From positions 32,001 to 96,000 of IMG/VR virus record IMGVR_UViG_3300030333_001364: a stretch of 64,000 nt of DNA; one strand, given 5' to 3'. Under the pieces are notes generated by a model. The model was not told the origin of the DNA, ran no database searches, and was given only the letters and a program-made list of their open reading frames with translations. Both the position numbers and the translations under genes were made by a program. The DNA comes from a virus. Taxonomy: Duplodnaviria; Caudoviricetes. How positions within the stretch are numbered: the first letter of the stretch is position 1; each line of letters begins with the position of its first letter. Below are positions 1 through 64,000 of this stretch, piece after piece.

Positions 1-2
1 AG

Positions 3-3000
3 TTGGCAAAGGAGTTTGCACGTCGTACATACGATGAAAGTGGAAACTATTATGTCACTAAGTTTGATATAGAAGCAAAAGAATGTCTGAATGATAGGTA
101 CTCTACTTTCGGTCAGTTTACTTCAAATCAAATTACAGAAGATGGAAACAAACCATCAAAAGATTTACTATGTCTCCGCATAGGTCCTGGTAAAGCATTT
201 GTGAAGGGATATGAGACACAAGTGATGGGTAACGCATTTGTTGATGTTGTAAAACCCAGAACTACCAAGACTATTGAGACAAGAGCAATACCATTCGTAG
301 CAGGAAATAGACTTAGACTAAACAACGTATTATCTGGTGCTCAAATCAAAATGGACACCACAGATACTATAGAACTTAGAGATGCAAGACTAGAATCTAC
401 TAAATCCAACTCTGTTGGTAATGTAATTGGTCGAGCAAGAGTGTATGATTATAAACTTCAGAACTCCGGCTATACCAATAATTCATCAGTGTATGAGTTA
501 TTTTTATACGATATCGTAACTGATACATCAATTACAATCAACAACGCAATATCTCTAAATGCTCCTGCACTTATAGAGGGTTCTAGATCTGGTGCTAGAG
601 GTATGCTGAAGACTGACGTTTCTAACTCAGCATCACTGACCTTATCTGAAACTTCTGGTAAATTTGTAAATGGTGAACAGATTATAATAAATGGTGTATC
701 ACAAGGTTTCATCATAACTGCTACTACAGAGTATGATATATCTGATGTAAAATCAGTCAGAGGAACTGGTGGTGGTAGAACATTTACTGCTGATGTTTTA
801 CTAGAAACAAAAACAGATTTTGGAGCAAGAGGATTTTCAATCAGTGCTCCATCTGGTGGTGTAAGCACACTATCATCTAGTGGTACAGGTTGGGCAAAAT
901 TCCTGAAGGTTGGTGATATCATAGAATACACTCAGAGTGGTGTAAACCTTCCTTGTTACCATAAAGTTACTGCTATCGCTGCTACTGGTCTAACTGCAAC
1001 TGTAGATGATGTTGCTGATGTATCAAATGTATGTGATGGTACACTACCAACAGGTGCTATTCAAGTCAGTGGATTGAAAGTTGTTTCTGGTCTACTAAGA
1101 GAATCAAAAGATGCTTTCTTATCAGCAGATATGCCACACAATTATGTTGCATCTGTTGACCTCACTGATTCTACTCTCTTTGTTCGTGAAGAGGTGGTAA
1201 ATCTAACCTCTAATAGTGGAGGTCAGATGGATCTACCTTCATTGATAGGTACAGAATTTGTGTATGCAGGATTTGATGAGGAAAGATATAACATCATGTA
1301 CAATGATGGTAGTGTAGAGGATCTAAAATCTGACCAATTTGTATTGACTAATGGTGGTAAGGGTGCAACTATATCTGGTTTGACTGCTAACCAATCATCT
1401 AATGTTGATGTACATGTAACTAAACAGAAGTCTAAAGTTACATCTAAATCAAAGACACTTGTAAAGTCAGGTGAATTGGTGGTTACTGGTTCTAAGAATG
1501 CTGGTGCATCTGGAGATGGTTCTGGTCTTACAACAAGTGCAATATATGGTAAGAGAGTACAAGATAGAGAGATATCATTAGACGTTCCTGATGTTGTTGA
1601 GGTTCATGCTGTATTTGAATCATCAAATGAAGGTGATCCAACAATACCAAAAATTACTATGGCATCTTTCACAGGTCCTAGTAGTAACAACTCAGATATT
1701 ATCGTTGGAGAGGTAGGTATAGGTAAGTCCTCAGGGTGTGCAGCGTACGTTCTAGCACGTTCTGGAGCAGATGGAGTAGAAATATGTGTCAAGAACTCTA
1801 AGACCTTTATAGAGACTGAGGAGATATCATTTGATACCTCTGGTGTAAAAGCAAATATCTCTGTTGTCTCACCTGGTGATCCTAATATTCGTTCAAACTT
1901 CTTATTAGATAATGGTCAGAGAGATGAGTATTATGATTTTGGACGTCTGGTAAGAAAAGGAACTGCTGCTGAACCAAATGGTAGATTGAAAATCTACATG
2001 GATCATTACACTATAAATTCTGAAGATTCTGGTGACCTAGTTACAGCATCATCTTATGAAAAGGCACAATATGATTCTGTTCCTACATTGAATGGTCAGA
2101 GAAATACTGATATCATAGATTTACGTCCACGTGTTGCTAATTACAGTGGTTCTAGATCTCCATTTGAGTTTGCTTCAAGAAACTTTAGTGCTACTGGTCA
2201 GTCATGTGCTGTTTTAGAGAGTAATGAGAATATAACATTTGATTATGACATCTATCTTGGTAGAAAAGATAGGTTATACATCAATCCTAATAGTAGTTTT
2301 ACTGTTGTAGAAGGTACACCAAGTGAAAACCCTGTGTTACCTGATGTTATCAACGGTAGTTTCTTACTAGCAGATATTGAGTATGCACCTTATGTGTATA
2401 ACGCTCGTGGTGAAGTCAAAATAGACTACAAAGCAAATAGACGTTATACCATGAAAGATATTGGTAAGTTAGAGACTAGAATTGAGACATTAGAAGAGGT
2501 TACATCTCTATCACTTCTTGAGACTAAGACATCTGCACTTACTATCAAAGATCCAACCACTGGTCTTGACAGATTCAAGAACGGTTTTGTTGTAGATCCA
2601 TTCAACAATTATGACATAGCAGATAAGACACAGACAGAGATAAAATTTGAAGTAGATGGTGGTAAACTTACTGCAAGAAAGCATCGTGATTCTATAGATC
2701 TTCTTATGGGGTCAAACACTGTAGTAGGTTTGACTGGTGCACCTGATCCTACAGTAGATCCTAGATTTGCTACTGATCTAAATTCACCTAATGTCAAGAA
2801 AACTGGTAATGTGGTTACTCTTGATTACACCGAGGTAGAAGATAGAAATCAACCATTCGCTACACGTCTTGAAAGTGTAAACCCATACATGTATAGAGAT
2901 TGGAATGGTAGGTTACATCTTGATCCAGATCAGGACGTTTACATTGATAGAAATCAAGTATCCATAGAACAAGGTGTTGGATTCTCTAATGACTTCTATT

Positions 3001-6000
3001 CACAGACTGAACCTCAACCATTCATGCGTGAGCAAAATATTGAGTTCAATGTAACTGTTCTAAAACCTGACACTAATCACTTCGCTTACTGGTCTGGTAC
3101 AGATATGATCGAAAACTCATATGTCGTACCAAAACTATTAGAAGTAACACCTATTAGTGGTTCATTTGAAGTAGGTGAGACTGTAAGAGGTCTTGCTGTA
3201 TCAACACAGAACGCAAGTCAGGGTGAGGATATAAGATTTAGACTTTGCACACCAAACCATAAAGCAGGTGCTTTCTCTAGTCCTAATCTTGTATACAATA
3301 TAAACCCATACAGTCCTACAGTTGGATTATCATCTTCTTATTCTGAGACATCTACAGTCTTGAACGTTGACTGTGCGTCATTGAATCAGAAATCAGATGG
3401 TAACTTCTTCGGATTCATCACCAATGGTATGCTTTTGATAGGTGAGAATAGCGGAGCACAAGCAACTGTATCTAATGTCAGATTGGTAAGTGATGACATT
3501 GGAACATTACAGGGTTGTTACTACATTCCACCAAATACATTCCAAGATGGTTCTAACGTTGCATTGATTACGCAAGTAAAACCTGAGAATAGAATACCTG
3601 GTAAAAACATATCGAATGCAGAGCAAGAGTTCTTCTCAGAAGGATTTGAAATTACAGAAACAACTGTAATAAGAACAGAACCAAACCTTCCTGTTCCTGT
3701 CATCAACAATATTACTAATGTTACCAATAATATAACCAATATACAAAATATAACAAACGTTACTCATGTAGAAGATGACCCACTATGCCAGAGTTTTGAA
3801 GTCGGTGAAGACAATGGTATATTCATGACTGGTGTGGACTTATTCTTCCAGAGTAAATCTGAAGTTATCCCAGTAAACGTCCATATTGTTACTCTTGAGA
3901 ATGGTTTCCCATCTCAAAAGATAATGAAGAATAGTCAAGTTGAACTACAACCATCTCAGGTCAATATATCTGATGACGGTACAGTTCCAACTAGATTCCA
4001 ATTCCCTGCACCTGTGTATCTACCACGAGGTGACTATGCAATCTATCTCGGATCTCCATCTGCTGATTACGATGCATGGATATCACAAGTTGGTGAGAAT
4101 GATATTACAACTGCTAATCTCAGTCAGTTCCAGCAAATTGTTGTATCTAAACAGCCCACACAAGGATCACTATTCAAAGCACAAAGTAACACCACATGGA
4201 CTGCTTCACAGTTAGAAGACTTAAAATACATAACACACAAAGCAAAATTTGTAGAGGGCGATGGTACAGTTAGACTCTACAATCCACAATTAGGCAAGTA
4301 CAATGAAAGAAACAAACTCGGAGAAAACCCAATCGAAACATTCTCTAAGCAAGTCTTTATCGGACTTGGATCGGGAACTGACACTCCGCACATCACAGAA
4401 GGAACTATTATATCGCAAAGCAATAACACGACTGCACGAGGAGTTGTTGGTGCAAAACTCTCTGCGATCTCACAAGCAGCGAACTCACTCTCAATCACCA
4501 ACGGGGGAGCAGGATACGAAGACAACAACTACGAAGTAACACTCTCTGCTATTACAGGTAAGGGAACTGGTGCTGTAGGTATTCTAACCGTATCATCTGG
4601 TGTAATTACACAAGCAACCATCAAGACTGATAACACAGGTAGTGGATATAACGTAGGTGATACCTTGACTGCAAACTTAGGTTCTAAGGGATTAGGTCAA
4701 GACTTGATACTTACTGTTGGTGTTACCACTGTAACTAATGCACTACAACTTACAAACTGTTCTGGTGCAGACTTCAATACTTCTGATACTATCACTATCA
4801 TACCTTCTGCTGGTGCAGGAGCTGGTATAGCATCAGCCCAGAATGCTATCATTCCTACAACAGTGACAGTGGATTCCAATCAGTATGATGGACAACACTT
4901 CAAGGTATATCATCCAAATCATGGTCATCATGATATTGGATCTGTAGTGACATTTGATAATATTACTGGTGATTCAGTACCAACAAAACTTACTGTTGGA
5001 TATGCTGCTAGTGTTACATCCAATGTATCCGTAGCAAGTTCTACTGGATTCAACTTCTTTGAAGGTGCTCAAGTCTCCGCAAGTAATCCTGGTTACGCAT
5101 TGATAGGGGATGAAATTATAGAGTATACCTCAGTTGGAACCAATGTTCTATCGGGAACAATAGTACGTGGTATCGATAGTAGTCTCGCTAGTGATCATGC
5201 GATCAATGATCCAGTGCAGAAATATGAGTTGTCTGGTATATCTCTTCGTAAGATAAACAAGACACATAATATAACAGATACCAATTCTATACCAGATCAG
5301 ATCTCACTTGATCATTACTATGTCAAGATAGGTGGAACTAAACTGTTCAACAAAGATAAAGTTGGTGGTGGAACTAGAGGACTAGCAACTTCCAATATCA
5401 TATTTGACACAGTCAATCCAAACATCAATCATAGTGTACCTGTTGGTACTAAGATTACTGGTAAAGTAAGAACCATCACAGGTAAGAGTGTTGGTGGTAC
5501 AGAGACACCTTACTTAGATAAGGGATTCCAAGATATCTCTCTATTCGGTAAAACTAATCTTGGATCAACAAGAATGATTGCTACTAGGGAAGTAGAAACA
5601 GCGAAGAGTACAATCCTTCCATTGCCTGGTGCTAAATCATTTACATTTGAAGCAACATTGTCATCTGAAGATACCAATGTTTCACCTTCAATCAACGTAT
5701 TTACAAGTTCTATTCTTACAGAATCAAATCGTATCAATAGACCTATCGTAAACTTCAAGATAGATAACAGATCAAATCTCTTAGAAGATCCACATGACTT
5801 TGTATATCAGACAAAAGAGATTGGATTAGAGAACCCATCATCTTCACTCAAAGTGTTATTTGCAGCAATGCGTCCACCTAGTGCTGACATGAGAGTTCTA
5901 TATCGCTTGAAGAGAGCAGACACATCAACGTTTGACAAAAAGTATGAACTATTCCCTGGCTTCAAGAATTTAGATTCTGCCGGAGATGTACTCAATCCAG

Positions 6001-6185
6001 ATAACAATGATGGACAGTCTGATAAGAAAATTCCAGCTAGTTTGAATAATCAGTTTGTAGAGTATGAGTACACAGTAGACAATCTACCACAGTTTACTGC
6101 CTTCCAAATCAAGGTTGTATTCAGCACAACGAATCAATCTGAGTCTCCCGAACTAATGGACTTCCGTACAATCGCAGTCGCATAA
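3..6185 (+). CDS. giant virion structural protein (cyanophage baseplate/tail-associated, DUF4815/VrlC-like), 5'-truncated by the window edge
   Basis: >2060-aa ORF. Contains the FARRTYDESGNY, RRYTMKDIGKLETRI and DPLCQSF motifs typical of this T4-like cyanophage protein, and lies upstream of the fibre and neck genes. Confidence 0.75.
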   Translation: MAKEFARRTYDESGNYYVTKFDIEAKECLNDRYSTFGQFTSNQITEDGNKPSKDLLCLRIGPGKAFVKGYETQVMGNAFVDVVKPRTTKTIETRAIPFVAGNRLRLNNVLSGAQIKMDTTDTIELRDARLESTKSNSVGNVIGRARVYDYKLQNSGYTNNSSVYELFLYDIVTDTSITINNAISLNAPALIEGSRSGARGMLKTDVSNSASLTLSETSGKFVNGEQIIINGVSQGFIITATTEYDISDVKSVRGTGGGRTFTADVLLETKTDFGARGFSISAPSGGVSTLSSSGTGWAKFLKVGDIIEYTQSGVNLPCYHKVTAIAATGLTATVDDVADVSNVCDGTLPTGAIQVSGLKVVSGLLRESKDAFLSADMPHNYVASVDLTDSTLFVREEVVNLTSNSGGQMDLPSLIGTEFVYAGFDEERYNIMYNDGSVEDLKSDQFVLTNGGKGATISGLTANQSSNVDVHVTKQKSKVTSKSKTLVKSGELVVTGSKNAGASGDGSGLTTSAIYGKRVQDREISLDVPDVVEVHAVFESSNEGDPTIPKITMASFTGPSSNNSDIIVGEVGIGKSSGCAAYVLARSGADGVEICVKNSKTFIETEEISFDTSGVKANISVVSPGDPNIRSNFLLDNGQRDEYYDFGRLVRKGTAAEPNGRLKIYMDHYTINSEDSGDLVTASSYEKAQYDSVPTLNGQRNTDIIDLRPRVANYSGSRSPFEFASRNFSATGQSCAVLESNENITFDYDIYLGRKDRLYINPNSSFTVVEGTPSENPVLPDVINGSFLLADIEYAPYVYNARGEVKIDYKANRRYTMKDIGKLETRIETLEEVTSLSLLETKTSALTIKDPTTGLDRFKNGFVVDPFNNYDIADKTQTEIKFEVDGGKLTARKHRDSIDLLMGSNTVVGLTGAPDPTVDPRFATDLNSPNVKKTGNVVTLDYTEVEDRNQPFATRLESVNPYMYRDWNGRLHLDPDQDVYIDRNQVSIEQGVGFSNDFYSQTEPQPFMREQNIEFNVTVLKPDTNHFAYWSGTDMIENSYVVPKLLEVTPISGSFEVGETVRGLAVSTQNASQGEDIRFRLCTPNHKAGAFSSPNLVYNINPYSPTVGLSSSYSETSTVLNVDCASLNQKSDGNFFGFITNGMLLIGENSGAQATVSNVRLVSDDIGTLQGCYYIPPNTFQDGSNVALITQVKPENRIPGKNISNAEQEFFSEGFEITETTVIRTEPNLPVPVINNITNVTNNITNIQNITNVTHVEDDPLCQSFEVGEDNGIFMTGVDLFFQSKSEVIPVNVHIVTLENGFPSQKIMKNSQVELQPSQVNISDDGTVPTRFQFPAPVYLPRGDYAIYLGSPSADYDAWISQVGENDITTANLSQFQQIVVSKQPTQGSLFKAQSNTTWTASQLEDLKYITHKAKFVEGDGTVRLYNPQLGKYNERNKLGENPIETFSKQVFIGLGSGTDTPHITEGTIISQSNNTTARGVVGAKLSAISQAANSLSITNGGAGYEDNNYEVTLSAITGKGTGAVGILTVSSGVITQATIKTDNTGSGYNVGDTLTANLGSKGLGQDLILTVGVTTVTNALQLTNCSGADFNTSDTITIIPSAGAGAGIASAQNAIIPTTVTVDSNQYDGQHFKVYHPNHGHHDIGSVVTFDNITGDSVPTKLTVGYAASVTSNVSVASSTGFNFFEGAQVSASNPGYALIGDEIIEYTSVGTNVLSGTIVRGIDSSLASDHAINDPVQKYELSGISLRKINKTHNITDTNSIPDQISLDHYYVKIGGTKLFNKDKVGGGTRGLATSNIIFDTVNPNINHSVPVGTKITGKVRTITGKSVGGTETPYLDKGFQDISLFGKTNLGSTRMIATREVETAKSTILPLPGAKSFTFEATLSSEDTNVSPSINVFTSSILTESNRINRPIVNFKIDNRSNLLEDPHDFVYQTKEIGLENPSSSLKVLFAAMRPPSADMRVLYRLKRADTSTFDKKYELFPGFKNLDSAGDVLNPDNNDGQSDKKIPASLNNQFVEYEYTVDNLPQFTAFQIKVVFSTTNQSESPELMDFRTIAVA

Positions 6186-6319
6186 TGTGCACAGAAGCAC
6201 CCAGAAAAACAGCAAAGAGACTTATAAAAAAAGCAAAGAAACATCCAGAGCAGTATTCTGCATCTGAGGTTCTTTATGCTAAACTTATAAGAAAAGCAGA
6301 AAAGAAAAATGCCAATTAA
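6185..6319 (+). CDS. small basic hypothetical protein (44 aa)
   Basis: Read manually: MCTEAPRKTAKRLIKKAKKHPEQYSASEVLYAK... The ATG overlaps the upstream stop (TAATG). Confidence 0.55.
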   Translation: MCTEAPRKTAKRLIKKAKKHPEQYSASEVLYAKLIRKAEKKNAN

Positions 6320-6443
6320 TGCATGGAGTTTAGCAGCAGAGGTTCTTGAGGGAACCCTAGATGAAACTTACCCCATTATCAAAAATGAAAAAAAGGATCA
6401 AAGTGAAGGATCATCCGAATCTGGAAAGAGATCCGAAGACTAA
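6309..6443 (+). CDS. small hypothetical protein (44 aa)
   Basis: Read manually: MPINAWSLAAEVLEGTLDETYPII... Fills the gap between neighbours and overlaps both. Confidence 0.45.
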   Translation: MPINAWSLAAEVLEGTLDETYPIIKNEKKDQSEGSSESGKRSED

Positions 6444-6579
6444 TGCTATAGTCTCAACTGATAACTCTGGTTATCAGAAATATATGAATCAAAAAGAAAT
6501 TATTCAGAGACAGCAAGATAGGATAGAGTATCTAGAATCTGAAATCATTGTTATAAAACAGATGTTGATGAATAAATAG
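6385..6579 (+). CDS. hypothetical protein with coiled-coil C-terminus
   Basis: KVKDHPNLERDPKTNAIV motif typical of T4-like cyanophages. The ORF track starts at 6361; the ATG at 6385 is preferred. Confidence 0.65.
   Translation: MKKRIKVKDHPNLERDPKTNAIVSTDNSGYQKYMNQKEIIQRQQDRIEYLESEIIVIKQMLMNK
6572..6578 (+). promoter_or_regulatory. T4-type late promoter (ATAAATA)
   Basis: Matches the gp55-dependent NATAAATA consensus, 22 nt before the ATG at 6601. Confidence 0.6.
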
Positions 6580-6600
6580 ATCTGAATATACTATTTCCTA

Positions 6601-6939
6601 ATGGCAGTCCCAGTTGTAAATATACAAATTGAACAGGGGACTGATTTCTCTGCCACATTCTTTGTGACAGATGCAAACGGTTCCGACCTCAATCTAGTCA
6701 ATCATAGTATTGATGGTAAGATGAGAAAGCACCCAGAATCAGAAGGTTACATTGGTTTTGGTGTTACTTTTGGTTCCGAACCTCTTGATGGGAAAATAGT
6801 TTTATCATTGACTAATGCACAGACAGGTATCATTACTGCTGGCAGATATAATTATGATGTCATAGTAACCAATGACACTACCAGTAAGAAGACTAAGGTA
6901 ATTACTGGTCAAGCACAAGTAAACGGAACTGTGTCCTAA
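6601..6939 (+). CDS. putative virion structural/adaptor protein
   Basis: 112 aa, NIQIEQGTDFSATF...GRYNYDV pattern, late promoter, fibre neighbourhood. Confidence 0.6.
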   Translation: MAVPVVNIQIEQGTDFSATFFVTDANGSDLNLVNHSIDGKMRKHPESEGYIGFGVTFGSEPLDGKIVLSLTNAQTGIITAGRYNYDVIVTNDTTSKKTKVITGQAQVNGTVS

Positions 6940-7331
6940 TGAGAGTTCGCCTTGCTAACAGTAGTTTTCATGTTCGCATAGGAAAGGGATCATCCTTCTC
7001 CAATGCTTCTGGACTCAAGGTAAAATTAGGAGGCGGTGGCGGTTCAGGCTCTGGAGGATCCGACGTGGAAAGACTATCAGAACTAACTGATGTTAATATA
7101 ACTAACCTAACTTCAAGTACTAATAGGTTTGTTTTAGTTTATGATGCACCTACATCATCATTCAAATTTGTAAATCCTGATGAGGTAATAGATGCAGCAG
7201 TTGGGTCTGGAACTGTGCCAGGTGGTGCTCCTGCTGCTGGAGGATTATCAGCAGATTCCTTAGGATATATTGAGAACGAGATGGACGATAGATTGGATAA
7301 TAAGATAGATTTAGACGCTGGAACTTTCTAA
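6939..7331 (+). CDS. hypothetical virion protein
   Basis: 130 aa, Gly linker, LSELTDV motif seen in fibre-associated proteins, ends LDAGTF. Confidence 0.6.
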   Translation: MRVRLANSSFHVRIGKGSSFSNASGLKVKLGGGGGSGSGGSDVERLSELTDVNITNLTSSTNRFVLVYDAPTSSFKFVNPDEVIDAAVGSGTVPGGAPAAGGLSADSLGYIENEMDDRLDNKIDLDAGTF

Positions 7332-7344
7332 ATAGTAACATAGT

Positions 7345-7364
7345 GCTGTCCTTACAGCTTTTTT
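7345..7364 (+). terminator. short hairpin plus U-tract (terminator/attenuator-like)
   Basis: GCTGT-CCTT-ACAGC followed by T6, just downstream of the late-promoter-like CTAAATA (7328-7334). Confidence 0.45.
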
Positions 7365-7390
7365 GAAAGGTACATACCAAATAGAGAATG
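7359..7390 (+). repeat. 32-bp imperfect direct repeat, copy 1 (partner at 14881-14912)
   Basis: TTTTTTGAAAGGTACATACCAAATAGAGAATG versus TTTTTTGATAGGTATATACCACATTAGGAATG: 26/32 identical by manual alignment. Confidence 0.75.
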
Positions 7391-7427
7391 TTATAAACAC
7401 AATACTCTAGGAGAGTAGTATAGAAAA

Positions 7428-10154
7428 ATGCCCGCACCTATTTTAAAGTTTAAAAGGGGTAATCTAGTTGATTTACCCGCCTTACAAGCTGGTGAACCGG
7501 GTTTTACAGTCGACAAGTATGACTTGTTTGTCGGTATAAACTCCACCAGTAACGGTAACAAAATAGTTGGTTCTGCAAGGTATTGGACAAGAGAAACCAC
7601 AACAGCTGGTTCAGGTGTCAACCTAGTAGAAGGAACAGATAATGGCACAAGTGCCATAACAATCAAAGCACCAGCAAGTTTGGCTGGTGATCAAACATAT
7701 ATTTTTCCAGGTTCACCTACATCAGGTGGTTTCCTAAGAAGTGATGGAAGTGGAAACCTAACTTGGGATACAGGTTCAGGATTCAATGGAGGATCATTCC
7801 CTCTAAGTGCACTAGACATAGATGGTGGTACTGATATAGGTGCTGCTATAGTTGATGCTGACGAATTTATAGTAGATGATGGTGGTAGCGGTACAAATAG
7901 AAAGGTAGACGCTTCAAGAATAAAAGATTACGTCTTGGGTGGCGGTCAAGGTGCTAACTTTAGTGCTATAAACGTCAGTGGTATTACAACTGCCACATTC
8001 CTCAAGTCCACTACAGCAGTTATTGGTGCTGGTTTGACAGTTACAGGAGCATTGGATGTAGATTCCACCTCTAACTTCGCTAACACCGTTACAATTGCTT
8101 CTGGTGGTGCTAACGTAACAGGTACAGTTTCTGCAACACAGTTCACTGGATCTGGTGCAGGATTATCTGCTGGTACAACACCTATCTCAACACTAGACAT
8201 TGATGGTGCTACCGATATCGGTGCTGCAATAGTTGATGCTGACGAGTTCATCGTTGACGATGGTGGTAATGGTACTAATAGAAAGGTAGATGCTTCAAGA
8301 ATAAAGGACTACGTTCTTGGTGGTGGACAAGGTGCTAACTTTGCTGCTATAGCAGTATCTGGTATTACTACAGTTGCATACGTAGATGCTACACAACTAA
8401 AAGTATCTGGTATCTCAACATTTACTGGACAGACAAACCACTCAACAATCAATGCTTCAAGCACTATTACTGGTACTGCATTCCATACAGGTGCTGAAGG
8501 ATCTGCAATCAGAGTTACATCAAACACAATCTCAGGTCCTGCAACAATCACTCTTGACCCTGCGGGTGTAGGTGATAACTCAGGTAAGGTTGTAATCGCT
8601 GGTGACTTCCAAGTAGACGGTACAACAACTACAGTCAACTCAACCACTATGACAGTGGATGATAAGAACCTTGAGTTGGGTACAGGTGCTGCTAACGATG
8701 CTGCTGCTAATGGTGGTGGTATTACAATCGTATCTGGTGAAGGTAACAAGACATTCCAGTTTGAAGCAACAGGTGACAACCTAGGATCTTCTGAGAACCT
8801 AAACATTGCATCTGGTAAAGCATATAAGATCAATAACACATCAGTTCTAAATGCAACGACTCTTGGATCTGCTGTTGTAAACAGTTCTCTTACTAATGTT
8901 GGTACACTAACTGGTTTATCTGTAAATGGTACTGCATCTGTTACAGGTCAGATCACAGCAGGAGATCTAAGAAATTCTAGTGATGGTCTAATACCTTTAG
9001 TTGGTGTTCAAACTGCATCTGGTCACTCAGGTTTAGTTACAGCATTCAAGTTCAGAGGATCTGGTCTTGATAACTTCATCGTTTCAGATGGTGTTGCTGA
9101 CGTTATCCTAACTGGTGTTGCTGCAACAACATATACATCAAGACAGACACATACTGCTACACAAGGTCAAACTACTTTCACAGTATCTGCTGGATACTCA
9201 GAAGGATTCATTGATGTTTATCAGAACGGTGTTCGTCTTATAAACGGTACAGATTACTCTGCTGAAAACGGATCTACATTCGTTATGACAGAGGGTGCAA
9301 CTGTAGGAGATGAGTTTGAATCAGTAGCATGGAAGACATTAGGTAACGTAGCAACTCTACAAAACCTAAACGTTGTAGACAATCTAACGGTTACAGGAGT
9401 CACGACCTCAGGTACATTTGTCGGTGATATAACGGGAGACATAACGGGTTCTCTTGCCAATGCAACCGCAAATACTCTACCTCTTGCTGTAATAGACATT
9501 GACGGTGGTACTGATATAGGTGCTGCAATAACTGATGGTGATCTATTCATCGTTGATGACGGTGCTGGTGGTACAAACAGAAAGACTGCTGCTTCCAGAA
9601 TCAAGGACTATGTTCTTGGTGGTGGACAGGGTGCTAACTTCTCTGCTATCAATGTTTCTGGTATAACAACTGCAACATTCCTCAAGTCAACAACTGCAAC
9701 AGTTGGTGCTGGACTAACAGTCACAGGTGCATTAGATGTAGACGGTGTAGCAGACTTTGCTACGAACGTGACAATCGGTGGAAACCTAACAGTCAACGGT
9801 ACAACAACCCAGATCAATACCGTAAACACAACCATTGAAGATACATTACTTGAACTTCAAAAGGTTGATGGTGGTGCTCTAAGTTCAGACACCAACAAGG
9901 ACGTTGGTTTAGTCATGAACTACTACAGTGGATCTGCTAAGAAAGCAGCGTTCTACTGGGATGACAGTGCTGCAAGATTTGTTCTTGCTGGAGAAGCATC
10001 TGAGACATCTGGAGTCATGTCACCAAGTGCATACGGTGGACTAGAGGTGGGTTCCTTATACGTGAATGATTGTGCAGGACAATCACAAGTTATTTCATGT
10101 TCTGGAACAACAAGAAGTCTGGAGAATATAACAGTGGATGGTGGCTCGTTCTAA
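7428..10154 (+). CDS. tail-fibre-like virion protein with three internal Asp/Gly-rich repeats
   Basis: 908 aa, G/T/S/A-rich. N-terminal 'ILKFKRG...L.AGEP' anchor, 3x LDIDGGTDIGAAI.D.D.FIVDDG repeat, 2x V.GTTT..N motif, ends DGGSF. Confidence 0.8.
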   Translation: MPAPILKFKRGNLVDLPALQAGEPGFTVDKYDLFVGINSTSNGNKIVGSARYWTRETTTAGSGVNLVEGTDNGTSAITIKAPASLAGDQTYIFPGSPTSGGFLRSDGSGNLTWDTGSGFNGGSFPLSALDIDGGTDIGAAIVDADEFIVDDGGSGTNRKVDASRIKDYVLGGGQGANFSAINVSGITTATFLKSTTAVIGAGLTVTGALDVDSTSNFANTVTIASGGANVTGTVSATQFTGSGAGLSAGTTPISTLDIDGATDIGAAIVDADEFIVDDGGNGTNRKVDASRIKDYVLGGGQGANFAAIAVSGITTVAYVDATQLKVSGISTFTGQTNHSTINASSTITGTAFHTGAEGSAIRVTSNTISGPATITLDPAGVGDNSGKVVIAGDFQVDGTTTTVNSTTMTVDDKNLELGTGAANDAAANGGGITIVSGEGNKTFQFEATGDNLGSSENLNIASGKAYKINNTSVLNATTLGSAVVNSSLTNVGTLTGLSVNGTASVTGQITAGDLRNSSDGLIPLVGVQTASGHSGLVTAFKFRGSGLDNFIVSDGVADVILTGVAATTYTSRQTHTATQGQTTFTVSAGYSEGFIDVYQNGVRLINGTDYSAENGSTFVMTEGATVGDEFESVAWKTLGNVATLQNLNVVDNLTVTGVTTSGTFVGDITGDITGSLANATANTLPLAVIDIDGGTDIGAAITDGDLFIVDDGAGGTNRKTAASRIKDYVLGGGQGANFSAINVSGITTATFLKSTTATVGAGLTVTGALDVDGVADFATNVTIGGNLTVNGTTTQINTVNTTIEDTLLELQKVDGGALSSDTNKDVGLVMNYYSGSAKKAAFYWDDSAARFVLAGEASETSGVMSPSAYGGLEVGSLYVNDCAGQSQVISCSGTTRSLENITVDGGSF
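7812..9745 (+). repeat. three copies of a ~60-85 aa coding repeat within the fibre gene (approx. 7812-8062, 8193-8372, 9492-9745)
   Basis: Near-identical peptide (…GTNRK.DASRIKDYVLGGGQGANF.AI.VSGITT…) with many synonymous DNA differences. Confidence 0.85.
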
Positions 10155-10167
10155 CACGAGTAAAAAG

Positions 10168-10176
10168 TGATATAAT
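10168..10176 (+). promoter_or_regulatory. extended -10 (TGnTATAAT) host-sigma promoter for the enzyme cassette
   Basis: TGATATAAT immediately upstream of the terminator hairpin. Confidence 0.5.
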
Positions 10177-10177
10177 T

Positions 10178-10203
10178 AGGGGTGTATACACACCCCTTTT
10201 TTT
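10178..10203 (+). terminator. Rho-independent terminator after the fibre gene
   Basis: AGGGGTGT-ATAC-ACACCCCT followed by a T-tract. Confidence 0.85.
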
Positions 10204-10404
10204 ATGGATCAAGTTCAAGAACTACAACAACTATTACAAATCTATATCAGACGTTTGAATGAAGAGACATCAAAGTCAATAGCATTTGAAGCAAGAATAG
10301 TGCAGTTGATAAATCAGATAAACTCTATGCAACCAGAAGGTAAGGATGCTGGTAATTTTACAGCACCTAAAAAGAATGTAGGGAGAGGTAAGACAGCGAA
10401 GTAA
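10204..10404 (+). CDS. small coiled-coil hypothetical protein
   Basis: 66-aa ORF coupled to the next gene (TAATG). Confidence 0.65.
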   Translation: MDQVQELQQLLQIYIRRLNEETSKSIAFEARIVQLINQINSMQPEGKDAGNFTAPKKNVGRGKTAK

Positions 10405-10934
10405 TGGACTCGTATTTCAATGGAATCTGGAAAGACACGAATTATCAATTTCTTAAGTATAGCGGCTATAGTCTGGTCGATTACGTTAATAATCAGAGAC
10501 CTGATAGCGTCCTAGATGTAGGATGTGGTTACAATAGACTCAAGGGAAAGATACATCATCTTATAGGGATAGACCCCTATAATGATTGTGCTGACATGAA
10601 AATATCGTTGGAGGAATTGGTAACAAATCCTGATGATCCCATATATCAGAAGAGTGCATTTGATATAGTGTTGTGTCTAGGGTCTATAAACTTTGGTGAT
10701 GAGAAAAATATTGACAATCAACTAAGGTTATTGCATCCGTTGTTTAGAAAGGAGATGATATTCAGAGTAAATCCTGGCATACCACATAGAGGTGTAGAAG
10801 GTATTGAATGGTTTGGGTGGTCACAGAAAAAGATATACTCAGTTGCAAGAAAGTATAATTATTTTGTAAAAGATCTAAAAATGGAATACACAGAACAAAA
10901 CGATCTTAGATATTACTTCGTATATGCCAAATAA
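10404..10934 (+). CDS. class I SAM-dependent methyltransferase-like protein
   Basis: VLDVGCG motif I, IGIDP motif II, FDIVLCLGSINF. Confidence 0.75.
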   Translation: MDSYFNGIWKDTNYQFLKYSGYSLVDYVNNQRPDSVLDVGCGYNRLKGKIHHLIGIDPYNDCADMKISLEELVTNPDDPIYQKSAFDIVLCLGSINFGDEKNIDNQLRLLHPLFRKEMIFRVNPGIPHRGVEGIEWFGWSQKKIYSVARKYNYFVKDLKMEYTEQNDLRYYFVYAK

Positions 10935-11832
10935 AGTACCACTTCTGATGAATGGAGGAGTATCCTTCGCTGCTACCACACCATTGTGGTACACATTGCA
11001 GTGGGATAATAAGATATGTCATACTGGGAATCGTAAGAAGACTCACTGGTTGACTATTCTACAGTTCATGGAAGCAGAGAAGTATGGTTATAAGCAATAC
11101 GTAGATCAGAATGGTAGAACATGGCACGATTGGGCAAGAAAACATCAACAGACACCTTTTGAACCACCATCTACATCAAAACCAGCATTTCTACAGAAGT
11201 CAACTTTTACACGAGAAGAGGAGATAGAGTTATACTCATTACCAACATCCCTTGAAAAGTATATTGAATATTTTACAAGACATTATCATAATTTGAATGG
11301 TGAGTACAAGTATGTTGCTGACTTCTCCAATAAGATTTGCTGTTTACATCCAGAGTTCTTGATGGATATACGTGACAGAATGCTAGAAGCATTTGACATA
11401 AAGGTAACTCTACTTTTTAGAGACCCAGTTCGTAGAATATGGTCTAACTGTAAATGCAATATGGATAAGGTGTTTCGTAAATCAGCAGATAAGAAACCAC
11501 AGTGGCACTATGATAGGATGTATCAATACCATGTAGATGCATGGGGTGAAGAGAATGTTTATCCAATTATAATGGAGGATGTGTGGCAAGATCCTAGTGG
11601 GTTAGCAGACTTCTTAGATGTGAAGATTGACAAGATGCATAGGAATTGCTACTGGCCAGAGAGAGGTATGGATATACCAAAGTATGAATGGTTGAGAGAT
11701 CAATGGCAATGGGAGGTACGACCTGTACCATATGATTACTTGAGGGAGAAGTTAGATTTTCTATATGTAAATTTTGAAAAGAAGTTTGGGTACATACCTA
11801 AGGAGTGGCGTAAAAGAGAATTTGATATATGA
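10924..11832 (+). CDS. sulfotransferase-like (P-loop fold) protein
   Basis: N-terminal GGVSFAATT degenerate PSB loop and LLFRDPVRRIWS 3'-phosphate-binding motif. Confidence 0.6.
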   Translation: MPNKVPLLMNGGVSFAATTPLWYTLQWDNKICHTGNRKKTHWLTILQFMEAEKYGYKQYVDQNGRTWHDWARKHQQTPFEPPSTSKPAFLQKSTFTREEEIELYSLPTSLEKYIEYFTRHYHNLNGEYKYVADFSNKICCLHPEFLMDIRDRMLEAFDIKVTLLFRDPVRRIWSNCKCNMDKVFRKSADKKPQWHYDRMYQYHVDAWGEENVYPIIMEDVWQDPSGLADFLDVKIDKMHRNCYWPERGMDIPKYEWLRDQWQWEVRPVPYDYLREKLDFLYVNFEKKFGYIPKEWRKREFDI

Positions 11833-12737
11833 AGATACCATTTCTCTTCAATGTTGGGTGTGCATATTGTGCTACCAGTCCTCTATGGCGTACTCTCCAG
11901 CACGATACAAAGTATCTGCATACAGGACATCGTAAGAAGACACACTGGTTATACGTCTTACAATACCAAGATCAATTTCAGTGGAATAGGGAGCAGCAAG
12001 ATAACAAAGGTGCTCTAGCAAGTTACAATAGATGGCAGGGTAGAGCATCTAAGTTTCTTGCAGTACCAAGAGGACATCTGATAAGTGATGACTCAAGAGA
12101 AGAGACAAAGTTTACTAGAGAAGAAGATAACTATTTCTTTTCTCTACCTACATCTATAGAAAAATACATTGAATATTACAAAAGACATTGGGACTACTTG
12201 GATGGAGAGTATAAGTCAGTAGGTGATTTTTCTAACAAACCAGCAATCATGGATGAGGATTACCTCTGCTATCTTCGTGATGCACTGTCTGATCACTTTG
12301 ATATCAAGGTCACTATGATCTTTAGAGACCCTGTTCGTAAGATATGGTCTAATGCATTTACTCAGTATGACAGGATATACACACCTAAAGGTAATGTGCA
12401 AAAGTCATCACTGTACCATGAGATATATGAAAAGCATGTCAGAGTATGGGGTAAGGACAAAGTATTCCCTATGGTGATGGAAAGAATATGGGAAGACCCT
12501 ACTGAATTATCTAATTTTTTGAATCATCCGATACCAAAAATGCACAGAAATGTATATTATCCTGAGAGAGGAACTAATAGAGATGAGTTTTCTGAGTTTC
12601 CTGATCAATGGGTAAATGAGAAAAATCCTATAGACTATGACAGGATGCGAGAAGAGTTTGATTGGTTATATAAAAGTTATGAAAAGACATTTGGAGAGAT
12701 ACCAAGTGAATGGTGTAAAAAAGATATAGATAAATAA
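11829..12737 (+). CDS. sulfotransferase-like protein, tandem paralogue of 10924-11832
   Basis: VGCAYCATS loop and MIFRDPVRKIWS. Shares HTG.RKKTHWL, SLPTS.EKYIEY and KMHRN.Y.PERG with the neighbour. Confidence 0.6.
   Translation: MKIPFLFNVGCAYCATSPLWRTLQHDTKYLHTGHRKKTHWLYVLQYQDQFQWNREQQDNKGALASYNRWQGRASKFLAVPRGHLISDDSREETKFTREEDNYFFSLPTSIEKYIEYYKRHWDYLDGEYKSVGDFSNKPAIMDEDYLCYLRDALSDHFDIKVTMIFRDPVRKIWSNAFTQYDRIYTPKGNVQKSSLYHEIYEKHVRVWGKDKVFPMVMERIWEDPTELSNFLNHPIPKMHRNVYYPERGTNRDEFSEFPDQWVNEKNPIDYDRMREEFDWLYKSYEKTFGEIPSEWCKKDIDK
12730..12736 (+). promoter_or_regulatory. T4-type late promoter
   Basis: ATAAATA upstream of the ferritin-like gene; a second TAAATA lies at 12752-12757. Confidence 0.55.
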
Positions 12738-12759
12738 CAGTGTAGATAAGTTAAATACA

Positions 12760-13434
12760 ATGCTTTCTGGAACCGATTTCGTCAAGAAGATCAAAGAGGG
12801 AAACAAAGAACTATTTGAAGCATCACGCTCAAACGTTCGTCGTTTCTTCGCTTCCAACCCAAGTGATGAGTATCTAGTCGAGCATTTTCGTGGACGCATG
12901 GTCAACGAAGCTCAGAATATGTACGCTATCGCTGGTCAGGTTGCTACCGCAGATCCTTCTACAGACGTAAAAGACTTAGAACTTCTAAGCCGTCAAGCTA
13001 TGGACGAAGCAAAGCACTTCCGCATGGTAAAGGAAGTTATCGAGCACATCACAGGAGAAGAACTTGATGTTGCTGCTGCATTCAAGGCAGAAGCAGAAGC
13101 TCCACAGGCAAAAGGTGCATCACTTTTAGATAAGTACGAAGCATCTAATGATGAAGCTGCACTTGCTGCATACCAATTGGTAGCAGAAGGAAGAGCAGAA
13201 GCAGTATGGAATGAAATGGCAGAATGTGTAGAAGATAAGTTCATCTCTTCACGTTATGCAACTATCGCTAAAGACGAAGGATTCCACTCAAACCTAGGTG
13301 GAAGAGCACTTTCAAAATTAGTTGAAGGTAGCGAAGCACTTCAGTCTCACGTACTTGCTTTAGTAGAAAAAATGAGAGCAGACCTCTTAGAGATCAGCAA
13401 TCAGAACACTGCTACTCCTCTAGCCGTTGTCTAA
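12760..13434 (+). CDS. ferritin-like di-iron carboxylate protein
   Basis: Helical protein with the ligand pattern E(VNE)...DEAKH...AE...DEGFH. Confidence 0.75.
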   Translation: MLSGTDFVKKIKEGNKELFEASRSNVRRFFASNPSDEYLVEHFRGRMVNEAQNMYAIAGQVATADPSTDVKDLELLSRQAMDEAKHFRMVKEVIEHITGEELDVAAAFKAEAEAPQAKGASLLDKYEASNDEAALAAYQLVAEGRAEAVWNEMAECVEDKFISSRYATIAKDEGFHSNLGGRALSKLVEGSEALQSHVLALVEKMRADLLEISNQNTATPLAVV

Positions 13435-14032
13435 AGGGTCTACGTCCCTTACGGATCTCATTATCTAACCAATGTTCTTTGATGGGATAGACATACTTAT
13501 GATTGGCATCGACAGTTACAAAATTGTCGATGCCTTCTTTCGTTACAGGGAACTCTAATATTCTCCCTAGGTACTCCATGTACCTTTCTTTGTATAAGAA
13601 AAATGCCTCGTGGTCTATGAAATGGTGTCTAAGATCTGCATAGTAATCTAGTGCAATATCCATAGTCACTTCACCACCAACTCTTTTTTGCTGTAGTTCG
13701 TTTATATTTCTATCTCTACATACAACCGCAATGATCGGTTCTACTCCCATGGTGACTGCTCTATAAGCAACCTCCCTGATCTTTGGTGTGCGTCTGACAC
13801 CATCATAGAAGAATGGTACAGATACATTTACACAGAAGAAGTCTCCTTCTGGGAATTCTAATTCCTCTGGGTATACCCAGTATCTGGCAAATGGTTCCTC
13901 ATCACTTGGCACCCAATAATTATCTTTGAGTGCATCCCATCCTTTGACCATGGGGTGTGCTGAGAGAAGTCTTGCGAAGAGATGGTTACCAGAACCCTGT
14001 GGTCCTGTAACGATTAGTAATTTTTTACTCAT
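13412..14032 (-). CDS. P-loop/sulfotransferase-like protein
   Basis: LLIVTGPQGSGNHLF..LLSAHP and VCRDRNI. Paralogue of the adjacent gene. Confidence 0.65.
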   Translation of the reverse strand: MSKKLLIVTGPQGSGNHLFARLLSAHPMVKGWDALKDNYWVPSDEEPFARYWVYPEELEFPEGDFFCVNVSVPFFYDGVRRTPKIREVAYRAVTMGVEPIIAVVCRDRNINELQQKRVGGEVTMDIALDYYADLRHHFIDHEAFFLYKERYMEYLGRILEFPVTKEGIDNFVTVDANHKYVYPIKEHWLDNEIRKGRRPFRQRLEE

Positions 14033-14819
14033 AGGTCACCCACTTTTGTTCTTCAGTAAGGTCGATGTTTGCAGTGTTTCCTGTTCCTACAGGATCAAAT
14101 GAATTTTCTGGTTGACAGCATATTGGTTCTGAACCCTCATCATACGCATGATCTGTTTGCTTATAGTGCGGTTTATCTGGTAAGTTTGGATTCCATGGAG
14201 ATGGACATGCTGTTCTATTGCAGTCGTCTAGAGGACTGTCTTGTATGTAAGAAATATATTTGTCATTAGCATCTAATTCTAATATCTCACTGATCTTATC
14301 TCTCTTGTACCATGCGATTGGCATGCCGATATCTAAAGATTTTAGGTACTCCTCTTTGTAAAGGTACAGAAGTTCGTAACTGAGGAAAACAGGTTTATAA
14401 AAACCAGACAACTGATCCAAGAAGTACCTAACCGTAGACTCTCCCCTAAGTCTCGTCTGCTGATGTCTAAGAATATTCTGGTCGCGTCCGACCACACAAA
14501 TTCTAACCTTTATCCCAAGTGACTCGACCTTATTTGCAAACTGCATGATGTTTGGACGTCTTATAGTCCCTAATTCCTTGATGCCGAGTGGGACACTAAT
14601 CGAGGTAAAATAATATTCGCTTTGTGACCAATCAAATTCGTCAAGTAACTCTGGATCTTTCCAGTACTTAGCGAAGGGTTCTGATATACGGTGTGCCTCC
14701 CAGTAATTATCCAGAAGACTTTTCCACCCAAAAACATCATCGTGTAGTGAGAAGATTTTTGACCACAGATGGTTGCCCGATCCTTGAGGTCCTGTGAGTA
14801 TCACGAGTGTCTTGTCCAT
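14025..14819 (-). CDS. P-loop/sulfotransferase-like protein
   Basis: LVILTGPQGSGNHLWSKIFSLH and VGRDQNI. Shares the W..L.DNYW.....EPFA.YW..PE motif with 13412-14032. Confidence 0.65.
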   Translation of the reverse strand: MDKTLVILTGPQGSGNHLWSKIFSLHDDVFGWKSLLDNYWEAHRISEPFAKYWKDPELLDEFDWSQSEYYFTSISVPLGIKELGTIRRPNIMQFANKVESLGIKVRICVVGRDQNILRHQQTRLRGESTVRYFLDQLSGFYKPVFLSYELLYLYKEEYLKSLDIGMPIAWYKRDKISEILELDANDKYISYIQDSPLDDCNRTACPSPWNPNLPDKPHYKQTDHAYDEGSEPICCQPENSFDPVGTGNTANIDLTEEQKWVTYE

Positions 14820-14842
14820 ACCTAAAATTGAAACCCATACTA

Positions 14843-14851
14843 ATTATAACA
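14843..14851 (-). promoter_or_regulatory. extended -10 promoter for the minus-strand gene pair
   Basis: Minus strand reads TGTTATAAT, 23 nt upstream of the ATG at 14819. Confidence 0.55.
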
Positions 14852-14859
14852 CATAAATA
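14852..14859 (+). promoter_or_regulatory. T4-type late promoter
   Basis: CATAAATA upstream of the second fibre gene. Confidence 0.65.
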
Positions 14860-14880
14860 CTGCTGTGACAGTGTCTACTG

Positions 14881-14912
14881 TTTTTTGATAGGTATATACC
14901 ACATTAGGAATG
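14881..14912 (+). repeat. 32-bp imperfect direct repeat, copy 2, ending in the fibre start codon
   Basis: See 7359-7390. Contains the palindrome GGTATATACC and is preceded by the hairpin ACAGT-GTCT-ACTGT. Confidence 0.75.
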
Positions 14913-16559
14913 GCAAGTCCAACAATTAAGATTAAGCGATCTAGTGTCGCTGGAAAGGTACCGCATTACCCTACAACGCTTGATGTAGGTGAGTTTGCAA
15001 TCAACACTGCTGATGGAAAGGTATTCATAGCAGCAGGAGTTGGTGCGGGAGTAACTGTAAGGGAAGTAGGAATATCAACTGCTCAAGTACTCGCTTCAGG
15101 TATAGGTACATTTAGTTCATTAGTAATCACTGATGAAGGACATGCGATTGCTGGTATATCTACAGGTTCAGCAAGGGTAGAGACAGCAACAGATGCTGGT
15201 AATCAATGGCATCACGTAGGATTTTTCGATCATAGAACTGGATATCAAAAGGTAAAGACAAACGGATTGACATACAATCCAAACACTGGAAAGTTATATG
15301 CTGGTATAGGAAGTTTTGGTAGTGTAACTGCAAGTGGAACTCTTGATGTAGATGGTGCGACTACCTTAGATGGTCTTACTAATGATGGGGATGCAACATT
15401 CAATGGTGACGTGTATATCACCGATACTAGCGGTGATTCTAGTGCAGGACCTATACTTGACTTCTACAGAAATAGTGCTTCTGCTGCTGACGCTGACTAT
15501 CTTGGTCAGATAAAGTTCCAAGGTGAAAATGATGCTGGTCAGAAGATAGTTTATAGTAAGATAACAGGTAAGATATTAGATGCAAGTGATGGTACTGAAG
15601 ATGGTATCTTAGAATTTGCATTCAAGAAAGCAGGATCAAATAATATATCAGGTAGATTCAGAAGTGATAGTTTACAACTACTGAATGGTACAAACTTTAC
15701 TGTTGCAGGAGATTCTACATTCACTGGAGTAGTAAATGCCAACCATGGTGTTACTGGTAATATAAACTCAAGTGGTATAAGTACTATATCAGGGTTCACA
15801 TTCCCCTCAACCGACGGGAGTGAGGATCAGGCACTTGTTACGGATGGAAATGGTTCACTGTCCTTCAAGACCCTATCAGGTGGTGGAGGAGGTGCTGTAG
15901 GTGGTGCTACAACTATTAGTGCATCAAATACTATAGCAACAATGGGACAGACAGCATTTACTGCACCCAATGTATTTGATGATGGTGAGCAAGCAACTGC
16001 ATTCTCTGTCTTGGTAACTCTGAATGGTGTAAAGATGAGACAAGGTGCATCTGCTGACTATCAACTATCTGCACCACAAACTGTCAATTTTAACTCTGGG
16101 GTGAATGTAGGTGACAATGTACAAATTACTGTCTATTTTGGACACACGTTTGAAGAAGAGTTATTTACAGCAACGCAAAATCAAGCAACATTTACGCTTG
16201 CTGGATCTCTCGCTGCTGCTAAGAACTACAGAGTTTTTCTCAATGGGGTCAGACTCAGAAGAGATATTGACTATCAAGCGTCTGCTGCTGTTGTACTGGC
16301 TCAAGCTTGTGCAGCTGGAGATGAGGTGGATATATGCTCAGATCAAGCCGAAGACCAACTAACTGCTTCTGATGGACAGTCTGCATTTGCTCCATCAAAC
16401 TCTGATACATCTTCTGATAACATGGAAGTATATCTGAATGGTGTGTTACTACAAAAAACAGTTGACTGGACTATAGGTAGTCCTGCTGTAACAATAATCA
16501 ACCCTGCGACTGGTCTAGATGTAGGTGACGAGTTGGATGTAGTCGTAAGACGTTCATAA
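14910..16559 (+). CDS. tail-fibre-like virion protein
   Basis: MASPTIKIKRSSVAGK...GEFAINTADGKVF anchor, then three C-terminal 'AT.GQ..F...V.LNGV' repeats. Confidence 0.8.
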   Translation: MASPTIKIKRSSVAGKVPHYPTTLDVGEFAINTADGKVFIAAGVGAGVTVREVGISTAQVLASGIGTFSSLVITDEGHAIAGISTGSARVETATDAGNQWHHVGFFDHRTGYQKVKTNGLTYNPNTGKLYAGIGSFGSVTASGTLDVDGATTLDGLTNDGDATFNGDVYITDTSGDSSAGPILDFYRNSASAADADYLGQIKFQGENDAGQKIVYSKITGKILDASDGTEDGILEFAFKKAGSNNISGRFRSDSLQLLNGTNFTVAGDSTFTGVVNANHGVTGNINSSGISTISGFTFPSTDGSEDQALVTDGNGSLSFKTLSGGGGGAVGGATTISASNTIATMGQTAFTAPNVFDDGEQATAFSVLVTLNGVKMRQGASADYQLSAPQTVNFNSGVNVGDNVQITVYFGHTFEEELFTATQNQATFTLAGSLAAAKNYRVFLNGVRLRRDIDYQASAAVVLAQACAAGDEVDICSDQAEDQLTASDGQSAFAPSNSDTSSDNMEVYLNGVLLQKTVDWTIGSPAVTIINPATGLDVGDELDVVVRRS

Positions 16560-16580
16560 ATACAGGAAAGTATATCATAA

Positions 16581-17435
16581 ATGGCTAACCCTGCAACGAG
16601 AGAAGAATTAGTAAAGTATGCGAAGAGGCAGTTAGGTGCACCCGTACTTGAAGTCAATGTTGCTGATGAGCAAGTCGAAGACTTGATGGATGATGCTATC
16701 CAGATATATCAGAACCGTCACATGGACGGTGTTGAATTGATGTATCTAAAACATAGGATCACACAAGATTTTTTAGATTCAATCAAAGCGTCAAATATTG
16801 CTGGCTCTTCTACATCTACTGGTATTACAACAACTACTGGTACTGCTAATATAACTGGAATAGGAACTACAACATTCAACTTTGTAGAGAATCAAAACTT
16901 TATACAGATACCTGATGCAGTCATAGGTATAGAAAGAGTATTCAAGTTAGATAACAGATTGATCAGTACAAACATGTTCAATATCAATTACCAGTTGATG
17001 TTGAATGATGTATACTTCTTTAGTTCTATGGAACTTATGGGATATACTTTGACGAAGAGATACTTAGAAGATCTAGACCATATACTACACCCAGAGAAAC
17101 AAATTAGATTCAACAGACGACAAAGTAGATTGTATCTGGATGTTGATTATTCCAGCATGCAACCCAATGACTGGTTGATCATCAGATGTTATCGTGTATT
17201 GAATCCAAACGATTATACTAAGGTATACAACGATCCATTCTTGAAGAAGTACTTCACTGCATTGATGAAGAAGCAATGGGGTCAGAATCTCATCAAGTTT
17301 GCGGGTGTAAAATTACCTGGCGGTGTAGAACTAAATGGTAGACAGATATACGAAGATGCTCTAGGAGAGATTGATCAACTAGAGAGTAAGATGGCAAATG
17401 AATATGAATTACCACCACTTGATCTAATTGGATAA
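16581..17435 (+). CDS. gp13: neck protein gp13
   Basis: LGAPVLEVNV and KKQWGQNLIKF.GVKLPGGVELNG; late promoter CATAAATA at 16555. Confidence 0.93.
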   Translation: MANPATREELVKYAKRQLGAPVLEVNVADEQVEDLMDDAIQIYQNRHMDGVELMYLKHRITQDFLDSIKASNIAGSSTSTGITTTTGTANITGIGTTTFNFVENQNFIQIPDAVIGIERVFKLDNRLISTNMFNINYQLMLNDVYFFSSMELMGYTLTKRYLEDLDHILHPEKQIRFNRRQSRLYLDVDYSSMQPNDWLIIRCYRVLNPNDYTKVYNDPFLKKYFTALMKKQWGQNLIKFAGVKLPGGVELNGRQIYEDALGEIDQLESKMANEYELPPLDLIG

Positions 17436-18808
17436 TGGCACTAAACCCCTTCTTTCAGCAAGGTACTCCGTCTGAGCAAAATCTTGTTCAGGACTTGATA
17501 AACGAACAGATCCGAATGTATGGGGTCGAGTTTGTTTACATGCCAAGAAACTTTGTGAATGTAAAAACTATAATGAGAGAGGTCTCTAGTTCTACTTTTG
17601 ACCAATCAATTCCTATTGAGGGTTACATTGAGTCATATGAAGGATTCGATTCTGGATATAATTTACTAACAAAATTTGGTGTAAGATCTACTGCTGAGAT
17701 GAAGATTGTGATATCTCAGGAGAGATATAAGAATGTGGTGTTACCTCTGGTACAGACAGGTTTAGCAAATCCAACTGAACGTCCTAATGAAGGTGACTTA
17801 CTATACTTCCCATACAGAGACTTACTGCTAGAAATCAAATATGTAGATGATGTTAGTCAGTTCTATCAGTTACGTAAGAACTACACATACACACTTACCT
17901 GTGAACCATTCGAGTACGAAGACGAGGTTATCGACACTGGTATTGCTGCAATAGATGATGACATGGCAACTGTTGGATATGACGCAACATTGAAGTTAGT
18001 TGCTGTAGGTAGCACTGCGAGCATGATAACAACAATTGTGAATGGAGGTATTGGAAGGATCGATCTCCTAAACGGAGGTACAAACTATACTGCTGACCCA
18101 CGTGTCAAGATCAGTCCTCCTGTAGTATCTACTGGTATCACTGCAACTGCTGTTGCTATTACAACTAATATAGGATTCACTGACAGTAGAAGAGTACAAA
18201 GTGTATTCATAACGAATCCTGGTGCTGGATACACCACACCACCTACAGTTCAGTTCTTGCCTGATGATGGTAAAGGTAGTGGAGCAACAGGAGTAGTTGC
18301 AATATCTACCACTGGAGGTGTGGGTGTTGTTACTATAACCAATGTTGGTACTAAGTATACTGTTCCCCCAACTCTTACGTTTGACAGCCCACCTGGTGCA
18401 GGTACAACTGCAACTGCTGTTGCTGTACTGAATGATACTGGTGGAGTTGGTGCTGTACGTATTACAAACGCTGGTTCAGGTTATGCAACTGTTCCAAGTA
18501 TAACTGTCTCTGCTGCTGGAACCATAGGTGTTGGTACATTCTCCTTTGGTGAAATCATTACTGGTCAGTCCTCACTTAGCACTGCATTTGTTACATCATG
18601 GGATGCTCCCTCTCTCACTCTTACTGCAAGGAATCTTGCTGGTGACTTCAATGTTGGCGAACTTATCGTTGACAATGAGGGTTCTGCATACAGACTACAT
18701 AGTATTGATTACGATGACAATGATGCGTACAACAGTGGTGATGACATCCAAGTTGAAGCAGACGACATCCTAAACTTTACAGAGAAGAACCCATTTGGTG
18801 AAGTATAA
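17435..18808 (+). CDS. gp14: neck protein gp14 with a Gly/Thr-rich repeat insertion
   Basis: EQIRMYG.E..YMPR, RPNEGDLLYFP and C-terminal FTEKNPFG; synteny. Confidence 0.9.
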   Translation: MALNPFFQQGTPSEQNLVQDLINEQIRMYGVEFVYMPRNFVNVKTIMREVSSSTFDQSIPIEGYIESYEGFDSGYNLLTKFGVRSTAEMKIVISQERYKNVVLPLVQTGLANPTERPNEGDLLYFPYRDLLLEIKYVDDVSQFYQLRKNYTYTLTCEPFEYEDEVIDTGIAAIDDDMATVGYDATLKLVAVGSTASMITTIVNGGIGRIDLLNGGTNYTADPRVKISPPVVSTGITATAVAITTNIGFTDSRRVQSVFITNPGAGYTTPPTVQFLPDDGKGSGATGVVAISTTGGVGVVTITNVGTKYTVPPTLTFDSPPGAGTTATAVAVLNDTGGVGAVRITNAGSGYATVPSITVSAAGTIGVGTFSFGEIITGQSSLSTAFVTSWDAPSLTLTARNLAGDFNVGELIVDNEGSAYRLHSIDYDDNDAYNSGDDIQVEADDILNFTEKNPFGEV

Positions 18809-19854
18809 TGATAGGCAATTATTTTTACAACGAGACAGTTAGAAAGACCGTAATTGCTTTTGGAACTTTATTTAATAATATAAAGATCAAAAAGTTTGCG
18901 AGTGATGGTAAGTCTATAAGTCAGATCAAGGTACCCATAGCATATGGTCCTATACAAAGATTCTTAGCAAGAATAGAACAGCAATCAAATTTTGATGATA
19001 ACGTAGCAATCACACTGCCAAGACTATCATTTGAGTTGACTTCATACACATATGATCCTACAAGAAAGGCATCTCCTGTGCAGAAGTTTACCATGAAGTC
19101 TCCTAATGAGAAGGTAAAAATCAAGAAGATGTTCTTGCCAGTGCCATACGATATTGGATTTAGACTTAGTTTTGCTACCAAACAACAAGACGATGCTCTG
19201 CAAATCATAGAACAGATATTACCATTCTTCCAACCATCATATAATGTAACAATCAACATGTTGGAAGGTGTGGAAGAGAAAAGAGATATACCATTTACTC
19301 TGATGTCTACTACATTTACTGATGAGTATGAGGGTGACTACTCTACTCGTAGGTTTATACAGTATGATCTAGACTTTGTTGCTAAGACATACTTCTATCA
19401 AGAGGTTCCAACAGACGAGAACGGTATTATCAAGAAGGTTCAAATCGATTACTCTACTGCTATACGAGCACCAAGAGAACAAAGATACGTTGTCACACCT
19501 CAAGCAACTAAAGATTATAACCAAGATGAAACTGACAAACTTACAGAGTCTATCGATACGAAGAAGACTCTTATCAAAGTTACCTCTGGTGCATCATTCT
19601 CTACTGGTGGTTACATAGAGATTGGTAATGAAGTTATGCGTATCAAGGAGAAGGATTTGAACAACTTAGTGGTTGTTCGTGGACAGTATGGATCTAAGAT
19701 TGCAGAGCATAGCAAGGGTGATGTTATAAATCTTGTTAACGCAGTCGATTCTGACCTTATTGAGATGGGTGATACCTTCGGGTTCAGTGAGACTAGATCA
19801 TTCTTTGACGCTGATGGTCAAGAGTGGAGTCCCGCATTAGGTAATGACGTATGA
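18808..19854 (+). CDS. gp15: tail sheath stabiliser/terminator gp15
   Basis: YFYNETVRKTVIAFGTLFNNI, VPIAYGP and QIIEQILPFFQP. Confidence 0.92.
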   Translation: MIGNYFYNETVRKTVIAFGTLFNNIKIKKFASDGKSISQIKVPIAYGPIQRFLARIEQQSNFDDNVAITLPRLSFELTSYTYDPTRKASPVQKFTMKSPNEKVKIKKMFLPVPYDIGFRLSFATKQQDDALQIIEQILPFFQPSYNVTINMLEGVEEKRDIPFTLMSTTFTDEYEGDYSTRRFIQYDLDFVAKTYFYQEVPTDENGIIKKVQIDYSTAIRAPREQRYVVTPQATKDYNQDETDKLTESIDTKKTLIKVTSGASFSTGGYIEIGNEVMRIKEKDLNNLVVVRGQYGSKIAEHSKGDVINLVNAVDSDLIEMGDTFGFSETRSFFDADGQEWSPALGNDV

Positions 19855-20339
19855 CAAAAGATTATGATCCTTTAGATAAACAATCAACCACATTTAGTCC
19901 TATAGATGAAGCATTAGAAGTCAAAGCAACTGATGTAGTCAAACAATCTAAGAAGGTAAAGAAGGTTGATACTACACCTAGAGATGACTTTGAATATTCT
20001 CGTGCACAGTTATACAATATTGTAGAGAAAGGACAAGAAGCAATGAATGGTATCCTTGATGTGTGTCAAGATACTCAACATCCACGTGCATATGAAGTTG
20101 CAGGACAACTTGTCAAAGCAGTAGGAGATGTAACTGATAAGATTATAGACTTACAAAGAAAGATGAAGGACTTGGAGAAGGAAGATAAACCTACACAAGT
20201 TACTAATAACTCTTTGTTTGTTGGTAGTACTGCTGACCTACAAAAAATGATCAAGAAAGGATTAGCTGGTGCACCTGTGCCACAACCTAAAACTCCTAGT
20301 GTAGATCTAAGTTCCTTAGATATAGACAGGTCTCCATAA
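19851..20339 (+). CDS. gp16: terminase small subunit gp16
   Basis: DFEYSR, HPRAYEVAGQL and NNSLFVGSTADLQK. Confidence 0.92.
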   Translation: MTKDYDPLDKQSTTFSPIDEALEVKATDVVKQSKKVKKVDTTPRDDFEYSRAQLYNIVEKGQEAMNGILDVCQDTQHPRAYEVAGQLVKAVGDVTDKIIDLQRKMKDLEKEDKPTQVTNNSLFVGSTADLQKMIKKGLAGAPVPQPKTPSVDLSSLDIDRSP

Positions 20340-20363
20340 ATAACAAAGAAGATAGAGAGTGCC

Positions 20364-21068
20364 ATGGCTGACACATACGTAAAAAGTGATAGAAACAAAT
20401 GGGGTCTTCCAAAAGGATTGAAGTCTTCTGGTGGCGGGAAAAAGGATGGAGGAACAAGTCCTAGTGTTTTCAAGAAGGTGAGAGATACTCTGACTATGAG
20501 TTTTGATTATGAAAATCTTGATGAAGCGACTAGAAGAAATATAAAGAATCCTAAGTATAGAAATCCAGACGGGTCATTCAATAAAGAGAAGTATGATGCT
20601 GACAAGGGTAGTGTAGAAACAAAGAAGGGTGGTGGAAGACCACGTAAGAAGGGTGGTGCTATTGTAAAAACTCAAAGTTCATCTATAACACCAGCATCAA
20701 AAAGTGAAATAGTAAAGGCAGAACCTAAGGGTGAGATTACAAAATCTGAACCTAAGGGTGAGATAACAAAATCAGATAAGGGTGAGATAGTCAAGTCCAA
20801 AGGTGGAGCAATAGAGAAGAGCAATACTAACAAGGCAGAACCTGGCAAACCAAAAGATGATAAGATTAAACTTACCAAAACCAAACAAAGTTTAGGAGTA
20901 GGAAAAGCATTGAAGAAAGCAGGACCTTATGTCAAGGCAGCAGCAAAAGTAGCACAAGTTGCATACAAAGGTATAAGAGCTGTAGGTGGTGCGACTAAAG
21001 CATTTGATCCTAAGAACAAAGGATGGGAGTCATATATACAGAGAACTACTGACCATATAGTTGACTGA
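20364..21068 (+). CDS. Lys-rich low-complexity hypothetical protein (possible internal head protein)
   Basis: 234 aa, own late promoter CATAAATA (20335-20342), tandem KGEI.KS repeats. Confidence 0.6.
   Translation: MADTYVKSDRNKWGLPKGLKSSGGGKKDGGTSPSVFKKVRDTLTMSFDYENLDEATRRNIKNPKYRNPDGSFNKEKYDADKGSVETKKGGGRPRKKGGAIVKTQSSSITPASKSEIVKAEPKGEITKSEPKGEITKSDKGEIVKSKGGAIEKSNTNKAEPGKPKDDKIKLTKTKQSLGVGKALKKAGPYVKAAAKVAQVAYKGIRAVGGATKAFDPKNKGWESYIQRTTDHIVD
20721..20798 (+). repeat. 27-bp tandem coding repeat (EPKGEITKS x2 plus a degenerate copy)
   Basis: gaacctaagggtgagattacaaaatct / gaacctaagggtgagataacaaaatca / gataagggtgagatagtcaagtcc. Confidence 0.8.
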
Positions 21069-22726
21069 TGCCACAAGCAAGTGACATATATCTTGGTAAT
21101 CCCAATCTAAAAAAGGCGAATACCAAGCAACAATTTACTGAAGAACAAATTGTTGAATTTATTAGATGTAAGGATGATCCAATATATTTTACAGAGAAAT
21201 ACATTCAAATCGTCAACGTTGACGAGGGACTTGTACCATTTAAGATGTACAAGTTTCAAGAGAAATTACTAAGAAGATTCCATAAGAACCGTTTCAATAT
21301 ATGTAAGATGCCACGTCAGACTGGTAAGTCTACGACTGTGGTTTCATATCTACTACACTATGCGATCTTCAATGATCAGGTAAACATTGGTATCCTTGCT
21401 AACAAGGCAGCAACTGCAAGAGACTTGCTTGGTAGATTACAACTAGCATATGAGAACCTACCTAAGTGGATGCAACAGGGTATCATTGCTTGGAACAAAG
21501 GATCTATGGAACTAGAGAATGGTTCTAAGATCATTGCAGCATCTACATCTGCATCTGCTGTTCGAGGTATGTCATTCAACATTATATTCTTGGACGAATT
21601 TGCTTTCGTTCAAAACCATCTGGCAGATGACTTCTTTGCGTCTGTGTATCCTACTATATCTTCTGGTAAATCTACGAAGGTTATAATAGTATCCACTCCA
21701 CATGGTATGAATCACTTCTATCGAATGTGGCATGATGCAGAGCGTGGTCAGAACGAGTATATTGCAACAGAGGTGCACTGGTCTGAGGTGCCAGGTAGAG
21801 ATAAGAAATGGAAAGAACAAACTATAAAGAACACCAGTAAGCAACAGTTTGCTATTGAGTTTGAGTGTGAGTTCTTAGGATCTGTTGACACTCTTATCAA
21901 TGCAGCGAAACTCAAATCACTGGTATATGAACAACCAATAGAGCAGAATGGTAAACTACTTGTATATGAAAGACCATTCAAGAAAAGAGATTATATTGTA
22001 ACAGTTGACGTAGCAAGAGGAGTTGGTAAAGACTACAGTGCTTTCATAGTTGCTGATATTACAGAGTTCCCATACAAGGTTGTGGCAACATATAGAGACA
22101 ATGAAATCAAACCTATGCTCTTCCCTTCTGTAATTGCAGATGTGGCAAAGGGATATAACAATGCGTATGTCCTATGCGAAGTAAATGATATTGGTGATCA
22201 AGTAGCATCTATACTATTCTATGATCTTGAATATGAGAATTTACTCATGGTTGCTATGAGAGGACGTGCAGGACAGATAGTTGGATCAGGATTCTCTGGT
22301 GTGAAGACGCAGTTGGGTGTCAAGATGAGTCAGGTAACTAAGAAGTTAGGTTGTTCTAACCTGAAGACACTGATAGAAGAAGATAAACTTACATTCTGTG
22401 ATTATAATATCATAAGTGAGTTGACTACCTTCATACAAAAGAGACAGTCATTTGAGGCAGAAGAGGGTTGTAATGATGATCTAGCAATGTGTTTGGTTAT
22501 CTTTGCGTGGTTGGTTGCACAGGATTATTTCAAGGAGATGACTGACTCTGACGTAAGAAAACGAATATACGATGAGCAGAAGAATGCAATAGAACAAGAC
22601 ATGGCACCCTTTGGTTTTATATGTGACGGTTTTGAGGAAATGGGAGGCGAAACTGTAGAATCAGATGGGACAGTTTGGAAGACAGATGAGTACGGGGATC
22701 GTGCCTATATGTGGGAATATCGCTAG
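21068..22726 (+). CDS. gp17: terminase large subunit gp17
   Basis: YLGNPNLKK, Walker A PRQTGKST, Walker B IFLDEFAF, nuclease motifs TVDVARG and NDDLAM. Confidence 0.97.
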   Translation: MPQASDIYLGNPNLKKANTKQQFTEEQIVEFIRCKDDPIYFTEKYIQIVNVDEGLVPFKMYKFQEKLLRRFHKNRFNICKMPRQTGKSTTVVSYLLHYAIFNDQVNIGILANKAATARDLLGRLQLAYENLPKWMQQGIIAWNKGSMELENGSKIIAASTSASAVRGMSFNIIFLDEFAFVQNHLADDFFASVYPTISSGKSTKVIIVSTPHGMNHFYRMWHDAERGQNEYIATEVHWSEVPGRDKKWKEQTIKNTSKQQFAIEFECEFLGSVDTLINAAKLKSLVYEQPIEQNGKLLVYERPFKKRDYIVTVDVARGVGKDYSAFIVADITEFPYKVVATYRDNEIKPMLFPSVIADVAKGYNNAYVLCEVNDIGDQVASILFYDLEYENLLMVAMRGRAGQIVGSGFSGVKTQLGVKMSQVTKKLGCSNLKTLIEEDKLTFCDYNIISELTTFIQKRQSFEAEEGCNDDLAMCLVIFAWLVAQDYFKEMTDSDVRKRIYDEQKNAIEQDMAPFGFICDGFEEMGGETVESDGTVWKTDEYGDRAYMWEYR

Positions 22727-22782
22727 TAAGGACGCATTTTCATAAATATCAGTAGTCATTGTATGTGGAGAAAGAAGTTAGA

Positions 22783-24972
22783 ATGGCACTTCGATTAGCA
22801 TCTCCGGGAATTTCGATAAGAGAAGTCGACCTAACTCGTGGTGGCGTAGATTTTAGTATCAACGTTGTCGGTGGTTTTGTTGGACCTTTTAGAAAAGGAC
22901 CGGTAAACGAAATTACTAGGATCAATAACGAGAAGGAGCTTGTAGATGTCTTCGGTTTACCAGGTGTTGGTACAACCGATTATCATTATGAGACTTTCAT
23001 GGCAGCATCCAATTACTTATCCTATGGTGGTAAGTTGGACGTTGTTCGTTGTAAAGGCGGTGACTTAAACAACGCTAACGCAGCAGTTGGATATGCATCT
23101 TCATCTATTTTATTGGTAGAAGGCAAAGAAGATTACTATAACAACAATGCGGACGATCTAAACTGGTATTGGTCATCCAAGAATCCCGGATCTTGGGCGA
23201 ACGAACTAAGAGTTGCAGTAATAGATAACGCTGTTGACCAAATACTTACCCCAACATTTACTGGTGGTAATATTGGTTCAGTTACAGTCGGTATGGGAGT
23301 TACACAACACCTCACTGGTCAAACAATCGGTGTTGGTACTGTAACAGCAGCAACTGGAATACTAAAAGGTATTGTTACTGGTAAGACAGCAACAACCGTA
23401 GACGTAAGAGTTGTAAGTACAGTCATAGACGGTACAGAAACATTACAGTCTTACACACAAAACTCACAGTTTGAGTTCAAGAACGGTACATCGCTTTACT
23501 TTGTAAACTCTAGTGGTAGTAACGTTGCATCAGCATCTGGTGGAACACCAACTATCGTAACTCAAGATTGGTACAGCACACAGAATATACTAACAAGTGT
23601 TGCTGACGGTGGAACTGATTTAGTTACACTGCCATGGAGAGCAGTACTAAACAAACCTAGAACAAACAATTACGTATCTACAAGAGACGGTGCCAACGAT
23701 GCATTGCACGTTGTCGTTGTTGACGCAAACGGTGCGGTAACTGGTGAGATAGGTTCTGTCATGGAGAAGCATGCAAACCTTTCTAAGGCAAAGGATTGCG
23801 AACAGTCTGGTGGTAGAGCGATATACTATAAAGACTACATTGCAGAAAACTCTGGATTATTATTTGCTGGTGTATCACTGGTAAATGGAACTGATGCGTT
23901 TAGAGGAACAGCACCTCTAGCATCTGGATTCAGTTCAGGAACTACAGCAGTCACAGCTGGTGCAGGAGCATGGGGTCAAAACGCTAAGAACATCAAGTTC
24001 AACTCTGTTGGTAATGTAAATTACGAACTAGGAGGAGGATTAGACTACACTGGTATTGGAGTATTCAATGCACCTCTAGGTGATCTACTCACAGCATACG
24101 ACAAGTTTGCAGATCCAGTAGATAGCGACATTAGATTCTTACTACAAGGTAGTGCATACAGAACAAAAGAAGAAGAGCAAGCAAAAGCAAATAAACTGAT
24201 ACAGATATGTGAAGGTAGAAAGGACTGCATCACATTCATATCACCAAACAGAGCATCACTTGTAAATGTAGCGAGTGCTGCGGATCAACTACAAAATGTA
24301 CTTGAGTTCTTCTCACCACTCACATCATCTTCTTATGCAATCTTCGATGCTGGTTACCAGTATGTTTACGATAGATTCAATAAGAAGTTTGTCTACATGC
24401 CTACATCAAACGATGTTGCAGGACTATGTGTAAGAACAGATAGGGACAACTTCCCTTGGTTCTCTCCTGCTGGTCAGGCAAGAGGTGGACTCAATTTTGC
24501 TATCAAACTAGCATTCAATCCTAGTTTGGACGCAAGGGATCAACTCTACTCAAATAGAGTCAACCCAATAACTAACAAACCAGGTGCAGGAATCATCCTA
24601 TTCGGAGACAAGACTGCATTATCTTACGAGAGTGCGTTTGACAGAATCAACGTTCGTAGATTGTTCATCACTATTGAGCAAGCAATCGAGAACGCTGCAC
24701 AAGCACAACTCTTTGAACTCAACGATGCAGGGACACGAAGCAACTTCGTAAATATCGTTGAACCATTCCTAAGGGATGTACAAGCTAAGAGAGGTATCAC
24801 AGACTTCTTACTTGTTTGTGATGAGACCAATAACACACCTGACGTTATTGACCGCAATGAATTCATTGCTGACATTTATGTCAAACCAGCAAGGTCAATT
24901 AACTTTATCGGTTTGACCTTTGTTGCTACACGTACTGGAGTTTCCTTCAGTGAAGTTGTAGGAACTGTATAA
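22783..24972 (+). CDS. gp18: tail sheath protein gp18
   Basis: LASPGISIREVD, PWFSPAG, FDRINVRRLF and KPARSINFI; late promoter at 22741. Confidence 0.96.
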   Translation: MALRLASPGISIREVDLTRGGVDFSINVVGGFVGPFRKGPVNEITRINNEKELVDVFGLPGVGTTDYHYETFMAASNYLSYGGKLDVVRCKGGDLNNANAAVGYASSSILLVEGKEDYYNNNADDLNWYWSSKNPGSWANELRVAVIDNAVDQILTPTFTGGNIGSVTVGMGVTQHLTGQTIGVGTVTAATGILKGIVTGKTATTVDVRVVSTVIDGTETLQSYTQNSQFEFKNGTSLYFVNSSGSNVASASGGTPTIVTQDWYSTQNILTSVADGGTDLVTLPWRAVLNKPRTNNYVSTRDGANDALHVVVVDANGAVTGEIGSVMEKHANLSKAKDCEQSGGRAIYYKDYIAENSGLLFAGVSLVNGTDAFRGTAPLASGFSSGTTAVTAGAGAWGQNAKNIKFNSVGNVNYELGGGLDYTGIGVFNAPLGDLLTAYDKFADPVDSDIRFLLQGSAYRTKEEEQAKANKLIQICEGRKDCITFISPNRASLVNVASAADQLQNVLEFFSPLTSSSYAIFDAGYQYVYDRFNKKFVYMPTSNDVAGLCVRTDRDNFPWFSPAGQARGGLNFAIKLAFNPSLDARDQLYSNRVNPITNKPGAGIILFGDKTALSYESAFDRINVRRLFITIEQAIENAAQAQLFELNDAGTRSNFVNIVEPFLRDVQAKRGITDFLLVCDETNNTPDVIDRNEFIADIYVKPARSINFIGLTFVATRTGVSFSEVVGTV

Positions 24973-24987
24973 TAGAGGAACCAAACA

Positions 24988-25623
24988 ATGGCACTAGATA
25001 GAAACATTTTTTCTATACCTAACAACGAGAGATCAATCGACTCTTTCAAATCAAGACTCATTGGTGGTGGTGCTCGTCCTAATCTATTTGAGGTTGAGCT
25101 AAACTTCCCTTCAGGTGTAGGTATATTCGACGATGAGATAGAGAACACTACTCATCGTATGATGATCAAAGGAGCACAGTTACCAGCGTCTAACATCGCT
25201 GAAGTCATTGTTCCCTTCAGAGGTCGTCAACTCAAGGTTGCAGGAGATCGTAGATTCGATCCTTGGACAATCACAGTTATCAACGATAACGATTTCAAAC
25301 TAAGAACAGCATTCGAGAGATGGGCAAACTACATCGTCAAAGTATCTGACGGTTCAGGAACCCTAAACCCTGCTGACTACTACACTGATTGGGTAGTAAA
25401 CCAGTTGGGTCGTGCTAACACAGATCTAAATGTAAAAGGAAAGGACAACCCTGCTGCATTACCTGTACTAAGACGCTACCAAATGGTTGGTTGCTGGCCA
25501 AGTGCAGTAAGCACAGTTGAACTATCTTATGATCAGGTAGACGCTGTAGAAGAGTTCCAAGTAACACTTCAAGTTCAGTACTGGACTGCTTATGATGGCA
25601 ATAATGCCGATTCTGTAGTATAA
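24988..25623 (+). CDS. gp19: tail tube protein gp19
   Basis: GGARPNLFEV, FRGRQLKVAGDRRFDPWTITV and EEFQVT. Confidence 0.96.
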   Translation: MALDRNIFSIPNNERSIDSFKSRLIGGGARPNLFEVELNFPSGVGIFDDEIENTTHRMMIKGAQLPASNIAEVIVPFRGRQLKVAGDRRFDPWTITVINDNDFKLRTAFERWANYIVKVSDGSGTLNPADYYTDWVVNQLGRANTDLNVKGKDNPAALPVLRRYQMVGCWPSAVSTVELSYDQVDAVEEFQVTLQVQYWTAYDGNNADSVV

Positions 25624-25648
25624 TAGATAGAATACAAGTAGGAATATT

Positions 25649-27319
25649 ATGGCCAAGCTTTTTGGTTTCTCAATTGAAGACGACAATAAGAAGAAGAAAG
25701 GTATAATCAGCCCTGTTGCTCCTAATAACGAGGACGGTGCTGATTATTTTCTATCTTCGGGATTTTATGGTCAGTATGTAGATATTGAGGGAGTATTCAA
25801 AACAGAATTCGATATCGTAAAAAGGTATCGTGATATGTCATTGCATCCAGAATGTGATACAGCGATTGAGCATGTCGTAAATGAGGCAATCGTTTCTGAT
25901 ATGAACGATAGTCCTGTAGAGATAGACCTTGATAACCTAAACATAGGTCAACCATTAAAGAAAGTAATAAGAACCGAGTTCAAGAAAGTAAAAGACTTAC
26001 TAGAGTTTGATAAGAAGTCACACGAAATTTTTAGAAACTGGTATGTAGATGGTAGAATATTCTATCATAAGGTAATTGACGTACAGAAACCAGACGAAGG
26101 AATACAAGAACTAAGATATATCGATGCTCTCAAGATCAAGTTGATGAGAGTCAAACCTACTGATAAGGAGAAGGGTGTAGTTGCTATCCCTACACAAGAT
26201 CAGGGTACAGAGACAGTCAATAAAGACACAAAGGTAACAGAGTTCTACACATACTATCCACAAGGTGTAGCACAAAAGTATGGATCAGTTGCTGGTAAGG
26301 GTATAAGAATAGCAAAGGATGCTATATGCCATGTCCACTCTGGATTAGTAGACAGAAATAAGAAGATCACACTATCATATCTACACAAAGCGATCAAAGG
26401 TCTAAACCAGTTACGTATGATCGAGGACTCTCTCGTCATCTACAGACTGTCTAGAGCACCTGAGAGACGTATATTCTACATTGATGTAGGTAACTTACCT
26501 AAGGTCAAGGCAGAGCAGTATCTACGTGACGTTATGAGTAGGTACAGAAACAAGTTAGTATATGATGCAAACACAGGAGAAATAAAAGATGACAAGAAAT
26601 TCATGTCAATGCTCGAAGACTTCTGGTTACCAAGAAGGGAAGGCGGAAGAGGCACTGAGATCTCTACGCTACCAGGTGGACAAAATCTTGGAGAACTTAC
26701 GGACATCGAGTACTTCCAAAAGAAATTATATCGCTCACTAAACGTACCTGAGTCAAGAATAGGTGCTGACAGTGGATTCAATCTAGGTAGATCATCAGAG
26801 ATTCTAAGAGACGAACTTATGTTCAGTAAGTTTGTAGGTAGATTGCGTAAGAGATTCAGTGCACTATTCTTAGATCTATTGAAGACACAACTTATCCTCA
26901 AGAACATAGTTACACCAGAGGATTGGGAGAAGATGGCAGAGCACATACAGTTTGATTACTTGTATGATAACCACTTTGCTGAACTCAAAGAGACTGAGTT
27001 GATGAACGAAAGACTCAATCTTATGGTTGCTATTGAACCTTACATCGGCACATACTATTCAAGAGACTATGTGAAGCGTAAGATACTGCGTCAGACAGAT
27101 GAAGAGATAGAAGAAATGGCAGAAGAAATGGAAGAGGAGAACGCAACTGGTGTAGGTGTACCGCTAGAAACGCAGAATGCTATCATGCAAGGACAGATAG
27201 AGAACGGACAGATTGGTACTAATCAGAAAACAAATATGGGTAAAAATGGTAAAGACCCTGAGGTCAACGGGAAATCTACAGAAGCACCCGAATTAAACAT
27301 CAAGAAAGCTAAGATATAA
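25649..27319 (+). CDS. gp20: portal protein gp20
   Basis: IYRLSRAPERRIFYIDVGNLPK and EDFWLPRREGGRGTEI. Confidence 0.98.
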   Translation: MAKLFGFSIEDDNKKKKGIISPVAPNNEDGADYFLSSGFYGQYVDIEGVFKTEFDIVKRYRDMSLHPECDTAIEHVVNEAIVSDMNDSPVEIDLDNLNIGQPLKKVIRTEFKKVKDLLEFDKKSHEIFRNWYVDGRIFYHKVIDVQKPDEGIQELRYIDALKIKLMRVKPTDKEKGVVAIPTQDQGTETVNKDTKVTEFYTYYPQGVAQKYGSVAGKGIRIAKDAICHVHSGLVDRNKKITLSYLHKAIKGLNQLRMIEDSLVIYRLSRAPERRIFYIDVGNLPKVKAEQYLRDVMSRYRNKLVYDANTGEIKDDKKFMSMLEDFWLPRREGGRGTEISTLPGGQNLGELTDIEYFQKKLYRSLNVPESRIGADSGFNLGRSSEILRDELMFSKFVGRLRKRFSALFLDLLKTQLILKNIVTPEDWEKMAEHIQFDYLYDNHFAELKETELMNERLNLMVAIEPYIGTYYSRDYVKRKILRQTDEEIEEMAEEMEEENATGVGVPLETQNAIMQGQIENGQIGTNQKTNMGKNGKDPEVNGKSTEAPELNIKKAKI

Positions 27320-27322
27320 ATA
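27315..27322 (+). promoter_or_regulatory. T4 late promoter TATAAATA
   Basis: Exact consensus match. Confidence 0.75.
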
Positions 27323-27346
27323 GGGTTAGCGTTACTTTAAATTATA

Positions 27347-27547
27347 ATGGACACCAATGAATTGCTAGACATGATGTCTTCAGATGAGGCTTCTTCATCC
27401 GAAGTTCATGATGCAATAAAAACCTTACTCTATCAGAAGAGTGCAGAGAGGGTGGATCAAATAACACCTACAGTCGCTGCTGCTCAGTTTGGTAAAGAAG
27501 AGGAACCAGCTGACGCTGTTGAATCAGAACCGCAAGAAGAGGAGTAA
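27347..27547 (+). CDS. small acidic prohead-associated protein (in the gp67/68 position)
   Basis: 66 aa, acidic, between portal and protease. Confidence 0.65.
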   Translation: MDTNELLDMMSSDEASSSEVHDAIKTLLYQKSAERVDQITPTVAAAQFGKEEEPADAVESEPQEEE

Positions 27548-27548
27548 A

Positions 27549-28109
27549 ATGCCACAGGTATTAAATTTAGTCTCTGATCATGGAGAACTGAGTAGTAACG
27601 ATGCTACTACAGTTGCTTCTGGTGCAAAGGCTGTGAAAAGCGGTATTTTATACATTGCTTGTAGTTCCGAGAAAAAGTCAGGACACATCTCTGTATGTAA
27701 TACCATCGCCCAAGCGGGTGTAGGATCTTTTCACGTAGAGAAAGGTGGAGACTTTTTATATCGTTACGGACACCCCGCACACGCAAAGGCAGTGTCTGTT
27801 TCAAAAGCAAATCCATGTGTAATTACACTGGATAGACAAGATACAAAGTTCAGAGTTGGTGATTATGTTACCATGACTGGATCTTCCGTAGGTGGTTACA
27901 ATACTACCATTGCTCATAAAGAGATAACTGCTATACAGATACCACAGAGATCTAACGAATACACATGTAAGATCACTGTTGATGCGAATACATCATCTCT
28001 CGCTGACTTCACAGGTGAAGCAGAGTTGACTAAGACAGTTATTTTTAGACTGGCACCTGAAACATCAGACGGAAGTACAATGCATTTACACGAGGTAAAT
28101 CTAGGATGA
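27549..28109 (+). CDS. hypothetical virion protein
   Basis: GGAG RBS before the ATG at 27549; beta-rich (ANPCVITL...GDYVTMTG). Confidence 0.65.
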   Translation: MPQVLNLVSDHGELSSNDATTVASGAKAVKSGILYIACSSEKKSGHISVCNTIAQAGVGSFHVEKGGDFLYRYGHPAHAKAVSVSKANPCVITLDRQDTKFRVGDYVTMTGSSVGGYNTTIAHKEITAIQIPQRSNEYTCKITVDANTSSLADFTGEAELTKTVIFRLAPETSDGSTMHLHEVNLG

Positions 28110-28753
28110 AGCTAATCTCAGAAGAAATTGAATCAGTAGAAGTTATTACCGAAGAAAAAAACGGTAAGAAAACTCTCTATATTCAAGGACCTTTTTTACA
28201 AGCAGAAATAGTCAATCGTAATAAAAGATGCTACCCATTAGACACTATGGTCAATGAGGTGAAGCGTTATAACGAGGCACATGTAAATACAGGTCGTGCT
28301 CTAGGTGAATTAGGTCACCCAGACGGTCCTCAAATCAACCTTGATAGAGTATCACACAAAATAGTATCTTTACAACAAGAAGGAAATAACTTTGTAGGTA
28401 AGGCACAGATATTGTCAACACCTATGGGTAAGATCGCTTCTTCTCTCATCGGTGAGGGAGTGAAGTTAGGAGTTTCATCTAGAGGAATGGGATCTATAGT
28501 CTCAAGAGACGGTGTAAACTATGTTGGAGAAGATTTTATGCTCGCAACTGCTGCTGATATAGTGGCAGATCCCAGTGCACCAGACGCTTTTGTCGATGGT
28601 ATCATGGAAGGAAAGGAATGGGTTTGGGAAGGTGGCATGCTACGTGAAAAGGCATGCGAGGGCGCAAAGAGAGAAATCAATACTCTCGTAGATGACAAAA
28701 TGTTGGAGGCAAATAAGCTAAGATTATTCGCTAACTTCTTGTCAGAACTATAA
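28106..28753 (+). CDS. gp21: prohead protease gp21
   Basis: ALGELGHP, LGVSSRGMGS and DIVADPSAPDAFV. Confidence 0.97.
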   Translation: MKLISEEIESVEVITEEKNGKKTLYIQGPFLQAEIVNRNKRCYPLDTMVNEVKRYNEAHVNTGRALGELGHPDGPQINLDRVSHKIVSLQQEGNNFVGKAQILSTPMGKIASSLIGEGVKLGVSSRGMGSIVSRDGVNYVGEDFMLATAADIVADPSAPDAFVDGIMEGKEWVWEGGMLREKACEGAKREINTLVDDKMLEANKLRLFANFLSEL

Positions 28754-28756
28754 TTC

Positions 28757-28764
28757 TATAAATA
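28757..28764 (+). promoter_or_regulatory. T4 late promoter TATAAATA
   Basis: Exact consensus upstream of gp22. Confidence 0.8.
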
Positions 28765-28802
28765 ATAACAGTATTCATACATACGAAACGGAAAGTTAAC
28801 CA

Positions 28803-29906
28803 ATGGCTGCGAAAAAACAACTACATGAAATGGAGAACCAGGTTACCAAGGGCGCAAAAAAAGCAGACCCTATGCCTAAAGCTCCAAACTATGTGCCTGA
28901 TAACAAGGCGATAGAAGATTTAGGAGGACCTACTCCTACAAACGGTAGACCAACTGATGATTCTCATAAGTTGAAGACTGCTACTGCTACTTTTGCTCAG
29001 AGTGGAGACCCTCATTTCAAGGGTAATCCTTCTAAGGTGCAATTACCCGGACCTGCTGCTATAAAGAGCACAGGATATGGTAAAGGTGCTAACGAAGAAG
29101 CTGAGAAAGAAGAAGAAACAGTTGTAGCGGAGCAACCAGTAGAGGAAACTCCCGTAGTAGAAAATGAAGAACAGGAAGAAGTAGCAAAAGAAATCGTAAT
29201 TGACGTTGCGGATGACGTTGCTGCACTCTTAGAAGGCGAAGAACTTTCTAAAGAGTTCCAAGAAAAAACTGCTACAATTTTTGAGGCTGCTGTAAAGAGC
29301 AAGGTTGAGCAAGTTGCTAACCAACTCGAAGAGCAGTTTACAAAAGCATTTGATGAGGAGATTGCTTCTCACAAAGCAGAACTTACAGAGCGTGTTGACT
29401 CTTACTTAGAGTACGTCGCTAATGAGTGGATCAATGAGAATGCACTCGCTGTAGAAACTGGAATCAGAGGGGAACTCTCTGAGTCCTTTATGAGTGGTCT
29501 TAAGACCCTCTTTGAAGAACATTATGTTGAAATCCCTGACGACAAATATGATGTCTTAGAAGCAATGACTTCTAAGTTAGATGAAATGGAAACAAAACTC
29601 AACGAGCAGATTGAGAGCAACGTCGAATTGACTAAGCGTCTCTCAGTATCTGTGTCAGACAACATCCTTGATGAAGTAAGTGAAGGTTTGGCGTTATCTC
29701 AAAAAGATAAACTCTCCGAACTATCTAAAGGTGTTGAGTTTGAAAGTGAAGAACAGTACAGAGAAAAACTATCTACACTCAAGGAGTCGTATTTCAATGC
29801 GAAACCAATTGTAGAAAACTCTGAGACCAACCCTGAGGATGCGATTCCTGAGGATCATGGATCAGCAATGAACGCATACTTATCAGCGTTGACAAAGTTC
29901 CAATAG
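28803..29906 (+). CDS. gp22: prohead core scaffold gp22
   Basis: Acidic coiled coil with KTATIFEAAV, VDSYLEYVA.EW and LKESYF. Confidence 0.93.
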   Translation: MAAKKQLHEMENQVTKGAKKADPMPKAPNYVPDNKAIEDLGGPTPTNGRPTDDSHKLKTATATFAQSGDPHFKGNPSKVQLPGPAAIKSTGYGKGANEEAEKEEETVVAEQPVEETPVVENEEQEEVAKEIVIDVADDVAALLEGEELSKEFQEKTATIFEAAVKSKVEQVANQLEEQFTKAFDEEIASHKAELTERVDSYLEYVANEWINENALAVETGIRGELSESFMSGLKTLFEEHYVEIPDDKYDVLEAMTSKLDEMETKLNEQIESNVELTKRLSVSVSDNILDEVSEGLALSQKDKLSELSKGVEFESEEQYREKLSTLKESYFNAKPIVENSETNPEDAIPEDHGSAMNAYLSALTKFQ

Positions 29907-29940
29907 TCAATTTTTAAATTACACCCAAAGGTAAAGCCAA

Positions 29941-31347
29941 ATGTTTAATTCTGGACAACTCCAGAAGAAGTGGCAACCACTCTTAGAGGCAGAAGGATTA
30001 GATAAAATCCAAGACAACCACAGAAGAGCAGTTACCGCACAACTTCTAGAAAACCAAGAAAGATTTTTAAGAGAGGAGAGAGCATTCTTATCAGAAGCAC
30101 CTCCTACAGTTAACACAGACCCATCAGGCACAGGAGCAGCTGGTTTCAGTGGCGGTGCTGCTGTTGGCGGTCCTGTTGCTGGTTTCGACCCAGTTCTAAT
30201 ATCTCTAATCAGGAGATCTATGCCTAACTTGGTGGCATATGACTTAGCTGGCGTCCAACCAATGAATGGTCCTACTGGACTTATCTTCGCGATGAGATCT
30301 AAGTACGACAACCAGAACGGTACAGAAGCATTCTTCAACGAACCAGATTCTGCATTCTCTGCTCAAGACTCCGATACATCATTCACACAGGGTGATTACA
30401 CAGGAGCAACTGACGGAGATTCAGACGTTGGTTTCGGTACAACTGCACAAGGTGGTGGCAACCCATCAATCTTGAACGGTGGTGCAGAGAACGCTTACTC
30501 AGTTGGACAAGGTTTCAAGACTCAACAGTCTGAAGCTTTAGGCGATGCTGCTAACAACGACTTCAGAGAGATGGCGTTCAGCATCGAGAAGGTATCTGTG
30601 ACTGCGAAGTCAAGAGCCCTCAAAGCTGAGTACAGTTTAGAACTAGCACAAGACCTCAAGGCGATCCATGGATTGGATGCAGAGGCTGAGTTAGCAAACA
30701 TCCTTTCTACTGAGATCCTTGCTGAGATCAATAGAGAGATCATCCGTACAATCTACAAGGCTGCAAGACCTGGTGCTCAAATCAATACAGCAACAACTGG
30801 TGTATTTGACTTAGACACAGACTCAAACGGAAGATGGATGGTTGAGAAGTTCAAAGGTATGATCTTCCAACTTGAAAGAGATGCTAACGCAATCGCACAG
30901 GAAACTCGTCGCGGGAAGGGTAACATCATCCTTTGCTCTGCTGATGTTGCTTCCTCTCTAACAGCTGCTGGTCAACTAGACTACACTCCTGCACTCAACA
31001 GCAACATGAATGTTGATGATACAGGTAACACATTCGCTGGTACACTCAACGGACGTTACAAGGTATACATCGATCCATTCGCTGCTAACCTAAGTGCTGA
31101 TCAGTACTACGTTATGGGATACAAGGGTTCTAACCCTTATGATGCTGGTCTATTCTATTGCCCTTACGTTCCACTACAGATGGTAAGAGCAGTTGGACAA
31201 GACACATTCCAACCAAAAATTGGTTTCAAAACCAGATACGGAATGGTTGCTAACCCATTTGCTGAAGGTACTACACAAGGTCTTGGTAGAATTACTGGTA
31301 ACAGTAACAGATACTACAGACGTGTTAAAGTTACAAACCTTATGTAA
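29941..31347 (+). CDS. gp23: major capsid protein gp23
   Basis: GVQPMNGPTGLIFAMR, KSRALKAEYSLELAQDLKAIHGLDAE and FQPKIGFKTRYG. Confidence 0.99.
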   Translation: MFNSGQLQKKWQPLLEAEGLDKIQDNHRRAVTAQLLENQERFLREERAFLSEAPPTVNTDPSGTGAAGFSGGAAVGGPVAGFDPVLISLIRRSMPNLVAYDLAGVQPMNGPTGLIFAMRSKYDNQNGTEAFFNEPDSAFSAQDSDTSFTQGDYTGATDGDSDVGFGTTAQGGGNPSILNGGAENAYSVGQGFKTQQSEALGDAANNDFREMAFSIEKVSVTAKSRALKAEYSLELAQDLKAIHGLDAEAELANILSTEILAEINREIIRTIYKAARPGAQINTATTGVFDLDTDSNGRWMVEKFKGMIFQLERDANAIAQETRRGKGNIILCSADVASSLTAAGQLDYTPALNSNMNVDDTGNTFAGTLNGRYKVYIDPFAANLSADQYYVMGYKGSNPYDAGLFYCPYVPLQMVRAVGQDTFQPKIGFKTRYGMVANPFAEGTTQGLGRITGNSNRYYRRVKVTNLM

Positions 31348-31368
31348 GCGAGTTGCTTATATACTTAC

Positions 31369-31395
31369 AAGACCCCTTTACAGGGGTCTTTTTTT
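31369..31395 (+). terminator. Rho-independent terminator after gp23
   Basis: AAGACCCCT-TTAC-AGGGGTCTT followed by a T-tract. Confidence 0.9.
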
Positions 31396-31425
31396 ATGCT
31401 ATAAATATGGTAGTCAAATAATACT

Positions 31426-31620
31426 ATGAAAGATCAAGGATCTATTGCTACTGGTGAAACACCAGAGACAAAATGGAATCGAGGACTTGACATTTTTATA
31501 GAGTCTGTTCATGCACCTGATCATAAACTCAGAGGTTGTGCACATAATCAGCATTGCTACACAGAGTTGATGGATATTAGAGAACATGTGCTAGAATATC
31601 TGCAAAGTTTACGAAAATAA
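31426..31620 (+). CDS. small His/Cys-containing hypothetical protein
   Basis: 64 aa, LRGCAHNQHCY; late promoter TATAAATA at 31400. Confidence 0.65.
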   Translation: MKDQGSIATGETPETKWNRGLDIFIESVHAPDHKLRGCAHNQHCYTELMDIREHVLEYLQSLRK

Positions 31621-31785
31621 ATGAACGGTAGAATCAATAAAGTAATGATGGTTGCGAGAACCATGAGAATAAAACAAGGTATAATGGAAAAGAATTGGTA
31701 TCCTGAGTGGAGTGATAAAGAAAGATGGGCTGCTCAACAAGCCCTAAATAATGTTTTAGATGTTCTTGATGAATACTGGGAGTAA
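31621..31785 (+). CDS. small hypothetical protein (54 aa)
   Basis: Read manually: MNGRINKVMMVAR...WYPEWSDKERWAAQQALNNVLDVLDEYWE. Fills the gap exactly. Confidence 0.65.
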   Translation: MNGRINKVMMVARTMRIKQGIMEKNWYPEWSDKERWAAQQALNNVLDVLDEYWE

Positions 31786-32372
31786 TGGCAGACACTAGGG
31801 TTAGAGGTGCTACACCTCCGTTCAAACTAAATGAACCTACTAATAGGAACTTCCTATCAATAGTTGGGTTCAAGTTCTTGCTGAACCGTTGCCCTAAAGT
31901 TAGTTTCTTTTGCAATCAAGCAAACATACCAACTGTAACTCTTGGTACTACAACGCAAGCATCTTACCTTCGTCAAATACCTATACCTGGCACAGAGTTA
32001 TCTTACGAAGATCTGACTCTTAGTTTTATAGTTGACGAGAACTGCGAGAATTACTTGCAGATATATGATTGGATTACTGGACTAGGATTTCCTGAGTCAC
32101 TACAACAGTATGAAGATCTGAAGAAAGTAAATAGATTTTATCCTGACTCTGCTGAACGAGATCAGTTTGCAGAGAGGTCTGATGGAACATTGATGGTTTT
32201 GAATAGTGATTACAACCCAAGTATCTCTATCAAGTTCAAGGATTTATTTCCTGTCGCACTATCTGGTGTACCATTTGACTCAACAGAAACAGAGCAAAGA
32301 TATTTTACCGCAATGGTTACCTTTAAATATACTATTTTTGATGTGATTGACGTAAATGGAACCAAGGTCTAA
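31785..32372 (+). CDS. gp3: tail tube terminator/completion protein gp3
   Basis: NRNFLS..GFKF, FFCNQANIP, F.VDEN.ENY and FKDLFPVALS. Confidence 0.88.
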   Translation: MADTRVRGATPPFKLNEPTNRNFLSIVGFKFLLNRCPKVSFFCNQANIPTVTLGTTTQASYLRQIPIPGTELSYEDLTLSFIVDENCENYLQIYDWITGLGFPESLQQYEDLKKVNRFYPDSAERDQFAERSDGTLMVLNSDYNPSISIKFKDLFPVALSGVPFDSTETEQRYFTAMVTFKYTIFDVIDVNGTKV

Positions 32373-32808
32373 GACTTTAAGTCTTGAGATGATTCAAGAC
32401 ATGTGGGAAAAAGACGCAAAGATGAATCAAGATGAACTCGATACTGAGTCTCTGCGAATCCCACAATTACACGCTACTTATTATGAACTATATAATACGA
32501 TACTGCTCATGCGAAAACGTGAAGAGCAGACACATTGTAATGTTCTACTAGATCGGAGAAAGTATTACACAGGTAAGGCAACTGCATCTGTATATGAAGC
32601 AGAACCATTTCCTTACAAGGTCAGAGACAAGGATGACCTCAAGTTATATCTTGAAGCAGACGAGAAACTCAGAAAGACCAAACTAAAGATCGAGTACTAT
32701 GACACCATGTTGAAGTATATCGAAGAAATACTAAGACAAATCTCCAATAGAACTTACCAGATAAAAAACGCTATTGAATGGAGACGTTTCAACGCTGGTT
32801 ATGGCTGA
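32356..32808 (+). CDS. uvsY: recombination mediator UvsY
   Basis: ESLRIPQLH, YYTGKA and RTYQIKNAIEWRRF. Confidence 0.9.
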   Translation: MEPRSKTLSLEMIQDMWEKDAKMNQDELDTESLRIPQLHATYYELYNTILLMRKREEQTHCNVLLDRRKYYTGKATASVYEAEPFPYKVRDKDDLKLYLEADEKLRKTKLKIEYYDTMLKYIEEILRQISNRTYQIKNAIEWRRFNAGYG

Positions 32809-34249
32809 TCTAACTATAAGAAAGAAGAACGAAGTCTTTCTAAGAATTGATTGCGACCCACACATACGACACGAGTTACAGGACGAGTTCACCTTTGATG
32901 TACCAGGTGCTAAGTTCATGCCTCAGTATCGTAGTAAGTACTGGGACGGTAAGATAAGATTATTTAATTTACAGAAGCAGGAAATATATGTCGGTCTGTT
33001 AGATAAGATCACGTCTTTTTGTAAGAGATATGATTACGAATTTGAATTTGAGAACTCCAAGTATTACGGACTGCCATACGAAGAGACGGAATCAATTTCG
33101 TATGAGGGGGTAAAGGACTATCTAACTCGAATCTCGAAATACAAACCTCGTGATTATCAGATTGATGGGGTGACTGATGCATTACAGAAGAATCGTAGAT
33201 TGATTATATCACCAACAGGGTCTGGTAAGTCCTTGATGATCTATGCAGTTACACGATACCACGTAGAACATAAAAGGTCAACCCTCATTATTGTCCCTAC
33301 TACCTCTCTTGTAGAACAGATGTATAAGGACTTTGTAGATTATGGTTGGAATGTCGATGGAATTTGTCATAAGATCTATGCTGGTAAGGACTTGATGAGT
33401 CAGAACCCAGTCATTATAAGCACATGGCAGTCAATATACAAGCTACCTAAAGACTGGTTCAATAGATTTGATGTTGTAATTGGTGACGAGGCACATCAGT
33501 TCAAGTCTAAATCATTAGTAAGTATCATGACTAAACTCTATGACACAAAATATAGGTATGGTTTCACAGGTACGCTCGATGGTACACAAACTCATAAGTG
33601 GGTACTTGAAGGTTTGTTCGGACCCTCTTATAAAATCGTCAATACTAAGGAGTTACAGGAGAAAGGCTATCTAGCAACACTCAACATCAAAGTTCTATTA
33701 CTCAAGCATGATCCAAAAAGATTTGATACCTATCAAGATGAAATAGAATATATTATAGGTCATGAGAAAAGAAATAAATTTATTAGAAACCTAGTACTGG
33801 ACTTGAAGGGTAACACTTTAGTTCTCTATAGTAGGGTTGCCACCCATGGAGAGGTGCTATTCGACCTAATAAATAAAGATGATAGAAAAGTCTTCTTCAT
33901 ACACGGTGGTGTAGATGTCGAAGAAAGGGAATCTGTCAGGAGTATAGCAGAGGTTGAATCCAATGCTATAATTATTGCATCCTTTGGAACTTTCTCCACT
34001 GGTATCAATATCAAGAACCTCCATAACATTGTCTTTTCTTCTCCTTCTAAGTCCAGAATTAGAACTTTACAATCTATCGGTAGGGTCTTACGTAAAAGTA
34101 ATTCCAAGTTGAGTGCCACATTATATGATATAGCGGATGATACTAAGAAAGGATCAGTCCAGAACTATACTTTGAATCACTTGATTGAACGAATCAAATA
34201 CTACAACGAGGAAAAATTCAACTATGACATCATCCAAATCAAAATTTGA
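32801..34249 (+). CDS. uvsW: RNA-DNA/DNA helicase UvsW
   Basis: WDGKIRLF, SPTGSGKS, DEAH and QSIGRVLR. Confidence 0.96.
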   Translation: MADLTIRKKNEVFLRIDCDPHIRHELQDEFTFDVPGAKFMPQYRSKYWDGKIRLFNLQKQEIYVGLLDKITSFCKRYDYEFEFENSKYYGLPYEETESISYEGVKDYLTRISKYKPRDYQIDGVTDALQKNRRLIISPTGSGKSLMIYAVTRYHVEHKRSTLIIVPTTSLVEQMYKDFVDYGWNVDGICHKIYAGKDLMSQNPVIISTWQSIYKLPKDWFNRFDVVIGDEAHQFKSKSLVSIMTKLYDTKYRYGFTGTLDGTQTHKWVLEGLFGPSYKIVNTKELQEKGYLATLNIKVLLLKHDPKRFDTYQDEIEYIIGHEKRNKFIRNLVLDLKGNTLVLYSRVATHGEVLFDLINKDDRKVFFIHGGVDVEERESVRSIAEVESNAIIIASFGTFSTGINIKNLHNIVFSSPSKSRIRTLQSIGRVLRKSNSKLSATLYDIADDTKKGSVQNYTLNHLIERIKYYNEEKFNYDIIQIKI

Positions 34250-34661
34250 AGAACCGTATGAGGACTTTCTTGCGGCTATCAAACTTGTAAGTGGTGAAGA
34301 GATACTGTCAAAGGTTGTTGTGTGTAGTGATGATGACGATAGAATTATCCTAGAGAATCCAGTTGTATGTCAGGAGGTTCGCACCCCTGGTGCGAATATC
34401 CCGTTGGGATATAAATTTGAACCTTGGATGAAATTGACTGATGAAGAAGTTTTCATAGTTGATATGAATAGAATTATTACAATGTCTGAGATAAAAGATA
34501 AGGAAGTAAACAAAACATATTCCACGATCATCAAGCAAGGGTTCACTCGCTCACACCCTGATATAACTAAAGAAATGGGATATATAAACTCTGTAGATAA
34601 GGCACGTCAACAGTTTGAACAACTGTACAAGAAAGACTCTAAGGATACAAAAGAAACTTAA
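34224..34661 (+). CDS. conserved hypothetical protein (Sm-like fold) upstream of gp55
   Basis: IKLVSGEEI...ENP...PWM pattern. Confidence 0.7.
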   Translation: MTSSKSKFEEPYEDFLAAIKLVSGEEILSKVVVCSDDDDRIILENPVVCQEVRTPGANIPLGYKFEPWMKLTDEEVFIVDMNRIITMSEIKDKEVNKTYSTIIKQGFTRSHPDITKEMGYINSVDKARQQFEQLYKKDSKDTKET

Positions 34662-34689
34662 TACCTGTCCTTTCAACCCCCACAGGGTT

Positions 34690-34718
34690 ATTGTACACAC
34701 TTTTGACAACCATGTCAA
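34690..34718 (-). promoter_or_regulatory. overlapping divergent sigma70-type promoter (antisense)
   Basis: Minus strand reads TTGACA(34718-34713)-17nt-TACAAT(34695-34690). Confidence 0.5.
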
Positions 34719-34730
34719 GTATGCTATAAT
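34703..34730 (+). promoter_or_regulatory. sigma70-type early promoter for gp55
   Basis: TTGACA-16nt-TATAAT with a TGn extension. Confidence 0.75.
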
Positions 34731-34753
34731 TAAGTACAGAAACACGCACAGTA

Positions 34754-35221
34754 ATGCCACGTAAAAGATCAGAGCACTACGTCAATAACAAGGAGTTTCT
34801 TGCTGCAATTATTGATTATAAAGACCAGATTATCATTGCCGAGAAAAGAGGTTTACCTAAACCTGTAATTCCCAGATACATTGGCGAATGCTTTCTAAAG
34901 ATAGCAACTCACCTATCATTCAAACCAAACTTTGTAAACTATATGTTCAAGGATGATATGGTATGTGATGGCATAGAGAACTGTGTTCAATACATTGATA
35001 ACTTCAATCCAGATAAGTCTAAGAATCCTTTTGCATACTTCACACAGATAATACACTATGCATTTCTAAGAAGAATACAGAAAGAGAAACGTCAGTTAGA
35101 TATAAAACAAAAGATAATAGAAAAGTCTGGGTATGACGAAGTCTTCGTCGCAGACGAAGCGGATAAGTCCTCTGAGTACAACTCTATCAAAGATGCTGTA
35201 CAATACAGAACTAACAGATGA
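34754..35221 (+). CDS. gp55: late transcription sigma factor gp55
   Basis: HYVNNKEF, YIGECFLKIA and NPFAYFTQIIHYAFLRRIQKEK. Confidence 0.96.
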   Translation: MPRKRSEHYVNNKEFLAAIIDYKDQIIIAEKRGLPKPVIPRYIGECFLKIATHLSFKPNFVNYMFKDDMVCDGIENCVQYIDNFNPDKSKNPFAYFTQIIHYAFLRRIQKEKRQLDIKQKIIEKSGYDEVFVADEADKSSEYNSIKDAVQYRTNR

Positions 35222-35415
35222 CTTACGATCTCACAGAGGAAGAGTGGGAGTGTGTTCGTGTCTGTGTATCTAATGCACCGATACCCTACGATATCACTAA
35301 GAAAAAAATACCTGCTGATATCCTAGAAAAAATAGGAAAACCCATCGAACATCGAGAAGAGGGTCTATCCATAGCAAAATACGATCTATCAAAGTACGGA
35401 ATCCATGAGAGTTGA
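35218..35415 (+). CDS. hypothetical protein
   Basis: 65-aa ORF coupled to gp55 (ATGA overlap). Confidence 0.6.
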   Translation: MTYDLTEEEWECVRVCVSNAPIPYDITKKKIPADILEKIGKPIEHREEGLSIAKYDLSKYGIHES

Positions 35416-35575
35416 CAGACACAGAGACATCGCTGATGACCTTGAAGCAGAGTTATTATCTGAACTAGAGGGCATCACCACACAATTACGTGGCACTATG
35501 AAAAGAATGACTAGAGTAAACTCCATGGGGAGATCAGCAAAAGTCATTGAAATTGAGTATGATGTAAACGAATGA
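35405..35575 (+). CDS. hypothetical protein (56 aa)
   Basis: Read manually: MRVDRHRDIADDLEAELL...KVIEIEYDVNE; ATGA overlap with gp47. Confidence 0.6.
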   Translation: MRVDRHRDIADDLEAELLSELEGITTQLRGTMKRMTRVNSMGRSAKVIEIEYDVNE

Positions 35576-36612
35576 AAGTTGCTATTATCACAGACCAACA
35601 CTTTGGATTCAAGAAAGGTTCTAAACTATGGTTAGATTACTTTCAGAAATTTTATGATGACATATTCTTTCCTACATTAGAGAAGCATGGTATAGATACT
35701 ATACTTGATCTAGGAGATACCTTTGATAACAGGAAGGGTGTGGATCTATGCTCTCTCAATTGGGCAAAGTCCAATTACTTTGATCCTATTCGAGATAAAG
35801 GAATGTCAATGATCAGTATCGTTGGCAACCATACTGCTTTCTATAAGAATACTAATGACATCAACACTATAGATCTGATGCTCAGAGAGTATGATAATAT
35901 ACGTATCGTTGAAGAGTGTGAAGAGATAACTGTAGGTGGGTTACCAATACTGTTTATACCTTGGATCAACCCAGAGAATGAGGCAACAACATATAAAATG
36001 GTGAAGGATAGTAAGTGTAAGGTTGCTATGGGTCATCTAGAACTAAATGGGTTCGTTGCCACACACGGGCACGTAATGGACGTAGGAGCAGACTTTGAGT
36101 GTTATGACCACTTTACCCATGTATTCTCAGGACACTATCACACAAGGTCAAATAACGGTAGGATATATTACCTAGGCAATCCATATCAGATGTTCTGGAA
36201 TGATTGTGATGATCCAAGAGGATTCCACATATACGACACAGAGAAACTAACACTCAAGACAATCAATAATCCATATCAGATGTTTAAGATTATCAATTAT
36301 GCTGATACACCTAGACAACTGACTAAGTTTGAGGAGTATAGGAATAAGATAGTCAAGGTTGTAGTTAGACAAAAGACTGATGATAAAGAGTATGAAAGAT
36401 TCATGCAATCATTAGCAAAAGTACATCCATATGATATCAAGGTGGTAGAGAGATCTGTAAATATGCTTGCACCTGAGGAGAACGTAGCACAGACAGAAGA
36501 TACGATGACTCTACTCAACACATATGTCGATGATCTAAGCACAGATCTAAATAAATCTAAGATCAAAGACATTTTGAGAGTCACTTATCAAGAGGCATGT
36601 GAGGTCATCTGA
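35572..36612 (+). CDS. gp47: recombination endonuclease gp47 (Mre11/SbcD-like)
   Basis: Metallophosphoesterase motifs TDQHFG, LGDTFDNRK, GNH, GHLE and SGHYH. Confidence 0.95.
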   Translation: MKVAIITDQHFGFKKGSKLWLDYFQKFYDDIFFPTLEKHGIDTILDLGDTFDNRKGVDLCSLNWAKSNYFDPIRDKGMSMISIVGNHTAFYKNTNDINTIDLMLREYDNIRIVEECEEITVGGLPILFIPWINPENEATTYKMVKDSKCKVAMGHLELNGFVATHGHVMDVGADFECYDHFTHVFSGHYHTRSNNGRIYYLGNPYQMFWNDCDDPRGFHIYDTEKLTLKTINNPYQMFKIINYADTPRQLTKFEEYRNKIVKVVVRQKTDDKEYERFMQSLAKVHPYDIKVVERSVNMLAPEENVAQTEDTMTLLNTYVDDLSTDLNKSKIKDILRVTYQEACEVI

Positions 36613-36872
36613 TGCATATTATTACACCAAAGCATAGTCAAGACGAGGGAGCATATGCAGTCGTCAACGAATATGGTGAGAAGGTTGTATTCTTTTTTGT
36701 AGAGAAAGATGATGCCGATAGATATGCTATGATGTTAGAAGGTTCGGGTGAACCTATTATGAAAGTAATACATGTTGCTGACCGTGTAGCAATTGCAGCT
36801 TGCGAAAAAACAGGAACAAGGTATACTATAATAGGTAAAGATGATTTTGTTATTCCAGTTGATCCTAAGTGA
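36612..36872 (+). CDS. conserved hypothetical protein between gp47 and gp46
   Basis: EGAYAV, F.EKDDADRYA and DDFVIP. Confidence 0.75.
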   Translation: MHIITPKHSQDEGAYAVVNEYGEKVVFFFVEKDDADRYAMMLEGSGEPIMKVIHVADRVAIAACEKTGTRYTIIGKDDFVIPVDPK

Positions 36873-38581
36873 TTCGATTCAAAGAAATTCGTTATAAAAA
36901 CTTTTTGTCCTCAGGGAATCAATTCACATCTATAAAGTTAGATGCGAATAAAGATACTCTGATTGTTGGTGCAAATGGTTCGGGTAAGAGTACGGTTCTA
37001 GATGCTCTTACATTTTCTTTGTTCGGTAAACCGTTCCGAAAAGTTACGAAGGGTCAGTTAGTCAACAGCACAAACGAAAGAGATGCTGTTGTGGATATAA
37101 GATTTGATATTGGAGATGTACCTTATAGGGTTGTAAGAGGTATCAAACCAAATATTTTTGAGATCTATAAAAATGGAAAAAAATTCAATGAGGACTGCTC
37201 TGCTAACGATCAACAAAAGTCTTTGGAAGGACAAATACTCAAACTCAACTACAAATCTTTCACTCAAATTGTTATACTTGGCAGTGCTTCTTTCGTTCCC
37301 TTTATGCAACTATCTGCTCCACATCGCAGGGAAGTTATAGAAGACTTACTTGACATCAAAGTTTTTTCTATGATGTCAGATATCTTGAAGACTCAGATCA
37401 AACAGTCAAAAGATAACTTGAGAGTCATGGAACTGAAGAAAGAATCAGTTGCAGATAAAATAATAATGCAGAAAAGATTTATCAAACAAATAGAGGAAGA
37501 AGGTTATGACAGCATCAACACCAAACAACAAGAGATCGAGAATTGTGATACCGAAACAGAAGAGTATCAAAGGAGTGTTGAAGATCTCATCTCCAAAGTC
37601 AATAAAAAGGAGAAGGATATACAACAATATACTAAATCAAGTAGTACTATAAAAAAGTTAGAAAAGTTAAAATCAAAAATACAAACTAAAGAATCAAACT
37701 CTAGTCATGAACTAGATTTTTTTGAAGCACATTCGGTTTGTCCTACATGTACACAGAATATAGAAGAGTCATTCAGAGTAAATAGAATTGAACACCTCCA
37801 AGGAGTTCTTGCCAAACATCAAAGTAGTTTGGATGAAATCACCACTGCTATAGAAGCAGAGGAAGAACGAGAACAACAGTTTCTCAAACTCCAGAAGGAG
37901 ATTACTACACTATCTAATGAAGTTTCTCAATTCAATATTAGAATTGCTAACAACAACAAACGAAGAGGAAATCTTGAAACAGAAATTCAAAACATTACCG
38001 ATAGACTTGAGAATAAAAATTCTGAGGATGAGAAACTAACAGAGTATAAGGATAAACTAAAAGACATACTAAACAATTTACAAACAACTCAAGAGGAGTT
38101 CGATTATCTAGAACAGGGTAACGAACTACTCAAAGATGATGGTGTAAAGAAAAGTATTATAAGAAAGTATCTACCTCTGATCAACCAACAGGTCAATGAG
38201 TATCTACAGAGGATGGATTTCTATGTCAACTTTATGTTAGATGAAGACTTCAATGAAACTGTGCAGACACCTGTGCATGAGAAGTTCTCTTATGCATCCT
38301 TCTCTGAAGGAGAGAAGATGAGGATTGACCTTGCACTTCTGTTTACATGGAGAGAGATAGCAAGGATGAAGAACAGTGTCGTCACAAATTTGCTAATCAT
38401 GGACGAGGTTTTTGACTCATCACTAGATGAGTTTGGTACAGACTACTTCCTCAAAATTGTACGGTATATCATCAAGGATGCTAACGTGTTTATAATCTCG
38501 CACAAACAGGATCTATACGATAAATTCAATCACTGTCTGGAGTTTACTAAGGACAAGGGGTTCTCCAAACTAAAAGTTTGA
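36869..38581 (+). CDS. gp46: recombination ATPase gp46 (Rad50/SbcC-like)
   Basis: GANGSGKST, CPTC zinc hook, FSEGEKMRIDL and MDEVFDSSLD. Confidence 0.96.
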   Translation: MIRFKEIRYKNFLSSGNQFTSIKLDANKDTLIVGANGSGKSTVLDALTFSLFGKPFRKVTKGQLVNSTNERDAVVDIRFDIGDVPYRVVRGIKPNIFEIYKNGKKFNEDCSANDQQKSLEGQILKLNYKSFTQIVILGSASFVPFMQLSAPHRREVIEDLLDIKVFSMMSDILKTQIKQSKDNLRVMELKKESVADKIIMQKRFIKQIEEEGYDSINTKQQEIENCDTETEEYQRSVEDLISKVNKKEKDIQQYTKSSSTIKKLEKLKSKIQTKESNSSHELDFFEAHSVCPTCTQNIEESFRVNRIEHLQGVLAKHQSSLDEITTAIEAEEEREQQFLKLQKEITTLSNEVSQFNIRIANNNKRRGNLETEIQNITDRLENKNSEDEKLTEYKDKLKDILNNLQTTQEEFDYLEQGNELLKDDGVKKSIIRKYLPLINQQVNEYLQRMDFYVNFMLDEDFNETVQTPVHEKFSYASFSEGEKMRIDLALLFTWREIARMKNSVVTNLLIMDEVFDSSLDEFGTDYFLKIVRYIIKDANVFIISHKQDLYDKFNHCLEFTKDKGFSKLKV

Positions 38582-38605
38582 CAAGTGCCAACTTTGTGGT
38601 ATCAT
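38578..38605 (+). promoter_or_regulatory. sigma70-type promoter
   Basis: TTGACA-16nt-TATCAT with TGn; a TATAAT follows closely. Confidence 0.6.
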
Positions 38606-38616
38606 ATATAATCATA

Positions 38617-38714
38617 CAAAGGAATCGAAAGATCGTACCCCTGCGTAGATAAAAAAGACACCCATGTCGGGGTCGTCTAACATCCGCAGGATTTTTTTAT
38701 GTCTTGCGAGATAC
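38617..38714 (+). ncRNA. candidate structured RNA / cis-regulatory leader
   Basis: GC-rich island with an ATC-GAAA-GAT hairpin and a long stem CCTGCG...CGCAGG enclosing AGACACCC/GGGTcGTCT, followed by T7. Confidence 0.55.
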
Positions 38715-38726
38715 TTTAAAACAATA

Positions 38727-39095
38727 ATGAACATTAAATCAATCTTAGCAGTCGCTGCTGTAACTGCTTTCTCTTCTCCTGTATTAGCAGGACCTTACGT
38801 TGGTGTAGACACCAAGTCAAAATTCACTGGTAACAACTACAGTGCAACAGAATTCACTGGTAAGATCGGTTATGCTGGTGCTTTAGGCGAAGGTGGTACT
38901 AAGTACTTCGTAGAAGGTGGTCCTATTATAACTGTTGCTGACGGTGGTACAGAAACAACTGAATTAAGAATCAACTCTGGTTTAGCATTTGCTCTAACAG
39001 ACTCAGTTGGTGCTAAAATCGGTGGTAAGTTCACATCTAACGATGGTGGAGACAACAAGTACGAATTCCTAACTGGAATCAAGTACAGTTTCTAA
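38727..39095 (+). CDS. small outer-membrane beta-barrel-like protein
   Basis: Signal peptide (MNIKSILAVAAVTAFSSPVLA/G), amphipathic beta strands, C-terminal GIKYSF (BAM-type terminal Phe). Confidence 0.7.
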   Translation: MNIKSILAVAAVTAFSSPVLAGPYVGVDTKSKFTGNNYSATEFTGKIGYAGALGEGGTKYFVEGGPIITVADGGTETTELRINSGLAFALTDSVGAKIGGKFTSNDGGDNKYEFLTGIKYSF

Positions 39096-39114
39096 GAAAC
39101 AACTTACATAATAC

Positions 39115-39140
39115 AAGGGGTGCTTGACACCCCTTTTTTT
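39115..39140 (+). terminator. Rho-independent terminator
   Basis: AAGGGGTG-CTTGA-CACCCCTT followed by a T-tract. Confidence 0.85.
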
Positions 39141-39152
39141 ATGCTATATAAT
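39124..39152 (+). promoter_or_regulatory. consensus sigma70 promoter embedded in the terminator
   Basis: TTGACA(39124)-17nt-TATAAT(39147). Confidence 0.8.
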
Positions 39153-39172
39153 AGATGAACCTAGGTTAGATT

Positions 39173-39835
39173 ATGGATCAAGAAGAGGCGATGTTTGGTG
39201 CCGAACCCAAACCTAAGAAGAAACCATCTAATGATGGTAAGTATAAGTGGATATCAATTGGTGTGGTAGGCAGTCTATTCGCTGTGTCACATCTTGGTAT
39301 GATAGGACATATTGTAAGTAGAAAAGATACACCGAAGTTACCTAACTTGAATATACCTGTAGGACCATACACTTCATATAAGGCAAGTGTATCAGAGGAT
39401 GGTTACGCTATAACATATAAAGCAAACGATCCTAAGACAATGCACATCACTACAAGTATAAAAGAGAAAGCAGGTTTCTTAGGGTTAGCAAACAACACCA
39501 AAGAAGTTACTGAAGAGTATGTCATGGATGGCATAACCAATCAGGGAGGACCTGTATCTAATCATAGATCATGGCAAGATCCTGCAACTCTAGGGAGTCA
39601 AACGAACACACAGGGAGATGCGGTTGCTAGATCAGAAGCATGTATCAAAGCAATCGGAAGTGCAGAAGGAACAGGAAGACTCGTGGGTACCTCGGTTGGT
39701 GCTTCTGCTGCTCCTGCTCTGTCTAACATCCCCTTTATTGGTTGGGTCGCTGCTGGTTGGGTGGCAATGTTTAGTGGCAATCAGGGTGCTGACATAGGTG
39801 GCAGCATGGCAGAAGGTCTAAACGAAAACTGCTAA
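39173..39835 (+). CDS. membrane-anchored protein with a C-terminal glycine-zipper-like region
   Basis: N-terminal TM helix and GTSVGASAAP...IPFIGWVAAGW...GADIGG. Confidence 0.75.
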   Translation: MDQEEAMFGAEPKPKKKPSNDGKYKWISIGVVGSLFAVSHLGMIGHIVSRKDTPKLPNLNIPVGPYTSYKASVSEDGYAITYKANDPKTMHITTSIKEKAGFLGLANNTKEVTEEYVMDGITNQGGPVSNHRSWQDPATLGSQTNTQGDAVARSEACIKAIGSAEGTGRLVGTSVGASAAPALSNIPFIGWVAAGWVAMFSGNQGADIGGSMAEGLNENC

Positions 39836-39924
39836 TGTGGGAAGGTATACTTATTATTGCAGTCGGGTCTGTTGTCTTCATTCTTGTTGACATATGGATC
39901 AGGGAGAAATTCGGAAAGAAATAG
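39835..39924 (+). CDS. single-TM microprotein (29 aa)
   Basis: MWEGILIIAVGSVVFILVDIWIREKFGKK; TAATG coupling. Confidence 0.5.
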   Translation: MWEGILIIAVGSVVFILVDIWIREKFGKK

Positions 39925-39953
39925 CATAAATAGTAACAGTTCTTTACAATTGA

Positions 39954-40082
39954 ATGTCAGAAGTTCAGCACATGTTGATCAAGGTGATAATGTTGATATT
40001 TGTCACCACTGTTCCTACAGCGTTAGTGCTGTCAATCTTTTTGCGGGTTTGGGGTAGAAATATAAGCAAGGATGATGCGTGA
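39954..40082 (+). CDS. single-TM microprotein (42 aa)
   Basis: MSEVQHMLIKVIMLIFVTTVPTALVLSIFLRVWG...; preceded by CATAAATA (39925). Confidence 0.45.
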   Translation: MSEVQHMLIKVIMLIFVTTVPTALVLSIFLRVWGRNISKDDA

Positions 40083-40108
40083 CATAAGTGTGTCTTATGT
40101 AAAGTTTC

Positions 40109-40137
40109 TTGACAAAATTTTATTTTTTATATATAAT
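40109..40137 (+). promoter_or_regulatory. consensus sigma70 promoter for the hli cluster
   Basis: TTGACA-17nt-TATAAT. Confidence 0.85.
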
Positions 40138-40163
40138 TATGTAACAAAAGTTCACAATTACTA

Positions 40164-40361
40164 ATGACTGTAACTACTGAATCAGGCGGACGTCAAAATG
40201 CGTTTCCAACTGAAACAAAACCCTACGTTGATGAAAGCGTAGTATATGAAGGGTATCCTCAAAATGCTGAGAAAGTAAATGGTCGTTGGGCAATGGTTGG
40301 TTTCATTGCACTGATTGGTGCTTATGTTACAACAGGACAAATCATTCCTGGTATCTTCTAA
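40164..40361 (+). CDS. hli: high-light-inducible protein
   Basis: AEKVNGRWAMVGF...TGQIIPGIF. Confidence 0.93.
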   Translation: MTVTTESGGRQNAFPTETKPYVDESVVYEGYPQNAEKVNGRWAMVGFIALIGAYVTTGQIIPGIF

Positions 40362-40486
40362 TGGATTTTTCACATTCCTACTGGAGATATGCTGAGAAAG
40401 TCAATGGACGTCTCGCCATGCTCGGTCTAGTGATCGGCACTATCAACTATGGTCTATTCGGATGGATAGCACCAGGTTTATTCTAA
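40361..40486 (+). CDS. hli: high-light-inducible protein
   Basis: MDFSHSYWRYAEKVNGRLAMLG. Confidence 0.88.
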   Translation: MDFSHSYWRYAEKVNGRLAMLGLVIGTINYGLFGWIAPGLF

Positions 40487-40511
40487 GCAAACAATTACAA
40501 GGTACAAACAA

Positions 40512-40619
40512 ATGACACCAGAAGCAGAAAAGTTTAACGGTTGGATGGCAATGATTGGATTCGTTGCAGCAGTTGGAGCATACGCAACAACAGGTAACAT
40601 CATTCCAGGTATATTCTAA
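40512..40619 (+). CDS. hli: high-light-inducible protein (35 aa)
   Basis: MTPEAEKFNGWMAMIGFVAAVGAYATTGNIIPGIF, read manually. Confidence 0.92.
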   Translation: MTPEAEKFNGWMAMIGFVAAVGAYATTGNIIPGIF

Positions 40620-40747
40620 TGAAAGACAATATCGAACCACAAAAGAAAATTGCAGAAAGATGGAACGGTAGACTTGCTATGTTAGGTTTGATTGCAGCAG
40701 CAACTTCAGACTTATTGACAGGTCACATGTTCTTCGGTCAGTTCTAA
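40619..40747 (+). CDS. hli: high-light-inducible protein (42 aa)
   Basis: MKDNIEPQKKIAERWNGRLAMLGLIAAATSDLLTGHMFFGQF, read manually. Confidence 0.88.
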   Translation: MKDNIEPQKKIAERWNGRLAMLGLIAAATSDLLTGHMFFGQF

Positions 40748-40921
40748 ATGACAGATCTCTCTGTAGTAAATGATATATCACCCTTTCAAGCAATACTATG
40801 GTGCTTCTATCCCATAGGAGCACTTGTATTTCTTGAACTATTCATCCGTGCCATCAATGATGACGACGATGATGATTTTGATGGTGGTAAAGCAGTCCCA
40901 GTTTATCAAGGAGCAACCTAA
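40748..40921 (+). CDS. TM microprotein with a poly-Asp tract (57 aa)
   Basis: …SPFQAILWCFYPIGALVFLELFIRAINDDDDDDFDGGKAVPVYQGAT, read manually. Confidence 0.65.
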   Translation: MTDLSVVNDISPFQAILWCFYPIGALVFLELFIRAINDDDDDDFDGGKAVPVYQGAT

Positions 40922-40995
40922 TGCAACACTTACTATTCACAACATTAGTAACAGCATACATCATATCAGGTGTAGGCAACATCGCTTTCGCATGA
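40921..40995 (+). CDS. hydrophobic microprotein (24 aa)
   Basis: MQHLLFTTLVTAYIISGVGNIAFA; AGGAG RBS, coupled on both sides. Confidence 0.5.
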   Translation: MQHLLFTTLVTAYIISGVGNIAFA

Positions 40996-41087
40996 AGAAA
41001 GTATTTTACAATCCATACTATCCATTGATAGAATTCGGATTTTTTGTTATTGTAGGCACAGTAGCAGGATTCGCAGGAGTAGTATGA
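40992..41087 (+). CDS. TM microprotein (31 aa)
   Basis: MKKVFYNPYYPLIEFGFFVIVGTVAGFAGVV; ATGA overlaps on both sides. Confidence 0.55.
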   Translation: MKKVFYNPYYPLIEFGFFVIVGTVAGFAGVV

Positions 41088-41404
41088 AAGGTTACACACC
41101 ACTAAAACAAGTTCCCAGAATATTTTGTTGGGCAGTCGTCTTTGCAATATTGTTTGGTATAACTACCACAGCATATGCAGACGTACCAGTATTATATGTT
41201 CAAGTTCCTCAGTGGACTGACGATTGGGCGGTGTGTGCAGTAGACATACCTGACGCAAAATGTCATTGGTATGTACAACAGGCAGACAACACATTTGGTG
41301 AAGGTTTCGATTGGGAAACTGCTCCATGGTTTGATGCCAACGGTTTATACGATGTCCCCGCAATGCAAGCATCGACAGCAGTGGAGAAGTTGCAAGATAG
41401 ATAG
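41084..41404 (+). CDS. secreted/lumenal Trp-rich hypothetical protein
   Basis: Signal peptide ending AYA, then VPQWTDDWAVC...CHWY...FGEGFDWE. Confidence 0.7.
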   Translation: MKGYTPLKQVPRIFCWAVVFAILFGITTTAYADVPVLYVQVPQWTDDWAVCAVDIPDAKCHWYVQQADNTFGEGFDWETAPWFDANGLYDVPAMQASTAVEKLQDR

Positions 41405-41421
41405 TATGCTATCATGGCAAC

Positions 41422-42003
41422 ATGGAAAAGATAGAGATCGGTAATAACTTCCACAACTTCTTAGAGGTTGTAGAAAAAAGATTTATAAAAAATGAAAGAT
41501 GGGATAGGTCGTATGATTATCATGCGGATCCCATCTTTTTTACTAGCATCACATTCTTAAAAATGTTGCTAGAAAATAATCAAAGACTTGACTTGCCAAG
41601 TAAGTATCTGGTATTCAATGATCAGGAGGATGTGACACCAAGAAAGAAGTTTGATCACGACCTACTGAAAAGAAAATTTCCTAAGTGTATTGACACACCT
41701 GTTGTAGGATACTATCCTCCTACAGGATTTGTAGGTTGGCATACTAACTACAAGGTGCCAGGTCATATAATATTGTTCAATTGGTCAGAAGATGGAGAAG
41801 GGTTCTTCAGATTTGCCAAAGGAAATAAAATGGATACTATAAAGGATGGTAAGGGTTGGAGTTGTAAGGTGGGATACTTCGGAGAGAATGTAGAAGATCA
41901 ACTCTGGCACTGTGCTAGGACAGAGTGTCGTAGGTTTTCTTTTTCGTATCGGTTTGCAAACAAACAAGATTGGCAGGATGCAGTTGACTTGATACTGGGT
42001 TAG
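41422..42003 (+). CDS. 2OG-Fe(II) oxygenase/cupin-like protein
   Basis: Double-stranded beta-helix pattern YPPTGFVGWHTN ... LWHCA....RFSFSY. Confidence 0.55.
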   Translation: MEKIEIGNNFHNFLEVVEKRFIKNERWDRSYDYHADPIFFTSITFLKMLLENNQRLDLPSKYLVFNDQEDVTPRKKFDHDLLKRKFPKCIDTPVVGYYPPTGFVGWHTNYKVPGHIILFNWSEDGEGFFRFAKGNKMDTIKDGKGWSCKVGYFGENVEDQLWHCARTECRRFSFSYRFANKQDWQDAVDLILG

Positions 42004-42012
42004 TGTTATTGT
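41984..42012 (+). promoter_or_regulatory. sigma70-type promoter for gp45
   Basis: TTGACT-17nt-TATTGT with TGn. Confidence 0.5.
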
Positions 42013-42032
42013 ATAGATGTTAGACATTTATC

Positions 42033-42725
42033 ATGAAACTCAGGGAACCTATGAGACTATCTGAAAAGACAACTAAAATTCTTCAGAACTTCACGTCTAT
42101 CAATCAGTCATTGCATTTCAAAGAAGGAAATACATTGAGAACTATGTCAGTCATGAAAAATGTTCTGGCAGAGGCAGAGATTGAAGAGTACATACCACGT
42201 GAATTTGCAATCTATGATTTGCCACAGTTCTTGAACACATTGTCATTGACTGCTACACCATCTATTGATGTGTCTAGTAACCAGTCACATGCAACAATCA
42301 AAGGAACAACAAATCATCAGACAAAATTCTTCTTCTGCGATCCTAGTGTCATTGTGGCACCACCAGAAAAGAAGATGGAACTTCCTAGTATAGATGTGGA
42401 GTTCAATTTGTCAGAGCAAGACCTAAAGAGTTTGCTCAAAGCATCATCTATCATGCAACTACCAGACCTATCTGTTGTAGGTAATGGTAATAGTGTAGAA
42501 GTGATAGTATCTGATCGTAAGAATGATACATCAAATGTTTATAGTCTTACTGTAGGAAAAACTGAACACACATTCTCATTCAACTTCAAGATAGAGAATA
42601 TCAAAACACTTATTGGTGGATATACTGTTCAGATTTCTAAGAAGAATCTTGCTAAGTTCTACAGTAGTTCATATAAACTTACATACTTTATTGCATTAGA
42701 ACCTGATTCTAAATTCGATGAATAA
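42033..42725 (+). CDS. gp45: sliding clamp gp45
   Basis: LQNFTSINQS, FAIYDLPQFL and YFIALEPDS. Alternative start at 42051. Confidence 0.94.
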   Translation: MKLREPMRLSEKTTKILQNFTSINQSLHFKEGNTLRTMSVMKNVLAEAEIEEYIPREFAIYDLPQFLNTLSLTATPSIDVSSNQSHATIKGTTNHQTKFFFCDPSVIVAPPEKKMELPSIDVEFNLSEQDLKSLLKASSIMQLPDLSVVGNGNSVEVIVSDRKNDTSNVYSLTVGKTEHTFSFNFKIENIKTLIGGYTVQISKKNLAKFYSSSYKLTYFIALEPDSKFDE

Positions 42726-42798
42726 TTACGGACTAGAGATAGCGTTCTGGGTTATACTAGGACTCTATCTCGTATATCTCTGGGAGGAGAAAAAGTGA
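42718..42798 (+). CDS. TM microprotein (26 aa)
   Basis: MNNYGLEIAFWVILGLYLVYLWEEKK, read manually. Confidence 0.45.
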   Translation: MNNYGLEIAFWVILGLYLVYLWEEKK

Positions 42799-42932
42799 AT
42801 AGTGAAGGTAACGAAGACAAGGGTACACCTAGAGTAAACAAAGACGCTGTCAAAAAGTTAGTCAAACAATACAAGAAAATCAAGAAGTACCACAAGTCAA
42901 ACATCTTTCAAATCAGACAACTAGATGACTAA
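42795..42932 (+). CDS. basic hypothetical protein (45 aa, GTG start)
   Basis: GGAGG RBS; ...KKLVKQYKKIKKYHKSNIFQI. Confidence 0.55.
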   Translation: MNSEGNEDKGTPRVNKDAVKKLVKQYKKIKKYHKSNIFQIRQLDD

Positions 42933-43869
42933 TGAATTTCTATGGGTCGAGAAGTATCGTCCCAAGACAATCGAAGAGTGTATTTTACCAGACTCAACAA
43001 AGAAAACCTTTGCTGAGTTTGTACAGTCTGGTGAATTACCTAACTTATTACTTGCAGGTCCACCAGGTGTAGGTAAAACTACAGTTGCAAAGGCATTATG
43101 TAATGAGTTAGGTGTTGATTATTATGTAATCAATGGTTCTGACGAAGGAAGATTTCTAGATACTGTAAGAAACCAAGCAAAGAGTTTTGCTTCTACTGTC
43201 TCGTTGACGAGCAGTGGCAACCATAAAGTAATCATAATAGATGAAGCAGACAACACGACCCACGATGTACAACTCCTCCTTAGGGCAAATATTGAAGCGT
43301 TTTATAACAACTGTCGTTTCATCTTCACCTGTAATTACAAGAACAAAATTATTGAACCTCTCCACAGCAGATGCTCGGTGGTCGAGTTCGGAATTAGAGG
43401 GAAAGAAAGACAAGAACTAGCAGCAAAATTCTTCAAAAGATTACAGACAATACTGGCAGAAGAAAAAGTAAAGGCAGAACCTAAAGTTTTAGTAGGACTC
43501 ATCAACAAACATTTTCCTGACTGGAGAAGAGTTCTAAACGAATGCCAGAGATATTCTACAAGTGGTGAGATTGGTAGTGAAGTTCTTACCGCACTATCTC
43601 CAACGAATACAAGTGAGTTGATAGGTTTTCTATCTAAGAAAGAGTTTCAAAATGTAAGGAAATGGGTAGTACAAAATCTTGACAATGATCCCAACTCTAT
43701 ACTAAGATCAGTATACGATTCAATATACGAAAACTTGAAACCGTCCTCTATTCCAGAAGCGGTTCTCATCATTGCAAAGTATCAATACCAATCAGCATTT
43801 GCTGCTGATCAGGAAATCAACATGCTTGCAGCAATGACTGAACTCATGGTGCAATGTGAGTTCAAATAA
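42925..43869 (+). CDS. gp44: clamp loader large subunit gp44
   Basis: LWVEKYRP, GPPGVGKTT, DEAD and PLHSRC. Confidence 0.96.
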   Translation: MTNEFLWVEKYRPKTIEECILPDSTKKTFAEFVQSGELPNLLLAGPPGVGKTTVAKALCNELGVDYYVINGSDEGRFLDTVRNQAKSFASTVSLTSSGNHKVIIIDEADNTTHDVQLLLRANIEAFYNNCRFIFTCNYKNKIIEPLHSRCSVVEFGIRGKERQELAAKFFKRLQTILAEEKVKAEPKVLVGLINKHFPDWRRVLNECQRYSTSGEIGSEVLTALSPTNTSELIGFLSKKEFQNVRKWVVQNLDNDPNSILRSVYDSIYENLKPSSIPEAVLIIAKYQYQSAFAADQEINMLAAMTELMVQCEFK

Positions 43870-43898
43870 TGTATAATTAGTATGTACGAAGTTTTATT

Positions 43899-44171
43899 AT
43901 GGACGTGACTCCCCAACAACCAGTCGGAATTATCCAAGAGATACCTGTTTGTCTCCCAGAACCACCACCAGAAGGTAGAACAATGATTCAGCATGTTGGA
44001 GTTGCTGGCATTGTTATCTTCCTAGTATCAGCAATCGTTGCATCATTCTGGTTGATTGGTAAAGGATTGACTAAAGAACAACTAGCAGATCTAAAGAAAA
44101 AAGAAGAGGCACCAAAGCGAAAAACTAGAAAGAGAACAAGTGCCAAAAGTAAAAATACTAAGTCAGAGTAG
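43899..44171 (+). CDS. single-TM hypothetical protein with a basic tail
   Basis: 90 aa with one hydrophobic helix. Confidence 0.55.
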   Translation: MDVTPQQPVGIIQEIPVCLPEPPPEGRTMIQHVGVAGIVIFLVSAIVASFWLIGKGLTKEQLADLKKKEEAPKRKTRKRTSAKSKNTKSE

Positions 44172-44172
44172 T

Positions 44173-45078
44173 ATGAAGTGTTTAGTTACAGGCGGTGCGG
44201 GATTCATAGGATCTCACATCGTCGAAAGACTACTGGAAGATGGTAGTGAAGTTGTCGTTGTGGACAATGAATCAGCAGTTAGTAATGATGAATTCCACTG
44301 GTATGCATCAGCAAGTAATCATAAGGTAGACATAAGAGATTATGATAAGATAAGACCATTGTTTGATGGTGTAGATTGTGTTTTTCATTTAGCAGCATTC
44401 AGTAGAATACAAATTGCTATGAAAAATCCAGATGCTTGTATAGATGTCAATTACGTTGGCACTAACAATCTTCTGAAATGTGCTGTGGAAGCAGGAGTAA
44501 AAAGATTTGTAAACTCTTCCACATCATCCTCATATGGTTTAGCAAACACACCTCCTCTAAGAGAGGACATGCCTACAGATTGTCTAAACCCATACTCAGC
44601 ATCTAAAGTTGGAGCAGAAATTTTATGTCAGATGTATTCAAAATTGCACGGACTCTCAACCGTGACCTTGAGGTACTTCAATGTTTACGGTCCTCGTCAA
44701 CCACTAAAGGGAACATATGCTCCCGTGATTGGTTTGTTCGAGGAGCAAAAGAAAGCAAGAAAACCATGCACCATAGTTGGTGATGGTGAGCAGAGAAGAG
44801 ATTTCACACACGTGTCAGATGTAGTAGAAGCAAATATGTGTGCAATGCAAACAAGTTGTGATGGAGTATTTAATATTGGTACTGGTAAAAATCATTCTGT
44901 AAATGATATTGCAAAATTAGTCAATAACCCTTATAATACAATACAAATACCATCAAGACCTGGTGAAGCAAGAGTTACTCTTGCAGACAATACAAAGGCA
45001 AAAACATTATTGGGTTGGGAACCTAAGAAAGAACTTCATGAATACTTTGAAAACTCCTCTAAGATATCCTGGCGGTAA
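44173..45078 (+). CDS. NAD-dependent nucleotide-sugar epimerase/dehydratase (extended SDR)
   Basis: VTGGAGFIGSH, FHLAA, YSASK (YxxxK), LRYFNVYGP and RDFTHVSD. Confidence 0.93.
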   Translation: MKCLVTGGAGFIGSHIVERLLEDGSEVVVVDNESAVSNDEFHWYASASNHKVDIRDYDKIRPLFDGVDCVFHLAAFSRIQIAMKNPDACIDVNYVGTNNLLKCAVEAGVKRFVNSSTSSSYGLANTPPLREDMPTDCLNPYSASKVGAEILCQMYSKLHGLSTVTLRYFNVYGPRQPLKGTYAPVIGLFEEQKKARKPCTIVGDGEQRRDFTHVSDVVEANMCAMQTSCDGVFNIGTGKNHSVNDIAKLVNNPYNTIQIPSRPGEARVTLADNTKAKTLLGWEPKKELHEYFENSSKISWR

Positions 45079-45850
45079 GTCTAGAGCAGTAGAGAAGATA
45101 TATTCAAGATTCCCTAATGGTATAAAAGAATATCGTGAACCTTTTTTGGGTGGTGGTAGTGTTGCATGCTACATCACACAGAAACATCACAACCTCCCTG
45201 TATGGGTAAACGATTTGTACTTCCCTTTATATAATTTTTGGGTACAACTTCGTGATAATAATGATTATGTTTACAAAGAACTACAACAACTCAAGAAGAG
45301 TCACCCTGATCCCTTATCAGCAAAAGATTTGTTCCTTGATGCAAAGGAGAAGTTGAACGATGAGACCACCGATCTCCCCGACAAGGCTGTTTATTTCTAT
45401 ATTGTTAATAAGTGTAGCTTCAGTGGGCTTACTGAATCGTCTTCGTTCTCCCCGCAAGCCTCAGATTCCAACTTTTCTATGCGAGGTATCGAAAAGATGC
45501 CCTATTACGGATTACTTATAAAGAAGTGGAAAATAACAAACTTATCTTACCAAGAGTTACTAGATGGTGATGATGCATTCTGTTATCTTGATCCACCATA
45601 CGAGATAGGTTCTAATCTGTATGGTAAAAAGGGTGCGATGCACAAAGGATTTGATCACGATCTGTTTTTTACTACATGTGATCTATCAAAACAAGATTGT
45701 TTAGTCAGTTATAATACTACACAAGTTATAAAGAGTAGATTTCTAAATTGGACAGCATCAGAATTTGATCTGACATACACTATGAGATCAGTTGGTGATT
45801 ATATGAACGAACAGAAACAAAGAAAGGAATTGCTATTGTCAAACTACTAG
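45038..45850 (+). CDS. dam: DNA adenine methyltransferase (Dam family)
   Basis: LRYPGGKS, EPFLGGGSV and YLDPPY. Confidence 0.9.
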   Translation: MNTLKTPLRYPGGKSRAVEKIYSRFPNGIKEYREPFLGGGSVACYITQKHHNLPVWVNDLYFPLYNFWVQLRDNNDYVYKELQQLKKSHPDPLSAKDLFLDAKEKLNDETTDLPDKAVYFYIVNKCSFSGLTESSSFSPQASDSNFSMRGIEKMPYYGLLIKKWKITNLSYQELLDGDDAFCYLDPPYEIGSNLYGKKGAMHKGFDHDLFFTTCDLSKQDCLVSYNTTQVIKSRFLNWTASEFDLTYTMRSVGDYMNEQKQRKELLLSNY

Positions 45851-45872
45851 ATAATATAGCAATATACAAAAT

Positions 45873-46172
45873 ATGTTATCTACACAATACCGACTGCGAC
45901 TTGAAGGTATTTGCAAGTCGATTGCTGCCGGTCAAGAAGTCTCAATAGCAGACATGATCTGGGCAGAAAAACTTTCAAAAGCAAATACGAGTGCAAGAGG
46001 TATGTTGAAAACTGCAAGACGTATGGTAACAAATCCAAACGATTCTTTTCTGAATAGCTTGAACATAGGAGACCCCGATTCAAGTAATCATCGAAGGGGT
46101 TTCACATCACCTGATGAGGTGGTAGACTGGTTTCATCAAGAGAGATCAGATGACTGGAGACAACGTGACTGA
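45873..46172 (+). CDS. conserved cyanophage hypothetical protein
   Basis: MLSTQYRLRLE.IC...DWRQRD. Confidence 0.7.
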   Translation: MLSTQYRLRLEGICKSIAAGQEVSIADMIWAEKLSKANTSARGMLKTARRMVTNPNDSFLNSLNIGDPDSSNHRRGFTSPDEVVDWFHQERSDDWRQRD

Positions 46173-46410
46173 GTATGAAAAGAGAGCACTCAATCCATGT
46201 TGGCAACATAAACAAAAGTGTATTGCCATGTTCACCCTTGATTCACACAACACTTCGTACTTATATCGAAGAGAAGATAGATCATATTACTGGCAGCATT
46301 GTAGAAAGGAAGCGGAAGACGACGTCTTCGTAGACGCTGATGGTTTACAACTTGATTTGTTAGGTGATCCTGTTCTATCTAAAGAATTTATTATGAATGC
46401 TATAATGTAG
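46150..46410 (+). CDS. hypothetical protein
   Basis: 86-aa ORF in the operon; start uncertain. Confidence 0.55.
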   Translation: MTGDNVTEYEKRALNPCWQHKQKCIAMFTLDSHNTSYLYRREDRSYYWQHCRKEAEDDVFVDADGLQLDLLGDPVLSKEFIMNAIM

Positions 46411-46424
46411 GTATATATACTCAC

Positions 46425-46925
46425 ATGAAGCAAATCAACACATTCGTCTTAGATATTACAATCTATATCTTAGACTTCCTCTACAGAGGTAGAGACTTTC
46501 AAAGGTTCTGGGTTCTTGAAGTGATTGCCAGAGCACCTTACTTTTCTTTTATAAGTGTGTTACACTTTAGAGAATCACTGGGACTGAGAGGAGAAGATCA
46601 TGTACACTTGATGAAGGAACATTTTTATCAGGCACTCAATGAAACAGAACATCTTGAAGAAATGGAGCTTAGAGAAGGTAACAGGTATTGGATTGACCGC
46701 TTCTTTGCCAAACATCTTGTTTTACTTTATTATTGGATTATGGTTGGGTACTATCTTCTTAGTCCTAAGAACGCTTATGACATCAACTTGAAGATAGAGA
46801 AGCATGCTTTTGAGACATATACAAAGTATCTTCTATATCATCCAGAAGATAAAAAGATAGCAGAGATAGCACAGGATGAATTAGAACATGCAAAAGAACT
46901 ACAACATGCTATGATGATGATATGA
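46425..46925 (+). CDS. ptox: plastoquinol terminal oxidase (alternative oxidase family)
   Basis: RFWVLEVIARAPYF plus di-iron motifs NETEH, EKHA..TY and DELEH. Confidence 0.93.
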   Translation: MKQINTFVLDITIYILDFLYRGRDFQRFWVLEVIARAPYFSFISVLHFRESLGLRGEDHVHLMKEHFYQALNETEHLEEMELREGNRYWIDRFFAKHLVLLYYWIMVGYYLLSPKNAYDINLKIEKHAFETYTKYLLYHPEDKKIAEIAQDELEHAKELQHAMMMI

Positions 46926-48256
46926 TATCAGTACATCAACATTGGGATCCATTGAAAGTATGTGCGGTTGGTAGATGCTACCCACCGCATTTCTTTTCTA
47001 GGATAAAAAATAGTAAAGTTCGTAATGCAATGGAGAAGATTGCATTCGAGACTGAAGAAGATTATCAGAAACTAATAAGCAAATTAGAAGAGTTTGGTGT
47101 CACTGTTTTGAGAACAGATATAAGTGAAGACCCAGAGGTATATGTAAAGGATCAGAAACAACAACCTAAAGGTCAAGGACATGTGACAAAGTATCCTCCC
47201 ATGTTTCCAAGAGATTATACTGCTATGATAGGTGGCACATTCTTCATGCCATCAAGAAACTATGGGCAGAACATTGACGTAGCAAAAATATTTGAAAGAT
47301 TATGTAACTCAGAGATGTCAGACTTGACTCATCGTGAGAGACTTATGGCAAAAATGCTAGAGCAAATGCTAGAACCTCAGAAAAATTTGTCTACATCTAT
47401 GTCATTATTCAAGTTTCGCACTCAAAAGAAATATCACCATAAAGTAAAAATTTTAACAGGTCTAGATTTTGATTATATGATAGATGAGATAGTCAAAGCA
47501 GAGACCATGCAGATAGGTGCACCTAATAAGTGTCCTAACCACAGTGAATTTTATCCCTATACTACTATAGAGCAGTGGTTGAAGGATAATAATGTGCCAA
47601 TCGTATATGATCAGTACATAAACTCTGCTACTATGTTCAGAATCGGTAAAGATTTGTATTTTAGTTTCTGTCATGTCATCAATAAACTCAATCAAAAGAG
47701 TTTTGACAGGAAACTAAGAAGATTATTCCCTGATTATCGTATAAATTACCTCGCTAACACAGGACATAGTGATGGTAGTACATGTGTAGTCAAACCAGGT
47801 CTTGTAGTTTCACTAAAAGACACCGAAAATTGCAGTAAATTATTCCCTGACTGGGACATTTGTAGTATAACAGGGGAGTCTTGGGACAAAGTAGATGGTT
47901 TTCTTAAGATGAAGGAGAAAACTAGAGGAAAATACTTCGTTGCGGGCGAAGAAGACAACGATGACTTGATAGAATACATGGATAGTTGGTTATCACACTG
48001 GCAAGTATACGTTGAGGAGTCAGTTTTTGATGTAAATATGCTAGTTATTGATGAAAAAAACATCATATGCAATGGTTATAACGAGAAAGTGTTCAAATAT
48101 TTTGAAAAACATGGTGTCACTCCACACATTGTAAATATGAGACATAGATACTTCTGGGATGGAGGTCTACATTGTGTAACCTCAGACTTACACCGTGAAG
48201 GAGAGCGAAAAGACTACTTCCCTGACAGAAATTATGTTTCAGATCTTATAGCATGA
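46922..48256 (+). CDS. amidinotransferase-family protein (glycine/inosamine amidinotransferase-like)
   Basis: WDPLKVCAVG, FPRD, GHSDG, FDVNML and GGLHCVT (catalytic His/Cys). Confidence 0.85.
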   Translation: MISVHQHWDPLKVCAVGRCYPPHFFSRIKNSKVRNAMEKIAFETEEDYQKLISKLEEFGVTVLRTDISEDPEVYVKDQKQQPKGQGHVTKYPPMFPRDYTAMIGGTFFMPSRNYGQNIDVAKIFERLCNSEMSDLTHRERLMAKMLEQMLEPQKNLSTSMSLFKFRTQKKYHHKVKILTGLDFDYMIDEIVKAETMQIGAPNKCPNHSEFYPYTTIEQWLKDNNVPIVYDQYINSATMFRIGKDLYFSFCHVINKLNQKSFDRKLRRLFPDYRINYLANTGHSDGSTCVVKPGLVVSLKDTENCSKLFPDWDICSITGESWDKVDGFLKMKEKTRGKYFVAGEEDNDDLIEYMDSWLSHWQVYVEESVFDVNMLVIDEKNIICNGYNEKVFKYFEKHGVTPHIVNMRHRYFWDGGLHCVTSDLHREGERKDYFPDRNYVSDLIA

Positions 48257-48696
48257 AGGATTTACTCCAAGATTGGTTTGATTTTTTACAAAAACCGAAC
48301 AAATCATTTGATAATATGCCACCTTGTCCCTTTGCTAAGTCGGCATTCCAAAGAAAGAAGATAGAGATAGTAGAATACAAGAATATGCTCACAGTTATAG
48401 AGTATATGATGAAACCATGGGAGAAAGAGGTGGTTATATTTGTACTACAGGACTATGGTGCAGCATATTTACAGTGGTTAGCAATCAAATTGGGTATCAT
48501 GTACCCTGATTTCATATTTTTAGAGGATCATCCTGACCTAGAAGAGAACATTGACGGTCAAATAATGAATAGTGGTAAAGTATTGCTGCTAGTACAGGAA
48601 AGAAAGGAGTTAGAGGACGCAAGAAGGGACTTGATGAAGACAAAATATTACGATAAGTGGACGTTGGAACTAAAACAAAGGATATTCAATCGGTAA
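48253..48696 (+). CDS. hypothetical protein (PCPFA / LEDHP motifs)
   Basis: 147 aa, coupled to the amidinotransferase (ATGA). Confidence 0.65.
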   Translation: MKDLLQDWFDFLQKPNKSFDNMPPCPFAKSAFQRKKIEIVEYKNMLTVIEYMMKPWEKEVVIFVLQDYGAAYLQWLAIKLGIMYPDFIFLEDHPDLEENIDGQIMNSGKVLLLVQERKELEDARRDLMKTKYYDKWTLELKQRIFNR

Positions 48697-48731
48697 ATAT
48701 ATGTTATACTAAGTTTTTATGGAGGGAACTG

Positions 48732-48881
48732 GTGTCTGAAGACGTATCTGATCTGTGGGATGATATGGGCACACTAAACTCATTGTATAGTGAAATGTGT
48801 TGGAAAAATGATGAACCTATTGAGTTTATCCCTGATTACAAAAACGATTGCATCATTATTAGGCGAAAGAAATGGAACTAA
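48732..48881 (+). CDS. small hypothetical protein (GTG start)
   Basis: GGAGG RBS at 48721; in frame with ORF 48657-48881. Confidence 0.55.
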   Translation: MSEDVSDLWDDMGTLNSLYSEMCWKNDEPIEFIPDYKNDCIIIRRKKWN

Positions 48882-49252
48882 AAGACTGGTTGAAGTCTAT
48901 CAACGAGACTAAAACCAATCTTATTGATAATGACTCTACACTTGAACCAAAATACTTACCCTATATCGTGAACAGATGTATGTCTGGTCAGATAGACACT
49001 TTGATGTTTGCAAATGAGATGAACATCAGTAATCATCTAGATAACAAGTTACAATACGACTTTTTACTATATACTTTGAGGAAAAAGAAGAGATTTTCTC
49101 CTTGGATGAGAAAAGATGAACTGTCTAACCTTAGTATTGTGAAGGAATACTACGGGTACAGTGATGAAAAAGCAAGACAAGTTCTACCTCTACTTACCGA
49201 AGACCAACTCAACATTATTACACGACGGTTGAATACCGGAGGATTGAAATGA
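48872..49252 (+). CDS. gp62: clamp loader small subunit gp62
   Basis: YLPYIVNR, ANEMN, RKKKRFSPW and YYGYSDEKA. Confidence 0.93.
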   Translation: MELKDWLKSINETKTNLIDNDSTLEPKYLPYIVNRCMSGQIDTLMFANEMNISNHLDNKLQYDFLLYTLRKKKRFSPWMRKDELSNLSIVKEYYGYSDEKARQVLPLLTEDQLNIITRRLNTGGLK

Positions 49253-49680
49253 CTTTTGAAAACGAATTTGCTTGGTCTCCTGATAAAATGGTTGAGATAA
49301 TACTCAAAGAACCTGATGATTTTCTGAAGGTTCGAGAGACTCTCACCAGAATTGGAGTGGCATCAAGAAAAGAGAAGAAACTATACCAGTCATGCCACAT
49401 ATTGCATAAGCAAGGTAGGTATTACATAGTACACTTCAAGGAATTGTTTGCTTTGGATGGCAAACATGCTAACTTGACAGAGAATGACGTACAAAGACGT
49501 AATAGAATAATCAAATTACTTGTCGATTGGGGTCTAGTAGGTATATCTGACTCTGGATTAGAGACAATATCTAATATGTCATCACTAAATCAAATCAAAG
49601 TCATCTCATTCAAGAACAAAAAGGATTGGGTGTTAGAAACCAAATATAACATAGGTAAAACTAAAACAACTACTAAATAA
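49249..49680 (+). CDS. regA: translational repressor RegA
   Basis: DDFLKVRETLTRIGVASRK and LYQSCHILHKQGRYYIVHFKELFALDG. Confidence 0.97.
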   Translation: MTFENEFAWSPDKMVEIILKEPDDFLKVRETLTRIGVASRKEKKLYQSCHILHKQGRYYIVHFKELFALDGKHANLTENDVQRRNRIIKLLVDWGLVGISDSGLETISNMSSLNQIKVISFKNKKDWVLETKYNIGKTKTTTK

Positions 49681-49683
49681 AAA

Positions 49684-49758
49684 CGTCACCATTCGTGCGT
49701 GACACGCTACATACGGATATACGCTACCGAAAAGGGGGTTTCCACGACCCCCTTTTTC
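49684..49758 (+). ncRNA. candidate small RNA between a late promoter and a terminator
   Basis: CTAAATA (49673), then hairpin GTCAC-CA-TTCG-TG-c-GTGAC, ACGCTAC x2, and a terminator; no credible ORF. Confidence 0.5.
49729..49758 (+). terminator. Rho-independent terminator
   Basis: AAAAGGGGGTT-TCCAC-GACCCCCTTTTT. Confidence 0.8.
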
Positions 49759-49782
49759 ATGTTTGATCATATAATTAGTATT

Positions 49783-49826
49783 GTCGCCTACGGGGACATT
49801 ACAATTAGACGCTTTAGGAGGTCACC
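49783..49826 (+). promoter_or_regulatory. structured hsp20 5' UTR (RNA-thermometer-like)
   Basis: Hairpin GTC-g-CC-TACG-GG-GAC, then GAC-g-CT-TTAGG-AG-GTC covering the AGGAGG RBS; TATAAT at 49770. Confidence 0.5.
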
Positions 49827-50261
49827 ATGTTCGGAAACGGATCTATAACTTTGTCTGTGCCTGATACACAGAAGTATCTTGAAAAGATACAAAGAAACAT
49901 GATTGGATTTGATGATTGGTTCAATGAGTTCGATCAACACTTCGTAAACACAAACTACCCACCTTATAATAGTATAAAGGTATCAGAAAACCAGTATAGG
50001 TTAGAGGTAGCACTAGCAGGATTCAAGAAAGACAACATCAAAGTCTTCACACAGGAAGGAAAACTTACAATAGAAGGTAAGAAAGAGGATGGTGTTGCAC
50101 ATGACTATGTTCATAAGGGATTAGCACAAAGAGCATTCACTCGTACTTGGGCATTACCTGAGGAACTTAAGATTGATAGTGTAAAATTTGAAGATGGTCT
50201 ACTATTAGTAGAGATCAAGAAGGTTTTACCAGAATCACAACAACGTAAAGACTGGCTCTAA
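49827..50261 (+). CDS. hsp20: small heat-shock protein Hsp20
   Basis: NYPPYN, LEVALAGF, HKGLAQRAF and FEDGLL. Confidence 0.95.
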   Translation: MFGNGSITLSVPDTQKYLEKIQRNMIGFDDWFNEFDQHFVNTNYPPYNSIKVSENQYRLEVALAGFKKDNIKVFTQEGKLTIEGKKEDGVAHDYVHKGLAQRAFTRTWALPEELKIDSVKFEDGLLLVEIKKVLPESQQRKDWL

Positions 50262-50287
50262 ATAATACTACAACACGGTAGTATTGA

Positions 50288-51028
50288 GTGTACAAGAAAG
50301 TCTTACATCATATAAAAGCGTCAGATCTACGGGAAACCGCAGGTCTGACTTTGCGTTTTAGGGACGAATTGAATGATAAGTTCTGGGTAAATGGTACTTT
50401 GAGACCTCAAGTTCGTAAATCTATTATGAACTTTGCCAAAGCATTTGCTGACTACGTAGATCTGAATGACAGAGCAGTAGTTGATGTGCTTATGTTAGGT
50501 GGTAATGCAGGATATAATTATACAAAATATTCTGATATAGATGTGCATCTGGTGGTAGATACAAACTATATTCCACAGTGTGACCCATTATTTCTTGATG
50601 ATTATTACATGGATAAGAAGACATTGTGGGAATTGACTCATGATGTAAAGATATATGGTGTCCCAGTAGAACCATACATCGAAAGACCAGGTGTTACACG
50701 TAAGAAATGTCAGGGTGTGTATAGTGTATTGAAGGGATACTGGATACAGGAACCAACAAAGTTTGAAGATGACTTTGATGAGAATGAGTTGATGAAGAAG
50801 GTGAATAACATCAAGAATAAGTTAGACACACTAATAAAATCTGAGAAACCAGAGGCATTGAAAACAATTGTCAATAAAATAAGGATGGCAAGAGCATCAT
50901 CACTAGATCGATATGGTGAATATGGTTTTGAAAATCTTGTGTTCAAAGAATTACGTAACAGTGGGTACATAGACAAAGTACGTAGTTCTATGCTATCATT
51001 GAAGAATAAAAGTCTATCCTTATTATGA
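50288..51028 (+). CDS. Pol-beta-superfamily nucleotidyltransferase
   Basis: LGGNAGYNYTKYSDIDVHL (hG[GS]x9DxD), later VEPY and ENLVFKELR; late promoter CTAAATA at 50258. Confidence 0.75.
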   Translation: MYKKVLHHIKASDLRETAGLTLRFRDELNDKFWVNGTLRPQVRKSIMNFAKAFADYVDLNDRAVVDVLMLGGNAGYNYTKYSDIDVHLVVDTNYIPQCDPLFLDDYYMDKKTLWELTHDVKIYGVPVEPYIERPGVTRKKCQGVYSVLKGYWIQEPTKFEDDFDENELMKKVNNIKNKLDTLIKSEKPEALKTIVNKIRMARASSLDRYGEYGFENLVFKELRNSGYIDKVRSSMLSLKNKSLSLL

Positions 51029-51288
51029 TAAAGGTTATATTATTCAAGAACAATCTCGTTCTTATCTCTAGATTAGAAGAGGTAGGGTCTGAGATGGGTG
51101 AACCAGACTGTAAACTTATAGATCCTTTTGAACTCAAAGGTGAGTTCTTAGAATCATGGCCATCATTCAGTATGCAAAGAGAAATGATGGTACATTCAGA
51201 TAGTTTTCTTACCATATTAGAACCTGACAAGAAGCAGCTAGACAAATATCAATCGTTGACTGCCAAGAATGTCACAGAAAAAGCTTAG
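51025..51288 (+). CDS. conserved hypothetical protein upstream of gp43
   Basis: GEPDCKLIDP...SDSFLTILEP. Confidence 0.7.
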   Translation: MIKVILFKNNLVLISRLEEVGSEMGEPDCKLIDPFELKGEFLESWPSFSMQREMMVHSDSFLTILEPDKKQLDKYQSLTAKNVTEKA

Positions 51289-52693
51289 AATACTTTGGTT
51301 ATATCCTAATCAGCATATGAGAGTCACACCACCAGGTGGTGTTGCTATTATATCTGCTTGTTTAAAACGTGCTGGTTATAATAACATGGAACTGTTTGAT
51401 GCCACATGGTATCCTATTGATAAGGAAGATGTGCATGCTAGACCTGATAGAGATAGGGAAAGAAGTAAGAGGGGAATGTTTCCTGAGTATAAGTGGGAGA
51501 GAGATGATATAAAATTAGAACTAGAAGAGATCGACATGTACACAGCATGGAGAAATAAGGTCTTGGAGTTCAAACCAGATGTAATTATCTCATCTATTGT
51601 GGAGGATACTTATTACCTTTGGAAAAATTTTATGTCTAAGATTGAGGACGTGAATTTTATCAATGTTGTTGGTGGTGTCTTTGCCACATATGCTCCTCAA
51701 GTATTTGAAGGACAAGTAGATTACATATGTCGTGGAGAAGGAGATGAAGCAATACCTGAGTTGATGGATCTTATTAGTGAAGGTAAGACAGGACATCATA
51801 TTGCAAATATACATCCTAATCCAATGAGACCGGCAATGGATGTCGATAAATTACCACCAACAGACCATCAAATATTTGATGAGAGATCATTATACAGACC
51901 ATTTCAAGGTAAGATAATCAAGATTGCTACTGTAGAAACACAGCGTGGGTGTCCATACAAATGTAAGTTCTGTAACTCACCATCCAATGCTGGAATATAC
52001 AAAGAAGAAACTAACAGTGCATTCTTTAGAAAGAGATCTGTTGAGAGTCAGGAAAGAGAACTTGTAGACCTCATTGAGAAACATAATATAGAAGTTCTCT
52101 GGATAGTTACTGATACATTTCTCACTATGTCAAAGAGGGAGTTTGATAAGTGGGCAACGATGTATAGTAAATACAAACTACCATTTTTTACACAGACAAG
52201 ACCAGAGTTATTGACACCTTACCAAGCAAGAACACTGAAAGAATTAGGATGTATCAAAATGAATCTAGGTGTAGAGCATGGTGACCCACAGTTCCGTAAA
52301 GATGTTGTAGGCAGGATATATCATAATGATGTAGCGATAGAAGCGTTTAGGATTGCAAGAGAAGCAGGACTATCTACTACATGTAATTTTATTATTGGGT
52401 ATCCATATGAGACTATGGAACTTTGTATGAAGTCAGTTGAATTAGCATCACAATTACATTGTGATGATACGAATGCCTTCATGTACACACCATATCATGG
52501 TACACCACTAAGGGATATGTGTGTAGATGCAGGATTTATAGACAAAGATTTGATAGTTGAGATGAGAAGTGATGATCAAGGTTCGTATCTAAACATGCCA
52601 CCACCATACATGAGTAAAGAGGAAATACAATACATGTTCAATAATTTTGTGAGGTTGTTTAGAGAACGGGAACGTGCTATAGTGTCGTCATGA
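51269..52693 (+). CDS. B12-binding-domain radical SAM protein
   Basis: N-terminal PPGG.A..SA.L..AG, VGGVFAT and RGEGD; RGCPYKCKFC (CxxxCxxC); GVEHG, FIIGYPYET and PYHGTPL. Confidence 0.88.
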   Translation: MSQKKLRILWLYPNQHMRVTPPGGVAIISACLKRAGYNNMELFDATWYPIDKEDVHARPDRDRERSKRGMFPEYKWERDDIKLELEEIDMYTAWRNKVLEFKPDVIISSIVEDTYYLWKNFMSKIEDVNFINVVGGVFATYAPQVFEGQVDYICRGEGDEAIPELMDLISEGKTGHHIANIHPNPMRPAMDVDKLPPTDHQIFDERSLYRPFQGKIIKIATVETQRGCPYKCKFCNSPSNAGIYKEETNSAFFRKRSVESQERELVDLIEKHNIEVLWIVTDTFLTMSKREFDKWATMYSKYKLPFFTQTRPELLTPYQARTLKELGCIKMNLGVEHGDPQFRKDVVGRIYHNDVAIEAFRIAREAGLSTTCNFIIGYPYETMELCMKSVELASQLHCDDTNAFMYTPYHGTPLRDMCVDAGFIDKDLIVEMRSDDQGSYLNMPPPYMSKEEIQYMFNNFVRLFRERERAIVSS

Positions 52694-55185
52694 GATATTA
52701 CACTAACGTCCAGATGGTTGGGAATGATTTTCTCGTCCGTGGATATGAGGATGGCAAATCGTTTACTACCAGAGAGAAATATAACCCTACACTTTTTGTG
52801 CCAAGCAAGAAGAGGACAAAATATAAAACATTAGATGGCAAATATGTACAGAGTGTCAAACCTGGTTCTGTAAGAGACTGTAGAGAATTTTATAGGACAC
52901 ATGGTGAGGTAAAAGGATTTGAAATATTTGGAAACAACAGATACATCTATCAATATATCTCTGACAAATACCCAGAGAAGGAAATAGTATTTGATATCAA
53001 CAAGATCAAACTTGTAACGATTGATATTGAGGTCAAATCAGAGAAGGGATTCCCTACAGTACAGGCATGTGATGAGGAGATGCTTTGCATCACACTACAG
53101 GACTATGCTACTAAAAGGATATTGACATTCGGTGTAGGTCCTTACCATCACAATGACAAGATGGTCAAGTATGTACAGTGTAATGATGAGTATGATATGC
53201 TCCAGCATTTTATAACATACTGGTCAGCAAATCCACCAGAAGTTGTGACAGGATGGAACTGTCAGTTATATGATATAGCATATCTTGCTAAGAGAATTAC
53301 CAGAGTTCTAGGTGAGAAGTCATGTAAAAAATTATCACCATGGGGTCTAGTAACTCATGAAGAAATTTATCTACAGGGTAGAGCACATACTGTATATGAT
53401 ATTGGTGGTGTCACAGTCCTAGATTACCTTGACTTATACCGTAAGTTTACATACAAAGCACAGGAGTCATACAAACTAGACTACATTGGTGAAGTAGAAC
53501 TGGGTAAGAAGAAGTTAGATCACTCAGAGTTTGATACCTTCAAAGATTTTTATACTAAAGCATGGAATAAATTTGTAGACTACAACATCCAAGACGTTAG
53601 ACTTGTTGACGCTCTGGAAGAGAAGATGAAGTTGATTGAACTTGCTGTGACTATGGCATTTGACGCAAAAGTTAACTTTACAGACGTGTTTTATCAGGTT
53701 AGAATGTGGGATATGATAATATATAATGACCTTAAACGTAAGGGCATTGTAATACCACCTAAGAAAGATGAATCTAAAAGCGAAAAGTATGCAGGAGCGT
53801 ATGTCAAAGAACCTATACCTGGTATCTACGACTGGGTTGTTTCTTTTGACCTCAATAGTCTATATCCTCATCTTATTATGCAGTACAATATATCTCCAGA
53901 AACTCTTCTGGATGAGAGATATCCTAATGTAAGTGTTGATAAGTTATTGAATGAAGAGGTAGACCTATCTGGTTTAGATGGTGTGACTGTGTGTCCTAAT
54001 GGTGCCATGTTTACTACAGAGAAACAGGGGTTCCTACCTAAGTTGATGGACAAGATATACAGTGAACGTGTTGTCTTCAAGAAGAAGATGATCAAAGCAA
54101 AGAAAGCATACGAGAAGAACCCTAGTAAAGAATTAGAAAGAGAAATATCTAGATGTAATAATATACAGATGGCAAAGAAGATACAACTAAACAGTGCTTA
54201 TGGTGCTATCGGTAACAACTATTTTAGGTATTATAAATTAGAGAACGCTGAAGCTATAACGCTAGGCGGTCAGTTCTCTATTCGCTGGATTGAGAATAGA
54301 ATGAACAAATACATGAACAAAATTTTGAAAACTAACGAGGTTGATTATGTCATTGCTTCTGATACCGATTCCATTTATCTCAATATGGGTCCTCTGGTCA
54401 AAGTTATATACGAGAAACGAGAGAAGACTACTGAGGGCATTGTTGGGTTCCTTGATAAGATCTGTGAAGTGGAACTTGAAAGGTATATTTCGAGTTCTTA
54501 CCAAGCGTTGGCCACGTACGTCAATGCCTTTGAGCAAAAAATGTTTATGAAGCGTGAGACAATAGCAGAGAGAGGTATATGGACAGCGAAGAAAAGATAC
54601 ATTCTAAATGCATGGGACATAGAAGGTGTGAGGTTTGCAGAACCTAAGTTGAAGATCATGGGAATAGAAGCAGTCAAGTCTTCTACCCCTGCTCCATGCA
54701 GAGAAATGATTAAAGAAGCATTAAGAATTATCATGAGTGGTACAGAGGATAATGTGATAGATTATATTGATGACAGTCGTAAGAAATTTAGGCAGATGGA
54801 TCCCAGTCTCGTTGCCTTCCCTAGGTCTTGCAACAATGTAGACAAATATCATAGTAATTTTTCAATCTATACAAAGGGAACTCCCATACATGTTAGAGGA
54901 TCTTTACTGCATAATCACTACGTCAAAAAGTATAAATTAGAAAACAAATACTCATACATACAAAATGGGGATAAGATTAAATTTTGTTATCTGACAAAAC
55001 CTAACCCGATTCAAGAGAACGTAATATCTTTCAATGGTGATTTTCCTACAGAACTAGGACTAAACAAATACATCGATTATACTTTGATGTTTGAGAAGAG
55101 TTTCGTGGAACCTCTCAAGGCAGTCTTAGATGCAATAGGATGGTCAGTAGAAAGGCAAGCAACACTTGAAAGTTTTTTCATGTGA
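52690..55185 (+). CDS. gp43: family B DNA polymerase gp43
   Basis: Exonuclease DIE, SFDLNSLYP, KIQLNSAYG and SDTDS. Confidence 0.98.
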   Translation: MRYYTNVQMVGNDFLVRGYEDGKSFTTREKYNPTLFVPSKKRTKYKTLDGKYVQSVKPGSVRDCREFYRTHGEVKGFEIFGNNRYIYQYISDKYPEKEIVFDINKIKLVTIDIEVKSEKGFPTVQACDEEMLCITLQDYATKRILTFGVGPYHHNDKMVKYVQCNDEYDMLQHFITYWSANPPEVVTGWNCQLYDIAYLAKRITRVLGEKSCKKLSPWGLVTHEEIYLQGRAHTVYDIGGVTVLDYLDLYRKFTYKAQESYKLDYIGEVELGKKKLDHSEFDTFKDFYTKAWNKFVDYNIQDVRLVDALEEKMKLIELAVTMAFDAKVNFTDVFYQVRMWDMIIYNDLKRKGIVIPPKKDESKSEKYAGAYVKEPIPGIYDWVVSFDLNSLYPHLIMQYNISPETLLDERYPNVSVDKLLNEEVDLSGLDGVTVCPNGAMFTTEKQGFLPKLMDKIYSERVVFKKKMIKAKKAYEKNPSKELEREISRCNNIQMAKKIQLNSAYGAIGNNYFRYYKLENAEAITLGGQFSIRWIENRMNKYMNKILKTNEVDYVIASDTDSIYLNMGPLVKVIYEKREKTTEGIVGFLDKICEVELERYISSSYQALATYVNAFEQKMFMKRETIAERGIWTAKKRYILNAWDIEGVRFAEPKLKIMGIEAVKSSTPAPCREMIKEALRIIMSGTEDNVIDYIDDSRKKFRQMDPSLVAFPRSCNNVDKYHSNFSIYTKGTPIHVRGSLLHNHYVKKYKLENKYSYIQNGDKIKFCYLTKPNPIQENVISFNGDFPTELGLNKYIDYTLMFEKSFVEPLKAVLDAIGWSVERQATLESFFM

Positions 55186-55194
55186 TGCTATAAT
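55166..55194 (+). promoter_or_regulatory. sigma70-type promoter
   Basis: TTGAAA-17nt-TATAAT with TGn. Confidence 0.65.
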
Positions 55195-55212
55195 ATAATT
55201 TTACATCATGTT

Positions 55213-55392
55213 ATGGACTTACCTATAGACGACAAAGAGTTTGACTATATTGTGCTTGCTCTCTGGAAGTGCAGGAAATCTGAAAATATGTGTGGTGATT
55301 TGTACGAGAAATTGAAGTTGGTAAAGGAATACAAAGATCAAGGTTTACCTTACAAGAAAATACTCAGAGAAAAACACGGTATCGTAGCATGA
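55213..55392 (+). CDS. hypothetical protein (59 aa)
   Basis: MDLPIDDKEFDYIVLALWKCRK..., read manually. Confidence 0.6.
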   Translation: MDLPIDDKEFDYIVLALWKCRKSENMCGDLYEKLKLVKEYKDQGLPYKKILREKHGIVA

Positions 55393-55595
55393 GAATGAAA
55401 TTGTATGGAGCAACAGGCAAGGGTAGACTTCCTACGTTAGGATCTCTATTCGATATAAACAATTACCCAAAGTTTAATGTAGCACTACACCAGAGTAGGT
55501 GGCCAGTGGTATGGTGGGATGAGAAGGTCGAAGCAAGAAGAAATAAAAAACGCATTCAACAAGAGAAGATAGATAGATTATATCCTAAGGTATAA
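55389..55595 (+). CDS. hypothetical protein
   Basis: 68-aa ORF coupled on both sides. Confidence 0.55.
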   Translation: MRMKLYGATGKGRLPTLGSLFDINNYPKFNVALHQSRWPVVWWDEKVEARRNKKRIQQEKIDRLYPKV

Positions 55596-56053
55596 TGTTT
55601 TTTGAAAAAGTGAGTTTGGTCACGGGTGGGTTTGATCCTATCCACAGTGGTCACATACAATATTTTGCTAGAGCAAAAGATCTATCAAACTACCTAGTGG
55701 TTGGTTTGAATGGTGATCCATGGTTGACTAGAAAGAAGGGTCAGTATTTTCAGAGTTGGACAGAGCGAGCAGATATAATAAGACATTTGGATATGGTTGA
55801 CGCTGTGATATCATGGGATGATGCTGATGATTCTGCCTGTGGTGCAATAGATAAGTGTCTTGATATAGCACAGGAAGTTATCTTTTGCAATGGTGGAGAC
55901 AGAGGCAAGGGGAACACCCCAGAACTTGACAAATTCCAAAAGAATGATAGAGTTAAGTTTGAATGGGGTATCGGTGGTACAGATAAAATGAACAGCAGTT
56001 CATGGATTCTCCACGGATACTTTGAAAGACAACGTAAACTTCTTGGCATATGA
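55595..56053 (+). CDS. cytidylyltransferase (HxGH, TagD/RfaE-like)
   Basis: TGGFDPIHSGH, NGD.WL.RKKG, FCNGGDR and K.NSSS. Confidence 0.9.
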   Translation: MFFEKVSLVTGGFDPIHSGHIQYFARAKDLSNYLVVGLNGDPWLTRKKGQYFQSWTERADIIRHLDMVDAVISWDDADDSACGAIDKCLDIAQEVIFCNGGDRGKGNTPELDKFQKNDRVKFEWGIGGTDKMNSSSWILHGYFERQRKLLGI

Positions 56054-56202
56054 ATTGTTGGCACTGTCAAACTGAACTCATCTGGGGTGCGGACTTCGAT
56101 GGTGCAGACTATGGATGTGAGGAAGACTATTCTATAGTCTCTACATTTACATGTCCTAAATGTGAATCATATGTAGAAGTTTATTACCCAAATAAAAACT
56201 AA
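56050..56202 (+). CDS. small zinc-ribbon protein (50 aa)
   Basis: MNCWHC...TCPKCESYVEVYYP, read manually. Confidence 0.7.
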   Translation: MNCWHCQTELIWGADFDGADYGCEEDYSIVSTFTCPKCESYVEVYYPNKN

Positions 56203-57209
56203 TGGATTTTTTGAAAGACGTTATCAAGGAGATTGGAGATGATTACGCCACGGTTGCGAACAAAATCGATGATACGGAGAGAACGGTTGACACAGGTTCT
56301 TACATACTCAACGCTCTTGTTAGTGGCAGTGTCTTCGGTGGCGTTAGTGGCAATAAGATTACAGCCATTGCTGGAGAAACCTCAACAGGAAAGACTTATT
56401 TCTCCCTCGCAATCGTCAAGAACTTCTTAGACAAGCACCCTGATGGTGGTGTCATGTATTTTGACACAGAGTCTGCAATCACAAAAGGATTGTTAGAGTC
56501 TCGTGGTATAGACTTAGAACGTGTAGGTATTATAAATGTAGTTACAATAGAACAGTTTCGTAACAGAGCACTAACCGTCGTAGACAAATATCTTGGTTTG
56601 GAAGAATCAGATAGAAAACCTATGATGTTTGTATTAGACTCTTTGGGTATGCTCTCCACAGAGAAAGAGATCAAAGATGCACTGGATGATAAGCAAGTCC
56701 GTGACATGACTAAATCTCAACTTGTGAAGGGTGCATTTAGAATGTTAACTCTCAAATTAGGTCAAGCAAATGTCCCACTCATTGTCACAAATCACACGTA
56801 TGATGTCATCGGAGCTTATGTTCCAACTAAAGAAATGGGAGGAGGTAGTGGACTCAAGTACGCAGCAAGTACAATCATATATCTCAGCAAGGGAAAAGAA
56901 AAGGATGGCACGGAAGTCGTCGGAAATATTATCAAAGCGAAGACTGTCAAGTCTCGTCTAAGTAGAGAGAATAGGCAAGTAGAGATACGTTTATTCTATG
57001 ATGAACGTGGTCTGGACAGATACTATGGACTGCTAGATCTTGCAGAGAAGCATGGTGTTATAAAGAAGGTTGCTAATAGGTATGAAATTGATGGTAAGAA
57101 AGTATATGCTAAAGAGGTATACAAAAATCCTGAGAAGTATTTTACACCAGAACTAATGCAAGCATTAGATGAAGTATCACTCAAAGAGTTTACATATGGA
57201 GGTGAATAA
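56202..57209 (+). CDS. uvsX: RecA-like recombinase UvsX
   Basis: AGETSTGKT, FDTESA, DSLGML and MGGGSGLKYAAS. Confidence 0.95.
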   Translation: MDFLKDVIKEIGDDYATVANKIDDTERTVDTGSYILNALVSGSVFGGVSGNKITAIAGETSTGKTYFSLAIVKNFLDKHPDGGVMYFDTESAITKGLLESRGIDLERVGIINVVTIEQFRNRALTVVDKYLGLEESDRKPMMFVLDSLGMLSTEKEIKDALDDKQVRDMTKSQLVKGAFRMLTLKLGQANVPLIVTNHTYDVIGAYVPTKEMGGGSGLKYAASTIIYLSKGKEKDGTEVVGNIIKAKTVKSRLSRENRQVEIRLFYDERGLDRYYGLLDLAEKHGVIKKVANRYEIDGKKVYAKEVYKNPEKYFTPELMQALDEVSLKEFTYGGE

Positions 57210-58592
57210 GTGACGGAAAGAGTTCCTCTTACCATCCTCAAAAATCTTATTCACAACGAAACATATACACGACAGGTCATACCTTTCATCGAACCTGATT
57301 ATTTTGAAGAAAGGACAGATCGTATTGTTTTTGAAGAGGTTGCAAAGTTTTTGAATGAATATGATAAGACTCCTACTAAAGAGGTCTTACATATTGAGGT
57401 AGAAAAACGAGTCGATGTTACTGAGGATGAGTATAAAACTATAGAACAACTGATATCTGCACTTGATACAGAGGTGTCAGAGTCAAAGTGGTTGCTTGAT
57501 ACTACAGAGGATTGGTGTAAACAGAGAGCGATATACTTAGCACTTATCAAAAGTATACAGATTGCTGATGGACAAGATGAACACAAGAAACCAGAAGCAA
57601 TCCCTGCTATACTGTCAGATGCACTGGCAGTTGGATTCGACCAACATGTTGGTCATGATTACATAGATGATTCGGAGGATCGTTATGCTTACTACCACAG
57701 AGTCGAGAACAAAATACCATTTGATCTCGAATACTTCAACAAAATTACCTCAGGTGGGATCTCTGATAAGACTCTCAATATCGCTCTCGCTGGTACTGGC
57801 GTTGGTAAGTCTTTATTCATGTGCCATGTTGCTAGTTCATGTCTTGTACAGGGTAAAAATGTCCTGTACATCACTCTTGAGATGGCAGAGGAGAAGATTG
57901 CAGAGAGGATAGATGCAAATCTACTTGACACAAATATAAAAGACATTGCAGAATTACCTGAGAAAATATTCAACAAAAAGATAACAAATCTATCTAAGAA
58001 GACAGAGGGTAAGTTGATTGTCAAGGAATATCCTACTGCATCAGCACATTGTGGACACTTCAAGTCACTATTGCAGGAGTTGAAGTTGAAAAAATCCTTC
58101 TCTCCTGATATAATATTTGTAGATTACCTAAACATTTGTGCTTCTTCTAGGTATAGAACAGCAGTAAATGTAAATTCCTATTCATATGTCAAAGCAATCG
58201 CAGAAGAACTACGAGGACTTGCTGTTGAATTTAGTCTACCAATTGTCTCAGCTACGCAAACTACTAGGTCTGGTTTTGCTAGTTCTGACCCTAATCTTAC
58301 TGACACAAGTGAATCTTTTGGTCTCCCTGCCACTGCTGATCTTATGTTTGCTCTTATTAGCACAGAAGAGTTGGAGGGACTTAATCAAATAATGGTCAAA
58401 CAGTTGAAGAATAGATACAATGATCCGACAATCAACAAAAGATTTGTCGTAGGCATTGACAGAGCAAAGATGCGACTGTATGATGTAGAACAGGGAGCAC
58501 AGCAAGATATTGTTGAAGACATAGAAGTTGTGCAACACAATAAAAAAGAACAATCACAATCCAAATCTAAATTCGATGACTTCAAATTTTGA
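57210..58592 (+). CDS. gp41: replicative helicase gp41
   Basis: AGTGVGKS, ITLEMAEE, VDYLNI and ESFGLPATAD. Confidence 0.96.
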   Translation: MTERVPLTILKNLIHNETYTRQVIPFIEPDYFEERTDRIVFEEVAKFLNEYDKTPTKEVLHIEVEKRVDVTEDEYKTIEQLISALDTEVSESKWLLDTTEDWCKQRAIYLALIKSIQIADGQDEHKKPEAIPAILSDALAVGFDQHVGHDYIDDSEDRYAYYHRVENKIPFDLEYFNKITSGGISDKTLNIALAGTGVGKSLFMCHVASSCLVQGKNVLYITLEMAEEKIAERIDANLLDTNIKDIAELPEKIFNKKITNLSKKTEGKLIVKEYPTASAHCGHFKSLLQELKLKKSFSPDIIFVDYLNICASSRYRTAVNVNSYSYVKAIAEELRGLAVEFSLPIVSATQTTRSGFASSDPNLTDTSESFGLPATADLMFALISTEELEGLNQIMVKQLKNRYNDPTINKRFVVGIDRAKMRLYDVEQGAQQDIVEDIEVVQHNKKEQSQSKSKFDDFKF

Positions 58593-58980
58593 TAAGTATG
58601 TTCGCTTCGTAAATCAAGTTACGAGTGACGAATCTAAAGATGCTGTAGCATTCATGAACCGTATACAAGACCTGAAGGAGCAGAAGACTGAAATGCATCG
58701 TCTTTTGACAGGAGCAGTAGGTGTATGTTCTGAAGGTGGAGAGTTTTTAGAGATAGTAAAGAAGATGATATTCCAAGGCAAACCATGGGATGAGGCAAAT
58801 ATACGTCATCTCAAGATAGAACTAGGAGATATCATGTGGTATGTTGCACAGTGCTGCATGGCATTAGATGTACCTCTTGAGGAGATAACTGACATGAATA
58901 TTGATAAGTTATCTAAGAGATACCCTAACGGTATGTTCCAAGAGTACTATTCGGAGAACAGAAAGGAAGGTGACCTCTAG
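58576..58980 (+). CDS. mazG: MazG nucleotide pyrophosphohydrolase
   Basis: SEGGEFLEIVKK, ELGDIMWY and N.DKL.KRYP. Confidence 0.92.
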   Translation: MTSNFDKYVRFVNQVTSDESKDAVAFMNRIQDLKEQKTEMHRLLTGAVGVCSEGGEFLEIVKKMIFQGKPWDEANIRHLKIELGDIMWYVAQCCMALDVPLEEITDMNIDKLSKRYPNGMFQEYYSENRKEGDL

Positions 58981-59665
58981 TTATTGTATAACTTGTCTTA
59001 AGATAGGCGACAAATTTGACCATTCATATGTGAATAATCTTTATGGTATGATAAGTCGCCAGTCTGATGCAGATTTTTATTGCTTTACGGATGATCCTGA
59101 GGGGATTGATCCTAAGGTAAATGTTGTAGAGATAGACGCTAGTGAGTATCAATCATGGGATAACTGGTGGGCAGCGTGGTGGAAGATAGTACTCTTCGTT
59201 CGTCCTGAGTTAGAACAGTATAGCAGAAAGATCTTTTTTGACCTAGATGTTATCATTCACGGAAATATCTCACAAGTACTTGACTTTGATAGTAACTTTG
59301 CATTAGTATACAGTACATGGAAGGGAGTTCCCTTCAAAATGAAGTACCCACACAAGAGTTTATTCAACTCAAGTGTTATAGTTTGGAAAGACGCTACGTC
59401 AATCTATGAGTATTTTATGCAAAACGCAAAACATTATGTGTCTAAATATGCAGGAACGGATGATTTCTACCACAACGAAGGAATCAAGAGAGAACAACTA
59501 CCGCACTGCATATATTCCTACAGGGATGGAGAGAAACCAAATCAATTGAACAGTTTTATTTTGAGACAGAACAAAGCAATAGCACTCCTACATCAGAGAC
59601 CAAAGAATCATGAATTGAGTGAATCAGAACATCCAATAGTGAAACACTGGAACGTTTATATATAA
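58970..59665 (+). CDS. GT-A fold glycosyltransferase-like protein
   Basis: CLKIGDKF...YVNNL, CFTDD, WWK, FFDLDV (DxD) and FNSSV. Confidence 0.75.
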   Translation: MTSSYCITCLKIGDKFDHSYVNNLYGMISRQSDADFYCFTDDPEGIDPKVNVVEIDASEYQSWDNWWAAWWKIVLFVRPELEQYSRKIFFDLDVIIHGNISQVLDFDSNFALVYSTWKGVPFKMKYPHKSLFNSSVIVWKDATSIYEYFMQNAKHYVSKYAGTDDFYHNEGIKREQLPHCIYSYRDGEKPNQLNSFILRQNKAIALLHQRPKNHELSESEHPIVKHWNVYI

Positions 59666-59734
59666 ACGTACGAGGAGTGATGCTGCCTGTCCAAAAAAGA
59701 TCGTCGTTCAACAACTTTATAATCAAAAAACATT

Positions 59735-59989
59735 ATGTCTTTTGTTAATCCTAAGTGGTTCGAGCGTTTTCCTCGCACCATTACTAAAGCAGTTACATGG
59801 CGTAGCTGGATGATGGTTACTAACAGTGTAATCGGTTGGATCGTTTCGGGTGATCCTTGGAAAGGTCTTACAATCGGACTTATGGCACTCGTCATAAACT
59901 CCACACTTTATATTCTACATGAGCGTCTCTGGAACAGAAACGACTGGCAGCGTAGAACAACTTCTGCTACAGAGAAAGTTTACATCTAA
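59735..59989 (+). CDS. DUF2061-family small membrane protein
   Basis: RTITKAVTWR ... LYILHERLWNR..W pattern. Confidence 0.75.
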   Translation: MSFVNPKWFERFPRTITKAVTWRSWMMVTNSVIGWIVSGDPWKGLTIGLMALVINSTLYILHERLWNRNDWQRRTTSATEKVYI

Positions 59990-59995
59990 TAAATA
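59988..59995 (+). promoter_or_regulatory. T4-type late promoter
   Basis: AATAAATA upstream of the DctP-like gene. Confidence 0.55.
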
Positions 59996-60027
59996 CTATT
60001 AGTAAAACTATTCCTAAGGGGTAATTT

Positions 60028-60987
60028 ATGAAAACAATTAGATGGGTTCTAGCACACGAACCAATTGAATTGTTTCTAAGAGCTGCGAGAAAGTTCAAGG
60101 CATCTATGGAAGCAATCGCACCAGGTGCTTTGAACATCGAAATTCTTACACTCTCTGAGTACGCTGAGAAGTATAATAACGGTGAGTCAATTACTAAGCA
60201 CGACTTACTAGATCTAATGGCAGAAGGGAAGATTGAGGTTTCCCAGATGTATACCTCAACATTAGGTCGTAAGCACAACAAAGATTTCTGGGCATTAGAT
60301 ATGCCATTCTTGTTCCGTGATCATGATCACGCAAGTCATGTCTTTGAAGGTCCTATTGGTAAGTCACTACTTGATGGTTTAGCAGACCCTGCTAAAGGTG
60401 AAAAGGGCGGAGTAAAAGGTTTAGCGTTCACATACTCAGGTGGATACAGAAACATCCCTGCAAACGCAGAAATACATAAGATCGAAGACTTTGAAGGACT
60501 TGAGTTACGTTGTAACAAATCTCCTATCGCTATTGAAACTCTAGAATGCGTTGGTGCTAAGACAGTTCCAATCGAATTAGAGCAAATCAACGAAGGAGTT
60601 CAGTCTGGAATTATCGTTGGTGGAGAGTCAACATACCCTCGCTTCTTTGGATTGAAGCAGAATGAGTGTATGAATACAATCAACGACACATCACACAGTC
60701 TATTCCTTACATCAATCATTGTAAGTGAAGAGTTCTGGAACTCTCTAGACAAAGATCTTCAAGATAAGATCCAAGACGCATCATTCGATGCTGCTAGAGC
60801 AGAAAGAGTTTGGTCTGTGGAAGACATTGACTTAGTCAAGTCTGCATGTGCCGATGAGAACATCAACGTTGTCACTATGAGCGACGAAGAGAAGTCTAGA
60901 TTCAAAGAAAAGACAGCATACATCTATGACAAGTATGCACACTTGTTCCCAGAGGGACTTGTGGATTCTATAAAAGAAACAAAATAA
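60028..60987 (+). CDS. TRAP-transporter DctP-like solute-binding protein lacking a signal peptide
   Basis: LDMPFLFRDHDH, GGYR, EDFEGLELR, GAKTVPI...QSG and SEEFWNSL..DLQ. Confidence 0.85.
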   Translation: MKTIRWVLAHEPIELFLRAARKFKASMEAIAPGALNIEILTLSEYAEKYNNGESITKHDLLDLMAEGKIEVSQMYTSTLGRKHNKDFWALDMPFLFRDHDHASHVFEGPIGKSLLDGLADPAKGEKGGVKGLAFTYSGGYRNIPANAEIHKIEDFEGLELRCNKSPIAIETLECVGAKTVPIELEQINEGVQSGIIVGGESTYPRFFGLKQNECMNTINDTSHSLFLTSIIVSEEFWNSLDKDLQDKIQDASFDAARAERVWSVEDIDLVKSACADENINVVTMSDEEKSRFKEKTAYIYDKYAHLFPEGLVDSIKETK

Positions 60988-61009
60988 ATTCCACAGTGCA
61001 TGGAATCCT

Positions 61010-61035
61010 AGGGAGTCTTCGGACTCCCTTTTTTT
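61010..61035 (+). terminator. Rho-independent terminator (UUCG loop)
   Basis: AGGGAGTC-TTCG-GACTCCCT followed by a T-tract. Confidence 0.92.
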
Positions 61036-61066
61036 GTGTCTATATACTACATGGGATCCTTTTATA

Positions 61067-62137
61067 ATGCAATTTCTTGAGTGGCCATCTCAATATCTCT
61101 CTAGTGCAAAGTATTTTGATACTCCTAGGTATCAAATGTTCTTTCTGAAAGAAGAGAATGAATTGAACAGATGGATGGGCATGAGATGTATATGTAGAGC
61201 AGGATTATTACCAACAAAAAGAAATTACACAGTTATATCACCACTACCAGATTTTGTAGACAATAATTTTCACACTGATATGACTATAGATGATTGCTGT
61301 AGAGATGCAGCAGATCTATGTGTCGAATATGCTGACGGTAGAACGATAAATCTCTTGTGGTCTGGTGGTATTGATAGTACTACTGTATTCTATGCCTTAC
61401 ACAACACAGGTCTTACCATAAATGTACACTGTGACCCTCAGGTAGAGAAGGAAGCACCATTCATATTCAGTAAACTAGATGAGTATGTCAATATGAATGT
61501 TATCATGCACCACCATGACAATACTCAAGACTGTGCACCCTATGAAGCAGGGATGAGTGTAAGGAAGGGAGTACAACCTTACATAAACGAGGACAATATA
61601 TTTGTAACAGGTGAGATTGGTGATCAAATATTTGGTACAGGTAAGATATTTGCTTTTCCACCAGACAAATGGGACAGAGATTACAGGGAGAGTATACCTG
61701 AGAGGATAGATGAACTGACTTATGACACTATGCACTATGCCTTGAACAAAGAAGGTGCTAGTCTAAAGCAATGGATGTGGGCAGGAAGTTATATGTTCAA
61801 ATATCAAACAGCAGCAGTCCGTAGCATCAGATACTATGGTGCTGTAGCACCGTTTGCTCCATATAATAATTGCTTCCACTTCTTTGATACACCTAACTGG
61901 AATAGATATGGACATACTAATCAAGATGAGAACAGTTCTTGGCAGAAACCAAAGGAGTATAAGATGCCACTCAAACAGTGGATATATGAACAGAATGGTG
62001 ATGAATATTATAGAGATAACAAACTAAAGTTTCCATCATCTAATAGAAAGAGATTATATAACAATGATCTTGATGGTTTGCATGACAATGAGGAGTGGTT
62101 TGCACTTCAGAAGTCTGTCTTTGGGGGTAATATGTAG
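61067..62137 (+). CDS. asparagine-synthase-like PP-loop ATP pyrophosphatase (no glutaminase domain)
   Basis: LLWSGGIDST, VTGEIGDQIFG, FFD and YKMPLK; start uncertain (61034-61067). Confidence 0.75.
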   Translation: MQFLEWPSQYLSSAKYFDTPRYQMFFLKEENELNRWMGMRCICRAGLLPTKRNYTVISPLPDFVDNNFHTDMTIDDCCRDAADLCVEYADGRTINLLWSGGIDSTTVFYALHNTGLTINVHCDPQVEKEAPFIFSKLDEYVNMNVIMHHHDNTQDCAPYEAGMSVRKGVQPYINEDNIFVTGEIGDQIFGTGKIFAFPPDKWDRDYRESIPERIDELTYDTMHYALNKEGASLKQWMWAGSYMFKYQTAAVRSIRYYGAVAPFAPYNNCFHFFDTPNWNRYGHTNQDENSSWQKPKEYKMPLKQWIYEQNGDEYYRDNKLKFPSSNRKRLYNNDLDGLHDNEEWFALQKSVFGGNM

Positions 62138-63339
62138 TGGGATATCAAGAACTAGATGAAAATATATTAGAGTCTATGCATCCAGACCGTAACGCTCATT
62201 CATGGTCTGAAGATGGTAGTCTTGAACCTCCTTATGATTATAAATGGAGCACTGAATATATGCCTAGGGGTCTGAAAAACAAGGAGGGGAAGGGATGGTA
62301 TTATAAAGGTAATTTTACTAACAAAGAGAACGCACTCAACAGATATTTTAGGACTAGATGTGTATGTAGGAGAGGTAAAATTGTACCCAAACACCCATAC
62401 AAAATAATATCACCACTACCTACCAACCTTCACACTGATATGTCATTTGATAATGTGTGTGAGGATGCTGTCAACGTTATCAATGATAATTCTAATGGAA
62501 GAAAGATAAACTTATTATGGTCAGGTGGTATTGATAGCACCACTGCACTATATGCTTTTGCTAGAACAAATATACCAATCAATGTACACTACGATGTCTC
62601 AGCAAAGAATGAGTGTACAACAGGGTGGAATGATCTAGAGACAGGTAAGTTTAGTAACATAACTGCTATCAATCATGGATACGTCAACGAAAGATTTGCT
62701 CTTAGAACTCCTCTGATTCCATACGTAAAAGATACTAACAATTTATTTGTCACAGGTGAGATAGGAGACAATATAATGGGTTCAGCAAGAGTATTTTTAT
62801 ACCCACAAGAAGTTAGAAATGATCATTTCAATAAGGTAATTCCTGATTGGGTGGCAGAAATATGCCATCAGTCATTGATGTGTGTTCTGAACAAGAAAGA
62901 TGTTAGTCTAAAGCAATGGACTTGGGCATGGTGTTTCATGATCAAGTATCAGTACTGTCAGGTCAGATGTCATGAACAATATAATATAGCACCTTATCCA
63001 CCACTCAATAATGCGTTTCACTTCTTTGATACACCTAACTTTCAGAGGTGGGCGGTCACAAATCAGGACTATATAAACAGTTGGCAAGAAATACCTGAGT
63101 ATAAGATGCCATTGAAACAGTTTATATACGAGCAGAATGGTGATAAGTTTTATAGAGATCATAAACTAAAGACCCCATCATCTAATAGACGTAGGGTACA
63201 AGGAGGATTCAATTTTGAAGATCAGGTCACTGGACTTGAATTGAACGACGAATATATAAGAGTGATAAAGAAAACCTTTGGAGCAAATACTCCAGATGTA
63301 AAGGGGTTCTCTAGAGAAGAAAGAAAAAACATGTACTAA
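62137..63339 (+). CDS. asparagine-synthase-like PP-loop protein, tandem paralogue
   Basis: LLWSGGIDST and VTGEIGDNIMG; shares RC.CR.G, ISPLP and EYKMPLKQ.IYEQNGD with the neighbour. Confidence 0.75.
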   Translation: MGYQELDENILESMHPDRNAHSWSEDGSLEPPYDYKWSTEYMPRGLKNKEGKGWYYKGNFTNKENALNRYFRTRCVCRRGKIVPKHPYKIISPLPTNLHTDMSFDNVCEDAVNVINDNSNGRKINLLWSGGIDSTTALYAFARTNIPINVHYDVSAKNECTTGWNDLETGKFSNITAINHGYVNERFALRTPLIPYVKDTNNLFVTGEIGDNIMGSARVFLYPQEVRNDHFNKVIPDWVAEICHQSLMCVLNKKDVSLKQWTWAWCFMIKYQYCQVRCHEQYNIAPYPPLNNAFHFFDTPNFQRWAVTNQDYINSWQEIPEYKMPLKQFIYEQNGDKFYRDHKLKTPSSNRRRVQGGFNFEDQVTGLELNDEYIRVIKKTFGANTPDVKGFSREERKNMY

Positions 63340-64000
63340 TGATAGACAGAGGTAAACAATTTGAATTTGCTGTCATGAAGTCTGCTTATAGTAGGATAAG
63401 AAACCCTAGTCTTACTAAGCAATCCATGCTGGCATTTTTTAATGGTCAACCTATAGAAGCTAATGTACAAAATGCAGCAGATAAAATGGTGGATAGGATA
63501 GGTGGGAGTAGAAATACTATTAGAGGTAATGATCCATTCTATGACTCTTTTATATTGATGGGTGGACAAAGACCTGAACCAAAAACAGATATCATATTCA
63601 GAAAAAATGGTGTCAAACATAGATGTTCTCTGAAATATGGTGGTAGGTTTCAATTATCTTCTGCTGGTATAGAGAGTACTGTAAAGGTAATGAATGATGT
63701 GCTAACAAAAGTATCCTTTAGTGGGGGTCTTGGTGGGTTGCAAGTAAAGAAAGTTGCCTCAGTGCTATCAGAACTATCAGAAGTATTTGAAGGACCTAAA
63801 AGACAAGAGAAACCTATAATGGATAGACTTATGAGAGAAGCAAAGAAGGAGGGTGGTATAAATGAAACGTTGCAAGATATACTAGGGTCAAGAAAAATGC
63901 CAGATGGATCAAAAGTATTTCAAACATTCAAGGAAGAGTTAGTCAGGGAAGCATTGACAGGTAGAATTATGTTTGGTGTCAACAATGATAAGACTGCTAA
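63339..64000 (+). CDS. putative PD-(D/E)xK-like nuclease, 3'-truncated by the window edge
   Basis: Read manually and open to the window end: MIDRGKQFEFAV...EPKTDIIF...CSLK...EALTG. Confidence 0.55.
   Translation, partial: MIDRGKQFEFAVMKSAYSRIRNPSLTKQSMLAFFNGQPIEANVQNAADKMVDRIGGSRNTIRGNDPFYDSFILMGGQRPEPKTDIIFRKNGVKHRCSLKYGGRFQLSSAGIESTVKVMNDVLTKVSFSGGLGGLQVKKVASVLSELSEVFEGPKRQEKPIMDRLMREAKKEGGINETLQDILGSRKMPDGSKVFQTFKEELVREALTGRIMFGVNNDKTA

Follow-up and report, generated by a model that had tools for sequence, protein, structure and literature searches.

An uncultured marine T4-like cyanophage was found to carry a four-gene cassette in which a leaderless DctP-family binding protein, without any TRAP membrane subunits, is encoded between a small DUF2061 protein and two stand-alone AsnB-type synthetases (Lig1 and Lig2). 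The cassette occupies positions 59735-63339 of the window, i.e. of the whole stretch of 64,000 nucleotides that was analysed, and all four genes are present where an earlier note on this DNA had placed them. We tentatively favor, at slightly less than an even chance, the reading that this is a mobile phage cassette acting inside the infected cell, in which the binding protein captures substrate in the cytoplasm for an adenylating amide ligase. Read in this way, the cassette is pointing to an undescribed reaction in infected cells and not to nutrient uptake.

The whole phage record comprises 118,972 bases (CheckV completeness 55%). Its PTOX gene is 67-69% identical to PTOX of Prochlorococcus, which is the likely host group, and this gene was the route to the five Prochlorococcus genomes examined. 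The cassette comes after gp41/MazG, inside the replication region and away from the tail fibres, and neither the window nor its continuation on the 3' side yielded further copies of ligase, DctP or DUF2061. A comparison of the cassette DNA with GenBank phages gave no match. No description of the cassette was found in the literature on DUF2061, on leaderless TRAP binding proteins or on TRAP genes in myoviruses, nor in that on asparagine synthase with tail fibre or DctP with cyanophage, the last being obscured by dCTP.

The textbook location of TRAP binding proteins is the periplasm. The phage member is a protein of 319 aa (60028..60987, plus strand) that matches PF03480 with 140.1 bits (cut-off 23.4, 1.2e-40) and NF037995 with 100.4 bits (cut-off 50), while its score against TIGR00787 was 115.8, under the cut-off of 175.05. 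The predicted model (pLDDT 93.8) has a full two-domain binding-protein fold and aligns with solved TRAP binding proteins over 296-304 residues (VIA Z about 33.5-36, rmsd 2.1-3.0). This fold is common to the solved DctP-family TRAP binders (PF03480; 4n8y, 4nq8, 4xeq, DctPAm 7bbr, SiaP 2cex), although the identity of the phage protein to these is only 17-24%. In the model the first strand comprises residues 2-7, and residues 1-3 align with residues 23-37 of solved precursors, which places the start at the mature domain. A TAA in-frame stop is located two codons 5' of the ATG, which is preceded by a strong ribosome-binding site (AAGGGG), and all 30 aligned clade members begin with M-x-x-[IV]-[RK]-WVLAHEP and have no hydrophobic leader; the earlier claim that the protein carries no signal or lipoprotein peptide is thereby borne out. 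The 120 best homologues range from 251 to 334 aa.

The Arg of the GL.LR motif is kept, as had been noticed before: R161, in the phage sequence the Arg of GLELR, occurs unchanged in all 30 clade members aligned, and its counterpart in chain 4n8y is the GLKIR arginine. R141 is likewise invariant and aligned with an arginine of 4n8y. According to an excerpt of one study, the conserved Arg confers carboxylate specificity on TRAP binding proteins (PMC4646407). The mean column identity within the clade is 63%, numerous His, Glu and Asp positions being invariant, and from the alignment this very high conservation could indicate an enzyme or a multi-partner scaffold instead of a simple carrier. Close relatives were not found in 185,579 species genomes, and the contigs on which the clade was met are all either viral or metagenomic and unassigned. 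A protein search against cultured phages returned 10 records with 20.8-25.5% identity, all of them fragments that bear ordinary DctP genes.

Upstream of the DctP-like gene, 32 nt 5' of its start codon, a T4-type late-promoter core AATAAATA is predicted from motif and position at 59988..59995 on the plus strand, which differs from TATAAATA by one mismatch. Of the 12 ATAAATA heptamers in the whole window this is the single one at 40-64 kb; the remaining 11 are mostly found just 5' of an ORF start, in the half with the virion genes. Among 57 related loci, 51 have an ATAAATA ≤90 nt upstream of the DctP-like start, so that the motif behind the late promoter proposed earlier is both present and conserved, and a promoter function of AATAAATA may be inferred. 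The strong terminator proposed for the 3' side was also recovered, as a predicted intrinsic terminator at 61010..61035 (plus strand) with a stem-loop at 61010-61029 made up of an 8-bp stem with five G-C pairs and a TTCG loop, followed by a T7 tail. Many related loci likewise have a comparable hairpin 3' of the DctP-like gene.

The gene upstream (59735..59989, plus strand) encodes 84 aa with a predicted helical hairpin. Its identity as a DUF2061 protein stands, as the match to PF09834 reaches 50.8 bits (cut-off 23.1, 2.3e-13) and spans profile positions 1-52 of 52; 17 residues are invariant across 18 phage homologues. The two transmembrane segments ascribed to it before are weaker than claimed. 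Pfam describes DUF2061 as integral membrane, and since the best 19-residue Kyte-Doolittle means are about 0.9 and 1.51 against a usual threshold of 1.6, membrane insertion is predicted and not shown. A complex prediction of the DctP-like and DUF2061 proteins gave a score of 0.00, with controls not run, and says nothing either way. A holin/antiholin pair formed by DUF2061 and the binding protein was set aside, as the cassette is present in some phages only and bacterial DUF2061 genes are, according to excerpts of the literature, chromosomal members of iron-limitation regulons.

Lig1 (61067..62137, plus strand, 356 aa from the ATG, family HMM 2.3e-103) and Lig2 (62137..63339, plus strand, 400 aa, assigned from its predicted fold and invariant motif residues) are 44% identical to each other, and the start of Lig2 shares one nucleotide with the stop of Lig1. 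The ATG at 61067 is the more likely start of Lig1 than the TTG at 61034 of the listed ORF, because the TTG lies within the T-rich tail directly 3' of the terminator stem. Lig2 is the copy nearer to the single ligase of other loci, and a second copy is restricted to the closest loci (L002-L011). Both proteins contain WSGGIDST and RCxCR, in agreement with the shared SGGIDS and RCxCR motifs reported earlier, but RCxCR failed as a family feature: across 65 members only its last Arg (R78) reaches ≥90% conservation, the cysteines are not conserved, and the motif is therefore local. In Lig2, residues S129, G130, G131, D133, S134, T135, G207 and D211 are invariant in the 65 sequences.

The Lig2 model (pLDDT 82.3, first 34 residues disordered) is closest to AsnB-type synthetase structures, with VIA Z of 12.4-13.1 against asparagine synthetase, beta-lactam synthetase and TsnB9 and 10.4-11.4 against carbapenam synthetase, while other PP-loop enzymes reached ≤7.9. 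These alignments cover 191-254 residues at an identity of 8-13%. The ligases thus resemble the synthetase domains of asparagine synthetase B, beta-lactam synthetase, carbapenam synthetase and the hydroxyamidotransferase TsnB9, with which they have the PP-loop SGGxDS in common. As the earlier note had it, an Ntn glutaminase domain with its catalytic Cys after the initiator Met is absent: Lig1 starts with MQF and Lig2 with MGY, their 356 and 400 aa compare with roughly 500-580 aa for AsnB-type enzymes, and the structural alignments to AsnB-type chains mostly begin at model residues 33-92. Lig1 and Lig2 match no Pfam family, including PF00733, and distant relatives reach at most 18.7 and 20.3 bits against PF00733, under the cut-off of 21. 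No match to solved structures was obtained with the Lig2 sequence, and a search with the family profile matched other enzymes in their PP-loop region only (E ≥ 0.0028). The Lig2 protein also had no match among cultured phages. The analogy with the structural relatives suggests carboxylate adenylation followed by amide formation.

The co-occurrence of these genes was examined in 58 viral loci of the DctP clade. In 54 of them the gene directly upstream of the DctP-like gene encodes a DUF2061 homologue, and a ligase-family ORF is near the DctP-like gene in 51, adjacent in 44 and with a match about 4 kb away in L044 and L045. Seven loci have no ligase-family gene; four of these contain ≤310 nt of DNA downstream, and in L030, L057 and L059 no such gene was found despite room on at least one side. 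The trio occurs in differing genome settings, after gp41/MazG here and between gp15 (neck or tail genes) and the large terminase in L036, and the cassette is thus both conserved and mobile.

Co-occurrence as a whole agrees with what the earlier note had expected, but its view of four genes as equal partners did not hold up, as the ligase family extends far beyond the DctP pair. New here is the size of this family, with 2074 cluster representatives at E ≤ 0.001 that are mostly viral by Atlas matches, and the fact that most of its genes have no DctP nearby and are adjoined instead by a cupin protein or a sodium:solute-symporter-like protein, often within tail-fibre modules. Among the 76 ligase loci listed, within the best 80 of at least 381 loci in IMG/VR, the partner was DctP in 21, a cupin in 35 and a symporter-like HMM match in 10 (one of them also with a cupin), while 11 had none. 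This tally is consistent with a ligase that draws on interchangeable partners for handling small molecules, and since other partners are usual, DctP and DUF2061 look like one of several exchangeable ligase accessories. A Pfam scan of 20 long ligase-family proteins revealed one informative fusion only, the ligase of L092 with a tail-assembly-chaperone domain (PF16778, 48.1 bits); the N-terminal part of this protein matches a separate 158-aa ORF of the same locus.

In the reading we prefer, the core enzyme would be the stand-alone AsnB-type synthetase, here duplicated as Lig1 and Lig2 and devoid of a glutaminase domain. If it works like its structural relatives, it would adenylate a carboxylate with ATP and couple it to ammonia or an amine, giving an amide. 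The leaderless DctP-family protein, with its carboxylate clamp kept, would remain in the cytoplasm, where it would probably bind the acid substrate, or the product, for the ligase, as its stoichiometric partner in capture and delivery; the small DUF2061 protein may take part in this, possibly on the inner side of the membrane. The earlier idea of an intracellular carboxylate binder feeding the ligases is consistent with the missing leader, the lack of a TRAP partner, the retained arginines and the linkage to DUF2061 and ligase, and is to be taken as a prediction. Counting against it, a promoter motif and a terminator of its own flank the DctP-like gene, which leaves the ligases on the far side of this terminator, so that co-expression is not required.

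Uptake of nutrients offers two other ways to read the cassette. In classical import the binder would reach the periplasm by an unconventional route and feed a TRAP permease of host or phage, in favor of which stand the complete binding-protein fold and the retained arginine clamp; we consider this highly improbable, as the leader is absent in every clade member aligned and the permease is lacking as well. The absence of dctQ/M noted earlier for the window extends to the whole 118,972-base record (55% complete by CheckV), in which neither DctQ nor DctM was found. DctM is missing from all five Prochlorococcus genomes and DctQ from all five related phage records. One of the latter, G002, does encode a DctM-like permease, but this adjoins its own leader-bearing TAXI binding protein. 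A TAXI-type binding protein in L036 keeps its N-terminal leader and its gene adjoins a permease gene, and TctC-like proteins in L056 and L058 keep N-terminal leaders; phage binding proteins presumably meant for export keep leaders. Cyanophage PstS is another exported binding protein encoded by a phage. Like all of these, the DctP-like gene is a phage gene of bacterial transporter binding-protein descent; unlike the TAXI and TctC-like proteins, its product has no leader and, in contrast to the TAXI gene of L036, it does not adjoin a permease gene. In place of TRAP membrane subunits it is tied to DUF2061 and ligase. A minimal system of uptake or retention, in which oligomers of DUF2061 make up a pore or facilitator in the membrane, the binder, abundant in the cytoplasm, provides a high-affinity sink for an external acid and the ligase traps this acid chemically, is in our judgment unlikely. 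DUF2061 and DctP are almost inseparable, and elsewhere the ligase family is followed by a membrane protein of the sodium:solute-symporter family (PF00474; 75.2 bits in L092, and 25.9 bits against a cut-off of 22.8 in L085), with 8-12 hydrophobic segments in five of seven symporter-like seed proteins. Against this, DUF2061 is weakly hydrophobic, and a pore or transport function was not found in the excerpts of the literature that mention it.

Alternatively, a late structural protein might be the site at which the ligase attaches or amidates a small molecule supplied by DctP, which we regard as quite unlikely. Tail, tail-fibre or baseplate neighbors are annotated in 10 of 14 distant ligase loci without DctP whose neighbors were scanned, other virion or packaging genes lie near the ligase in L078 and L103, and L083 and L095 have no annotated neighbor. 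The ligase fusion in L092, the late-promoter motif on the DctP-like gene and the position of the L036 cassette also argue for such a modification, but structural modules make up a large share of phage genomes, so that adjacency of ligase and tail genes is modestly informative, the cassette in this window sits apart from the tail fibres, and no modified virion protein is known. The binder might instead, late in infection, sequester a host acid or signal by itself as a sponge, its linkage to the ligase being incidental. Its own promoter motif, strong ribosome-binding site and terminator would suit a bulk protein, and contigs from four RNA-library runs cover the gene pair; such a role is improbable given the ligase linkage in 51 of 58 loci and a trio moving as a unit, and no candidate signal is known. 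Release of the binder into the lysate, also raised by the earlier note, found no support, nor did the sequestering of a host signal. As a bolder conjecture, to which we give little credence, the stand-alone ligase could lie at the heart of a widespread modular phage system: exchangeable modules (leaderless DctP with DUF2061, cupin or symporter-like) would provide a small molecule, which the ligase would link by an amide bond to a phage protein made late, for instance that of the tail-fibre tip. If this were true, the system would represent chemical decoration of the receptor-binding apparatus by means of a transporter binding protein recast as a cytoplasmic carrier.

Under the reading preferred here, a large, strongly conserved phage-borne DctP clade that is unexportable, permease-less and found beside an adenylating ligase would represent a new cytoplasmic use of the TRAP-binder fold, as well as new phage-encoded chemistry in a probable Prochlorococcus phage. 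The link of the ligase family to tail-fibre modules, if real, would indicate an unstudied modification of the phage particle.

Contigs from four marine RNA libraries (three samples, two studies) cover 59671-61012, a presence of the gene pair that is in itself no proof of transcription. These contigs do not extend over Lig1 and Lig2, nor over most of the glycosyltransferase-like gene upstream; gaps in contig-only runs prove nothing, and the ligases are therefore not called silent or less expressed. Contig ends at 60998 and 61012 fall close to the terminator, which is a weak hint at most because no DNA run was compared. The contigs also span the junction between the DUF2061 and DctP-like genes.

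We examined the DUF2061 gene (59735-59989), the DctP-like gene (60028-60987) and the two AsnB-type PP-loop ligase genes, Lig1 (61067-62137) and Lig2 (62137-63339), and found all four present as the earlier note had placed them. Its core idea, that an intracellular carboxylate binder works together with the ligases, appears to hold on comparative evidence. A sponge, the capture of a signal and a minimal transporter, which the note also suggested, would be hypothetical roles. New to the present analysis are the one-sided dependence of the DctP pair on a ligase family that extends far beyond it, the cupin and symporter-like proteins as other partners of the ligase, the ligase's tail-fibre context, the lack of TRAP permeases and of DUF2061 in the likely hosts, the use of leader-bearing phage binding proteins as an internal control, and RNA-library contigs over DUF2061/DctP. 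The DctP-like protein (319 aa; DctP match, 140 bits) was said to lack any export leader, and an in-frame TAA two codons 5' of its start indeed means that no upstream leader can be read; an AAGGGG ribosome-binding site lies 5' of the ATG. Its AlphaFold model (pLDDT 93.8) superimposes on many solved TRAP binding proteins with Z 34-36 over 297-302 residues, and since residues 1-3 pair with residues 23-37 of the solved precursors, the phage start corresponds to the start of the mature domain. The conserved first strand (RWVLAHEP) stands at the start of 30 out of 30 aligned members of the DctP-like clade, none of which has a hydrophobic leader. The arginine of the carboxylate motif is likewise kept: R141 and R161 are invariant among the 30, and HMMER places both opposite arginines of 4n8y, a solved binder. 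A passage in PMC4646407 states that a conserved arginine confers carboxylate specificity on TRAP binding proteins. The DctP-like clade is a large one: the homologue search yielded 2169 proteins at E ≤ 0.001, possibly including ordinary DctP proteins, and the best 120 of these range in length from 251 to 334 aa; close relatives were not found in 185,579 prokaryote species, represented by one genome each. In one sub-lineage, DUF2061 is preceded by a second, divergent DctP-like gene (L075:2369-3430, 353 aa, PF03480 at 1.9e-18), likewise without leader, which is also present in loci L076, L088 and L046-L049.

The window phage is a T4-like myovirus, with PHROG matches to major head protein, portal, sheath, tube, terminase, gp43, UvsX and gp41 as well as to clamp, clamp loaders, RegA, late sigma factor and MazG; the window corresponds to bases 32001-96000 of its source record, which comprises 118,972 bases (55% complete by CheckV). 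Cultured Synechococcus and Prochlorococcus myoviruses have major head proteins with 73-75% identity to that of the window phage. The best host clue is a plastoquinol terminal oxidase gene (46425-46925, phrog_4235 at 1e-91) with 67-69% identity to Prochlorococcus genes, which made up nearly all of the 80 genome loci listed. Together these identities point to Prochlorococcus or a close relative as the probable host. The oxidase gene may be what the earlier note called a ferritin-like gene.

The reported absence of dctQ and dctM extends from the window to the whole 55% complete record, where the DctM and DctQ profiles match nothing and the DctP profile finds its one gene. DctM and DUF2061 were both absent from all five Prochlorococcus genomes searched (three titled complete chromosomes). 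Five larger related phage records contain no DctQ, and one of them (G002) carries a DctM-like gene of 433 aa, which adjoins a gene for a TAXI-type binding protein with a typical signal peptide (NMT1_3, 322 aa; both genes in L036:10199-12461, minus strand). The two genes may well form a TRAP-type uptake system of their own, carried by the phage. Leaders are also found on the TctC-like binding proteins of loci L056 and L058. In these phages, then, leaders stay on binding proteins destined for export, and by this comparison the lack of a leader in the DctP clade looks deliberate.

Gene linkage was assessed in 58 viral loci with 51-100% identity to the DctP-like protein. A DUF2061 HMM match was found in 53 of them and a partial copy at the contig end in one more; among the four others, L026 and L059 lack upstream space, and the place is taken by a TctC-like gene in L056 and L058. 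Ligase-family ORFs are present in 51 of the 58 loci and adjacent in 44, and four of the seven ligase-less loci have ≤310 nt of downstream DNA. Two ligase copies occur only in the closest loci (L002-L011); the single ligase of L013-L022 is 47-49% identical to Lig2 versus 32-33% to Lig1, where Lig1 matched. The trio of DUF2061, DctP-like and ligase-family genes follows gp41/MazG in the window lineage, whereas in L036 it has gp15 on one side and the large terminase on the other, and these differing genome positions argue that it moves as a unit. In the divergent loci L051-L058 (51-54% identity), on large phage contigs that reach 345 kb, the DctP-like gene is part of larger clusters (e.g. L058:66-10256) with fatty-acid-desaturase-like, beta-keto-acid-cleavage, short-chain dehydrogenase, AMP-binding, GNAT, ATP-grasp and AdoMet decarboxylase genes and several further PP-loop paralogues, a setting in keeping with small-molecule chemistry.

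The small upstream gene, described earlier as a 2-TM DUF2061-like gene, encodes 84 aa and matches the whole DUF2061 profile, but its helices are only moderately hydrophobic. Published tables of iron-responsive or regulator-linked genes list DUF2061 genes in Vibrio parahaemolyticus, Caulobacter and Shewanella, in Vibrio parahaemolyticus within a Fur-regulon block; the parts of these accounts that list the genes state no function. The putative late-promoter motif AATAAATA is located 32 nt 5' of the DctP-like start codon. No other ATAAATA occurs over the final 24 kb of the window, and most of the other 11 copies lie just 5' of ORF starts in the virion-gene half. Of 57 loci, 51 have ATAAATA ≤90 nt 5' of the DctP-like gene; these loci are related and do not count as independent events. 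The terminator predicted 3' of the gene is a clean one (61010-61029). The stretch 59671-61012 is covered by contigs from four marine RNA libraries (three samples, two studies), and these contigs span the DUF2061/DctP junction. This is compatible with a DUF2061-DctP transcript ending at the terminator, bearing in mind that the ends of transcripts cannot be read from contigs and that DNA may be present in RNA libraries.

Lig1 and Lig2 are paralogues with 44% identity, both carrying WSGGIDST and neither giving a Pfam match. Neither is long enough to hold a glutaminase domain, in agreement with the earlier note, and neither starts with Met-Cys; the RCxCR motif it pointed out is common to the two proteins but not conserved in the wider family, where the PP-loop and a TGExGD motif are (nearly) invariant across 65 sequences. 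The Lig2 model (pLDDT 82.3) has its best structural matches in asparagine synthetase (human and E. coli), beta-lactam synthetase and TsnB9 (Z 12.4-13.1), followed by carbapenam synthetase (Z 10.4-11.4), whereas no score above Z 7.9 was obtained for GMP synthetase, NAD synthetase, LarE or any other listed PP-loop enzyme. By analogy, Lig1 and Lig2 would activate a carboxylate by adenylation and join it to ammonia or an amine as an amide.

Searching 1.84 billion cluster representatives with the ligase-family profile returned 2074 matches at E ≤ 0.001, of which 952 reach E ≤ 1e-30. Where taxa are known, viruses account for 96-100% of the Atlas clusters close to Lig2. We surveyed partners in 76 of the best 80 ligase loci, the remaining four all having DctP. 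A DctP-like gene is present in 21 of the 76 (20 of these with DUF2061), a cupin-domain protein of ~200 aa adjoins the ligase in 35, a symporter-like HMM match occurs in 10, one of them also with the cupin, and 11 have none of these partners. Judged from these neighborhoods the dependence is one-sided, with the DctP pair nearly always accompanied by a ligase and the ligase usually by another partner. The cupin Atlas model resembles ureidoglycine aminohydrolase-type cupins (TM 0.72-0.73), which may serve as a lead only. The symporter-like HMM was built from seven seeds, proteins of 390-450 aa encoded 3' of the ligase, five of which have 8-12 hydrophobic segments; the L104 and L106 seeds have none and are a different protein. 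Four seeds were scanned against Pfam in addition to their phrog_20720 match, two scoring above the cut-off for the sodium:solute symporter family, and one seed also matches urea-proton symporter chains (1e-14). All partner types have folds that bind or transport small molecules.

The surroundings of the ligase also allow the possibility that it acts on late structural proteins. Among 14 distant ligase loci without DctP, ten have a tail, tail-fibre or baseplate neighbor and two (L078, L103) other virion or packaging genes nearby, while L083 and L095 have no annotated neighbors; the DctP-bearing L098 and L090 in the same scan have virion genes beside the ligase too. Moreover, a ligase-family protein of 534 aa (L092:4395-5999) has a tail-assembly-chaperone domain fused at its N-terminus (PF16778, 48.1 bits), and this part shows 33% identity to a separate 158-aa ORF (L092:1758-2234). 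Against this reading, the window cassette lies in the replication region, followed by unknown genes and then primase and ribonucleotide reductase. More generally, L078-L137 loci without DctP usually place the ligase within tail-fibre or virion modules. Another N-terminal domain, of unassigned kind, is common to 25 long ligase forms (556-576 aa).

Further ORFs flank the cassette. A glycosyltransferase-like ORF (58901-59665, 254 aa; phrog_1962 at 2.1e-9, weak Glyco_transf_8 match) precedes DUF2061 in the window and in marine loci L002-L006, L011-L022 and L046-L050 and is absent elsewhere; as listed it overlaps the MazG gene by 80 nt, and its true start is therefore probably further downstream. 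Directly 3' of Lig2 lies the gene for a 273-aa protein of unassigned function (phrog_22045; 63339-63998, continuing in L138:340-1161), which is kept after the ligase in L002-L014 with 40-99% identity.
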